A stretch of DNA of 40,000 bases, taken from contig NZ_MLAQ01000001.1 of the NCBI RefSeq assembly GCF_002272895.1, forward strand, positions 109,800-149,799, in the 5' to 3' direction. The translations under genes and the position numbers were made by a program. The notes under the pieces were generated by a model that searched no databases, was not told the origin of the DNA, and saw only the letters and a list, made by a program, of their open reading frames with translations. Within the stretch, counting starts at the first letter, position 1. Every line of letters starts with the position of its first letter. The stretch is from Helicobacter sp. 12S02232-10 (GTDB lineage Bacteria > Campylobacterota > Campylobacteria > Campylobacterales > Helicobacteraceae). Shown one piece after another: positions 1 through 40,000 of this stretch.

Positions 1-1034
1 AAGAGGAAATAAAACAATATATTCTTGAACAACCTTTCATTCAACAATTTTTGCACGAATTTGAAAATGGGAATTATGGCGCGGCTTGTGAAATTGCTTC
101 AAAACATCCTTGTGTCAAAGATTTCAAAGAATATAAAAAAATAGAGGAATATTTTGAAAATGTTTGTGATATCTCAAAATATTTGGTTTTTCAAGATCCT
201 TTAATTGCAAAGGAAAAAATTCAAAAACTTTTGGAACCTTTTAAAAATATATCCGAAAAAAAAATAGATGTAATGACAATTTTAAATAATTGGGATAAAT
301 ATTTCTTGGCTGAAAAATACAGCAAAGAAGAAGATTTTCAAAATTATTTTATGCTTGCCCAGCAATGTCCGTTTTTGAAAAAAAGCAAGACATATCAAAA
401 AATGTATTTAAAATGTGAAAATCTTACTTATAAAGTTCAAAACTTCATCTCAAGTAAAGACTATGCAAAAGCCCAAGAATATTTAGATTTTTTACTTGGT
501 GCAGAACCTTTTAAGGAATTTGTGATAAAAAATCAAAATTTTCTCAATAATATAGAACTTTTTTACGAGAAATGCAAAGCAAAAAATTATGCCGAATGTT
601 ATAAAATGCTTGAATTATATCCCGAAATGGGGGCATCTGAAGAGGCAATAAAGCTTTATGAAGAAATTTTTAATATTTTTGAAGAAGCCAAAAACACTGC
701 TCAGAAAGGCGACACGGTTCAAACATATACTAAAATACAAAAATTTTTTTCCGTGTCAAGTTGGAGAAATAAAGTTAATATCACAATGAAGATAGCCTAT
801 TTGTATGAAATGCACGAAGCTCTAGGAAAGAAAGATTTGCAAATTGATTGGGAAAAAAGCATTAATCAATATGTATTGAGATATGGCAAAGATGATGAGA
901 TTAGGGATTTTTGTAAACTAGAAGAAACATTTCAGTATTTTCTGGATAATATTGCAGAAACTTCTAAAAAAAGGCCTAATGAAAATATTAACCATATACA
1001 AAGTATTATTTTCATAAAGAATACTGAAGGTTAA
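1..1034 (+). CDS. hypothetical protein, 5' end outside window
   Basis: The frame of the 51..1034 ORF stays open back to base 3, and the track start is a TTG. K/E/F-rich helical composition with no recognisable motif. Confidence 0.6.
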   Translation, partial: EEIKQYILEQPFIQQFLHEFENGNYGAACEIASKHPCVKDFKEYKKIEEYFENVCDISKYLVFQDPLIAKEKIQKLLEPFKNISEKKIDVMTILNNWDKYFLAEKYSKEEDFQNYFMLAQQCPFLKKSKTYQKMYLKCENLTYKVQNFISSKDYAKAQEYLDFLLGAEPFKEFVIKNQNFLNNIELFYEKCKAKNYAECYKMLELYPEMGASEEAIKLYEEIFNIFEEAKNTAQKGDTVQTYTKIQKFFSVSSWRNKVNITMKIAYLYEMHEALGKKDLQIDWEKSINQYVLRYGKDDEIRDFCKLEETFQYFLDNIAETSKKRPNENINHIQSIIFIKNTEG

Positions 1035-1037
1035 AAT

Positions 1038-1397
1038 ATGCACGAATACTCCGTAGTTTCCTCTCTTATCGAACTTTGCGAAGAACACGCCCGTAAAAAT
1101 AATGCTTTTAAAATTGAAAAAATAGTCGTTGGCATTGGTGAAAGGAGTGGTATGGATAAAAGCTTGTTTTTAAGTGCTTTTGAAACCTTCAGGGAAGAAT
1201 CATCTGTTTGTAAGGATGCAGTTTTAGATATCATAGAAGAAAAAGTTGAACTTGAATGTAAAGATTGTAATTTTCGCTTTACTCCACAAAATATTGATTA
1301 TGGTATATGTCCGCATTGTAAAGGGAAGAATCTAGATATTATTAAAGGGCGGGAAATGAATCTTTTGTCTTTAGAAATGATTGGAGAAACCGATTAA
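1038..1397 (+). CDS. hypA: hydrogenase/urease nickel incorporation protein HypA
   Basis: N-terminal MHE nickel motif and two CxxC pairs (CKDC...CPHC). 119 aa, ATG 3 nt after the upstream stop. Confidence 0.93.
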   Translation: MHEYSVVSSLIELCEEHARKNNAFKIEKIVVGIGERSGMDKSLFLSAFETFREESSVCKDAVLDIIEEKVELECKDCNFRFTPQNIDYGICPHCKGKNLDIIKGREMNLLSLEMIGETD

Positions 1398-1398
1398 A

Positions 1399-1986
1399 AT
1401 GGAAGATAAGCAAATTTTTCAAGATTTTATTGAAAAAAGTTCCGACATCAAGGAAAGTTGGGAAATAGCACAGCTCTTTGAAGAGGAAAGAGAGAAATTT
1501 AAACAAGAAATATTTTCTTATAAACAAGATATTTTGCAGGCAAAAAAAACATTAAAAAAAATGCGTCTTCAAATCGCAGATTCTAAAGATAAGATTGAAA
1601 AGTTTGAAGAGTTGAAAAACCAAAAAATTAGCGAAATTGAAGCAATTAAACAAGATCTTTTCAAACAAAAAATCAAAAAAAATATTTCTAAACTGAATCA
1701 CGAAAAATATCAAATCATCAATGAAAAAAAAGAAGAAATACTCCCCAAACCTTTAGAGACTGTTGATATTTATCTCAAGGATGGATCGGTGGCCAAAGCC
1801 CGACCTGCAAAAAGAATTTTTACTGATAATTTATATAAAAAATACCGCGTTATTTTGAAAGAAAATAAAATACTCAAAGAACAAATTTTAGAATTCGAGT
1901 TGGAAAATTCAAAACTCAAAATCGAACTAAGAGATTTTTATGCAGAAGACATTTTAAAATCAAACCGATCTTCAAGGGAAGATTGA
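1399..1986 (+). CDS. coiled-coil hypothetical protein
   Basis: K/E/Q-rich heptad-like sequence. The ATG at 1399, just after the hypA stop, is preferred to the TTG at 1381. It sits where a hypothetical gene separates hypA from lpxB in H. pylori, as I recall. Confidence 0.7.
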   Translation: MEDKQIFQDFIEKSSDIKESWEIAQLFEEEREKFKQEIFSYKQDILQAKKTLKKMRLQIADSKDKIEKFEELKNQKISEIEAIKQDLFKQKIKKNISKLNHEKYQIINEKKEEILPKPLETVDIYLKDGSVAKARPAKRIFTDNLYKKYRVILKENKILKEQILEFELENSKLKIELRDFYAEDILKSNRSSRED

Positions 1987-3054
1987 ATGCAAAAAATTCT
2001 TATCAGCGCTCTTGAGCCTAGTTCAAACATACATTTAAGAGAACTCAAAAAATATTTGAAAAACGTTGAATTCATAGGTATTTTTGAAGAAGACTTGGGA
2101 AATCCAATTTATAGTCCGAAAGAATTTGCAATTATGGGTTTTGGAGATATTTTGGGAAAAATAAGTTTTTTTTACAATGCCAATAAAAAAATGGCTGATT
2201 TAGCAATGCAGGCAGATATGGCACTTTTGATGGATGCTTCTTCGTTTAATATTCCTTTGGCAAAAAACATCAAGCGTTTGGATTCTAAAAAACCCATTAT
2301 TTACTATATTTTACCTCAAGTTTGGGCGTGGAAAAGCTGGAGGGCAAAAAAGATTGAATACTATTGCGATAAGCTTGGAGCTATATTGCCTTTTGAGACT
2401 TCATTTTATAAGAATAAAGTCTCTTATGTCGGTCATCCTTTGCTAGATGAAATCCATTATCAAAAACAAAGCATCGCGGGGGAGGGGATTGTATTTATGC
2501 CTGGAAGCAGAAGAGGGGAAATCAAAAGAATATTCCCGATTTTTGCACAAGTTGCAAAAAAACTTATCGATAAAAAAAAGATTTTAATTGTTCCTCAATG
2601 TTTTGAAAATATGAATTTAGAATCAATTTATGGGGAAGAAATCAACCTTTTTGAAATCTCTTTCAATGCACATCAAAGTCTTTATGAAGCAGAATTTGCT
2701 TTTATTTGTAGTGGCACTGCAACCCTTGAAGCCGCTCTTATAGGAACTCCTTTTGTGTTGGCTTATAGGGCTAGAAAACTTGATTTTGCCATTGCAAAGT
2801 TTTTCGTAAAACTTTCCTATATAGGACTTGCAAATATTTTTTATAATGCTTTAAATGGTGAAAATCCTGGGAGAGGAAAAACAAAACTCCATCAAGAGTT
2901 TATCCAAGATGAACTCAGTGTTAAAAATCTTTTGGAGGCATATGATAAAACCGATAAAGAAAAATTTTTGATAGAATCCGATAAGATAAGACGATATTTA
3001 AAACACGGCAGTGCTAAAAATATTGCGGAATGGATAAAATTAACGTTAAATTAA
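1987..3054 (+). CDS. lpxB: lipid-A-disaccharide synthase
   Basis: 355 aa, typical LpxB N-terminus (ISALEPSSN) and length. hypA/lpxB/greA/dut neighbourhood as in Helicobacter. Confidence 0.9.
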   Translation: MQKILISALEPSSNIHLRELKKYLKNVEFIGIFEEDLGNPIYSPKEFAIMGFGDILGKISFFYNANKKMADLAMQADMALLMDASSFNIPLAKNIKRLDSKKPIIYYILPQVWAWKSWRAKKIEYYCDKLGAILPFETSFYKNKVSYVGHPLLDEIHYQKQSIAGEGIVFMPGSRRGEIKRIFPIFAQVAKKLIDKKKILIVPQCFENMNLESIYGEEINLFEISFNAHQSLYEAEFAFICSGTATLEAALIGTPFVLAYRARKLDFAIAKFFVKLSYIGLANIFYNALNGENPGRGKTKLHQEFIQDELSVKNLLEAYDKTDKEKFLIESDKIRRYLKHGSAKNIAEWIKLTLN

Positions 3055-3098
3055 ATTCCAATTTTATATGATTATGGTTTTAGTTTAGGAGATAGTAA

Positions 3099-3590
3099 AT
3101 GAATAAAGAGCCTATGAGCCAATACGGGTATGAGAAAATTTGCACCGAACTTAAAAATCTTAAAGAAGTTGAACGTCCCAATATTGTCAAAGAAATTGAC
3201 ATCGCTAGACAGCACGGAGATTTGAAAGAGAATGCTGAATACCACGCTGCAAAAGAAAAACAGCTTTTTATAGAAGCTAGAATCAATGATTTAACTCAAA
3301 TATTAAATAATGCCCAAGTTATAGATCCTGCCACTCTTGCTCATCACAAAGTAAGCTTTGGGAGTACTGTGAAAATTTTAAATCTTGATAATAATAAAGA
3401 ATTTTCTTATACAATTGTTGGGAGTGTGGAGAGTGATCCTACTAGAGGGTTAATATCGTTTGGTTCTCCCATTGCCAAGAGCCTAATAGGAAAAGAAAAA
3501 GGCGATGAAGTCAGTATCAAATTCCCTTCAGGGGAAAGTGATTTTGAAATATTGGAAATATCTTATCAAAAAATCGAGTTTGAAAAATGA
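3099..3590 (+). CDS. greA: transcription elongation factor GreA
   Basis: 163 aa with GreA hallmarks ([18 protein letters not shown]; C-terminal [14 protein letters not shown]). GGAG RBS upstream. Confidence 0.95.
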
Positions 3591-4018
3591 AAGTAAAAAT
3601 TAAAAAACTACACCCTGATGCTATCATTCCAAAATATCACACTCAAGGAGCAGCAGGCTTTGATTTTTGCGCTCTTGAAAACTCCATTATTTTAGCCGGA
3701 AAAATTGGGTTGATTAAAACTGGGCTAAGTGTATCGATGGAAGAAGGATATGAACTTCAAATCAGACCTAGAAGTGGTTTGGCATTAAAACATTGTGTGA
3801 GTGTTCTAAATTCTCCCGGAACTATCGATAGTGACTACAGAGGCGAAATTATGATTATTTTAATCAACCATTCAGACGTTGATTTTGTAATTTCTGCAGG
3901 AGATAGGATTGCTCAAGGCGTTATCAATAAAATTTATCAAGCCGAATTCATTGAAGTAGAAGAACTTGAATGCACAACAAGAGGGAGTGGCGGATTTGGA
4001 AGCAGTGGTATAAAATAA
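3587..4018 (+). CDS. dut: dUTP diphosphatase
   Basis: 143 aa with dUTPase motifs ([34 protein letters not shown]). ATGA overlap with greA. Confidence 0.95.
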
Positions 4019-4037
4019 GTTATGGAGGAGAAAATCT

Positions 4038-4685
4038 ATGGGAATTAAAAATAACATAAAACAGATACAAGAAGAGTTTAAGGGAGATGAGAAAATTTTG
4101 GAAAATGCCTTTAAACTTGAAAGGTTGTATTATAAATATAAATATTTATTGTTAGTCGCTGTAATCATTTTAATTGTTTGGTTGGGGTATTATAATTTTT
4201 CCAAATATGAAGCTCAAAAGCACGCACAAAAAACAACTGCCATTTATAATGAATTATTAAAAAATCCTCAAAATCAAGCTCTTTTAGATGAATTGAAAGC
4301 AAGTTCTACGGATTTATATGACCTTTATATGTATGCTCAAGCTTTAAAAAACAATGATGAAAAAATCCTTGAATCTTTAAAAAACTCCAAAAATCCAATT
4401 ATTAAAACTTTGGCAGATTACCAATATGCCTCTTATTCCAAAAATCTCATCGAGCTAGAAAAAACAAATGTAACTCCAATGAAAGATTTTTCTATTTTGC
4501 AGGAGGCTTATTTACTTTATGGTCAAAACAAAATTCCTCAAGCAAAAGCTTTGCTAAATCAGATAGAAAGAACATCTTCTGTTTTTCAGATTGCTTCTAT
4601 CTTAAAACATTATGGAGTTTGGATGTCCCAATCAAAGGATGATTCAGATAAAAAATCTACAGAGGATAAAAGTGAAAAACAATAA
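4038..4685 (+). CDS. YfgM-like single-pass membrane protein
   Basis: N-terminal TM helix (LLLVAVIILIVWLGYY) followed by a helical-repeat domain. GGAGGAG RBS. It is followed by a BamB-like lipoprotein, as yfgM-bamB are in enterics. Confidence 0.55.
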   Translation: MGIKNNIKQIQEEFKGDEKILENAFKLERLYYKYKYLLLVAVIILIVWLGYYNFSKYEAQKHAQKTTAIYNELLKNPQNQALLDELKASSTDLYDLYMYAQALKNNDEKILESLKNSKNPIIKTLADYQYASYSKNLIELEKTNVTPMKDFSILQEAYLLYGQNKIPQAKALLNQIERTSSVFQIASILKHYGVWMSQSKDDSDKKSTEDKSEKQ

Positions 4686-5697
4686 AAACGTTTATTTTAT
4701 ACTTGCAGCAATAATCTTTTTTGTCGGATGCAGTTCAAAAAAATATTTTGAACCTCCAAGAATTGCTGGTTCAATTAAATTTGACCATGAACTTAAAAAT
4801 AAAATAGATGCTTCAAACCGGTTTGGAGCTGTCTTAAACAACGGAACCGTGATTGATGCAGATGGAATTACTTATTTAAAAATCAACAAAAAATCTGTAT
4901 TCCTCAATGAAACTAACGATTACTATATCATTGCCCAAGATTGTCACAATATAGAGTTGATCAATAAAAGTACTCAAAAGTCAATAATCATTCCAACAGC
5001 GACTTGTCCTCTTGGGGCTTCTATAAAAAATGATTTGCTAGGAATCATTCTTGCTGATAATTCGGCAAATATCTATGACATTAACACAAAAAATATTCTT
5101 TTTTCTCAAAAAGGTACGTCTAGTCTTGCGATTAATTCTTTAGTAGCTGCCCCGGTTTTTTTAGATACATTAGTTGTATTTCCAACTCTTGATGGAAGAC
5201 TTTTGGTCGTAGATGTCAAGAATTTTGTCCCAGTTAGAAATATTATTATTAATAGTGAAAAATTTTTTAATAATGTAACTTATTTGGTTGCAGATGGTGA
5301 AAATATGTTTGCTGCAACAGGAAAAAGACTAGTCTCAATCATCTCCGGACAAGAATTTAGCTATGATGGAGATATTATAGATATTTTGTATAACGGTCAA
5401 TATGTTTATATTTTAACGCTTGAGGGACAAATTATTCAAATGGATAAAACGCTTCGGGAGGTCAATAAAATAAAATTGCCCTTCGCATCTTTAAATGCCA
5501 TTGTTATTGTCGGGAATAAACTTTATACTATTGAAAAACGTGGCTATTTGATTGAGGTTGATACAGTGAATTTTAACTATAAAGTGTTTGAAGTTAAAAG
5601 TTCTCTAGGGAGAATGAAACTCAATAAAATGAATTTTTATGATAAACACAGAATTTATTATGACAAATATTATCTTGACTTTGACAAAGAGCACTGA
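4672..5697 (+). CDS. lipoprotein, probable beta-propeller (BamB-like)
   Basis: Lipobox FFVGC after a signal peptide if the GTG at 4672 is used (the track start 4612 overlaps the upstream gene by 74 nt). Repeated DG.L..VD/ EG.I..MD strand motifs are typical of propeller blades. Confidence 0.55.
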   Translation: MKNNKNVYFILAAIIFFVGCSSKKYFEPPRIAGSIKFDHELKNKIDASNRFGAVLNNGTVIDADGITYLKINKKSVFLNETNDYYIIAQDCHNIELINKSTQKSIIIPTATCPLGASIKNDLLGIILADNSANIYDINTKNILFSQKGTSSLAINSLVAAPVFLDTLVVFPTLDGRLLVVDVKNFVPVRNIIINSEKFFNNVTYLVADGENMFAATGKRLVSIISGQEFSYDGDIIDILYNGQYVYILTLEGQIIQMDKTLREVNKIKLPFASLNAIVIVGNKLYTIEKRGYLIEVDTVNFNYKVFEVKSSLGRMKLNKMNFYDKHRIYYDKYYLDFDKEH

Positions 5698-6338
5698 TGA
5701 TACTTTGCGATATCGGGAATACTTATATTCACTTTTGTGATAAATATCGTATTTGGAAAAATCAACCTGAACGCATTGATAAAGAAAAGCTTTATGCAGA
5801 TATTTATTATATCAGTGTAAATGCCGAAAATGAAAAAAAGCTTCTCAAAGCATATAAAAATTCTTACAATATTGCTAAAATAATTGAATTTGACACTTCT
5901 TATGAAGGTCTTGGAATTGATCGTAAAGCTGCGTGTTTAGGTGTTAATGATGGTGTTGTGATCGATGCGGGGAGTGCTATTACTGTAGATGTTATGCACG
6001 AAGGAAAACATCAGGGTGGATATATTTTGCCCGGATTGGTAACTTATACTAAAGCATACAAACAGATATCTTCTGCTTTAGATAAACAAATAAATTTTGG
6101 AATTTCTTTAGAAGAAATGCCCTTAGATACTCGTTCTGCAATTAGTTTTGGAATGTTAAAGAGCATTGTGTCTTGTATTGGAGACACAATTAGGGATAAA
6201 AAAGCTTATTTTACCGGAGGAGATGGAAAATTTTTGGCAAAATTTTTTAAAGAATCTATTTATAATGAAATGCTTGTTTTTAATGGTATGCAGATTTCTA
6301 TTGATAGGGCATTGAACAAACATAAGGAGAAAGAATGA
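5697..6338 (+). CDS. coaX: type III pantothenate kinase
   Basis: N-terminal LCDIGNT motif, internal IDAGSA and GGDG motifs, 213 aa. Confidence 0.9.
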   Translation: MILCDIGNTYIHFCDKYRIWKNQPERIDKEKLYADIYYISVNAENEKKLLKAYKNSYNIAKIIEFDTSYEGLGIDRKAACLGVNDGVVIDAGSAITVDVMHEGKHQGGYILPGLVTYTKAYKQISSALDKQINFGISLEEMPLDTRSAISFGMLKSIVSCIGDTIRDKKAYFTGGDGKFLAKFFKESIYNEMLVFNGMQISIDRALNKHKEKE

Positions 6339-6946
6339 TCACAGTCGCTCTGCCCAAAGGAAGAATCGCAGATGAAACGTTGGAATTATTCAATAAAGTA
6401 TTTAAACAAGATTTTGTTTTTAAAGATAGAAAATTAGTTCTTGAACATATGGGGTTTAAATTTTTACTTGTGCGTAATCAAGATGTACCTACTTATGTCC
6501 ATTATCAGGCTGCTGATATTGGAGTAGTGGGTCTTGATGTTTTGGAAGAACATGAATCAGATTTGATCCGATTGCTTGATCTTGGCATAGGAAAATGCAA
6601 GGTTGTCTTGGGTTCTGCAATTGGCAAAGATATAGATTATCGCAAGCCTCGTGTAAAAATCGCTACAAAAATGCCTCATATTACAATGAAATATTTTTCA
6701 AAAAAAGCAATTGCCATAGATGTGATAAAATTATATGGTTCTATTGAATTAGCGCCATTAGTTGATTTATCTGATGGAATCGTCGATATTGTAGAAACAG
6801 GAGCTACAATGAAGCAAAATAATCTTAAGATAGATGAAATCATTATGGATTCAAGTGCTTATCTAATCGCCAATAAAAATAGTTTTTATAATAAAAAACA
6901 AGCTATTCTTGATTTGCAGTCTGAATTTCAATCTCTTGTAGGATAA
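6335..6946 (+). CDS. hisG: ATP phosphoribosyltransferase (short form)
   Basis: ITVALPKGR N-terminus, DIVETGATMKQN motif, 203 aa. Confidence 0.93.
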   Translation: MITVALPKGRIADETLELFNKVFKQDFVFKDRKLVLEHMGFKFLLVRNQDVPTYVHYQAADIGVVGLDVLEEHESDLIRLLDLGIGKCKVVLGSAIGKDIDYRKPRVKIATKMPHITMKYFSKKAIAIDVIKLYGSIELAPLVDLSDGIVDIVETGATMKQNNLKIDEIIMDSSAYLIANKNSFYNKKQAILDLQSEFQSLVG

Positions 6947-6948
6947 AA

Positions 6949-7248
6949 ATGAAAAAAATATTTTGTTGTATTTTTTGTTTTACTACCTTTCTTTTTGCCC
7001 AATGGCAAATGTTTAGCGATAAAACTGACACATATATTTATAATACGACCACTGGAGAAATTTATATTCGATACAAAAAAAATGGAAAAAACTATGAAGA
7101 TTTGTTTGTAAAAATGCCCAAAGGCATTATCCCAGAAAAACAAAACAATCTTCCATCTTCTTTGGAACCCAAAAAAGATGATGTAGCCTTGGAAGCGATT
7201 AAGAAAGCTAATGAGTTGATGAATCACTCCATAGATGGAGGATTGTAA
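6949..7248 (+). CDS. small secreted hypothetical protein
   Basis: N-terminal signal-like segment (IFCCIFCFTTFLFA). 99 aa, tightly packed between hisG and the next gene. Confidence 0.6.
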   Translation: MKKIFCCIFCFTTFLFAQWQMFSDKTDTYIYNTTTGEIYIRYKKNGKNYEDLFVKMPKGIIPEKQNNLPSSLEPKKDDVALEAIKKANELMNHSIDGGL

Positions 7249-8036
7249 TGGAAAAATTAGATTTACTCTCTATTTTTATCATTGCATTAAATATGTCTTT
7301 GTCCCATTGCATTTGGATGTGTGGGGGCATTGTTATTGCTTATTCAAACGGAAAAATTCATCAAAATTCAAATGGTTTTTATCAGATCTTTTGCCACACC
7401 CTTTATAACTTAGGCAGAATCACTTCCTATATGATCATCGGAGGAATCAGCGCTTCAATAGGGTATGGTATTGCAGTATCAACGGGTACAAAAGGTTTTT
7501 TATTTATCGCCATTGGGATTCTTTTGATTTTGTTTGCTTTTTTATATATGTTTTTTCCAAAAGCAATTGCTTATATTGAACCTTCACTTTCAAGAAATTC
7601 AAAGAATAAGCTCTCTGAATGGTTTCAGATATCCTTTAAATGGCTGATGACTTCGAAAAATTTATGGAGCTTTTATGGATTGGGGATTTTAAACGGGTTT
7701 CTTCCTTGCGGAATGGTGTATTTTTTTGCTCTTAGCGCCGCACTTGCCCCAAATGTTTTGATGGGAATGGCTACGATGGGAGCATTTGGAATTGCAACTT
7801 TTTTACCGATGTTTATACTTGGATTTGTGTCGGGTAAATTTATAACCTCTTCTTGCAGAAGTTTTTTTATGAAGCTATCTTTTATCTTAATGTTGTGTTT
7901 TGGAGGATATAGTATCTATAAGGGTATTTTAATGTTTGAGGGAAAATCAATGCATTCTATGCAACACCATCAGAAAAAATCTTCTGAAGAAATCATTATT
8001 ATGAATCATCCTAAACATTCTGAGGATATGCAATGA
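7248..8036 (+). CDS. integral membrane protein with HCxxMCGG motif (DsbD_2/UreH-like transmembrane family)
   Basis: Six or more hydrophobic segments, an SHCIWMCGG motif in TM1 and an LPCGMVY motif later. The family name is from memory of this motif pair. Confidence 0.55.
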   Translation: MEKLDLLSIFIIALNMSLSHCIWMCGGIVIAYSNGKIHQNSNGFYQIFCHTLYNLGRITSYMIIGGISASIGYGIAVSTGTKGFLFIAIGILLILFAFLYMFFPKAIAYIEPSLSRNSKNKLSEWFQISFKWLMTSKNLWSFYGLGILNGFLPCGMVYFFALSAALAPNVLMGMATMGAFGIATFLPMFILGFVSGKFITSSCRSFFMKLSFILMLCFGGYSIYKGILMFEGKSMHSMQHHQKKSSEEIIIMNHPKHSEDMQ

Positions 8037-8581
8037 AAGCTGTATTTTTTGATAGAGATGGGATTGTAAATGAGGATTTTGCCTATGTTTATGAACCTGA
8101 AGAATTTATTTTTATGGAAGGTATTTTTGATTTACTTAAATTTTGCAAAGAAAAAGGGTTTTTGTTACTTTTGACTACGAATCAGTCGGGTATAGGCAGG
8201 GGATATTACACTCTTGAAGACTTTAAAGAAGTGACACGCTATATGCAAGATGAATTAAAAAAAAGATTGGGTTTTGGATTTGATAGCATTTATTTTTGTC
8301 CTCATGATCCCAAAGAAGATTGTTTGTGTCGCAAACCCAAACCCGGAATGATAGAAAAAGCAAAAAAAGATTATGATCTTGAACTTGATAAATGTTTTAT
8401 TATTGGGGATAAGATAACAGATATGCAAGCAGGTGAAGCCGGAGGGGTTAAAAATAAAATCCTCTTAAAAAAAGGCAATGAAAAAGCTTCTGGAATAGAA
8501 AATGTTCATATCGTATTTTCTCTCAAGCAGGCTTTAGATGTTATGAATAATTTATTGGGAGAAGAAAATGAGTTACATTGA
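8033..8581 (+). CDS. gmhB: D-glycero-beta-D-manno-heptose 1,7-bisphosphate phosphatase
   Basis: HAD motif FFDRDG, TNQSGIGRG, CxC/CRKPKPGM zinc loop, GDKxTD. Confidence 0.93.
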   Translation: MKAVFFDRDGIVNEDFAYVYEPEEFIFMEGIFDLLKFCKEKGFLLLLTTNQSGIGRGYYTLEDFKEVTRYMQDELKKRLGFGFDSIYFCPHDPKEDCLCRKPKPGMIEKAKKDYDLELDKCFIIGDKITDMQAGEAGGVKNKILLKKGNEKASGIENVHIVFSLKQALDVMNNLLGEENELH

Positions 8582-9566
8582 AAACACTTTAAAAGGAAAG
8601 ACGGTATTAATAACCGGTGGAGCAGGTTTTATAGGCAGCAATCTTGCCTTTTATTTCCAAAAAAATCACCCTGAAACAAAAGTTATTGTGTTTGATAAAT
8701 TTCGAGATTCCCATACTTTTCCAAGTGGAAATCCGACCTCATTGGGGCATTTTAAAAATCTTATCGGCTTCAAAGGAGAGGTTATTATAGGTGATATCAA
8801 CAATTTTGGGGATTTAGAGACAATAGAAAGTCTGAATTTTGATTATATTTTTCATCAAGCTGCCATCTCAGATACCACGGTTTTAGATCAAGAATTAGTA
8901 ATGAGAACTAATTATGAGGCATTTTTAAATTTGCTTGACATTGCTTCAGATAAAAAAGCTGTTATGATTTATGCCTCATCAGCTGGAACCTACGGCAATT
9001 CTCCAGCTCCAAATGGTGTTGGAAATGGTGAAGAACCTGAAAATATTTATGGATTTTCCAAACTCTGTATGGATCAAAATGTTAGAAAAATTCTTCAAAA
9101 CAATCCAAAAGCTCCTATTATTGGACTAAGGTATTTCAATGTTTATGGGCAAAAAGAATTTTACAAAGGCAGGACAGCTTCAATGATTCTCCAACTTGGA
9201 TTGCAAGCTCTTGAAAATAAAAAAGTTAAAATTTTTGAATTTGGCGAACAAAAACGTGATTTTGTCTATATTGAAGATGTTATTCAAGCCAATATAAAGG
9301 CTATGGAAGCTAAAAAAGGCGGTATCTATAATGTCGGTTATGGAAAAGCAAAGAGTTATAACGATATTATAAAATGTCTTAAAAATGAGCTTGGGGAATT
9401 TGAAGTCCAATATATCAAAAATCCTTATAAGTTTTTTCAAACGCACACTGAAGCCGATATACAAGAAACAATAACAGATTTAAAATATGAACCTAAGTTT
9501 GATTTAGAATCAGGAATTAAAAGCTATATAAGGCAAATCAAAGAAATTTATGAAGGGATAAAGTAA
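8568..9566 (+). CDS. rfaD: ADP-L-glycero-D-manno-heptose 6-epimerase
   Basis: Rossmann ITGGAGFIGSN, SSAGTYG and YGFSK catalytic motifs, 332 aa. Lies inside the heptose operon. Confidence 0.93.
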   Translation: MSYIENTLKGKTVLITGGAGFIGSNLAFYFQKNHPETKVIVFDKFRDSHTFPSGNPTSLGHFKNLIGFKGEVIIGDINNFGDLETIESLNFDYIFHQAAISDTTVLDQELVMRTNYEAFLNLLDIASDKKAVMIYASSAGTYGNSPAPNGVGNGEEPENIYGFSKLCMDQNVRKILQNNPKAPIIGLRYFNVYGQKEFYKGRTASMILQLGLQALENKKVKIFEFGEQKRDFVYIEDVIQANIKAMEAKKGGIYNVGYGKAKSYNDIIKCLKNELGEFEVQYIKNPYKFFQTHTEADIQETITDLKYEPKFDLESGIKSYIRQIKEIYEGIK

Positions 9567-10991
9567 ATGTTTGGACTTGATAACAAAACACCTCGTATTC
9601 TTGTAATAGGGGATTTGATGATAGACCATTATGTTTGGGGAAAATGTGAGCGCATATCTCCTGAAGCACCAGTTCAGATTGCTGAAGTCAAAGATGAAAG
9701 CAATCGATTAGGTGGGGCTTGTAATGTTGCTAATAATCTTTTCTCTTTGGGCGCAGCGGTTAGTTTGTGTGGGGTTATAGGAGATGATGATACTGGCAGA
9801 TGGTTGGTTAAAAATCTTGATTTAAGAGGAATTGATATCAGTAATATTTTTATTCTCCCTAATCGTCCCACCACAAAAAAAACACGTGTTATTGTTTCAA
9901 ATCAACAAGTTTTAAGGGTTGATAGAGAAGATAAAACTGAAATTCCTGAAAATATTTCATCTGAAATAATAGAAATGATTGAAAACAAAATCTCAAATTT
10001 TGAATGCATTATTTTATCTGATTATAATAAAGGTGTTTTGAACGAAGCGCTAACACAACGCTTGATCAAGTTGGCAAGAAGTGAAAATAAACTCATTTTA
10101 TGCGACCCAAAAGGAAAAGATTATCAAAAATATGCAGGAGCCACCCTTTTAACTCCAAATAAAAATGAAGCTCAAATAGCTACAAAAATTGATATCGTTG
10201 ATGATAAAAGCCTCACTGTAGCCTTAAAGTTTCTAAAGGATAAATATAAACTTAAGATTTCTCTGATTACCCTAAGCGAAGATGGTATAGCACTGCTTGA
10301 TAAAAACGACAAATTGATTAAAATCCCTACCATTGCTAAAGAAGTTTATGACGTTACGGGGGCTGGGGATACCGTCATAGCAGCCTTAGGATTTGCCCTT
10401 TCTGGAGAGCTTGATATTTATAAGGCTTGTGAATTTGCCAATGCCGCTGCAGCTGTAGTGGTTGGTAAAGTAGGGAGTGCGACAGTATCATATGCTGAAA
10501 TTGTTCAGTATATGCATTCCAGAAATCAGTCAGATTGCAATGATAAAATTCTTTCAAAATCTTCTCTTTTGACCATATTGCAATCATTGAAAAACAAAAA
10601 AATTATTTTTACCAATGGTTGTTTTGATATTCTTCATAAGGGGCATATTTTTTATCTACAAAAAGCAAAAAATTTAGGGGATATTCTGATTGTTGGTTTA
10701 AACAGCGATGCTTCAGTAAAAAAGCTCAAAGGAGAAAAAAGACCCATCAATTCCCAAGATGATAGAGCATTTGTACTTGCTGGTCTTGAAAGTGTGGATT
10801 TTGTTGTGATTTTTGATGAAGATACTCCTGAAGAGCTCATTGCTTCTATTCGGCCTGATGTCTTGGTTAAAGGGAAAGATTATGAAGGAAAAGAAGTAGC
10901 CGGAACAAAATATGCCAAAGAACTTAAGCTCGTAGATTTTGTCGATGGAAGATCGACCACAAGTATTTTAAAGAAAGTCAAATCGCTATAA
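9567..10991 (+). CDS. hldE: bifunctional D-beta-D-heptose 7-phosphate kinase / heptose 1-phosphate adenylyltransferase
   Basis: 474 aa. N-terminal ribokinase-like domain (GGACNVA, TGAGDT) and C-terminal cytidylyltransferase domain ([12 protein letters not shown]). Confidence 0.95.
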
Positions 10992-11001
10992 GGAATTTAT
11001 A

Positions 11002-11568
11002 ATGAGACAATTTATAGAAAACGAATTTTTAGCCCATTTGGAAACAATTAAAAAGAGTTTAGAAATTTTAGGAAGCGATATTCAAAAAACAGCCGAAATT
11101 TTAAATGCATCCCTTTCTGAAGGAGGAAAAATTCTAATTTGTGGGAATGGGGGAAGTGCAGCTGATGCTCAACATTTTGCCGCTGAACTTAGTGGCAGAT
11201 ACAAAAGAGAACGCAAGGCACTCGCTGGAGTTGCTATCACCACAGATACATCTGCACTTACTGCTATTGGAAATGATTATGGATTTGATTATGTATTTTC
11301 AAGACAAGTAGAAGCTTTGGCGAATCCAAAAGATATTGTTTTTGGAATTTCTACAAGTGGAAACTCAAAAAATATTTTGAATGCATTTGAAATAGGAAGA
11401 AAAATAGGGTGTAAAAATATTGGATTAAGCGGGAGAGGCGGAGGAAGAATGTCTGAAATCTGTGATTTAAATCTTGTTGTTCCAAGTTCAGACACACCGC
11501 GTATTCAAGAAACACATATCTTGATTATTCATACGTTGTGCGATATGATTGAGAGTGCATTCGCTTAA
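11002..11568 (+). CDS. gmhA: phosphoheptose isomerase
   Basis: SIS domain motifs ([24 protein letters not shown]), 188 aa. Confidence 0.95.
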
Positions 11569-11595
11569 AAAATCTTTCAGAGATTTTATTTTTTC
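11569..11595 (+). terminator. possible intrinsic terminator after gmhA
   Basis: AAAATCT-TTCAG-AGATTTT hairpin followed by ATTTTTTC. The stem is AT-rich and weak. Confidence 0.3.
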
Positions 11596-11713
11596 TTAAA
11601 TAAAACTAAGAAATAATATGAAACTTTTTAGCGCTAAGTTTTAGCGATACTATTTTTAGACTTTCATATCAATTCAAATCTAAAAATAAACTTTATCATT
11701 ATTTGGAGTTGTT

Positions 11714-12937
11714 ATGTGGCAAGATTTTAAGCAAAAATATCTTGTTGGATTTTGGAATCCGTTACCTGCAGTCATTGCATTGGGAATTTTATCCACCTAT
11801 TATTTTGGATTGAGCGGAAGTTTATGGGCGGTAACCGGAGAATTTACACGTTGGGGAGGGCATATACTCCAACTTTTAGGGGTTGATATTGATAAATTTA
11901 GTTATTATCAAATACAAAATATGAGCGGCACTCCTCTTAGTAGAAATGATGGTATTATGGTAATTGGAATGTTTTTAGGGTGTTTGATTGCAAGTCTTTG
12001 GGCAAATAACTTTAAAATCAGATTTCCAAAAAATAAAATCAGAATTGCTCAAGGTTTCATAGGCGGTATTATTTCGGGATTTGGGGCAAGACTTGCAATG
12101 GGATGTAATCTAGCAAATTTCTTTACAGGAATTCCTTATTTTTCGGTACATACGTGGGTTTTTACCATATTTATGATTATAGGGGTGTATATCGGCACAA
12201 AATTTATCAGTTTGCCTTGTTTTCTCCCAAAACTTAAGATTGAAAAAGTAACTTCTCAAAAACCACTTGTTGCAACAAAAGGAAGGGCAAAATTTTTATT
12301 TTTGCTTGGTTGTGTTATTTTCTTGATTTCTATATTTTGGATGGTATGGCTCACTTATTCTTCTCCTATTCCTCAAAATAAAACATTTCCTATTCTTGGG
12401 ATGGCTCTTGGTTTTGGTATTTCTTTTGGTTTTATCATTGCGAGGGCTCAGATTTGTTTTACTTCAGCCTTCAGAGATTTATTTATGACGGGGCGCTCAC
12501 AAATGGCAAAAGCCGTATTTATTGGAATGATGGTCTCTTCGATTGGTGTTTTTAGTTATTTGATGCTCGGCAATGCTCCAAAGCTTTCTTGGATGGGTCC
12601 AAATATCGTTTTAGGTGGATTGTTGTTTGGTTTTGGAATCGTTTTAGCAGGAGGATGTGAGTGTGGTTGGATGTATCGCGCAATTGAAGGACAGGTTCAT
12701 TATTGGATAGTCGGGATTGGTAATGTTATAGGAACAATGATTCTTGCTTTGAGTTGGGATTATTATGGAGAGACTTTGGCAACTTCGTGGCCTAAGATAA
12801 ATCTTTTGGAAATTTTTGGTAATTATGGAGGATTGATTGTAAATTATATACTCTTGTTTCTGGCTTTTTTTCTTATATTATGGACTCAGAAAAGATTTTT
12901 TAACAAAAAAATATCTCAAAATATAAAAGGTATTTAA
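11714..12937 (+). CDS. YeeE/YedE family thiosulfate/sulfur-compound transporter
   Basis: 407 aa polytopic membrane protein with two conserved Cys loops (LAMGCNLANF; AGGCECGWMYR). Followed by a TusA-like partner. Confidence 0.85.
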   Translation: MWQDFKQKYLVGFWNPLPAVIALGILSTYYFGLSGSLWAVTGEFTRWGGHILQLLGVDIDKFSYYQIQNMSGTPLSRNDGIMVIGMFLGCLIASLWANNFKIRFPKNKIRIAQGFIGGIISGFGARLAMGCNLANFFTGIPYFSVHTWVFTIFMIIGVYIGTKFISLPCFLPKLKIEKVTSQKPLVATKGRAKFLFLLGCVIFLISIFWMVWLTYSSPIPQNKTFPILGMALGFGISFGFIIARAQICFTSAFRDLFMTGRSQMAKAVFIGMMVSSIGVFSYLMLGNAPKLSWMGPNIVLGGLLFGFGIVLAGGCECGWMYRAIEGQVHYWIVGIGNVIGTMILALSWDYYGETLATSWPKINLLEIFGNYGGLIVNYILLFLAFFLILWTQKRFFNKKISQNIKGI

Positions 12938-13177
12938 ATGCATAACAAAGAAATTATCCCCGATTATCGTTTAGATCTCCAAGGAGAACCCTGCCCATAC
13001 CCTGCAATAATAACCCTTCAAGAACTTCCAAAACTTTATGATGGAGAAATATTGGAAGTTTTAAGTGATTGTCCCCAAAGTATCAATAATATACCTATTG
13101 ATGCTAAAAATCACGGTTACAAAGTATTAAAAGTGGAACAACAAGGCACTACGATTCGATACTTGATTCAAAAATAA
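12938..13177 (+). CDS. TusA/YeeD-like sulfurtransferase
   Basis: 79 aa with the LDLQGEPCPYP active-site motif (CPxP). Starts 1 nt after the YeeE stop. Confidence 0.88.
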   Translation: MHNKEIIPDYRLDLQGEPCPYPAIITLQELPKLYDGEILEVLSDCPQSINNIPIDAKNHGYKVLKVEQQGTTIRYLIQK

Positions 13178-13184
13178 GTTTTGA

Positions 13185-13394
13185 TTATGTATTTTCTTTT
13201 CTCACTTGGGTAATACTTTTTCCTCCAAGTCCATAATTATCAGTATCAATTTCATCAATGATTACAACCATAGAGGCTTTATTTTTCTTTAGTACAGAAT
13301 GAAGCAAATCCGTAACACCGCTTATAAGCTCTTCTTTTTGTTTGGCAGTAGGCTCTCCATTTTCTTTGGTAATTCTAATATTAACAAAAGGCAT
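13185..13394 (-). CDS. 4-oxalocrotonate tautomerase family enzyme
   Basis: 69 aa with an MPFVNIRI N-terminus (catalytic Pro1). Confidence 0.88.
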   Translation of the reverse strand: MPFVNIRITKENGEPTAKQKEELISGVTDLLHSVLKKNKASMVVIIDEIDTDNYGLGGKSITQVRKENT

Positions 13395-13416
13395 TTAATT
13401 TCCTTTAGCAGATGGA

Positions 13417-14379
13417 TCAAAAACGATAGTCTTTTGGGTAAAAACCAAAAACATTGAGATAAAAATTCTGTAGAATATGATCGATATCGGTATTTTTAAA
13501 ATAATCCGAATATGCTGTTTTTGCTACAAATAGAGACATTAATGCAACTCTAGGACCTGTTCCATCAAAACTCGGCATTTTATATACTTGTTTATTTTTG
13601 ATGGCATTTACTGATTTGAGGGCCGGAATATGCAATATATCATCGACGCTATAAGGACTAAGCCACCAAATAAAAATTATATCGGGATTTTCATTTACAA
13701 TGGTTTCAATAGAGACTTCTGCTCGATCATACTCAATATATTTTTCTCCAATATTTTCTGTAGCAGCATATCTGAGCATATCGCCCACAATACTTTCTTT
13801 TCCGCTGATAACATTGGGTTTATGAAACATAAAAATAACTCGTTTTTTCTTTTGAATATTTTTGGTTTGTTGGGCAATGATTTTAAATATCTTATCCATT
13901 TCTCCAATAGTAATTTTTATTTTCTGAGTTTTTCCAAATAAAGACGCCATAATACTTAACTGTTCTTTTACTTCAGTAATGCGATAAGTTTGAAAAGATA
14001 AATATTTTAAACCAAATTTTTTACCAAAATTTATATTTTGAACACTTCGAGTGCTTGAAATGATAATATCAGGAGATAACTGAAGAATTTTTTCAATATT
14101 TCCTAAAGTTGCAGAATTGATTTTATAGATATTTTCAAGATAAGGATTATTGATTTGATTCACATCAATCCTAAAGGCATATTCATCAAGACCTACAACC
14201 TTATCCCATATTCCCAATACCGCAGGCAATTCTAAATAAGTTCCTGAGATGATCACTTTTTTAACAGGTGTATCAAAAGATTGCGTACCAAAAAAATCTT
14301 TTATCTCAATTGTAACTCCAAAAAGATTTGAAAATAAAAAAACAATATATAGACTAAAAAGTTTGAGAAATTTGTGCAT
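13417..14379 (-). CDS. ABC transporter periplasmic substrate-binding protein (iron-siderophore/cobalamin type)
   Basis: Signal peptide from the internal Met (MHKFLKLFSLYIVFLF), which is preferred to the track start 14403. Size and PDIIF/ PDIIIS motifs are typical of this binding-protein class. Downstream of a TonB-dependent receptor gene. Confidence 0.75.
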   Translation of the reverse strand: MHKFLKLFSLYIVFLFSNLFGVTIEIKDFFGTQSFDTPVKKVIISGTYLELPAVLGIWDKVVGLDEYAFRIDVNQINNPYLENIYKINSATLGNIEKILQLSPDIIISSTRSVQNINFGKKFGLKYLSFQTYRITEVKEQLSIMASLFGKTQKIKITIGEMDKIFKIIAQQTKNIQKKKRVIFMFHKPNVISGKESIVGDMLRYAATENIGEKYIEYDRAEVSIETIVNENPDIIFIWWLSPYSVDDILHIPALKSVNAIKNKQVYKMPSFDGTGPRVALMSLFVAKTAYSDYFKNTDIDHILQNFYLNVFGFYPKDYRF

Positions 14380-16540
14380 AAAAAGATGCTCCCGGAGCTT
14401 CATAATTATTAAAATACAGGCTATTAGTAAAATTCAGAAAGCTGATATTGACATCAAATCCTTTAACAAAATGATAACCAATTTTTGCATCAAAATAAAG
14501 TTGTTCATCGTAACTGCCAAAAGTATGCCTGCTTCCCCAAATATTAAAATCTTTATATGCTCGAGATTGATAAGTTCCTTGCAAGGAGCCATAAAATCCT
14601 GTCGGTAATCCGTATAAAATCATCAAATGTGCCATATGTTCAGGAATCATAGGTAATTGCTTACCCTCTAAAGAAGGATTTGCATCGTTTTTAATCATTT
14701 TTGGATTTGTCCAAGTATAATTTGCCAAAATATTAATACCAAAGCCTATGGGTTGGTTATATTCAATCTCTATTCCGTTTATTCGAATATGGCCAGCATT
14801 TTTATTTTGTTTGATCAGTTTGTTTGTTGCTGTATCTGTGCCTAATGTTTGAGCATAGATGGCATCTAAAATATCACTCTGATAATAATAAATTTTAAAT
14901 AAGCCATTTTTGAATGTATTTTGTTCGATCCCCAAATCAAATGCTACGCCATATTCTGGTTTAAGATCAGGACTAAAAATCCATTTATATTTGGCTTGAG
15001 TGTTAAACATCTCTCTTGTTGTTGGAGCTCTAAATGCTGAACCTACCTCAGCTTTTAATAAGGTAGTTGCAAATAGTTTATAGTTAATGGAAGCTTTTGG
15101 AGAAAAAGCACCTTTGCCATTGACGGAAATATCTTTCCTTGTTTGGGCATCTAAATCATTGAACACATTTGTCATTTTCCAAAAATCATACCTTGCTCCA
15201 ATCGTTGTGCTGAGTTTGTCATTCCAATTGCTGTTTAATTGGAGGAGGGGAGAAATATACCACGTATTGCCTCCAAGTCCTTTTTGATAACTCCCTTCCT
15301 TGAAGGTTTTGTAATTCTCTGAAGAATAGCTTTTGTTACTAAGATTCAAAAATCTCCCTTGAAGGCCTAGTGTTAAGTAATGTTTATCAAATTCCATATT
15401 ATACATCACATCCAAATAATTGCTTGAAGTTCTTAAATCCTGTATGCCTCCATAACCCTTTTCAATAGTAGGGTATTGTTTGTCTGGAGAAGTTGTGGCA
15501 CCATTATATAATCCAATCATATCTACACTAGAAAGTGTAACGCTCAAAGTAGATTTATCAAAATAATGCTTATGTGATATTGAACCCAAATAATTCATAT
15601 AATTACCTATGCCTCCATAAGGATTTTCTACAAATATATTTGGCAAAGTTCCTCCACCATAAAAAATCTGATTGTCCTTTATGAGATTTGAATGAATATC
15701 AATATATTTATATACATAATTAGCCACCATAAATGTGATACTTGTCGTGTCTTTATCATTCCAGTCATACTCAAGCTTTATCCTACCATTTTGTGAAACA
15801 TAAGCTTGTCTGCCAATATCTCCGCCAATATATTGGTTTTTATCATAAGGACTAAAACCACTGACACCATTATCGCTTAAAGTTTTATATTGAGAAGCAC
15901 TAAAAAGGGCGGGCGTAAGGGGATAACCCTGAGTAGCGTTGAATCCGTAATTTGCTTTAATGCGTAATCTTTTATCTAAAAAAGTATCGCCGAGACTAAA
16001 ATATCCTCTGAAAAGGTTTTTATCTGCACGGCGTTTTTCAAATTCATTCCCATATCCCAAAGAAGCTTTTGCTTCAAAATGTGTGGGCATCGAAGTCATA
16101 AAATTTACCACACCTCCAATGGCTCCAGTTCCATAAAGACTTGAAAAAGGTCCTCGAACAATTTCGACTCGATCAATATCTTGATAAACGATTTGAGAAA
16201 GTAATCTTGCTTCCCCGTCCATATCGCTCAATATAACACCATCCATCAAGACTAAAGCGCCATTTGTGATCCCGCGCATCATAATAGCTGGGCGTATATT
16301 TAATCCTGCATCATTTGGGATATAAATACCTGCACTGTTTTTGACGATATCTGTAATTTTTTGAGGACTTCTTTTTTGCATTTGTTCTTTATCAATGACA
16401 TCAACATTTCCAGGTACTCTATCCACCTGAGTTTCAAATCTTGTAGCAGTTGTGACTTGTCTTTGAAGCTCATAGATATCTTCTTTTGACTCTAAAAAAT
16501 TGATTAATAATAATGCCAATCCAATGTATCTCCATTTCAA
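14354..16540 (-). CDS. TonB-dependent outer-membrane receptor
   Basis: Plug-domain motifs (VEIVRGPFSSLYGTGAIGGVVN) and a C-terminal aromatic residue (..QTF). The probable start is the TTG giving MKWRYIGLALLL, with an AAGGA RBS; the track start is 16555. Confidence 0.9.
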   Translation of the reverse strand: MKWRYIGLALLLINFLESKEDIYELQRQVTTATRFETQVDRVPGNVDVIDKEQMQKRSPQKITDIVKNSAGIYIPNDAGLNIRPAIMMRGITNGALVLMDGVILSDMDGEARLLSQIVYQDIDRVEIVRGPFSSLYGTGAIGGVVNFMTSMPTHFEAKASLGYGNEFEKRRADKNLFRGYFSLGDTFLDKRLRIKANYGFNATQGYPLTPALFSASQYKTLSDNGVSGFSPYDKNQYIGGDIGRQAYVSQNGRIKLEYDWNDKDTTSITFMVANYVYKYIDIHSNLIKDNQIFYGGGTLPNIFVENPYGGIGNYMNYLGSISHKHYFDKSTLSVTLSSVDMIGLYNGATTSPDKQYPTIEKGYGGIQDLRTSSNYLDVMYNMEFDKHYLTLGLQGRFLNLSNKSYSSENYKTFKEGSYQKGLGGNTWYISPLLQLNSNWNDKLSTTIGARYDFWKMTNVFNDLDAQTRKDISVNGKGAFSPKASINYKLFATTLLKAEVGSAFRAPTTREMFNTQAKYKWIFSPDLKPEYGVAFDLGIEQNTFKNGLFKIYYYQSDILDAIYAQTLGTDTATNKLIKQNKNAGHIRINGIEIEYNQPIGFGINILANYTWTNPKMIKNDANPSLEGKQLPMIPEHMAHLMILYGLPTGFYGSLQGTYQSRAYKDFNIWGSRHTFGSYDEQLYFDAKIGYHFVKGFDVNISFLNFTNSLYFNNYEAPGASFYAQISQTF

Positions 16541-16614
16541 ATTCAATCCTTGCAATAATATTTTATTACTATATTAAAAAAAATATTATTAAGTATTACT
16601 GAAATTGAAAGTAA

Positions 16615-17103
16615 TTATTTCCAATCTTCTCCGATACCAAGCAAAATGCAATGGTTAAAATCAGGCAGTACGCAATAGGCGTAAAGTTCGCTTCCTATCC
16701 CTAAAAATTCGAGATCACTCAAATATCTTCCATCGAATTTAAGGTAAAATATTTTAGCTTTTTTGTTTTCTACCTCCGAAGCCAAGATACCACCAATTCC
16801 AACTCCTCCAAGATGGCTATATTTAATAAACTCTTTAAGTATAAAATGACTTAAAACAAGTTCGCCTGCGAAATACTTTTTTTGCATATTTTCAAGTGTT
16901 GCATAAACAGAATGCTCAATAATTTTTCTTCCTCTAAAAACAGGATATTGCCCACGTTGAGATTGTATTTTTACCTGTTGGTAATATGAGTCGAGTATTT
17001 GATGTTCTTCTTTAAGATAATCAGACGCATTTTTGGCACCTGAAAGGAAAAATTGGCAACATAAGCATATAACTGCCAAAATTATTTTTATTTTAGAAAG
17101 CAA
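16615..17103 (-). CDS. hypothetical exported protein
   Basis: The track ORF (to 17214) overlaps the upstream OMP gene. A TTG at 17103 gives a signal-like N-terminus (LSKIKIILAVICLCC). No motif recognised. Confidence 0.5.
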   Translation of the reverse strand: MLSKIKIILAVICLCCQFFLSGAKNASDYLKEEHQILDSYYQQVKIQSQRGQYPVFRGRKIIEHSVYATLENMQKKYFAGELVLSHFILKEFIKYSHLGGVGIGGILASEVENKKAKIFYLKFDGRYLSDLEFLGIGSELYAYCVLPDFNHCILLGIGEDWK

Positions 17104-18103
17104 TGTTAAGTTCAAAGCTCCCGAAATTATGAGGTTCAGCCTGATTTCTGAAAGTTTTGCTCCTATGGGTATAGGTATAGGCAAGTCGCATTCCTCGATA
17201 TAAAACTGCTGCACCTATTTCCCCATCATAAACAAAATATTTCATATCTAATCCTGTAGGAGTACCAAAACTATTGCCTTGTATAAAAATATTTCTGGCT
17301 TGATAACGACCTGAAATTCCTCCGAAAATATAAAATGAAAATCTATCATTATAAGCTTCTCCACCACTAAAACTCGAATTTACCTTATTGACTCCAAAGT
17401 CAGAATCTAGGTTGTAGCCTATGCGAAGTCGAGTGCCAATCTGGACATGTGTGTCCGCATTTCCCAATGCAACATCAAGACCTGGAAGAATATCAGAGGT
17501 AATAAATCTTGAATCCCATAAATAAATTTTTTTAATCAACTGATAGTTGAGATTAACAATAAATTCATTTCTCAATTGATGGCTCCAGCCATAGAAAACA
17601 GGATTATTAGTTAGATAATGGATAAGTTTTTGGGTTTCATAAGCAAGTGCAGAAGGACCTACCATTCCTAGTGATAAAAAAACACTTTCCAAAATACTTT
17701 CACTCCGGTGATAAACCCCAAAATTCAAACGCAGATAACCTGAATAAGGATGGTCAGGAGAGTTTGGAATCAAAACTCTAGAATGGGGAGTATAAATATC
17801 TTGTATTACAGAAATATTAAAACGTGTCATTTTGATTTTATTCCATCCGACACTTAAATATCGACTCCAAGCCATCAATGAATCACGATCCTCGCACTCA
17901 AAATTATATTCTTCGCTAGTATAGCCAAGACTTGTTCCAGCGGTATAGTATTGGTCAATGTACTGATTGGCATAGGCATCATTTTCGCTAAGCAGATTAA
18001 CAAATTGTTTTTTATAAGGAGTTAATTCTGTGTCACACACATCATTAGCCAAACCTACAGTAACCCCAAAAAATAATATAAATACCGATGTAAATTTTTT
18101 CAT
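17093..18103 (-). CDS. outer-membrane beta-barrel protein, LpxR-like lipid A deacylase family
   Basis: Signal peptide, C-terminal F, alternating beta pattern, and an N-terminal ENDAY...DQYYTAGTSLGY motif resembling the LpxR family signature (assigned from memory). Confidence 0.55.
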   Translation of the reverse strand: MKKFTSVFILFFGVTVGLANDVCDTELTPYKKQFVNLLSENDAYANQYIDQYYTAGTSLGYTSEEYNFECEDRDSLMAWSRYLSVGWNKIKMTRFNISVIQDIYTPHSRVLIPNSPDHPYSGYLRLNFGVYHRSESILESVFLSLGMVGPSALAYETQKLIHYLTNNPVFYGWSHQLRNEFIVNLNYQLIKKIYLWDSRFITSDILPGLDVALGNADTHVQIGTRLRIGYNLDSDFGVNKVNSSFSGGEAYNDRFSFYIFGGISGRYQARNIFIQGNSFGTPTGLDMKYFVYDGEIGAAVLYRGMRLAYTYTHRSKTFRNQAEPHNFGSFELNIAF

Positions 18104-18112
18104 ATTTTTGCC

Positions 18113-20350
18113 TTAATCTAAATTAAGCTTTGTTCGAAAGCTTTCAAAAAATATTTCCTTTGCTTTTGACATATCAATAGTAATAGAATCGATTTGAATT
18201 GAGTGATCTGAATCCAAAATCTCTCCAAGCAAGCAAACAGGAATTCGAAATTTTTGCCCTAATTCCGAAAGAATTGGGAAATTTATAGGAGAAATTTCAG
18301 CAATCACGCAACTTTGAGATTCACTAAAAATCATTTCTTTTTCGAGTTTTTGAATGGAATTGAATGATGTTTTTACCCTAATGCCTTTATTGCCAAATAA
18401 TGCCATTTTTGCCAATGTTATTGCAAGACCACCTTTCCCGATATCTTTAGCCGAAACAATCAAATCATTATTAAAAGCTTCTAATAAAAATTTCCATAAT
18501 GAAGCTTCTTTTTCCAAATCAATCAAAGGGATTTTTCCATTACACTCTTGATTGATGATTTTTTGAATTAAGCTTCCTCCAAAATCTCTATCTAAACCAC
18601 CTAAAAGCACCAAATGATTCCCTGTTTTTTTTAAGCTCGAATCAATAACTTTACCTTTTATGGTTCCAACTGCCACGATTGTTGGAGTAGGGTAAATGTC
18701 TTTGTCTTCGGTTTGATTATACAAAGATACATTCCCGCTAATCACGGGAGTCTTGAGAATTTCACAAGCCTCTTTGATGCCTTCACAAGCCTCTTTGAAT
18801 TGCCACATTACCTCAGGATTTTCCGGGTTTCCAAAATTGAGGCAATCACTAATTGCTAAGACTTTTGCTCCTCTTAAAACACAATTCCTACCAGCTGTTG
18901 CAACAGCAATCTTTGAGCCACCCTTAGGGTCAAGATAACAATAACGGGGATTGCAATAAACATTCATTGCCAAAAAAGAATTATTTTCTTTTACGCGAAT
19001 GACGCTTGCATCGCCTTTTCCACTTCCTATGATCGAATTTGTTCCTACACTCCCATCATATTGAGAATAAATCCAAGATTTATCGCAAATTTCAAGACTT
19101 CCAAGCAAAGTTTCAAAAATTTCTTGTTGAGAAAGAGAAGTGCCTGCATAATCTTTTTTAACCAAATCGACAAGATAGTGCGGTTTGCTTAAAGGTCTAT
19201 CTAAAACAGGTGCATTTTCACTCAAATCTCTCACCGGAATTTCAGCGCATTTTTCTCCTTGCCAAAATAATTCCATATTGCCACTATCTGTCACTTCTCC
19301 TATGATCTCTGCATCCAATTCCCATTTTTTAAATATCTCTATAACTTCTTGTTCGCAATCTTTTTTAGCACAGATTAACATTCTCTCTTGTGATTCGCTA
19401 AGCATTAGCTCATAAGGTCCTAACCCTGCTTCTCGCATTGGAACCTTATCAAGATGCATTATCATACCACTCCCGCTACGTCCTGCCATTTCAAAACTCG
19501 AACTGGTTAAACCTGCAGCTCCCATATCTTGAATCCCAACAATCAAATCTTTTTGAAAAAGTTCCAAACACGCTTCTAATAGTAGTTTTTCACTAAATGG
19601 ATCTCCGATTTGCACCGTAGGTCGAAGAGATTTGGAATCTTGTGTGAAGCTATCACTACTCATCACAGCCCCTCCAAGTCCATCAGCACCGGTTTTACTA
19701 CCGACATAAATAACAGGATTTCCAATTCCTTCAGCCTTACCATAAAATATTTCACTACTTTTTGCCACACCCAAAGTAAAAGCATTTACAAGAATATTTC
19801 CATTATAGCAAGCCTCAAAACTTGTTTCTCCTCCGATTGTAGGAACACCCATACAATTCCCATAATCTCCAATTCCAGAAACAACCCCTTGAAGTAAATA
19901 GCGGTGTTTTTTTCCTATTCCATCATCTCTATCAACCTCTCCAAAACGAATCGAATTCAGGCTTGCCACAGGTCTAGCGCCCATTGTAAAAATATCCCTC
20001 ATAATTCCCCCTACACCTGTTGCTGCTCCTGCGTGGGGTTCTATGAAACTTGGATGATTATGGGATTCTATTTTAAAGACGGCAGCATAACCCTCTCCGA
20101 TGTCAATCACACCCGCATTTTCTCCTGGTCCTTGTATCACCCAAGGAGCAGCAATAGGAAAACCCTTCAAGTATTTTTTGCTGGATTTATAACTACAATG
20201 CTCGCTCCACATTGCCGAAAATATAGCAATTTCAAGCAAATTTGGTTCGCGAGATAAGACTTTTTTGATTTGCTCATAATCATCTTGGGTTAGCTTATGA
20301 TTTTTAAGCACTTCGGAAATATTTTTTATTTGTTGCGGGGCTTTTTCCAT
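18113..20350 (-). CDS. purL: phosphoribosylformylglycinamidine synthase subunit PurL
   Basis: AIR-synthase-like repeats ([15 protein letters not shown]). The start is moved to the ATG at 20350 (MEKAPQQ), which has a GAGGAAA RBS; the track extends to 20434. Confidence 0.93.
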
Positions 20351-20544
20351 AGTTTTCCTCAAATATTTTGTATTTTTGATAAATGTTATGTTTGGAGTTG
20401 TTTTACCAATAAGAATTTTATCTAAAATCCTCAAGAAACAAAGAAAATTAGAAAAAATCTGAAATTTTATAAATTCCTAAGTATCAAATAAAGATTTATC
20501 TACTAAAATGTTAAGTACAACAGATGATTAGGAGAATGCAGATT

Positions 20545-22971
20545 ATGAAATACATCAAGTTTTTTAAAGAACTGAATAACAGGGATGTCCCTCTAGTTGG
20601 AGGTAAAAATGCAAGTATTGGAGAAATGTTTCAAGAACTTGTTCCTGTTGGGATTAAGGTGCCAAATGGATTTGCCATTACAAGTCAAGCTTACTGGTAT
20701 CTGCTTGACAGCGGTGGGATCAAACAAAAGATAATTGATTTGCTTGATGGCGTTGATGTGACCGAAATTGATGTTTTGAAAACGCGTTCAAAAAAAATTC
20801 GTGAGCTTATTTTTGGAACCCCTTTTCCAACCGATCTTAGAGATGAGATTTTTCAAGCCTATCAAATTTTAAGCGATGAATACGGTATGAAAGAGGCCGA
20901 TGTAGCAGTTCGAAGTTCTGCAACTGCTGAAGATCTTCCGGATGCTTCATTTGCAGGGCAACAAGACACTTATTTGAGTGTTAAGGGGCAAACTGAACTT
21001 ATCCATTATATTAAATCTTGTTTAGCTTCATTATTTACAGATAGGGCAGTAAGTTATAGGGCTTCTAGGGGATTTGATCATTTTAAGGTTGCCTTAAGCG
21101 TGGGAATTCAAAAAATGGTTCGCGCCGATAAGGGGAGTGCAGGGGTGATGTTTTCGATTGATACTGAAACAGGATTTAAGGATACCGTTTTCATCACATC
21201 AAGTTGGGGATTAGGAGAAAATGTTGTTGGGGGAACTGTGAATCCTGACGAATTTTATGTTTTTAAACCCACATTAGAGCAGGGCAAGCGTCCCATTATC
21301 AAACGACAACTTGGCACCAAACACCAAAAAATGGTCTATGCTCCCAAGGGCAGTGATCACCCTACTAAAAATATTAAAACAACCCAAAAAGAACTGGATA
21401 CTTTTTCCATTACCGATGAAGACATTTTAACTCTTGCACGTTATGCAATTATTATCGAGAAACACTATACAAAAGAAGCCGGTGAATACAGACCAATGGA
21501 TATGGAATGGGCAAAAGACGGAGAAAGTGGTGAAATTTTTATCGTTCAAGCACGTCCTGAGACCGTTCAAAGTCAAAATATCAAAAAAACTAATGGACAA
21601 AAACTTGAAAAATTTAAATTTAAAAATAATGATGAAAGAAAAGAAATAATTATTATCGGAAGAGCCATTGGAGGTAAAATTGGCACTGGAAAAGTCAGAA
21701 TTATCAATGATATTGAACATATGAATACCTTTAAAGAAGGGGAAATTTTAGTTACAGATAATACCGATCCCGATTGGGAGCCGGCGATGAAAAAGGCTTC
21801 AGCAGTAATTACCAACCGCGGAGGCAGAACTTGCCACGCAGCTATTGTTGCTAGAGAGATAGGAGTTCCAGCTATTGTAGGTGCAATGGGAGCTACAGAT
21901 CGACTTTATACAGGTATGGAAGTCACAGTTTCTTGTGCTGAGGGAGAAGAAGGCTATGTATATGCAGGCATTCATCCTTATGAAGTTGAAAGCATTGAGC
22001 TTTCCAATATGGGACAGACCAAAACAAAAATTTATATGAATGTGGGTAATCCTGAAAAAGCTTTCAGTTTCTCACAACTTCCAAATCACGGGGTAGGGTT
22101 GGCTAGAATGGAATTGATTGTTCTTAATCAGATAAAAGCTCATCCATTGGCACTTTTGGATCTTCAAAATGGTAAAAAAGATATCCAAGGTAAAGAAGAA
22201 ATTGTAAAACTAATTGCAGGTTATGAAAATCCAAAAGATTTTTTCGTTAAAAAAATCGCCGAAGGTATGGGAATGATAGCTTCAGCTTTTTATCCGCGTC
22301 CTGTGATTGTTCGTACTAGTGATTTTAAATCCAACGAATATCGCGGAATGATAGGAGGAACAGCCTATGAACCTCAAGAAGAAAATCCAATGTTGGGATT
22401 TCGTGGGGCAAGTAGATATTATTCCGATTTATATCGAGGGGCTTTTGAATGGGAATGTCAAGCATTGGCTATGGTCAGAGATGAAATGGGTCTAACAAAT
22501 ATGAAAATTATGATTCCATTTTTAAGAACTCCTGAGGAAGGGAAAAAAGTTTTGGAAATTCTTAGGAGAAATGGGCTTGAATCAGGTAAGAATGGACTTG
22601 AAATTTATGTAATGTGTGAACTTCCAGTAAATGTAATTTTAGCTGATGACTTTTTATCAATGTTTGATGGATTTTCTATCGGCTCAAATGATCTTACGCA
22701 ACTCACTTTAGGAGTGGATAGAGATGGAGAGCTTGTGAGTAATATTTTTGATGAAAGAAATCCTGCTATGCTTGAAATGTTTAAACGCGCTATTGCAGCT
22801 TGTAAAAAACATAATAAGTATTGTGGGATTTGTGGTCAAGCACCGAGTGATTATCCCGAAATAGCAGAATTTTTGGTTCGCGAGGGAATTGACTCAATAT
22901 CCTTAAATCCCGACTCTGTGATTTCAACTTGGAATTGTGTTTCTAAATTGGAAAAAGAATTAAAACGATGA
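20545..22971 (+). CDS. ppsA: phosphoenolpyruvate synthase
   Basis: ~808 aa with the phosphohistidine loop [13 protein letters not shown] and the PEP-utilising C-terminal motif GSNDLTQ. The ATG at 20545 has a TAGGAG RBS. Confidence 0.95.
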
Positions 22972-23504
22972 AATCATTAAGTTTTAAGCAAGCTGAAAAT
23001 CAAACTGATTTTGAAAATATCCATTTGCTTGCCAAAGAGATTTGGCAAGAACATTACGCCAACATTCTCTCACAATCTCAAATTCAATATATGATACAAA
23101 ATTTTCAAAGCGTCCAAGCAATAGCTAAACAAACCCAAGAAAATTATGAATATTTTAAAATTATTAGGAATGAAGAATTGGCGGGTTATTTTGCAATCAT
23201 ACAAAAAAATGATCCTTATATATCTAAAAATGTAAAAGGTATTTTTTTGAGCAAACTCTATATTCAAAAGAATCATCGCAATCAAGGTATTGCTAAAGCT
23301 GTAATGCATCATCTCAAAGAGCTTGTAAAAACCTTACAAATTGACTATATCTGGCTGAGTGTAAATAAGCAAAATATAAACTCTCTAAAAGCCTATGAAA
23401 AGCTTGGTTTTAAAGTCTATAGGGAAGATAAGATTCCTATTGGAGAAGGCTATATAATGGATGATTATTATATGAAATTAGATATAAATTTTATAAAGGA
23501 TTGA
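22968..23504 (+). CDS. GNAT family N-acetyltransferase
   Basis: Acetyl-CoA motif ([11 protein letters not shown]) and a YEKLGF motif, 178 aa. Confidence 0.85.
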
Positions 23505-23508
23505 TAAT

Positions 23509-24045
23509 ATGGACCGTATATTGAGTGTTATTTGGTTTTTATTTGGCTTGGCCATTCTTGCTTGTGGAATCATATCTGTTTTTACCCCCACAGAGACATT
23601 TTTAGCTCTGATGGTTCTGATCCCAATTATTTTAATTGCAAGTGGCATAGTAGGAATTTTTTATTACTTTAGAATTCGAGAATTTTCCAGTTCCCAATGG
23701 GTATTGGGAGATGGTTTGTTATCTTTGTTTTTTGGACTTATATTTACATTTGGTGGGGTTGAATTCACTTCTATTACAATGATTTATTTTGTGGCATTTT
23801 TGGCAATATTTAAAGGTATTTTGGGAATATCTTCTTCTTTTGTGTTAAAAAAATCAGGATTTTCTCAATGGTTTTGGTTATTTATTGTTTCAACAATTAA
23901 TATTTTCATCGGGATAATTTTTGCCATCAATCCAAGTATTGCATCTGTAACTATAGGTATCTTAGCCGGTATTTATTTCATATTTTTTGGTCTAATCTCC
24001 TTAATGGGATGGTGGGGATTGAAAAAATTCAAATCAATCCTTTAG
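23509..24045 (+). CDS. HdeD/DUF308-like membrane protein
   Basis: 178 aa, six hydrophobic helices in a repeated pattern, Gly-rich TM segments. Confidence 0.55.
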   Translation: MDRILSVIWFLFGLAILACGIISVFTPTETFLALMVLIPIILIASGIVGIFYYFRIREFSSSQWVLGDGLLSLFFGLIFTFGGVEFTSITMIYFVAFLAIFKGILGISSSFVLKKSGFSQWFWLFIVSTINIFIGIIFAINPSIASVTIGILAGIYFIFFGLISLMGWWGLKKFKSIL

Positions 24046-25112
24046 TGGTTGATATTATCCATAATACTGGCCGCTTCTAAAAGATGCTTCTTGTCAAAAT
24101 GCGTATAAATTCTACTTGTGTTTAAATCTGCGTGTCCTAAAGCTTCTTGGACCAATACTAAATCGTGTCTTTTTTGGTAGAGCAGGGTGGCAAAAGAATG
24201 TCTTAACATATGTGCTCCATTTTTTTCTTTTCGAATGCCGATACTGGCTAGTATTTGCTCAACTTGACGGTAAATATAAGCTTGTGTCAAAGGTCTTCCT
24301 CTTTGATTGCAAAATAATAACTCGTCTTCAACCTCGATCTGAGATCTTATCATCAGCCATTCTTCAAGCAAATTTCGAATATGGAGTGCTTTTATCATTA
24401 CTACTCGATATTTATTTCCTTTTCCTTTGATATTCAAAAGATATAAATTTTCTTCTAGGTTTATATCCTTTGCTTTAAGATGGATAGCCTCACTAACTCT
24501 TATGCCGGTGTAAATAATCATTTTTATGATCAAGCGGTTTCTTGCACGAATTTTTTCTGACATTTCAAATTTTTCAATCCCAGATAAAAATTTTTCCAAT
24601 TCATCCTGATTTAGATAGGTAGGGAGTTTTTGTCCTGATTTTCCCTTGACCCCGCTAATATTTTTGAGTTCTATATTATAAATATATGAATTTCCGTTTG
24701 CATCTTGATTTTGTTTATCAATATAATTAAAAAAGCCTAGCAAAGCAATACGATAATTTTTTTTGCTCGCCAAGCTCAATCCCCCTGTCTGCATTGCCAA
24801 AAACTCACTCAAGACCTCTTCATCAATTTCTTTCATTGAATTAAAATCTCTCAAATACTCATAAAGCTTGATAATAGGTTGGGCATAAGTATTAATGCCA
24901 ATGAGTCCTGCATTTCTAGCAATTTTACAAATCATCTCAAGTTCTTGAATATTTTTAGGTTTTTTTTGAAGTCTTTGGAGGCATTCTTGAATACATTTTT
25001 TATCCTTTACTTGGGTATTTGAAAGCGTTGTAAGTTTATAACGAATAAAACGAGATGACCAAAATAGTAAATCTTGTAAAAAACCTTCATCGGATTCTAA
25101 AACATAACGCAT
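24042..25112 (-). CDS. xerH: XerH-type tyrosine site-specific recombinase
   Basis: 356 aa, the long form typical of the epsilonproteobacterial single-Xer enzyme. Catalytic R (TGIRVSEA), HMLRHSFAT, LGHADLNTSRIYTH (R-H-R-H-Y set). AAGGA RBS. A difH-like site lies 31 bp upstream of its ATG. Confidence 0.8.
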   Translation of the reverse strand: MRYVLESDEGFLQDLLFWSSRFIRYKLTTLSNTQVKDKKCIQECLQRLQKKPKNIQELEMICKIARNAGLIGINTYAQPIIKLYEYLRDFNSMKEIDEEVLSEFLAMQTGGLSLASKKNYRIALLGFFNYIDKQNQDANGNSYIYNIELKNISGVKGKSGQKLPTYLNQDELEKFLSGIEKFEMSEKIRARNRLIIKMIIYTGIRVSEAIHLKAKDINLEENLYLLNIKGKGNKYRVVMIKALHIRNLLEEWLMIRSQIEVEDELLFCNQRGRPLTQAYIYRQVEQILASIGIRKEKNGAHMLRHSFATLLYQKRHDLVLVQEALGHADLNTSRIYTHFDKKHLLEAASIMDNINH

Positions 25113-25142
25113 CTATATCCTTTTATTTATTATAATAGTAAA

Positions 25143-25176
25143 TTTAGTTATGAAAACCATAATTTTCAAACTTTTT
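25143..25176 (+). promoter_or_regulatory. difH-like Xer recombination site (functional-looking; attL of the insertion)
   Basis: TTT-AGTTATGAAAA-CCATAA-TTTTCAAACTT-TTT: two imperfectly inverted 11-bp arms around a 6-bp centre. This matches my recollection of the Helicobacter difH arms (..AGTTATGAAAA..N6..TTTTCA..). Confidence 0.7.
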
Positions 25177-25205
25177 ATTTTATCTTGAAATTCCATAATA
25201 TCGAT

Positions 25206-25250
25206 GGTTTGAAAAATTATAGCACGAAAACTAGAGTTTTCATAACTAAA
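25206..25250 (-). promoter_or_regulatory. second, inverted dif-like site
   Basis: The minus strand reads TTTAGTTATGAAAA-CTCTAG-TTTTCGTG-CTATAAT-TTTTCAAACC. The 14-nt left arm is identical to that of site 1, the right arm is degenerate, and an extra right-arm copy lies 7 nt further on. Confidence 0.5.
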
Positions 25251-25303
25251 AAAAGCTTAAATTTAAAAAGTTTAATTTCTATTCTTAAGATTAAGTTCGA
25301 TAG

Positions 25304-26041
25304 ATGTTCTTAGAAAATTTAGATTTTTTGAGTTTAAAAATTCCTAAAGAAGCTTACACCCTCTTAAAAACTAACTTTGGAAGAAATTGCCTTATTTTGT
25401 ATGGTCTTATAAGGAATAGATGTGAATTTAATGGCTCCTATAAATTTACTACGTCTGAATTTTCTGAATTTTTTGAAATAGAACAAAGACAAATTAATCG
25501 ATGGCTAAATTTTTTAAAACAATCTAACCTAATCGACTTTAAAATCACTTCAAAGCACTATATATGCAGGATTGAAGGCATTACAGGCAAATACCCGCCC
25601 TACTCTAACCCTGTAAATGAAGCCTCAAACTCTGAAGCCTCTGAATCCTTACCCCCTGTTAAAAAATCCAAAAAGAAAAAAGAAAAAAGCATTTATTCAG
25701 AGCTTTCAGATGAAGAGCTAGATTTAATGGATGAAATTGAAACTTATCTCAGAGGGCAGAAGTTAAGATATCAAGATTTTGATATGGATTTTTTAAATGT
25801 AATTTATGAAGAAGAGAGTAACGAATTTCAAATTAGATTTTTACGAGAAGATGGCGGGATGGTATATTTTACAAGGCATAGAACGCATTTAAAGAAAAAT
25901 AACAGTGCTTCTCTTTTTCAGGCTTTTGACAATATGGCAATGAATTATCACCATTATCACGACACCATAGCACCAAAAAGAAGCGTGGGCGAGCTTGTCA
26001 ATAATGCCTACAAGCCCCTTAAAAAGGAGGTTAAAATGTAG
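25304..26041 (+). CDS. putative DNA-binding replication/regulatory protein (winged-HTH-like N-terminus)
   Basis: The N-terminal ~90 aa resemble a wHTH (TTSEFSEFFEIEQRQINRWLNFLKQSNLI), followed by an S/E/K-rich linker (KKSKKKKEK). First gene of the element. Function inferred. Confidence 0.4.
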   Translation: MFLENLDFLSLKIPKEAYTLLKTNFGRNCLILYGLIRNRCEFNGSYKFTTSEFSEFFEIEQRQINRWLNFLKQSNLIDFKITSKHYICRIEGITGKYPPYSNPVNEASNSEASESLPPVKKSKKKKEKSIYSELSDEELDLMDEIETYLRGQKLRYQDFDMDFLNVIYEEESNEFQIRFLREDGGMVYFTRHRTHLKKNNSASLFQAFDNMAMNYHHYHDTIAPKRSVGELVNNAYKPLKKEVKM

Positions 26042-26090
26042 GAAAGGACTGAAAAAATTATTGACACAAATTATATCAAAAGGATAAAAA

Positions 26091-26369
26091 ATGATTTTAA
26101 ATGTTGATGTTAATGTAACTCTATATGATGTTTTGGAAGATGAATACTGCTTTTCAACAGGGTTTCAAAAGGCGATAAATGATGTTTGTGAGTATTTTGA
26201 TAAACCAAACCCTTTTATAAAAGATGATAACAGCTTAGAAGCGGTTATAAAACAACTAAACGAGGTTATCAATGAAGTTTATTGCCTTCCATTACATTCT
26301 AAAAAAATGGTTTTAAAAAACCTGGATTCAAAAAAATTACAGGAGCTTTATAATGCACTCAATGATTAA
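26091..26369 (+). CDS. phage hypothetical protein (acidic, 92 aa)
   Basis: ATG preceded by AAAGGA. No motif recognised. Its 3' two-thirds are duplicated in the mini-element. Confidence 0.55.
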   Translation: MILNVDVNVTLYDVLEDEYCFSTGFQKAINDVCEYFDKPNPFIKDDNSLEAVIKQLNEVINEVYCLPLHSKKMVLKNLDSKKLQELYNALND

Positions 26370-26832
26370 AGGCGATTTTCCTAAAATGCTTGAAATACTG
26401 ATGAAAGAAGGAATTTTTAGCAACTACCTTAATGAAGCGATAACAAGTGACTCAAAGACTTCTTATAAGCTTCTTTTTATAGGTTTTACTGGGGGCTTTG
26501 ATTTTCCAAAAGAGAGTATTTGCAATGATGATTTATACAAACACGGATTAGTAGCTTTGTTTGCTTATAAAACCATCCATATAGTTTGCATCGGTTGCAC
26601 AAATATGACTTTTGAAAAGTTTAGAGAAATCATTTTACAACCAACTAAAAAAAGAGAAGCCACGATTAAAAGATATTTCAATGCATTCCATCAAAAACAC
26701 GATGACAAAGTTTTAAGAACTCAAGAGATACAAGCCTTAATTAAGCACCATAGCAAAATCTACCCTCAATTTTTAGAGCTTTTTGAAACCTTGATACAAT
26801 CGGATAAGCTAGATAAGTTAAATAATAATTGA
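26353..26832 (+). CDS. phage hypothetical protein (159 aa)
   Basis: Overlaps the upstream ORF by 17 nt and has a GGAG RBS. The C-terminal 96 codons are duplicated exactly at 35367..35657. Its last 30 nt form part of the inverted repeat. Confidence 0.6.
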   Translation: MHSMIKGDFPKMLEILMKEGIFSNYLNEAITSDSKTSYKLLFIGFTGGFDFPKESICNDDLYKHGLVALFAYKTIHIVCIGCTNMTFEKFREIILQPTKKREATIKRYFNAFHQKHDDKVLRTQEIQALIKHHSKIYPQFLELFETLIQSDKLDKLNNN

Positions 26833-27027
26833 CTTTTAAAGGAGTAATTAAGGAAAGTAGTGTATAATTTTATCGCCCCTCGTTCGTAGCGGGGGGCAAG
26901 ACCAAATTAAAGGACCTGCGATGTGCACCAAACATCGGAAAGCCTTTAAGAAATTATACATCAAATTTAAAATATTTGGTATAAAAATTATCTTAAAGGC
27001 TAAGAGGGGTTAATCCCCTCCATCCTT
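26803..27027. repeat. inverted-repeat module, left copy (IR-L)
   Basis: The reverse complement of 33815..34034 aligns with near-identical flanks and an unrelated ~50-bp core. Hairpins at 26875-26897, 26919-26937 and 27004-27020. Confidence 0.9.
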
Positions 27028-27045
27028 TAATATATGGTTTTTCTT
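26875..27045 (+). ncRNA. candidate structured RNA / late-operon leader (copy 1)
   Basis: Perfect TATAAT at 26863-26868 places a start near 26875, exactly at the first GC-rich hairpin (GCCCCTCG-N7-CGGGGGGC), and two further hairpins follow. The 3' end is uncertain, and the transcript may read through into 27154. Confidence 0.35.
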
Positions 27046-27153
27046 CCCCTCCCCTTTTCAAACCTTTATTTAATCATCTTCAGTATTATTTTTATATTTA
27101 TTTGTAATACTATGGTATTATTTTAATCATAAAAAATAATACTAGGATTTTGA

Positions 27154-27447
27154 ATGTCTGAAATTTATAACAATAAAGAAACTCAAAGCGATATCCAAAA
27201 AAACTCAATTGAATATCCTGAGATGAAAATAGACAGCAAGCTAAAAAAGGCACTCGAGATTAAAAAAGAGCTTGAAAAAGAAGAGGACCCCACTCAAAAT
27301 CAAGATTCAGAAGTGCAAACCCCCGCTTTTGAAGATAGTAAAGCCCCTTTTTTTATTTTAGGAGCTACATTTTTAGCCGTGGTAGCTTTTATTTTAAGTC
27401 CAAAAATTATTAAATTGTTTGAAAAAGGCAGAAGTAATGAGGAATGA
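27154..27447 (+). CDS. phage membrane protein (C-terminal TM)
   Basis: 97 aa with a charged N-terminal half and then a TM helix (FFILGATFLAVVAFIL). Confidence 0.6.
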   Translation: MSEIYNNKETQSDIQKNSIEYPEMKIDSKLKKALEIKKELEKEEDPTQNQDSEVQTPAFEDSKAPFFILGATFLAVVAFILSPKIIKLFEKGRSNEE

Positions 27448-28033
27448 AATGGAAAACGGGGCGATAAATGAAGAAAAAATCCCCGATTTTGTAAATTTCG
27501 ATAAAAATACAAGCGAATCAGCTAAAAAAGAGGATTCTAAGGGTTTTGAAGCATCAGGCTTTAAACTGTTTCAAATGAAGTTAGATGATTTAGCTACCTT
27601 AGCAAAGCCTTACGCCCCCTCAAAATCCCACGATACGCTTGTAAAAATGGGTAAAAAGAAACTCATTGCCATCATTCAAGCTAAATCAGATAATACACAA
27701 GAGGTTAATAATGTCTCAAATAATATTAATAATCTTGAAAACCTTGTTAAATCCTTCCTACAAGCCTGTGATGAATTTAAAAAAGAACGCGATAAAGAAC
27801 CCAATAACACCGCCCTTAAAGCAACGATTGAAAATAATGTGCATCCTGCTTTTGGGAATGGGGCTATTGCTTCCGTTGATTCTACTTTTGTGGCTAGGAT
27901 TATTGTTATATGCGGGCTTCTATACATTGCTACAGATTCCTTTTTTGGTATTAAAAACGTTGTTAATGCCTATAAAAATTATTTGTCAAAAAAGAAAGCT
28001 AGCAAAGCTAAAGAGAGTGCAAATGCAAGCTAA
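27419..28033 (+). CDS. phage membrane-anchored protein (coiled-coil plus C-terminal TM)
   Basis: The track start is a TTG. The ATG at 27437 (11-nt overlap with the upstream stop) is more likely. C-terminal TM (ARIIVICGLLYIATDSFFGI) and a K-rich tail. Confidence 0.6.
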   Translation: MKKAEVMRNEMENGAINEEKIPDFVNFDKNTSESAKKEDSKGFEASGFKLFQMKLDDLATLAKPYAPSKSHDTLVKMGKKKLIAIIQAKSDNTQEVNNVSNNINNLENLVKSFLQACDEFKKERDKEPNNTALKATIENNVHPAFGNGAIASVDSTFVARIIVICGLLYIATDSFFGIKNVVNAYKNYLSKKKASKAKESANAS

Positions 28034-28718
28034 ATTTAATACTTTTCATACAATTATGGGTAAAAAGGGCTATGGCAAAAGTTCGCTATGTGATATTTTG
28101 CTAATTTTGAATAACCGCCCTGCCTTGATTTTAGATACTACAAACGGCTTTCCACCCTTAGGAAAAAACCGCCTTTTTTTCGATGATATGGAAGAGCTAA
28201 ATCTTTATCTACAGCTACATTACAAAGAATTCATCAGCAAAAAACAGCAATTAATCCTCCAAACCAGAGACCCCGAGCAGTTTGAAGAGCTTTGCATTAC
28301 AGCTTATAAGTGTTCTAAAATTAGTTTGTTTATTGATGAAGTTGATTTTTATTGCGGGGCGAGTTTATCTAAAAAAAGTGCGTTCTACGATATTATCCAT
28401 ACAGGACGCCACCAAGAAATTGACCTTTATACAGCCAGCAGGCGACCAGCTAATATTAGCAGGGATTTGACCAGCCAGACCGATATTTTTTATCTCACAA
28501 TGACCACAGAAAACAGAGATTTTGACTACATTAAGCAAGCTTTTGGCGAAGATGTCAGCGATAAAATCAAGACTATCAAGCCATTTCATTTTTTAGTTAT
28601 CGACAAAACAAAAACGAATGCAGATGGCAGTAATCCCATCAACTTGCTTATTACTAAAAAAGAACAATTGGAATCAATTTATCGCTTAAATCTAAAAAAG
28701 GAGAGCAAAAATGATTGA
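28023..28718 (+). CDS. P-loop NTPase, putative genome-packaging ATPase (A32/P9-like; Zot-like not excluded)
   Basis: Walker A MGKKGYGKSS 10 aa from the ATG at 28023, Walker B SLFIDEVD, then HTGRHQEIDLYTASRRP. No TM segment. The 27666 track start only adds an out-of-context overlap with the previous gene. Confidence 0.7.
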   Translation: MQAKFNTFHTIMGKKGYGKSSLCDILLILNNRPALILDTTNGFPPLGKNRLFFDDMEELNLYLQLHYKEFISKKQQLILQTRDPEQFEELCITAYKCSKISLFIDEVDFYCGASLSKKSAFYDIIHTGRHQEIDLYTASRRPANISRDLTSQTDIFYLTMTTENRDFDYIKQAFGEDVSDKIKTIKPFHFLVIDKTKTNADGSNPINLLITKKEQLESIYRLNLKKESKND

Positions 28719-28800
28719 TAAAAAACTTGTGTTATCTACCATAGCAGGGCTTATTATCGGGCGTTTGATTGGGAAATATATCCCATCTTTGAAAGTTTAA
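28711..28800 (+). CDS. 29-aa single-TM peptide
   Basis: AGGAG RBS, ATG overlapping the ATPase stop (ATGATTGA). MIDKKLVLSTIAGLIIGRLIGKYIPSLKV. Below the ORF-track length cutoff, found by hand. Confidence 0.5.
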   Translation: MIDKKLVLSTIAGLIIGRLIGKYIPSLKV

Positions 28801-28816
28801 AAAAAAAGGAAAAAAT

Positions 28817-28912
28817 ATGAAGACTTATATTATCAATGGATTCGTTGTTGCAGTCGTTGCAATATTGTTTAACAAGCTATTGGCGCCTTTAATGGCTAAA
28901 TTTGGATTTTAA
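28817..28912 (+). CDS. 31-aa single-TM peptide
   Basis: AAGGA RBS. MKTYIINGFVVAVVAILFNKLLAPLMAKFGF. Found by hand. Confidence 0.5.
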   Translation: MKTYIINGFVVAVVAILFNKLLAPLMAKFGF

Positions 28913-28926
28913 TAAAAGGATAAGTT

Positions 28927-29901
28927 ATGCCAACCAAAAAACCATTATTCATTCCTCAACCAGCTACAAACCTAGTTTTGGGAGGTTCGAGCAATACTAT
29001 CAGTCTCAATCGCGGTTATACCGTGGATATGCTTCAAGGCGAAATTTATTTTGATTATACCTGTGAAAGCGGAGCAAGCTTTACCCCCGAGCATTTTTGG
29101 AATTCCATTAGCAATTTTGTTATCTTAGGAGATTCTAGCACCTACTACAAAAATCAAAGCTTTAGAAGCCTCAAAGCACAAGGCTATCGTATTGCAGGTA
29201 CAGAAATCAATACAGACCCTGAAAGTACAGCAGGAAATCACACTTACACCTTAAGATTTTTTATCCCATTAGGACTTTTTGGATTTAGCAATATTTCAGA
29301 TGCAGGGATAGAGAGTTCAATGTTTCAAAGCTTGCAAATAACATTCAATTCAGCAAGTGATAAAGATGTAGGCAGTGGTATTAAAATCAATTCAGGGCAA
29401 ATCAGGCTTTGGGAGTTTTCAGAACAACGTGTAGCAGGAACTTACACCGATAGCAGTGGCAAGCAGGTAAGCGGGCTTAGAAACCCTTTAAATTATTACC
29501 AAGAAACCAAAATAGAGACCATTAAAAGCAGTGGCACCGGCTACACAATCCAGCTACCCCCTTATCAATGGTATATAGGATTCCAGCTTGACACTAGGTT
29601 AAAAGATGGCAGTTTGGATAATTCTGTGATTAAAAATGTGAAATTCAAACAAAACCAGGATTTATTATTGAATCTACCTGTAGAAGTTATCAAAACTGAA
29701 AATCAAAGAAGATTTAGACTTGATAGGAGTTATCTCAATGGAAGTTTTTATGTTGATTTTAGTCAAATGGGACGTGTGAAGCATTCTGAAATTTTAAAAA
29801 CCTTTAATAACCCTACCTTAGAGTTAGATACCGATTTAGGAAGCAACTCAGAGGCTTATTTAGAAATCACTATGGGAATGTTAAAAGATTGGGGCGTGTA
29901 A
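28927..29901 (+). CDS. candidate major capsid protein (jelly-roll type)
   Basis: 324 aa, no TM, rich in short beta-like segments with aromatic/Gly turns. It is the largest soluble protein beside the ATPase and has an AAAGGA RBS. The fold is not verifiable by eye. Confidence 0.5.
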   Translation: MPTKKPLFIPQPATNLVLGGSSNTISLNRGYTVDMLQGEIYFDYTCESGASFTPEHFWNSISNFVILGDSSTYYKNQSFRSLKAQGYRIAGTEINTDPESTAGNHTYTLRFFIPLGLFGFSNISDAGIESSMFQSLQITFNSASDKDVGSGIKINSGQIRLWEFSEQRVAGTYTDSSGKQVSGLRNPLNYYQETKIETIKSSGTGYTIQLPPYQWYIGFQLDTRLKDGSLDNSVIKNVKFKQNQDLLLNLPVEVIKTENQRRFRLDRSYLNGSFYVDFSQMGRVKHSEILKTFNNPTLELDTDLGSNSEAYLEITMGMLKDWGV

Positions 29902-29902
29902 G

Positions 29903-30163
29903 ATGGCACTAGATAGCGGATTTTTTGAAAATATCAGTAGTTCGCTTGGAAAAATCAGCGATATCACAGGTAAGGTAACTGAAGCCATTAGCAATAAAAA
30001 TCCTAAACAAGCAGAGCAGGCAAGAGCGGAGGCGATGGCACAAAAAACAGGGGTTAAGACCCCTTTTATGATGGGTTCAACGAATAAAATGCTTTTAATT
30101 GCAGGCGGGGCGGGTTTATTGTTATTTGCTTTTTTGTTTTTAGGTAAAAAACGCAGGAGGTAG
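29903..30163 (+). CDS. virion/membrane protein, C-terminal TM plus basic tail
   Basis: 86 aa ending LLIAGGAGLLLFAFLFLGKKRRR. Starts 1 nt after the capsid-gene stop. Confidence 0.6.
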   Translation: MALDSGFFENISSSLGKISDITGKVTEAISNKNPKQAEQARAEAMAQKTGVKTPFMMGSTNKMLLIAGGAGLLLFAFLFLGKKRRR

Positions 30164-30166
30164 TTA

Positions 30167-30610
30167 ATGGGAAGCGGAGGACGCGGGGGCGATAATACAA
30201 ATAGCACCACAAATAATAATTATAATTTTTCACAAGCTTTAACAGGTAATAATCTAAGTAATTTTTTAAACTTAGGTACCTTTACTTATGGAAATCACAA
30301 CGTATCCACCCCGTCGTTATCTAATTCAAACTATTCCTCTTTAGGTACTTCGAACAAAAGCGATAATGATAACACTCAAAAATCTGATACAGGTTCAGGA
30401 GGAGCAGGCGGGGGCTTTAGTGCCGCACTTGATTTTGCAGCTAGTGCCGCAATTACAGGCGAAGGCGATGCTAAAAGTGGCGATGCGACCAAAGAAGGCG
30501 GAGGAGCTACCTATACACCCCCACCAAAGAATAATCAACAGCTTTTAATCTTTGGAGGCTTAGCAGTTGGTAGCCTTGTTCTTTTTAATTTATTGAATAA
30601 AAAAAGGTAG
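30167..30610 (+). CDS. low-complexity N/S/G-rich membrane-anchored protein
   Basis: 147 aa with an N/S/T/G-rich body (GSGGAGGG) and a C-terminal TM plus basic tail (LLIFGGLAVGSLVLFNLLNKKR). Confidence 0.6.
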   Translation: MGSGGRGGDNTNSTTNNNYNFSQALTGNNLSNFLNLGTFTYGNHNVSTPSLSNSNYSSLGTSNKSDNDNTQKSDTGSGGAGGGFSAALDFAASAAITGEGDAKSGDATKEGGGATYTPPPKNNQQLLIFGGLAVGSLVLFNLLNKKR

Positions 30611-30614
30611 TTCA

Positions 30615-30941
30615 ATGAATGAGAAACCAAATATCACATTAGCACAAGGCGCAGCCGCCAGTGATAACTCTGTAAGTCTTGGAAACATCGGACAAATAGG
30701 AAACTCTGTGAGTGGCTTCAGTGGGGAGGATGTCCAAGGGATTTTAAACCAGGCAGGGAGTGCTTTGATGGGTTCGCTTTCTCTTGTAATGGGAGAGAAC
30801 GCACAAAACACAGCTAGAATCTTGCAATCTACCAAAACCCCTACCCCAAATAATCCCAGTCCATTCGATTTAAAAACCATTTTTATCGGAGTAGGAATTA
30901 TCGCAGGAGCATACTTTTTAAGCAAAAAAAGGATTTTTTAA
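30615..30941 (+). CDS. membrane-anchored protein, C-terminal TM plus basic tail
   Basis: 108 aa ending IFIGVGIIAGAYFLSKKRIF. Confidence 0.6.
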   Translation: MNEKPNITLAQGAAASDNSVSLGNIGQIGNSVSGFSGEDVQGILNQAGSALMGSLSLVMGENAQNTARILQSTKTPTPNNPSPFDLKTIFIGVGIIAGAYFLSKKRIF

Positions 30942-37475: not shown

Positions 37476-38474
37476 TTATTGAACTATTTTTGTTTTTGCA
37501 ATACTCTGATAACTTTTAACTGTTGTGTTAAATTTATTTAGGAAAAATTTATTTTTGCTTGCTAAAAAACTTACAACTCTCTGAAGTTGGTCGCTATTGA
37601 GTTCAGCTATCGCATCCAGACAGACTTTTGAAAACTCATTATCATCCATAGAATTCATACTCTCAGAAAGAGCTTTGGTATATTTTTGAAATAATTTCTT
37701 ATCCTGAGCCTCTCGTTTGTTTTGTTCAATAATATCATTTTTCAAAAATTTGAGTTTTGAAATTGTCAAGTCTTTTAGATATTTTTTTGAATAAGAATTT
37801 GTAAGTTCCAAGATATGATCTATGAGCTCTAATTTTTCAGGGGTTTCATCATAATAAGCTTTATAATTTTCTTCCATCAAGGAGGGCATAAAAATCTTGA
37901 TGATATTGAGCTTGATTTCAGAAATTTTTTTTATTTTTTCCAAATGAGAAGGATCTTTTGAGTCTTGGTATGCACGTTTTAATTTTGCTATATCGTCTTG
38001 ATTCTTCTCATAGTATTTTACCAAAGGTATTCTCTCTTCAACGGGCAAAATTTTGAATTTTTCTTCTAGTTTTTCTAACCACACTTGTTGGAGTTGGCGA
38101 TATTTAACTTTCAAAATTTTTTCGAGTTTGCTTGGAGGGATCGTGTCTAACTGCATACATAGAATTTCTAAAAAATCTTCATAAGAATAACGATCGATAT
38201 ATTCATCAATCAAATCATAAATTTTTGAAAAATTTTTTCCAATCTTAAGAAGTTTCGACTTGAGTTGATTTTCCAAATCATAGTTTTTAATGTGTCCTAC
38301 AGAAAAGCTATTATTTTGATGCAATGAAGTTTGAAATTCGTAAATCACCTTGAGGCTATGTTCCTTATAGAGATTAAAAAGTTTTTCATTATCCATAGCA
38401 TTAAGTTCGATAATATTATAGCCGTGATTTTTTAAATAAAGCTTTATCATTTCAAAATCATAAGGTACATCCAT
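37476..38474 (-). CDS. hypothetical protein (helical, K/E/L-rich)
   Basis: 332 aa. Its start codon abuts the folP stop, so it is probably co-transcribed. No motif recognised. Confidence 0.6.
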   Translation of the reverse strand: MDVPYDFEMIKLYLKNHGYNIIELNAMDNEKLFNLYKEHSLKVIYEFQTSLHQNNSFSVGHIKNYDLENQLKSKLLKIGKNFSKIYDLIDEYIDRYSYEDFLEILCMQLDTIPPSKLEKILKVKYRQLQQVWLEKLEEKFKILPVEERIPLVKYYEKNQDDIAKLKRAYQDSKDPSHLEKIKKISEIKLNIIKIFMPSLMEENYKAYYDETPEKLELIDHILELTNSYSKKYLKDLTISKLKFLKNDIIEQNKREAQDKKLFQKYTKALSESMNSMDDNEFSKVCLDAIAELNSDQLQRVVSFLASKNKFFLNKFNTTVKSYQSIAKTKIVQ

Positions 38475-39622
38475 TATAACACTTCTTTTAAAGCTTGATA
38501 AATTTTAAGAATATCAAGATGTTCATCTACGTCATGCACACGCAAGATGTTCGCACCATTTTGGAGTGCAATCAAATGGAGTGCAAGCGTTCCAGCAAGC
38601 CTATCTTGAACCTCTCTTTGAGTTAAAATACCAATTGTATTTTTTCTACTAGCTCCAACTAAAATCGGATATCCAAAATGAGAGAAATGTTTTAAATGCT
38701 TGATAAGAGATAGATTTTGATCTTGATTTTTGGCAAAACCAAATCCGATATCCAAAATAATATCTTCAATGCCAAAAGATTTAAGCCATTTGATTTTTTG
38801 TTCAAAAAAAGTTTCAAGCTCTTCAAATAAGTCGGAATAATCTGTGAGTTGCTGCATAGTTTTAGGCGTTCCTTTTGAATGCATCAGAACTGCTATTGCA
38901 TGATATTGTGCCGTAATCTTTGCCATATCAGGATGATGATACCCGCTAATATCATTGATAATCTTAAATCCATTGGCAAGCGCAAAATCAGCTGTTTGAG
39001 GGTTATAAGTATCAATACTAAAAGTTGCTTTTTTGAAAAGATTTTGAGCATAAATTTCTTTAACTACCGCTTCAAGCCTTCTTTTTTCTTCTGCAAAATC
39101 AATCAAATCACTTCCAGGTTTTGAACTTGCTGCTCCAACATCAATAATTTCCACTCCTTTTTCAATGAGGTTATAAATTCTCTCAATTGCACTTTTTGGC
39201 GTATGCCTACTGCCCATAAAAAAACTATCGGGAGTGATGTTGAGGATCGCCATTATTTTAGGAAAATCCCAAGATAAATGTTCATTTTTTAAATGTATAG
39301 AAATTGTATTTGCCAACTCTTTCAAACCAAAAGGTTGCATTTTACACTTTAAGATGATTTTTTCCAATTGCGTTCTAGTGGCGATGAGTATGCCATCATA
39401 ATAAGGTTTTTTTGCTAATATACATTCTCTTGGGGTAGCAAAATCCCCACCGGCACTTAATGCTTCTTGTTTGAGTATCATTGCCCCGCTCAAAGATAAA
39501 TGTTTCACTTCAAAAAGAATTATTTCCCCTTTTTTATCCATAATCTTTTGACCCTGCAAATCACTCCCGATGTTTTTTATTGCTTGTTTTAAGGAGTCAG
39601 GATGGATTCTTTTTAAAAACAT
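38474..39622 (-). CDS. folP: dihydropteroate synthase (long Helicobacter-type form)
   Basis: Pterin-binding motifs (ILNITPDSF, IIDVGAASSKPG, SIDT, NDISG, GASRK) preceded by a ~110-aa N-terminal extension. Confidence 0.9.
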   Translation of the reverse strand: MFLKRIHPDSLKQAIKNIGSDLQGQKIMDKKGEIILFEVKHLSLSGAMILKQEALSAGGDFATPRECILAKKPYYDGILIATRTQLEKIILKCKMQPFGLKELANTISIHLKNEHLSWDFPKIMAILNITPDSFFMGSRHTPKSAIERIYNLIEKGVEIIDVGAASSKPGSDLIDFAEEKRRLEAVVKEIYAQNLFKKATFSIDTYNPQTADFALANGFKIINDISGYHHPDMAKITAQYHAIAVLMHSKGTPKTMQQLTDYSDLFEELETFFEQKIKWLKSFGIEDIILDIGFGFAKNQDQNLSLIKHLKHFSHFGYPILVGASRKNTIGILTQREVQDRLAGTLALHLIALQNGANILRVHDVDEHLDILKIYQALKEVL

Positions 39623-39639
39623 TTCTTATTGCCTTGTAT

Positions 39640-40000
39640 TCAACTGTATAAAATTTTTGACGTTTTTATCTTTTGTAAAACCATCAATAAAAGGGGTAAA
39701 AAGATATAGATATCTTTCTGGTAATTCTGATTAGCATTTAAGGCTTCATCAAAACTTTTAAGCTCTTCTTCATTAAGAAAAATCCGATTTTTTCTAATCA
39801 AAAATAAAAGTGATTGAATCTTTTCTTTCGTGATTTCTTTTGAAATATCAGATTCTTTTTCTAAGGTTTTTAAAAAATCATAAACACTTTTTAAAGATAA
39901 ATTTCTTAAATCAAGTTCAAAAGGCCTCAAGTTGGTTCTTTTTCTCTTATCTTCCAAAGGAAGCCTAGATCTTATGGTTGGCAAAAAAGATGTTTTATTT
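39640..40000 (-). CDS. holB: DNA polymerase III delta-prime subunit, N-terminus outside window
   Basis: The frame is open to the window edge (..NKTSFLPTIRSR). LPTIRSR is the clamp-loader sensor motif. The C-terminal helical domain follows. Confidence 0.7.
   Translation of the reverse strand, partial: NKTSFLPTIRSRLPLEDKRKRTNLRPFELDLRNLSLKSVYDFLKTLEKESDISKEITKEKIQSLLFLIRKNRIFLNEEELKSFDEALNANQNYQKDIYIFLPLLLMVLQKIKTSKILYS

Follow-up and report, generated by a model that had tools for sequence, protein, structure and literature searches.

A tailless double jelly-roll prophage at the chromosomal difH site of a Helicobacter, a candidate XerH-borrowing mobile element

IMEXs have been known for the XerCD system, where they include CTX-phi, VGJ-phi, TLC-phi and the gonococcal genetic island (GGI). 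CTX-phi relies on XerCD, uses a folded ssDNA attP formed from two inverted dif-like sites and occurs in tandem arrays. The cer and psi sites serve multimer resolution in plasmids. Among single-recombinase systems, XerL/dif of Legionella pneumophila has an IMEX, LME-1, that was tested experimentally (PMC9765430). LME-1 carries a dif mimic and no integrase, integrates at dif and leaves one wild-type and one modified dif, a few substitutions stabilising the integrated state. In TLC-phi and the GGI (PMC5357621), the centre and one arm of attP are perfect and the XerD arm is degenerate, and elements are inserted one after another at the dif that is regenerated. Small (ca. 10 kb) tailless phages with double jelly-roll (DJR) capsid proteins are represented by the NO16-like (‘Asemoviridae’) vibriophages and PM2-like corticoviral elements (PMC9966536, PMC1950889); NO16 prophages have dif-like sites, and use of host Xer has been proposed for them (PMC9966536). 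For XerH and difH, two high-resolution structures of the synaptic complex have been reported together with arm-specific binding and cleavage data, and the left-arm subunit of XerH was equated with XerD, the first-cleaving partner (Bebel et al. 2016). According to an earlier note on the DNA considered here, no IMEX is known to have been described for XerH/difH, and our full-text searches likewise returned none in the literature searched. The element reported here may be the first good candidate for a XerH-borrowing mobile element; as a candidate, it would extend IMEXs beyond XerCD and the XerL of LME-1 to XerH/difH.

The window, i.e., the whole 40-kb stretch of DNA analysed, which is from Helicobacter sp. 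12S02232-10, contains the gene for the single Xer tyrosine recombinase of the host, xerH (24042–25112, minus strand). Its start codon (25112–25110) lies 31 bp from a canonical difH site located upstream of it (site 1 or attL, 25143–25176, plus strand; TTTAGTTATGAAAA-CCATAA-TTTTCAAACTTTTT). Site 1 fits the consensus of difH, in which arms of 11 bp (left) and 10 bp (right) flank a centre of 6 bp. Its left arm AGTTATGAAAA (25146–25156) is chromosomal and is followed by the centre CCATAA (25157–25162) and the right arm TTTTCAAACTT (25163–25173), which together with the downstream DNA is now continuous with the phage. Both arms are identical to the published arms of H. pylori difH, and the centre is that of Wolinella difH (PMC3325230 Tables 1–2). 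The 356-aa product of xerH aligned end to end (residues 2–352) with H. pylori XerH (PDB 5JJV/5JK0; E 1.3e-141), kept the catalytic residues R205, H301, R304, H327 and Y336 in the 5JJV alignment and shared 64% identity with XerH proteins of H. pylori. Orthologues with 73%–78% identity occupy the same locus in phage-free sister species, and a XerH scan of species-representative genomes gave matches limited to Arcobacteraceae (55%–58% identity). These results bore out the earlier note in its description of a difH-like site 31 bp upstream of xerH and of a 356-aa tyrosine recombinase with the R-H-R-H-Y set, which is a XerH orthologue. GC skew across the 40 kb tracked gene orientation, and no tRNA genes and no Rfam families were found in the window.

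Comparison loci were found via protein homologues and contig look-ups. Two sister species, Helicobacter sp. 11S02596-1 (L006) and Helicobacter sp. 12S02634-8 (L008), share the gene order of the window, with PEP synthase, GNAT, DUF308 and xerH genes on one side and aspB, a 332-aa gene and a pterin-binding gene on the other. Each has one 33-nt difH identical to site 1 (33/33 nt). The conserved chromosomal flank, an aspB-like aminotransferase gene (36201–37403, minus strand; NCBIfam aspartate aminotransferase, E 2.5e-129), aligned with the flanks of both species from 36210 on. The interval between difH and aspB measures ca. 11 kb in the window against 0.2–0.4 kb in the sister species (175 or 410 bp), and their spacers had no similarity to the phage DNA. 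The L006 spacer contains a GC-rich hairpin that resembled the one of the phage inverted repeat, but a relationship was rejected; its local alignment was no better than those of shuffled sequences, and the empty sites were therefore kept as truly empty. The extra DNA is an insertion at the chromosomal difH and starts at the difH core. The earlier proposals that accessory DNA begins at difH and that a canonical-looking dif stands at the xerH-proximal end agree with these empty sites, which have the same difH and flanks, and with the 33 nt shared with the sister species, the latter at the level of sequence. It is extremely improbable that there was no insertion, i.e., that the 11 kb are ancestral and were deleted in the relatives or arose as a repeat assembly artefact. 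In a draft genome such as this one, mis-assembly of tandem repeats can occur; however, L006, L008 and two further loci of related Helicobacter (L030 and L031) are without the 11 kb, other DNA occupies the position in a fifth (L029), the DNA content is viral and the locus is internal to a 311,820-bp contig. Across these five loci, the gap between difH and xerH is 26–165 bp, and distances of 59–68 kb have been reported for C. concisus and C. curvus. The centre is CCATAA in L006, L008, L030 and L031, CTATAA in L029 and CTGCAC in H. pylori, and the phage centre CCATAA is the variant specific to the host clade. A second dif beside a restriction-modification cassette in L029 was also considered and rejected; the methyltransferase gene contains a single 11-mer equal to the left arm, which probably occurs by chance.

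Site 2 (35099–35144, plus strand; TACTTACGAAAA-CCATAA-TTTTCAAACTT-TTTATTTTATCTTGAAA) is an attP-like junction of two phage copies. A second site had been placed at 35097 in the earlier note, and it proved real, its hybrid make-up and changed left arm being those expected of a crossover in the core. The dif mimic core (35100–35127; ACTTACGAAAA-CCATAA-TTTTCAAACTT) matches the host centre at 6/6 positions and has a right arm equal to that of the host. Its left arm (ACTTACGAAAA) carries two substitutions relative to difH, the only mismatches among the 22 positions of both arms, weakening the contacts at G3 and T7 and retaining the critical T4. Sites 1 and 2 form a direct repeat of 46 nt (96%) with a start-to-start spacing of 9,954 bp; their differences are confined to the left of GAAAA, and ca. 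40 nt rightward are identical. A scan of the 40-kb window for the 28-nt core AGTTATGAAAA-N6-TTTTCAAACTT with ≤ 3 mismatches returned two matches in total, 25146–25173 (0 mismatches) and 35100–35127 (2 mismatches); the expectation from shuffled sequences was 0.02, and 0 of 100 shuffles had two matches. The hybrid site 2, switching from host type to phage type at the core, bears the pattern that a XerH crossover within the core would produce. Beyond site 2, deletions have reduced a second phage copy to a relic (35145–36172, plus strand), ca. 1 kb in length and a mosaic of pieces from 26052–27373 and 33725–34075 that are 80%–100% identical to the intact copy. It is without rep, the virion genes, the 34076–35098 segment and any attR, and an outer attR was absent from the window beyond it. 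Numerous deletions distinguish the two copies, which therefore do not represent a collapsed or duplicated repeat.

The inserted 9,954-bp DNA is a tailless DJR (PRD1/STIV-like) prophage; the earlier identification of the DNA as a phage was confirmed by a DJR capsid protein, a B204-type ATPase and a holin. A putative replication initiator or DnaD-like helicase loader (245 aa; 25304–26041, plus strand; PHROG 186, E 1.6e-5; PHROG 19658, E 4e-4) had no homologue beyond itself among 5.8 billion proteins. It is followed by two small genes of no family (92 and 159 aa; 26091–26832, plus strand), both partly kept in the relic. An inverted repeat, consisting of I1 (102 nt, 94% complementarity) and I2 (88 nt, 77%), brackets the structural module, with its left arm at 26803–27017 and its right arm at 33824–34034. 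The genome-packaging ATPase of the FtsK-HerA/B204 type (28023–28718, plus strand) is encoded just upstream of the capsid gene and matched B204 of STIV2 (PDB 4KFR; E 7.9e-8) and STIV (4R2H; E 3.5e-7) as well as PHROG 2666 (E 1e-22); the start of its gene was placed by comparison with two metagenomic relatives (L009 and L010). The capsid gene (28927–29901, plus strand) was assigned from the predicted structure and Foldseek. The AlphaFold2 model of its product (18-sequence alignment; pLDDT 82.6, pTM 0.80) matched P3 of PRD1/PR772 (E 4e-19; TM 0.70–0.74), the STIV MCP (TM 0.74) and P2 of PM2 (E 1e-12), and a sequence profile matched the STIV coat protein (E 0.006). As modelled, the major capsid protein is a DJR protein structurally nearest to those of PRD1 and STIV, not PM2.

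The remaining virion and lysis module (29903–33192, plus strand) has the same gene order in L009 and L010. It encodes small proteins of 86, 147, 108, 81 and 130 aa with C-terminal hydrophobic anchors; several small proteins encoded 3′ of the capsid gene have a terminal hydrophobic stretch followed by basic residues and match no family. A 363-aa protein, conserved at its N-terminus and otherwise unalignable, is likely the spike, and a 178-aa protein belongs to PHROG 3108. The holin (126 aa; 33305–33685, plus strand; PHROG 3427, E 6.5e-13) is 68%–69% identical in L009 and L010. Operator- or iteron-like repeats (a 32-nt tandem pair and a palindrome) precede a 65-aa gene (34496–34892, plus strand), the product of which matches no family and is possibly a regulator. 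The phage itself is known from one genome. The capsid and ATPase proteins of L009 and L010 are 76%–81% identical to those of the phage. The DJR capsid, the B204-type ATPase and these two relatives show that this is a genuine virus under selection. The contigs of L009 and L010 end in the inverted repeat that brackets the structural module, and the att region is absent from both. Neither the capsid protein nor the ATPase had matches in IMG/VR or the JGI metagenomes, and tblastn of the capsid against GenBank phages gave nothing. A scan of IMG/VR for the difH pattern yielded 18 matches that were rejected as chance, missing the canonical left arm and being unrelated to the phage.

As the earlier note had proposed, the element has no recombinase of its own: none was detected in ORFs of ≥ 40 aa within 25.2–36.2 kb using Pfam, PHROGs and tblastn with XerH, a negative that holds as far as profile searches are sensitive to orphan proteins. 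No phage ORF carried tyrosine or serine recombinase, DDE or HUH signatures. A distant relative (L035; capsid identity 23%) encodes a serine recombinase (Resolvase, E 1.5e-35), and the wider lineage is therefore not uniformly Xer-reliant. This relative, the several early genes of no detectable family and a Rep without homologues are what could be said for a phage-encoded recombinase that escaped recognition (e.g., the 92-, 159-, 204- or 245-aa protein) and targets difH with XerH as a bystander. Such an enzyme is nevertheless very improbable given the missing signatures; moreover, a foreign enzyme would not need an attP that copies the XerH arms and a host-specific centre, and the same mimic is borne by 4.7-kb microviruses, described below, that have no space for an integrase.

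The locus is probably the product of a temperate DJR phage integrated by host XerH via a difH-mimic attP, where catalysis by XerH, the succession of events and excision are what we infer from the sequence. A phage circle of 9,954 bp would carry the mimic of host difH as its attachment site, and host XerH, encoded 31 bp away, would recombine this attP with chromosomal difH in or next to the 6-bp centre CCATAA. The xerH side would thereby gain a perfect difH, its left arm chromosomal and its right arm from the phage, and the far side the weakened left arm of the phage. With its difH perfect, the xerH end would have a functional dif regenerated, and dimer resolution would be preserved. A second integration at the regenerated difH would produce a tandem array, in which the older, distal copy would have decayed to the 1-kb relic with the loss of attR. 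Since the two sites are directly repeated and share their centre, XerH could excise the intact copy as an attP-bearing circle, the junction of which is predicted to read ...CGTTAAATACTTACGAAAACCATAATTTTCAAACTTTTTATTTTATCTTGAAATTCCATAAT.... At the sequence level, the element resembles an IMEX in lying at dif, carrying a dif-like attP, encoding no recombinase and leaving a regenerated dif. Several points count against the model. One expected junction, the outer attR, is missing; the phage comes from a single genome, and the contigs of its two close relatives do not reach the att region; the distant relative L035 has a recombinase of its own; an inverted, split dif-like site (described below) falls outside the model; and XerH/difH recombination in H. 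pylori requires FtsK (PMC3325230).

Among the described systems, LME-1 shares with this phage the absence of an integrase, the dif mimic and integration at the dif of a one-recombinase Xer system, and its pair of one wild-type and one modified dif is comparable to sites 1 and 2. LME-1, however, uses XerL, whereas the phage would use XerH; dif and xerL are > 400 kb apart in Legionella, in contrast to 31 bp between difH and xerH here; and LME-1 was tested by experiment, whereas the present element, with a tailless DJR phage as its cargo, is known from sequence. TLC-phi and the GGI resemble it in the perfect centre and single perfect arm of attP and in the stacking of elements. Their degenerate arm is the XerD arm, and here it is the left arm. 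In those elements, the arm asymmetry reflects two recombinases, whereas here one protein reads both arms; in addition, no XafT-like activator was identified for the phage. The NO16-like and PM2-like elements match it in size and in being tailless DJR viruses but use XerCD and the 28-bp Vibrio dif rather than a XerH-type system, and they have no sequence relationship to it, capsid searches of phage databases having been empty.

The attP design of the DJR phage is carried independently by five faecal microvirus genomes (E 8e-7 and 3e-5), in which a perfect right arm and a natural difH centre are combined with a degenerate left arm. These genomes are 4.7 kb in size. An IMG/VR scan with a microvirus capsid protein revealed no integrated copies. 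Sites similar to difH also occur on Helicobacter and Campylobacter plasmids, such as a 27.8-kb H. cinaedi plasmid, where the site lies beside a ParA-like ATPase gene and has perfect arms with a foreign centre (TAAAAA vs. chromosomal CTATAC). Such plasmids resemble the phage in being extrachromosomal DNA with XerH-type arms, and the DnaD-like initiator of the phage would be compatible with plasmid-type replication. The main role of the dif mimic might be multimer resolution in a prophage kept as a plasmid-like episome, comparable to that of cer and psi, with integration being incidental or RecA-mediated via ca. 40 bp of shared sequence rather than a programmed path to lysogeny. We consider this improbable. 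The non-integrated H. cinaedi plasmid has a centre unlike that of its chromosome, whereas the phage centre equals that of the host at 6/6 positions, a need of integration that plasmids apparently avoid; two successive copies at one site argue for repeated, efficient integration; and the switch from host type to phage type falls exactly at the core.

Beyond integration of this one phage by XerH, we tentatively raise a broader proposal, which is somewhat doubtful at present: exploitation of XerH might be a general strategy of unrelated Helicobacter and Campylobacter viruses, with a non-canonical reaction order and with a split difH (described below) as an accessory XerH-binding element. The attP design common to the DJR phage and to no fewer than five microviruses from the gut has a perfect right arm, a host-matched centre and a degraded left arm, the latter being the first-cleaved, high-affinity arm. 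With this design, the order of reaction by the single recombinase would be right arm first, or else activator-dependent and FtsK-independent, and the split inverted difH beside attP could set directionality. Since XerH–difH structures and arm data exist, a natural attP tells which contacts a parasite weakens; the phage attP gives direct access to the questions of how strand exchange is ordered by a single protein and of how an element evades control by FtsK. This phage also adds a Helicobacter lineage of tailless DJR phages that is missed by current prophage finders, the microviruses are pointed to as further difH users, and difH suggests itself as a natural site for the marker-free integration of genetic tools in Helicobacter and Campylobacter pathogens.

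An inverted, split dif-like site (25206–25250, minus strand; TTTAGTTATGAAAAC[TCTAGTTTTCGTGC]TATAATTTTTCAAACC) falls outside the model of XerH integration. Its perfect left arm is separated by an interruption of 14 nt from a CTATAA-like centre with a right arm, and the site is missing from the relic copy. As in CTX-phi, two inverted dif-like sequences lie < 100 bp apart by the attachment site, and the prophage stands in a tandem array. In the integrated form, site 1 and the split site could form a long imperfect ssDNA hairpin (dG −15.9, z −3.2), whereas the hairpin of the split site with the reconstructed free-phage junction is weak (z −1.5) and no better than those of shuffled sequences. A CTX-like folded-ssDNA attP was rejected on the basis of this phage-form hairpin and of the dsDNA-type packaging ATPase, which argues against an ssDNA genome. 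In contrast to CTX-phi, the phage centre is fully homologous to that of the host, and complete double-strand exchange would therefore be possible.

The description that best fits the locus is a tandem array of Xer-exploiting integrative mobile elements (IMEXs) at difH, in which an intact double jelly-roll (DJR) tailless prophage is followed by a relic. Site 1, the difH at 25143-25176 (+ strand), reads TTTAGTTATGAAAA-CCATAA-TTTTCAAACTTTTT and lies 31 bp from the start of a 356-aa ORF on the - strand (24042-25112). With arms defined according to PMC5357621 and PMC5241119, both arms equal those of the experimentally defined H. pylori difH, and the centre equals that given for Wolinella (PMC3325230). 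A search for the 28-nt core AGTTATGAAAA-N6-TTTTCAAACTT, allowing up to three mismatches, yielded two matches in the window (0.02 expected from shuffles), at 25146-25173 without mismatches and at 35100-35127 with two. Judged by homology, the 356-aa protein is XerH: it matched the XerH structures 5JJV and 5JK0 over its whole length (E = 1.3e-141) with the catalytic residues conserved, had 64% identity with H. pylori XerH and was identical (100%) to a Helicobacter sp. 12S02232-10 protein encoded on a 311,820-bp contig. It scored below the cut-offs of the NCBIfam XerC, XerD and XerS models, as expected because XerH is a separate family. The earlier note's reading of a difH-like sequence beside a tyrosine recombinase was thus borne out for both partners.

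Sister-species loci, reached via XerH homologues, provided the empty sites for which the earlier note had proposed looking. Helicobacter sp. 11S02596-1 (L006) and sp. 12S02634-8 (L008) share the window's flanking genes, namely PEP synthase, GNAT acetyltransferase, DUF308 and xerH on one side and aspB, a 332-334-aa gene and a pterin-binding enzyme on the other. Each of these loci has a single difH, identical to site 1 over 33 nt, located 175 bp (L006) or 410 bp (L008) from aspB, and the xerH-aspB distance in the window is 11,089 bp. Homology between the window and these relatives ends at 25129 on the xerH side and restarts at 36210 on the aspB side, with the difH core matching in between; the short L006 and L008 spacers showed no similarity to the inserted DNA above shuffle controls. 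On these alignments, the window DNA between difH and aspB is an insertion at difH. The 31-bp xerH-difH spacing is native, because two metagenome-assembled Helicobacter loci (L030 and L031) have difH at 26 bp from xerH in the same left-arm-proximal orientation.

Site 2 (35099-35144, + strand) repeats site 1 (25145-25190) with 96% identity over 46 nt at a start-to-start spacing of 9,954 bp. The two differ in the left arm only (TTTAGTTATGAAAA in site 1, ATACTTACGAAAA in site 2) and agree at every base from GAAAA onwards, across the centre and right arm and for a further 17 bases. We interpret this difference as the mark left by a crossover inside the core, with site 1 composed of the chromosomal left arm and phage DNA, and site 2 of the phage left arm and phage DNA. 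Phage DNA follows site 2 because a degraded second copy occupies 35145-36172. This relic is a mosaic in which segments derived from 26052-27373 and 33725-34075 show 80-100% identity with the first copy; its first deletion is a junction of two TGAAA microhomologies, it ends 28 bp short of the aspB stop codon, and it contains neither a 34076-35098 segment nor an attR. In the simplest history, a first integration would have been followed by a second into the regenerated difH, after which the older, distal copy would have decayed together with its attR. A 9,954-bp circle carrying the site-2 sequence would be set free if sites 1 and 2 recombined. The suggestion that integration leaves a canonical dif at the xerH-proximal end agrees with site 1, which joins the chromosomal left arm to phage DNA and matches the L006 and L008 difH at all 33 nt. 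The phage was carried by one host genome only.

As the earlier note had claimed, the element appears to lack its own recombinase: no ORF of at least 40 aa within 25.2-36.2 kb matched a recombinase or transposase family, and tblastn with XerH revealed no second tyrosine recombinase in the window. The window also contained no tRNA gene. Integration modules differ across this DJR group. Among two remote capsid-protein relatives (21-23% identity), a 9.3-kb sediment contig encodes a serine recombinase (L035:6067-6741; Resolvase, E = 1.5e-35), and an Aquificota prophage (L034:7158-15500) has no integrase in its visible part. Integration modules of corticoviral elements vary (PMC1950889).

Integration by the host XerH, as originally proposed, is most probable, given that no recombinase was found in the element and that the phage mimic copies the XerH arms and a clade-specific centre. 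This centre, CCATAA, is found in the window, L006, L008, L030 and L031, whereas other difH centres are CTATAA (Helicobacter sp. 11S03491-1), CTGCAC (H. pylori) and CTATAC (H. hepaticus). The difH left arm is more tightly bound and the first to be cleaved, with T4 critical, positions 7-11 recognised sequence-specifically and the XerD counterpart as the left-arm subunit (Bebel et al., PMC5241119). By our reading of this numbering, the phage left arm retains T4 but has C in place of both G3 and T7; the native difH of Helicobacter sp. 11S03491-1 likewise shows G3C. The same design, with the first-cleaved arm degraded and the centre and second arm intact, is known from TLC-phi and the gonococcal island (PMC5357621), and in LME-1 of the single-recombinase XerL system, a modified dif at one end stabilises the integrated form (PMC9765430). 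Because XerH depends on FtsK (PMC3325230), one must ask how attP obtains access.

A split dif-like site, TTTAGTTATGAAAAC[TCTAGTTTTCGTGC]TATAATTTTTCAAACC, is located at 25250-25206 (- strand). Lying 58 nt from site 1 in the opposite orientation, it is a difH with a CTATAA centre and a 14-nt split, and is absent from the relic copy. With site 1 it can form a long imperfect hairpin (z = -3.2); the hairpin with the reconstructed phage junction is weak (z = -1.5), and a CTX-like ssDNA attP is therefore unsupported. The split site could serve as an accessory element bound by XerH, or it could be a scar.

The inserted phage region (25177 to 35098) encodes a putative DnaD-like or replication-initiator protein, a STIV B204-type packaging ATPase (PDB match, E = 8e-8; STIV2 was its sole match among GenBank phages), a 324-aa protein directly 3' of the ATPase, a series of small proteins whose C-termini bear hydrophobic anchors, a 363-aa protein, a protein of PHROG 3108 and a holin. 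The 324-aa protein had two close homologues in 5.8 billion proteins and approximately 18 remote homologues in 1.84 billion representatives. Its AlphaFold2 model, built with these homologues aligned (pLDDT 82.6, pTM 0.80), matched in Foldseek the DJR capsid proteins of PRD1/PR772 (E = 4e-19, TM 0.70-0.74), STIV (TM 0.74, rmsd 3.6) and PM2; the sequence profile alone gave a weak match to the STIV coat protein (E = 0.006). The two close relatives, metagenomic contigs L009 (7,184 bp) and L010 (6,774 bp), share the entire structural module with the phage in the same gene order, the capsid protein and ATPase being 76-81% identical. The capsid model, ATPase type and shared module together identify the element as a tailless DJR phage of ca. 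10 kb.

Only the first 136-145 residues of the 363-aa protein (30941-32032) aligned with the L009 and L010 counterparts (63-65% identity), a pattern typical of a spike that recognises the host and whose distal domain can be exchanged. Inverted repeats of ca. 200 bp (26803-27017 and 33824-34034; 102 nt at 94% plus 88 nt at 77%) bracket the 7-kb structural module. The repeat is conserved across the phage lineage, since L009 and L010 each terminate at the equivalent position in 30-nt mutually complementary ends. Its arms are more alike within than between genomes, which could result from gene conversion or from a segment able to invert. A 32-nt tandem pair overlapping a 27-nt palindrome pair (34496-34601) lies 5' of a 65-aa gene (34695-34892); the 1-kb stretch 33690-34690 is otherwise ORF-free. 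Together, 34496-34892 looks like an operator or origin plus a small regulator.

No XerH-exploiting element was described in the literature retrieved by full-text searches for XerH together with difH, IMEX, prophage or Microviridae, in line with the earlier note, and a 2017 review (PMC5357621) and the 2022 XerL paper (PMC9765430) give IMEXs for XerCD and XerL only. Tailless phages such as NO16 have been proposed to use XerCD (PMC9966536). The present locus extends the IMEX strategy to the XerH system, and microvirus sites hint that it is more widespread. BLAST of difH sequences against GenBank phages (E = 8e-7 and 3e-5) matched five faecal microviruses of ca. 4.7 kb from mammals: one from dog (MG945779.1; L036:3376-3403), one from fox (MG945846.1; L040:852-873) and three, bajarodmic viruses 264, 297 and 948, from the rodent Peromyscus fraterculus (sites at L038:3473-3494, PQ006368.1; L041:3484-3505; and L039:3411-3432). 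In all five, exactly one intergenic difH mimic occurs: its right arm TTTTCAAACTT is perfect and precedes a run of Ts, its centre is one found in natural difH (CTATAC or CTATAA), and its left arm is degenerate; the flanking gene pair differs among the dog, fox and rodent viruses. These microviruses are candidate XerH users of Helicobacter or Campylobacter. An H. cinaedi plasmid (NZ_AP025198.1 26215-26245, L037:3001-3031; also NZ_CP063082.1) carries TTTAGTTATGAAAA-TAAAAA-TTTTCAAACTT, which has perfect XerH arms and overlaps the end of an RHH gene 3' of a ParA-like ATPase gene. This is probably a XerH multimer-resolution site, and its TAAAAA centre, foreign to the chromosomal CTATAC, fits one that avoids chromosomal integration. 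The contrast with the natural centres of the phage and microviruses supports a host-matched centre as a mark of integrative use.

The aspB-difH interval looks like a hotspot for foreign DNA. In Helicobacter sp. 11S03491-1 it contains a ca. 4.4-kb restriction-modification cassette (L029:5217-9893) with a D12-class methyltransferase and an AlwI-type endonuclease; no second dif was found at this cassette, where a lone perfect left-arm 11-mer lies within the methyltransferase gene. The difH-xerH distance is 59-68 kb in C. concisus and C. curvus and 66 bp in A. butzleri (PMC2731167, Table 2), and the 59-68 kb gaps could conceal large difH-inserted elements. The xerH-difH module, or difH alone, flips between species: at L030:9899-11103 and L031:9887-11092 the two are inverted together with respect to the same neighbouring genes, with DUF308 lost, and difH alone is inverted relative to xerH at L008:9838-9870.

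What the first reader, a model, noticed from the sequence alone, without database searches (positions are those of the whole stretch)
25143..25250. Two dif-like sites in inverted orientation 30 bp apart form a large imperfect palindrome at the element's left end
Seen: site 1 (+) and an inverted site at 25206-25250 share an identical 14-nt left arm (TTTAGTTATGAAAA / TTTTCATAACTAAA). They have different 6-bp centres (CCATAA versus CTCTAG). The right-arm sequence TTTTCAAAC also reappears inverted (GTTTGAAAA at 25207-25215). Folded as a single strand, this gives a 14-bp stem, an asymmetric internal loop and a 9-bp stem. Established: CTXphi integrates from a folded ssDNA hairpin built from two inverted dif-like sites (attP1/attP2) with an unpaired centre. 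Inference: the arrangement could be an accessory XerH-binding site that biases directionality, a relic of an earlier integration, or a hint that a single-stranded intermediate takes part.
Basis: partly seen in the sequence, partly recalled or inferred. Interest (0 to 1): 0.6.

Follow-up and report, generated by a model that had tools for sequence, protein, structure and literature searches.

The report
Split inverted dif copy in prophage
A small integrase-less prophage sitting in the Helicobacter chromosome-unlinking site (difH, next to xerH) carries a second, inverted and internally interrupted copy of that site; it is real, but three related prophages integrate without it, so it is probably a disabled spare attachment site and not a cholera-phage-style DNA hairpin.

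Summary
Site 1 (25143-25171, +) is a perfect difH beside xerH. It is the left junction (attL) of a 9,954-bp prophage that has no integrase. Site 2 (25222-25250, -) has the identical 14-nt left arm, a different centre (CTCTAG) and a degenerate right arm. A 14-nt inverted copy of the dif right half lies at 25207-25220.

Read on the minus strand, the whole block is one inverted dif copy: left arm, then CTATAA, then right arm. It is split by a 14-nt insertion and carries one extra T. CTATAA is the dif centre of sister species.

The strong palindrome exists only after integration, because its outer stem is the host's left arm. Folding gives z about -3.7 for the integrated form and about -0.8 for the free attP form.

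Three related dif-type prophages next to xerH (G127, G211, G267) show the same attL/attR logic but have no inverted site. The packaging ATPase is of the dsDNA type (STIV2 B204-like), and no HUH Rep was found. A CTX-type ssDNA hairpin is therefore unlikely (about 8%).

My best reading (0.42) is a disrupted second attachment site that probably still binds XerH at its left arm. The main rival (0.30) is a working XerH operator that overlaps an antisense TGcTATAAT promoter.

New context: in three of these phages attP lies inside a leader ORF that runs into the rep gene.

The parts
24042..25112 (-). xerH, the host tyrosine recombinase that acts on difH
   Evidence: Pfam Phage_int_SAM_6 plus Phage_integrase. 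Matches H. pylori XerH structures 5JJV/5JK0 at E 1.3e-141 over the full length.
25129..25134 (-). Likely native xerH -10 box (TATAAT). It abuts the dif left arm, which sits in the -35 region.
   Evidence: Promoter scan. The same layout (dif directly upstream of the xerH -10 box) can be read in the relatives' flanks. The role is inferred.
25143..25171 (+). Site 1 = attL = regenerated perfect difH. Host left arm 25143-25156, centre CCATAA 25157-25162, right arm 25163-25171 (phage-derived but canonical).
   Evidence: The 26-mer is identical to the single dif of G002, G004, G005 and G014. The 39-bp repeat 25152-25190 = 35107-35145 shows that everything right of the centre belongs to the element.
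25172..25206 (.). AT-rich spacer (the loop of the palindrome), with a small internal CCAT..ATGG inverted repeat
25207..25220 (-). Inverted copy of the dif right half (ATAA plus TTTTCAAAC, with one extra T). Together with C25222-T25221 it reads CTATAA plus right arm.
   Evidence: (I4/I18). CTATAA is the dif centre of the congeneric genomes G001 and G006.
25222..25250 (-). Site 2: perfect left arm 25237-25250, pseudo-centre CTCTAG 25231-25236, degenerate right arm TTTTCGTGC 25222-25230. Bases 25223-25236 can be read as a 14-nt insertion that splits an inverted dif.
   Evidence: alignment. The centre CTCTAG was not found in any dif-like core of 153 family genomes.
25216..25224 (-). Extended -10 promoter motif TGCTATAAT. 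The site 2 left arm sits at -35 with a 16-nt spacer. It reads towards site 1 and xerH when integrated, and antisense to the attP-spanning leader ORF in the free form.
   Evidence: Promoter scan, 10 of 12 with TG. TGNTATAAT occurs 7 times in the window against 3.6 expected. This is a consensus match only; activity is inferred.
25161..25313 (+). 3' part of a 90-codon ORF that is complete only in the circular phage. Its 5' part is 34995-35116. Its stop (25311-25313) overlaps the rep start codon (25304).
   Evidence: 20 of 2000 shuffles give a stop-free frame of at least 90 codons across the junction. G127 (267-aa spanning ORF) and G211 (80-aa ORF ending in an ATGA overlap with rep) are analogous.
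25304..26041 (+). First early gene, a replication-initiator-like protein with a winged-helix, DnaD-like N-terminus
   Evidence: PHROG phrog_186 at 1.6e-5 and phrog_19658 at 4e-4. No Pfam, NCBIfam or PDB match and no homologue among 5.8 billion proteins.
35097..35127 (+). attR, which is also the junction between the two prophage copies (a preserved attP1): degenerate left arm ACTTACGAAAA (G3C, T7C), centre CCATAA, canonical right arm
   Evidence: Arm numbering follows PMC5241119.
35128..36130 (+). Heavily deleted second prophage copy. It lacks site 2, because its first deletion removes 25191-26051.
   Evidence: blastn of 35091-36400 against copy 1.

Best explanation
Site 2 together with the inverted right-arm copy is one phage-borne, inverted copy of a difH site. 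It reads left arm, then CTATAA, then right arm, and it has been split by a 14-nt insertion plus one extra T. The most likely origin is a second attachment site, or a captured dif, matching the CTATAA allele of sister species.

It is not needed for integration. The phage integrates as double-stranded DNA through attP1, which has a degenerate left arm, the centre CCATAA and a canonical right arm. Host XerH recombines attP1 with the chromosomal difH. This regenerates a perfect dif at attL next to xerH and leaves a weak site at attR.

The conspicuous 108-bp palindrome is a by-product of that event. Integration places the host's perfect left arm opposite the phage's inverted left arm.

The split copy cannot recombine with dif. 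Its true arms are 21 nt apart instead of 6, and its pseudo-centre CTCTAG does not match the host centre. Its intact left arm should nevertheless still bind XerH.

Shown: the anatomy, the host/phage boundary, the loss of fold stability in the free form, and the absence of the site in relatives. Inferred: the origin, XerH occupancy, and the lack of an essential role.
For: 1. Anatomy. On the minus strand, 14 of 14 left-arm bases are followed by 14 extra nt and then CTATAA plus the right arm with one extra T.
2. CTATAA is the dif centre of the congeneric genomes G001 and G006. CTCTAG is not a dif centre in any of 153 family genomes.
3. Host/phage boundary: the 39-bp repeat at attR, and a site 1 identical to the relatives' single dif.
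4. Fold: integrated form z -3.64 and -3.77; free form z -0.76 and -0.91.
5. G127, G211 and G267 carry related prophages beside xerH with the same design (perfect or host-type attL, degenerate-left-arm attR) but no inverted site or palindrome.
6. Paired cores 20-110 nt apart occur in only one other of the 173 family genomes searched, G181 (G047's second hit looks like chance), and that pair is not in a phage.
7. Both halves of the split copy are free of point changes, and the neighbouring deleted copy is 97.6-100% identical in its blocks. This fits a recent disruption.
8. Predicted XerH binding rests on PMC5241119: left-arm-only substrates bind with KD 180 nM against 150 nM for wild type and are cleaved like wild type.
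Against: A neutral relic should decay, yet the 14-nt left arm and the 13-nt right half are both perfect. This is also what selection for XerH binding or for pairing would give.

The pseudo right arm keeps TTTTC at the correct 6-nt spacing, so a XerH dimer could still assemble on it.

The 'insertion' creates a perfect extended -10 motif (TGcTATAAT), which suggests a use.

The relatives are distant (30-40% identity in late proteins) and have unrelated early regions, so absence there is weak evidence about this phage. No close relative with an att region could be found.
Confidence: 0.42

Rival explanations
1. Site 2 is a working accessory XerH site or operator. XerH bound to the perfect left arm, and cooperatively to the TTTTC of the pseudo arm, sits on a pair of face-to-face promoters in the phage's early control region.

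The minus-strand promoter (TGcTATAAT, with the left arm at -35) would make a countertranscript against the attP-spanning leader ORF that is translationally coupled to rep. Once the phage is integrated, the same promoter would read into xerH.

The plus-strand promoter (TTGAAA-17-TAGAGT) has its -10 box in the site 2 centre.

Site 2 would then link phage replication or XerH supply to XerH occupancy, or bias the direction of recombination.
For: - Promoter scan: minus strand 10 of 12 with extended TG; plus strand 9 of 12.
- About 0.01 TGNTATAAT motifs are expected in 108 bp.
- The leader ORF overlaps the rep start, and the same architecture occurs in G127 and G211.
- dif abuts the xerH -10 box in this genome and in relatives. 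G211 uses the same 9-mer TGCTATAAT beside its dif. A XerH site upstream of a -10 box is therefore a native layout.
- Left-arm-only sites bind XerH almost as well as wild type (PMC5241119).
- Leader-peptide and antisense control of rep is known from IncFII and IncI plasmids (my own knowledge).
Against: The promoters are consensus matches only. No terminator was found for the proposed countertranscript. XerH is not known to act as a transcription regulator. The feature is absent from the three related dif-type prophages.
Confidence: 0.3
2. CTX-type mechanism. A single-stranded form of the phage folds attP1 against the inverted copy into a forked hairpin that mimics difH, with a bulged centre. 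XerH exchanges one strand pair with the chromosomal dif, and replication resolves the junction.
For: Two inverted dif-like sites on the element are the hallmark of CTX-type IMEXs (PMC5357621). The observed prophage layout (inverted copy retained next to attL, degenerate arm at attR) is what plus-strand hairpin integration would leave (my derivation). The inner stem (right arm plus ATAA) is entirely phage-borne and pairs 13 of 13 with one bulge.
Against: In the free form the outer stem has 2 mismatches in 11, and the fold is not better than shuffles (z -0.76 and -0.91). The packaging ATPase is of the dsDNA type, related to STIV2 B204 and to a PHROG terminase-like family. The Rep is winged-helix, DnaD-like, with no HUH or rolling-circle signature. 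Three related dif-type prophages lack any second site yet integrated at dif. A plain double-stranded attP1 x dif crossover explains the same junctions.
Confidence: 0.08
3. Chance similarity in AT-rich DNA, or an assembly artefact.
For: The genome is about 32% G+C, and the exact 12-mer TAGTTATGAAAA occurs 4 times in the genome, as often as its reversed control.
Against: A full core (left arm, N6, TTTTC) occurs only 3 times in 1.9 Mb and 0 times in 100 shuffles of the window. A second, independent 13-nt inverted match to the right half lies beside it. The fourth 12-mer, on C34, has no core.
Confidence: 0.02

Closest known systems
CTXphi attP1/attP2 forked hairpin of Vibrio cholerae (CTX-type IMEX; described in PMC5357621)
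   Same: The element carries two dif-like sites in inverted orientation with non-matching centres. The inverted copy stays next to one prophage junction. The host Xer enzyme is used and the element has no integrase.
   Different: Here there is one recombinase (XerH) instead of XerC/D. The spacer is 35-50 nt, not about 90 nt. The strong stem needs the host's arm and so is absent from the free phage. The phage has a dsDNA-type packaging ATPase and no rolling-circle Rep. Relatives lack the second site.
dif-type double jelly-roll prophages of Vibrio (IMEXs using XerC/D; PMC12715192)
   Same: Small (about 10-13 kb) integrase-less prophages of the membrane/DJR type. They integrate at dif through a dif-like attP with one good and one poor arm, regenerate dif at one junction, and form tandem arrays.
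   Different: That paper describes single attP sites (full-length, left-armed or right-armed). It reports no inverted second site and no XerH host. I did not confirm the DJR fold of this element: both AlphaFold models were poor.
difHL, the left-arm-only difH substrate of H. pylori XerH (Bebel et al. 2016, PMC5241119)
   Same: Site 2 has the identical 11-bp left arm (T4 and T7-A11 intact) next to a non-canonical right side. This is the configuration that bound XerH with KD 180 nM against 150 nM for wild type and was cleaved like wild type.
   Different: difHL is an engineered substrate. Site 2 is natural and keeps TTTTC on the right. It is paired here with a XerH that is homologous to the H. 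pylori enzyme (E 1.3e-141) but not identical to it.
pdif modules of Acinetobacter plasmids (my own knowledge)
   Same: Xer sites occur as inverted pairs that bracket a DNA segment.
   Different: pdif pairs bracket gene cassettes of hundreds to thousands of bp and share compatible centres. Here only 50 bp lie between the sites, and the centres differ. The G181 chromosomal pair noted in passing is closer to that layout.
TLCphi and the gonococcal genetic island (IMEXs with a defective Xer arm; PMC5357621 and my own knowledge)
   Same: attP1/attR has a degenerate arm on the XerD-like (left) side, which should limit FtsK-driven excision. The other junction is a functional dif.
   Different: Those systems have no inverted extra site. 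TLCphi supplies an activator (XafT); I identified none here.

Membership tests
CTX-type IMEX (ssDNA hairpin integration) | Two dif-like sites in inverted orientation on the element | tested here: met
   attP1 (35097-35127, = the site 1 right half) and site 2 (25222-25250, -).
CTX-type IMEX (ssDNA hairpin integration) | The free single strand folds into a stable stem that rebuilds a Xer target | tested here: not met
   Free-form fold -8.8 and -9.8 kcal/mol, z -0.76 and -0.91; 60 and 55 of 300 dinucleotide shuffles fold as well. Only the integrated form is exceptional (z about -3.7).
CTX-type IMEX (ssDNA hairpin integration) | ssDNA genome or rolling-circle (HUH) replication | tested here: inconclusive
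   No HUH or rolling-circle hit. The Rep is DnaD-like. The packaging ATPase resembles STIV2 B204 and a terminase-like PHROG. Virion DNA strandedness cannot be tested with these tools.
CTX-type IMEX (ssDNA hairpin integration) | The paired sites are conserved in related elements | tested here: not met
   The G127, G211 and G267 dif-type prophages have no second site.
IMEX (integrative mobile element exploiting Xer) | Inserted in the chromosomal dif and flanked by dif-like hybrid sites with the same centre | tested here: met
   attL 25143-25171 and attR 35097-35127 both have the centre CCATAA. Relatives carry a single dif of the same sequence.
IMEX (integrative mobile element exploiting Xer) | No recombinase encoded by the element | tested here: met
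   No integrase or recombinase domain turned up in the element ORFs I scanned, which did not cover every ORF (Pfam/PHROG). A tblastn search of the genome with XerH finds only xerH and two paralogues on other contigs.
IMEX (integrative mobile element exploiting Xer) | Integration or excision depends on the host Xer recombinase | not testable with these tools
   Needs genetics.
XerH/difH dimer-resolution system | A XerH-type recombinase beside an 11-6-10 bp difH site | tested here: met
   E 1.3e-141 to 5JJV/5JK0. The arms AGTTATGAAAA and TTTTCAAACT are identical to those of the H. pylori-type genome G012 and to PMC5241119.
XerH-binding left-arm half-site (difHL-like) | Intact 11-bp left arm including T4 and the inner TGAAA | tested here: met
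   Site 2 left arm is 11 of 11 (14 of 14 with the TTT flank). Actual XerH binding was not tested.

The most novel reading that the evidence does not exclude
A dsDNA, membrane-type (DJR-like) Helicobacter phage integrates through a folded single strand, as CTXphi does. Its attP1 pairs with the split inverted dif copy to present XerH with a bulged difH mimic. That would be the first hairpin-type IMEX in a one-recombinase Xer system and outside the filamentous phages.
Probability: 0.08. Interest if true: 0.85.

Novelty: new variant of a known kind. Interest (0 to 1): 0.38.

Why it matters
If site 2 is only a disabled spare attachment site, it is a small footnote to a more interesting fact: integrase-less phages exploit the single-recombinase XerH/difH system.

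It still has value in two ways.
- It shows how such phages may carry attachment sites for several dif alleles. The sister species differ only in the 6-bp centre.
- It warns that a striking palindrome at a prophage end can be created by integration itself.

If it is a XerH-controlled operator or antisense promoter, it would be the first hint that XerH doubles as a regulator, and that a phage reads XerH occupancy.

The comparative result that attP lies inside a leader ORF running into rep in three phages gives a testable switch: integration uncouples rep from its promoter.

Tried and rejected
No Campylobacterales hit turned up among the loci kept. This used the only genome-contig scan.
2. My first family scan used a gap of 20-50 nt and missed the query itself, whose gap is 58 nt. 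I repeated it with 51-80 and 81-110.
3. A specific pattern scanned over metagenome and viral contigs gave 0 hits. blastn of the att region against phages and plasmids gave no match.
4. Homologues of the 363-aa late protein were only two Logan contigs. Both hold the late operon alone, probably because the assemblies break at the repeated toxin-antitoxin modules. Rep and the 159-aa early protein have no homologues at all, so no close relative's att region could be read.
5. AlphaFold models of the 363-aa protein and of the ATPase had pLDDT 28 and 43. They were too poor for a fold search, so I did not confirm the DJR assignment made in earlier notes.
6. Idea: site 2 is an attP for another species' dif with the centre CTCTAG. 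No such dif core exists in 153 family genomes. The inner CTATAA does match sister species.
7. Idea: the minus-strand hairpin integrates by cleavage at the perfect left arm. Rejected, because it predicts a left-arm|CTCTAG junction and the opposite prophage orientation, neither of which is observed.
8. DNA homology between the left ends of this phage and the G127 phage: none beyond the dif core.
10. I did not fetch CTXphi as a folding yardstick.

Full report
OBSERVATION

Site 1 at 25143-25171 (+) reads TTTAGTTATGAAAA|CCATAA|TTTTCAAAC. Site 2 at 25222-25250 (-) reads TTTAGTTATGAAAA|CTCTAG|TTTTCGTGC. GTTTGAAAA lies at 25207-25215.

The full pattern with up to 3 mismatches finds only these two places in the window, and none of 100 shuffles gave a match. 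In the whole 1.9-Mb genome, a left arm followed by N6 and TTTTC occurs three times: site 1, site 2 and an unrelated site on contig C4. A fourth exact copy of the 12-mer, on C34, has no core.

Folded as ssDNA, 25140-25255 gives -15.9 kcal/mol at z -3.72.

Two refinements:
- The cores are 50 bp apart.
- The inner inverted match covers ATAA plus the right arm (13 nt) with one extra T.

WHAT THE SITES ARE

The ORF at 24042-25112 (-) is XerH. It matches the H. pylori XerH structures 5JJV/5JK0 at E 1.3e-141 and has the expected Pfam domains.

All six other genomes of the genus carry exactly one site of the same form, with centre CCATAA, CTATAA or CAATAA. Where the flank is readable, the site lies just upstream of xerH. 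Site 1 is identical to the dif of G002, G004, G005 and G014.

A third site at 35097-35127 has a degenerate left arm (ACTTACGAAAA), the same centre and a canonical right arm. The 39 bp at 25152-25190 are repeated at 35107-35145. After that comes a deleted second copy of the element.

The layout therefore reads as follows:
- Site 1 is attL: host left arm plus phage right side.
- 35097-35127 is attR, which is also a preserved attP1.
- The element is 9,954 bp.
- Site 2 belongs to the element.
- The second copy lacks site 2, because its first deletion removes 25191-26051.

These points agree with earlier notes of the scan (e1-2457660, e1-2457661, e1-2457663). I re-derived them here.

ANATOMY OF THE INVERTED COPY

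Read on the minus strand from 25250, the order is:
1. a perfect left arm (14 of 14);
2. 14 extra nucleotides (CTCTAGTTTTCGTG);
3. CTATAA;
4. the right arm with one additional T.

This is a complete inverted dif split by an insertion. CTATAA is the dif centre of the congeneric genomes G001 and G006. The pseudo-centre CTCTAG was found in no dif-like core of 153 family genomes.

I use the arm numbering of Bebel et al. (PMC5241119):
- Site 2 keeps every left-arm base, including T4 and the specifically read T7-A11.
- Its pseudo right arm has A24G, A25T and A26G.
- The left arm of attP1/attR has G3C and T7C.

That paper shows that a left-arm-only substrate binds XerH almost as well as wild type (180 against 150 nM) and is cleaved like wild type. 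XerH occupancy of site 2 is therefore a reasonable inference, but it is not shown.

THE PALINDROME IS MADE BY INTEGRATION

The outer 14-bp stem pairs the host's left arm with the phage's inverted left arm. I rebuilt the free attP form by joining 35094-35116 to 25163-25255. I then folded both strands with DNA parameters and 300 dinucleotide-preserving shuffles:

| Form | Energy (kcal/mol) | z | Shuffles folding as well |
|---|---|---|---|
| Integrated | -15.9 and -16.2 | -3.64 and -3.77 | 1 and 0 of 300 |
| Free | -8.8 and -9.8 | -0.76 and -0.91 | 60 and 55 of 300 |

A hairpin that is to integrate must exist before integration. Here it is unremarkable at that stage.

RELATIVES

The element's late proteins are rare.
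- Two Logan contigs hold only the late operon.
- In the 173 species genomes of the family, only G127 and G181 carry relatives.
- In 400 genomes of the order, six more do.

G127, G211 and G267 have the related element directly beside xerH (57-61% identity), with attL/attR pairs of the same design:
- G127: centre CTATAC, element of 10,564 bp. This is evidently the element of note e1-2458905.
- G211: TTGGAAA|CTATAA|TTTCCAA at attL and TTGGCAA|CTATAA|TTTCCAA at attR, 9,159 bp apart.

None of the three has a second inverted core or a palindrome at its left end. G181's relative carries a serine recombinase instead.

Across the family, paired GAAAA-N6-TTTTC cores 20-110 nt apart occur only here, in G181 (a chromosomal, non-phage pair) and once in G047, which looks like chance. 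The caveat is that these relatives are distant and have unrelated early genes.

STRANDEDNESS

The 231-aa ATPase matches a PHROG terminase-like family (1.2e-22). Its only hit among 50,697 phage records is the STIV2 packaging ATPase (21% identity over 85% of the query, E 4e-4). That is a dsDNA-packaging enzyme of membrane-containing icosahedral viruses.

The first early protein is winged-helix, DnaD-like. No HUH or rolling-circle family matched. I could not confirm the double jelly-roll fold, because both AlphaFold models were poor.

NEW CONTEXT: A LEADER ORF ACROSS attP

In the circular form, a 90-codon ORF starts at 34995 behind an AAGG ribosome-binding site. It runs through attP1, the spacer and site 2, and it stops at 25311-25313, which overlaps the rep start at 25304. 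Twenty of 2000 shuffles give such an open frame.

G211's circular form has an 80-codon ORF across attP that ends in an ATGA overlap with its rep gene. G127's attP lies inside a 267-aa ORF.

Integration therefore separates rep from its upstream leader in all three phages. This looks like a built-in shut-off of replication in the lysogen. That reading is inferred.

Inside the leader ORF, on the opposite strand, site 2's 'insertion' creates TGCTATAAT, with the left arm at -35. About 0.01 such motifs are expected in 108 bp. This resembles the native layout in which dif abuts the xerH -10 box. It would give a countertranscript in the free form and read-through into xerH in the lysogen. No transcript data could be obtained, and no terminator was found.

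VERDICT

Integration is best explained by a plain double-stranded attP1 x difH crossover catalysed by XerH. This regenerates dif at attL and leaves a weak attR, as in other IMEXs (PMC12715192, PMC5357621).

My weights for the split inverted copy are:
- 0.42: a disrupted second attachment site, or captured dif, for the CTATAA allele. It still offers XerH a good left arm.
- 0.30: a working XerH operator or antisense promoter.
- 0.08: a CTX-type hairpin.
- 0.02: chance.
- The remainder is unassigned.

The finding is real, modestly unusual and specific to this phage lineage. It is a new variant of IMEX attachment-site architecture, not a new mechanism.

Noticed in passing
L164:7942-8095 (G181:C15:37942-38095): Two complete difH-like sites lie 120 bp apart in inverted orientation with identical centres (CTATTC and GAATAG). 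One has perfectly palindromic right-arm-type arms. The pair is intergenic between housekeeping genes (NAD(P)H-hydrate dehydratase and a FabH-like gene), with no xerH or phage genes within 18 kb. It could be a XerH-invertible 104-bp segment or a duplicated dif.
   Followed up: partly
L001:1498-1532 (G000:C4:15030-15064): A second full difH-like site in this genome has canonical arms but the centre TTTTGA. It lies between a Toprim/DUF3991 (conjugative primase-like) gene and a ParA-like gene. It may be a plasmid or ICE multimer-resolution site served by XerH.
   Followed up: partly
window 34995-35116 joined to 25163-25313; L181 14918/5759; L022 13311/2747: In the circular form of three dif-type prophages, attP lies inside an ORF that leads into the rep gene: 90 codons overlapping the rep ATG here, 80 codons with an ATGA overlap in G211, and a 267-aa fused ORF in G127. 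Integration would uncouple rep from its leader and promoter.
   Followed up: partly
window 25129-25156; L181 5700-5760; L008, L004 flanks: In this genome and in several relatives, the xerH -10 box directly abuts the dif left arm, so XerH bound at dif sits on its own promoter. This suggests autoregulation of xerH, which I did not find described.
   Followed up: no
window 26070-26078, 35000-35008, 35162-35170 (all minus strand): Three further TGATATAAT extended -10 motifs lie on the minus strand of the phage's early/control region, although all large ORFs are on the plus strand. All 7 TGNTATAAT matches in the window are on the minus strand.
   Followed up: no
L023:8800-9219 (G181:C33): A related late-gene cluster in G181 sits on a 9.2-kb contig that ends in a serine recombinase (resolvase-type) gene. 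The same phage group therefore uses at least two integration strategies within the family.
   Followed up: no
L022:2715-2751 (G127): On the host side of G127's attL there is a 16-nt inverted partial copy of 'GAAAA plus centre', 81% complementary and 5 nt away. Its left junction arm is of the right-arm type (CAATTTGAAAA), and no canonical AGTTATGAAAA dif exists in that genome.
   Followed up: partly
L177, L178, L179 (G364:C7, G425:C23, G384:C1): Three more Campylobacterales genomes from other families carry ATPase homologues (37-40% identity) of this phage group, with no xerH in the stretch fetched. Their integration sites were not examined.
   Followed up: no

Follow-up and report, generated by a model that had tools for sequence, protein, structure and literature searches.

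Three copies of a compact module, here called A, B and C, lie on or beside a small prophage in Helicobacter sp. 12S02232-10, and they are very probably new members of the known aapA/IsoA family of type I toxin-antitoxin systems of Helicobacter. The window analyzed comprises 40,000 nucleotides of contig NZ_MLAQ01000001.1 (positions 109,800 to 149,799), and its relevant features are collected in Table 1. For the modules themselves we infer transcription of both strands, 3' processing, toxicity and neutralisation. Two further, divergent versions found on a contig of a related phage (L001-left and L001-right) were included in the comparisons, giving five versions, four of them distinct.

Table 1 Features of the three modules and their surroundings, in coordinates of the window
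Feature	Position	Strand	Remarks
Module A, entire type I toxin-antitoxin unit resembling aapA/IsoA (putative)	26863..27046	+	From the sense -10 box to the U-run past the long-distance helix
Module B, second aapA/IsoA-like unit (putative)	33776..33974	-	nhmmer E 1.9e-3, profile positions 6-146
Module C, near-identical to B	35880..36078	-	98% over 266 nt; nhmmer E 2.2e-3
102-nt inverted repeat, left arm	26803..26904	+	Includes the orf159 end together with promoter and hairpin 1
102-nt inverted repeat, right arm	33933-34034		Repeat shared by modules A and B
Sense (toxin mRNA) -10 box TATAAT, module A	26863-26868	+	Sequence
Sense -10 box TATAAT, module B	33974-33969	-	Sequence
Sense -10 box TATAAT, module C	36078-36073	-	Sequence
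Hairpin 1 (GCCCCUCG...CGGGGGGC), module A	26875..26897	+	Apical stem-loop I of the mRNA
Shine-Dalgarno AAAGGA, module A	26909..26914	+	Pairs with UCCUUU 27023-27028 in the full-length fold
Hairpin 2 (CGAUGU-GCACCAA-ACAUCG), module A	26919..26937	+	Apical stem-loop II; holds the start codon
aapA-like toxin ORF, module A, 30 codons + stop, MCTKHRKAFKKLYIKFKIFGIKIILKAKRG	26921..27013	+	BLASTP and tblastn
aapA-like ORF, module B, MMEKHHKILKELYIKFKIFGVEIIFRMKRG	33828..33920	-	
aapA-like ORF, module C	36024-35932	-	
Hairpin 3 (GAGGGG-UUAA-UCCCCUC), module A	27004..27020	+	Encodes R-G, stop codon in the loop
Anti-SD (UCCUUUAAU) and 3' arm of the long-distance helix (UGGUUUU), module A	27023..27041	+	UGGUUUU pairs with 26898-26904
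Antisense -10 box, module A	26953..26958	-	Reads TATAAT; overlaps the K-L-Y codons
Antisense -10 box TATAAT, module B	33883..33888	+	
Antisense -10 box, module C	35987-35992	+	
Predicted IsoA-like antisense RNA, module A	26868..26946	-	~76-80 nt, two stem-loops; both ends putative
Terminator-like hairpin of module B	33801-33776	-	CCCC-UUUUAU-GGGG, then U6

Each module contains a small ORF that a first-pass annotation had overlooked, together with a second perfect TATAAT on the opposite strand inside this ORF of 30-31 codons. The ORFs have 30, 30, 30, 30 and 31 codons in A, B, C, L001-left and L001-right, respectively; AAAGGA(G) is found 3-9 nt upstream of the ATG in each, and ribosome binding site (RBS) and ORF stand in the same register to the fold in all five versions. 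Such an ORF occurs by chance in 5-14% of shuffles for a single version, with a joint value of 4.6e-5. BLASTP of the module A peptide against H. pylori AapA1 (sequence from PMC10537873) gave 40% identity with an E value of 6e-7, and when AapA1 was searched with tblastn against the six frames of the window, the top three matches were the module ORFs (5e-5, 8e-3 and 8e-3), the next match being at 0.15. The middle segment, which had been described as unrelated between the copies, is not so: read in frame, it encodes MCTKHRKAFKK in A vs. MMEKHHKILKE in B, and the two share 18 of their 33 nt.

The C-terminal Lys-Arg pair, reported to be indispensable for AapA1 toxicity (PMC10537873), is retained in A, B, C and L001-left. 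The module peptides are richer in Lys and Arg than AapA1 (up to 11, in A, vs. 7) and do not have its uninterrupted hydrophobic C-terminal stretch, and their membrane activity may therefore differ from that of AapA1. No family was assigned to the peptides by Pfam or NCBIfam; neither database has a model for the AapA family, AapA1 itself also being without a match.

Family membership was also assessed at the DNA level, with a profile built only from 24 known Helicobacter aapA loci. In nhmmer searches this profile matched module A over its full length (E 2.6e-8, 26876-27045, profile positions 4-181) and L001-right at 2e-8, with modest scores for L001-left and for modules B and C (Table 1). Unrelated loci bearing the pattern AGGA..ATG..AARCAY..ATTATAC, which was derived from the modules, reached 7e-4 at best and in the pattern region only. 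A scan of 596 Gb with this pattern yielded at least 28 Helicobacter loci among the 120 matches listed, and at least 26 of these 28 listed loci encode full-length AapA peptides, two H. pylori loci having truncated ORFs; the 24 loci of the profile were drawn from this set. The 27 matches to the pattern in IMG/VR were all judged to be due to chance, and the exact hairpin-1 pattern was not found in IMG/VR. Against Rfam 15, the window as a whole remained without a match at gathering thresholds, and 26700-27200 gave only chance-level matches (E >= 0.06) with E values up to 10 admitted; blastn of the module against phage and plasmid collections likewise gave no match.

The architecture reported in the first-pass annotation, a TATAAT followed by hairpin 1, a middle hairpin and hairpin 3, is present in all three copies. 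In each, a perfect TATAAT, read directly from the sequence, stands 6 nt ahead of hairpin 1 and is followed by TTTATC and then by GCCCCTCG-N7-CGGGGGGC with one U-G pair. Transcription of module A is predicted to start near G26875; no -35 match was reported for its sense promoter, and the sense promoters of the two L001 modules fall outside the contig ends. A GC-rich hairpin occupies the place of hairpin 1 also in H. pylori, H. vulpis and H. turcicus loci. The middle hairpin of B and C reads GATGATG-GAAAAG-CATCATA within GGATT...AATCC, and their hairpin 3 reads GAGGGG-TTAG-CCCCTC; hairpin 2 and two bases in the loop of hairpin 1 set module A apart from B and C.

The modules had been proposed to be transcribed structured RNAs of ~170-180 nt, and folding agrees with a discrete unit of ~170-190 nt that has its own -10 box and a stable predicted structure; its supposed non-coding nature does not hold, given the RBS and the AapA-homologous ORF. 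The minimum free energy of module A was -69.6 kcal/mol vs. -38.2 for shuffled sequences (z -7.9) and that of module B was -71.5 (z -7.2), so that the modules lie at z values of about -7 to -8; the two L001 versions gave -7.6 and -5.9. When folded separately, all four distinct versions adopt one common architecture, and the strand named here is 11-19 kcal/mol more stable than its reverse complement. Pairing was found in 84.7% of cells, as opposed to 43-51% with slid partners. The compensatory changes that had been anticipated were also seen, 15 of 52 pairs being altered on both sides vs. 1-6 when slid (a count reached in none of 500 shuffles), a figure that draws on only four distinct sequences, from which the structure itself was derived.

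The Shine-Dalgarno (SD) sequence of module A has a probability of being unpaired of 0.03 in the full-length RNA and of 0.76-0.80 after truncation of 20-40 nt from the 3' end; across versions it rises from 0.03-0.34 to as much as 0.67-0.86. These in silico values predict a long-distance interaction linking the 5' to the 3' region that sequesters the SD and is lifted by 3' truncation. In the predicted fold of the full-length mRNA, hairpins 1 and 2 persist and only the linker, which contains the SD, pairs with the 3' end, and the antisense RNA might for this reason also reach the full-length mRNA.

Counted from the ATG, the antisense TATAAT falls at +32 to +37 in each of the four distinct versions, again by sequence. 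Its offset is +35 in the H. pylori, H. vulpis and H. turcicus loci, and those of H. pylori have one extra codon; known loci carry the box at the same codons. The published silent mutation of the IsoA1 promoter, TATAAT to TACAAG, fits only a -10 box located on the T-L-Y codons. The antisense box of the modules should drive an IsoA-like antitoxin RNA of ~76-83 nt over hairpins 1 and 2, in which the complement of hairpin 1 forms the 3' stem-loop. The 3' end of this RNA is uncertain, since the hairpin-1 complement is followed by GAUAAAAUUAUA with no U-run. Folding gave two stem-loops separated by a 10-16-nt linker for both the antisense RNA and the mRNA 5' end (A, B and L001-left), the antisense fold of L001-right being less clean due to an extra 3-bp stem. 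IsoA1 and aapA1-Tr1 have two stem-loops each (Arnion 2017).

In H. pylori, IsoA contacts aapA mRNA via loops I and II, which accounts for the restriction of repression by each IsoA to the cognate mRNA (Arnion 2017). In the modules, duplex scores were -135 to -155 kcal/mol for cognate and -44 to -79 for non-cognate combinations, and owing to the differences in hairpin 2 and in the hairpin-1 loop the two kinds of module, A on one side and B and C on the other, would be orthogonal. The earlier suggestion that the middle hairpin determines specificity, as a kissing-loop or antisense target, gains from this comparison: by sequence and predicted folding it corresponds to apical loop II of aapA, and the variable hairpin would most likely act as the specificity determinant of an antisense kissing-loop interaction.

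A repeat search showed B and C to be 98% identical across 266 nt, and A and B to share the 102-nt inverted repeat at 94% identity, after which come a divergent stretch and then 88 nt at 77%. The first late gene of the prophage starts 108 nt downstream of module A, which has no canonical terminator hairpin of its own, and module B is convergent with the late operon's 3' end. Modules B and C have no gene downstream and each ends in a terminator-like hairpin followed by U6; C adjoins a host aspC-like gene and sits in a gene-less, decayed prophage remnant. An inverted pair of differing modules brackets the late (structural) operon here as well as in the related phage contig, and for two related phages the contigs are broken at either end of the late operon, at 30-mers that are identical and inverted. 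The capsid-like protein has only two relatives, each on a short Logan contig; its AlphaFold2 model has a pLDDT of 41.5, too low to be of use, and locus searches based on it in genome contigs and viral contigs gave no match. For orf159, upstream of module A, no relatives were found besides the remnant copy, and among the genes around the modules none was noted as a reverse transcriptase, transposase or comparable partner. Insertion of module A as a cassette with an 8-bp target duplication (AAATAATA) was ranked below a microhomology deletion in the remnant; it is less likely because the homology between A and B runs 25 bp further left into orf159 and because the remnant has several other deletions.

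Other explanations were weighed against membership in the aapA/IsoA family. The modules could be non-coding structured RNAs, either trans-acting sRNAs whose middle hairpin selects targets or put-type cis-acting leaders that would alter RNA polymerase before the late operon. The fold is indeed very stable and conserved, and from module A, 108 nt before the first late gene and with no canonical terminator hairpin of its own, read-through into the late operon is possible. Nevertheless, every version has an RBS and a conserved AapA-homologous ORF with a conserved antisense promoter within it, and Rfam offers no match, so that we regard non-coding RNAs as very unlikely. The comparison with the put leaders of phage HK022 made in the first-pass annotation finds no support, as a conserved peptide is encoded and modules B and C, with no gene following them, have terminator-like ends (hairpin and U6) and, for C, lie in a gene-less remnant. 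The modules could alternatively function mainly as DNA, the repeats serving for recombination or inversion, as origins of replication or as terminators in both directions, and the RNA fold being incidental. Such a role would be in keeping with the 102-nt, 94% inverted repeat around the late operon and with the two related phage contigs that break at inverted identical 30-mers at both operon ends, but we attach almost no probability to it in view of the U-G pairs, the 11-19 kcal/mol by which the named strand is more stable, the preservation of helices by compensatory changes despite sequence divergence, and the equal layout at the chromosomal aapA loci of H. pylori, which are single-copy and do not bracket anything as repeats. 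Retron msr/msd, IS110 bridge RNA, TnpB/IscB guide RNA, phi29-type packaging RNA, a single-strand replication origin, ColE1-like primer RNA and immunity RNA of the P4 CI or P1 c4 type were dropped given the ORF and the antisense promoter.

It is also conceivable that the modules belong to aapA/IsoA by descent and no longer work, being ghost copies or encoding a non-toxic peptide, carried passively as prophage cargo. Many inactivated or ghost copies of aapA/IsoA have been reported (Arnion 2017), the module peptides are unusually lysine-rich and C resides in a decayed prophage remnant. Still, all three copies retain both -10 boxes, the RBS, start and stop codons and the 30-codon length, which are the published authors' criteria for a functional module, and these features are also kept in the two strongly diverged versions of the related phage; loss of function thus appears improbable.

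If the modules are working aapA/IsoA units, their behavior can be outlined from the predicted folds and from analogy with aapA1/IsoA1. According to the folding predictions, the 3' end of the full-length mRNA of ~170-190 nt would pair with the linker and hide the RBS, giving a stable, untranslatable RNA; loss of 20-40 nt at the 3' end would free the RBS, and the antisense RNA of ~76-83 nt would form two stem-loops, matching mRNA hairpins 1 and 2 by complementarity. By analogy with aapA1/IsoA1 (Arnion 2017), a two-loop contact would be followed by formation of the full duplex, block of translation and cleavage by RNase III. By the same analogy, once the DNA is lost or antisense synthesis stops, the short-lived antitoxin would decay and the stable mRNA would yield a toxic, membrane-targeting peptide.

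Previously, aapA/IsoA systems have been reported beside prophage genes, ICEs and plasmids. Since the modules lie on and beside a small prophage, their role is most likely to stabilise this prophage, or its remains; both the inverted pair bracketing the late operon and the third copy surviving in the decayed remnant fit a role in retaining mobile DNA. More speculatively, and in our opinion unlikely, the paired, mutually orthogonal modules may be integral to a hitherto undescribed family of small Helicobacter prophages of the PRD1/STIV lineage, always bracketing the late operon as an inverted pair that shares one promoter and 5' hairpin and having a role beyond addiction. In that case, toxin and late-gene expression could, for example, be coupled by read-through from the toxin mRNA of module A or by transcription converging from module B; another possibility is that the pair keeps the structural block from being deleted.

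With assignment to aapA/IsoA, what seemed to be a novel RNA with a swappable hairpin becomes recognisable as a known system, and the family would gain divergent members from a Helicobacter other than H. pylori and from contigs of related phages. The regulatory logic, i.e. two promoters, a hidden RBS and two recognition loops, is kept while nearly all helix sequences change, which makes the modules a useful comparative set for how the fold of a toxin mRNA is constrained when it lies in coding sequence. Biologically, the result is modest but real. Clusters of hairpins in phages should be checked for small ORFs and antisense promoters before they are called non-coding RNA.

Among known systems, hok/sok of plasmid R1 and its chromosomal homologues resembles the modules in having a folded, stable toxin mRNA that is inert through 5'-3' pairing and activated by 3' trimming, countered by a short-lived antisense RNA, and it effects post-segregational killing of cells that lose the mobile element. 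In contrast, the hok peptide is unrelated, with no sequence similarity to the modules, and translational coupling links hok to a leader ORF, mok, of which no counterpart was noted in the modules. The putL and putR sites of HK022 are similar to the modules as two related structured RNAs downstream of two oppositely facing phage promoters. The put RNAs are non-coding, ~70 nt long and act in cis on RNA polymerase, whereas the modules encode a peptide and have an internal antisense promoter, two of the three being followed by no operon. Other prophage-carried systems also pair a small toxic peptide with an antisense RNA, but their toxin families are unrelated, and their antisense overlap is at the 3' end rather than, as in the modules, at the 5' end.

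The closest parallels are with aapA1/IsoA1 and aapA3/IsoA3 of H. pylori (Sharma 2010; Arnion et al. 2017, PMC5416894; Masachis et al. 2019, PMC6733600). In common with these, the modules have a 30-codon toxin ORF with the motif M-x-x-K-H...K-x-L-Y-[ILF]-[KE]...K-R, a GC-rich 5' hairpin and a 5' UTR of ~45 nt, an antisense -10 box on Leu-Tyr codons with a predicted antisense RNA complementary to the mRNA over its initial ~70-76 nt, two stem-loops on either RNA that are complementary to those on the other, an RBS hidden by a 3' anti-SD just past a GC-rich hairpin, and paralogues within one genome that differ in their loops. Unlike the H. pylori systems, they are found in a non-pylori Helicobacter, as a prophage-borne inverted pair with almost identical promoter and hairpin 1. 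The predicted module mRNA is shorter (~170-190 vs. 253 nt), as is the region from H5 to L-Y, by one codon, and the peptides are more cationic. Finally, the long-distance helix of the modules is predicted to use the linker, whereas the interaction in H. pylori engages the sequence of the 5' hairpin.

Modules A, B and C, the three copies of a TATAAT-plus-three-hairpin unit reported in the first-pass annotation, are real and have the positions given there. In each, a perfect TATAAT is followed by TTTATC and the hairpin GCCCCTCG-N7-CGGGGGGC, which contains a single U-G pair; hairpin 3 also agrees with the earlier description. The repeat finder puts B (33725-33990) at 98% identity to C (35829-36094), and A and B share an inverted repeat of 102 nt at 94% identity (26803-26904 vs. 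33933-34034), beyond which a divergent stretch is followed by 88 nt at 77% identity. The middle segments of A and B/C are unlike in sequence, and the earlier statement that both can fold is borne out, with folding far above chance (module A, minimum free energy -69.6 kcal/mol vs. -38.2 for shuffled sequences, z -7.9; module B, -71.5 kcal/mol, z -7.2). The predicted fold common to A and B is a 5' hairpin and then a long-range closing helix enclosing three hairpins. Folding of the modules is 11-19 kcal/mol better on the sense strand than on the complement. The two divergent modules at the ends of L001, a contig of a related phage, give the same architecture when each is folded alone (z -7.6 and -5.9), despite much changed sequence. 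Compensatory changes were sought among the homologous versions in a plain MAFFT alignment of four distinct versions, a small sample from which the structure itself was derived: both-sided changes occur in 15 of 52 pairs (1-6 when partners are slid; 0 of 500 shuffles reach 15), and 84.7% of cells are paired, vs. 43-51% with slid partners.

The first-pass annotation described the structure correctly and read the modules as transcribed structured RNAs, overlooking an ORF that side-by-side reading shows to be conserved across the four versions, as well as an antisense promoter within it. AAAGGA(G) lies upstream of the ORF in every version, the start codon and first codons fall inside the "swapped" middle hairpin, and hairpin 3 codes for Arg-Gly with the stop codon in its loop. 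BLASTP against AapA1, the 30-residue toxin of H. pylori (sequence from PMC10537873), gave 40% identity (E 6e-7), and the top three tblastn matches of AapA1 on the whole window are precisely the three module ORFs.

On the opposite strand each version has only one TATAAT, 32-37 nt past the ATG and over x-Leu-Tyr codons. The antitoxin promoter of aapA1/IsoA1 is a TATAAT within the ORF, and a synonymous mutation of TATAAT to TACAAG was used to inactivate it; this change is silent only with the box over Thr-Leu-Tyr codons, so the IsoA1 box lies at the same place as the module box. Both the antisense RNA (~76-83 nt) and the 5'-terminal ~70 nt of the mRNA are predicted to fold into two stem-loops with a 10-16-nt linker between them, and computed antisense-mRNA duplexes reach -135 to -155 kcal/mol for cognate and -44 to -79 kcal/mol for non-cognate pairs. 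The suggestion that the middle hairpin is an antisense or kissing-loop specificity element was a correct guess, made without noticing the antisense promoter. The analogy with the put RNAs of phage HK022 does not hold.

Features of the modules and the host element in the window
Feature	Position	Strand	Remark
Host element	24042-35098
Tyrosine integrase	24042-25112	-
DnaD/replication-initiator-like gene	25304-26041
Two small ORFs			between replication-initiator-like gene and module A
8-bp direct repeats	26820-27 and 27130-37		AAATAATA
Segment missing from remnant	26828-27137		310 bp, module A and downstream
Module A	26863-27046	+
AGTATTAY/RTAATACT cluster	27082-27143		between module A and first late gene
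Structural operon	27154-33685		includes packaging ATPase
Packaging ATPase	about 28026-28718
Module B	33974-33776	-	opposite strand, convergent on structural operon end
Tandem 32-nt repeats	34509-34572		two, 81% identical
65-aa ORF	34695-34892
Decayed early-region copy	35099-35823
Remnant	35099-36130		decayed copy and module C
Module C	36078-35880	-

Properties of the module versions, with matches to the aapA nhmmer profile
Module	Hairpin 3	Closing helix	Peptide	E	Extent of match
A	GAGGGG-TTAA-TCCCCTC	AAGACCA/UGGUUUU	MCTKHRKAFKKLYIKFKIFGIKIILKAKRG	2.6e-8	full length
B	GAGGGG-TTAG-CCCCTC	AAUAUCAUU/AAUGAUAUU	MMEKHHKILKELYIKFKIFGVEIIFRMKRG	1.9e-3	nearly full length
C	GAGGGG-TTAG-CCCCTC		MMEKHHKILKELYIKFKIFGVEIIFRMKRG	2.2e-3	nearly full length
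L001-right			MSRKHRRILRELYFEISYFGIKIAFKIKWGR	2e-8	full length
L001-left			MKNTHKKTLRILYLKIHVSWYCITIELKRG	0.018	partial

A pattern drawn from the modules (AGGA, 3-10 nt, ATG, 6 nt, AARCAY, 17-20 nt, ATTATAC) matched at least 120 loci in 185,579 species genomes. Among the matches listed, 28 are from Helicobacter species, namely H. pylori, H. vulpis and H. turcicus; full-length AapA peptides of 30-32 residues are encoded by at least 26, and two in H. pylori have truncated ORFs; the other 92 listed are scattered chance matches with arbitrary ORF lengths, which served as decoys. The known aapA loci have the whole module layout, from a -10 box and GC-rich 5' hairpin through a linker before the start (e.g. 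CCUUGAAAGGAUUUAUC-AUG) and an antisense box over Leu-Tyr to a GC-rich hairpin past the stop codon, with UUUCCUUUAA immediately after. An nhmmer profile built from 24 known aapA loci and none of the modules matched the module versions to the extents tabulated; for the best true decoy the match (E 7e-4) was confined to the pattern region. In IMG/VR the search pattern retrieved no aapA locus, Rfam gave no match to the modules, and the aapA family is not covered by Pfam or NCBIfam, where AapA1 itself is unmatched. Three pattern matches in one Lachnospiraceae MAG (CAMUAR01; L051, L060 and L106), with ORFs starting MFEKHGIIS..., match the profile partially (E 7e-4 to 7e-3, pattern region only) and are probably a repeated element that fits the pattern by chance.

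At the level of sequence, the modules show the sense and antisense -10 boxes, a ribosome-binding site with its anti-SD, and an ORF with homology to AapA. In the published aapA1/IsoA1 model (Arnion 2017, PMC5416894), full-length mRNA is translationally inert through 5'-3' pairing and is activated by 3' trimming, after which kissing contacts of IsoA1 with two apical loops set specificity and an extended duplex stops translation and is cleaved by RNase III. The folding predictions match this model: P(unpaired) of the predicted ribosome-binding site is 0.03-0.34 at full length and up to 0.67-0.86 after loss of 20-40 nt at the 3' end. In module A shortened by 50 nt, the site is predicted to pair with a nearby CCUUU (P(unpaired) 0.17), which recalls the transient hairpins of aapA3. 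By analogy, the peptide would be toxic to the cell, the toxin mRNA would undergo processing and differ in half-life from the antisense RNA, as in aapA1/IsoA1, and the modules may help stabilise the prophage.

The host element has the appearance of a small (~11 kb) integrated virus, and no relatives of it were found in phage, plasmid or IMG/VR collections. Its packaging ATPase resembles the B204 genome-packaging NTPase of STIV2 (E 7e-8), and by tblastn STIV2 is its sole match in phage records. Beta-strand predominates in the prediction for a 324-aa capsid-like protein, whose AlphaFold2 model (pLDDT 41.5) is too poor to confirm a capsid fold; several small membrane proteins are also encoded. This suggests a previously undescribed PRD1/PM2-like Helicobacter prophage of the double-jelly-roll (PRD1/STIV) lineage. 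Downstream of module B follow ~1 kb of unassigned DNA, the decayed early-region copy, module C and then host genes. The tandem repeats near the 65-aa ORF, between B and the remnant, possibly represent iterons or a regulatory region. The remnant repeats pieces of 25145-27373 (blocks of 46, 136, 300, 69 and 141 nt, 91-100% identical), with a copy of 33725-34024 (module C) abutting the last of them; the integrase, module A and every structural gene are missing from it. The 310-bp segment is precisely missing (vs. 35613-35650), with the 8-bp direct repeat flanking the breakpoint; a microhomology deletion is judged more likely than an insertion with target duplication. AGTATTAY/RTAATACT has nine matches in the window (3.0 expected), three of which cluster within 62 nt. 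Both related contigs have similar AGTATTAC/AATACT-rich sequence ahead of the late operon (L001 180-340; L002 1-260 and 6650-6774). Such copies may serve as operators or as a late promoter.

Relatives of the capsid-like protein were only two among 5.8 billion proteins, on L001 and a second contig, L002. L001 (7184 nt) consists of the structural operon alone, bounded by two divergent modules that are inverted relative to each other, at 8-176 (+) and 7177-7014 (-). Its ends (1-30 and 7155-7184) are the same 30-mer, inverted, inside hairpin 1 of the toxin mRNA; those of L002 (1-30 and 6745-6774) are identical inverted 30-mers located further downstream, and no module is visible on that contig. Both assemblies broke inside inverted repeats bracketing the structural operon. 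The A-type hairpin 2 (CGAUGU...ACAUCG) is 5' of the late operon in the window and 3' of it in L001, so that the bodies of the modules seem to have changed places, the promoter and hairpin 1 remaining uniform within each phage. The hairpin 1 loop differs by two bases between A and B and is identical in the two L001 modules. The 5'-side module of L001 has a third type of hairpin 2 (UUCUUAUGA...UCAUAAGAA).

The aapA/IsoA family is already characterised and has been reported from Campylobacter plasmids, from the neighbourhood of ICEs and of a transposon, and, in H. felis and H. bizzozeronii, from beside prophage genes; the modules are therefore new members of that family. Of mild interest are the host element itself and the fact that, both here and in L001, two divergent modules flank the late operon as an inverted pair. 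Compared with the H. pylori prototype aapA1, the module mRNAs are shorter and the peptides richer in lysine, the long-distance helix is on the linker instead of the 5' hairpin, the complement of hairpin 1 is without a following U-run, and two different modules share a near-identical promoter and hairpin 1, their divergence lying in hairpin 2 and the N-terminal codons.
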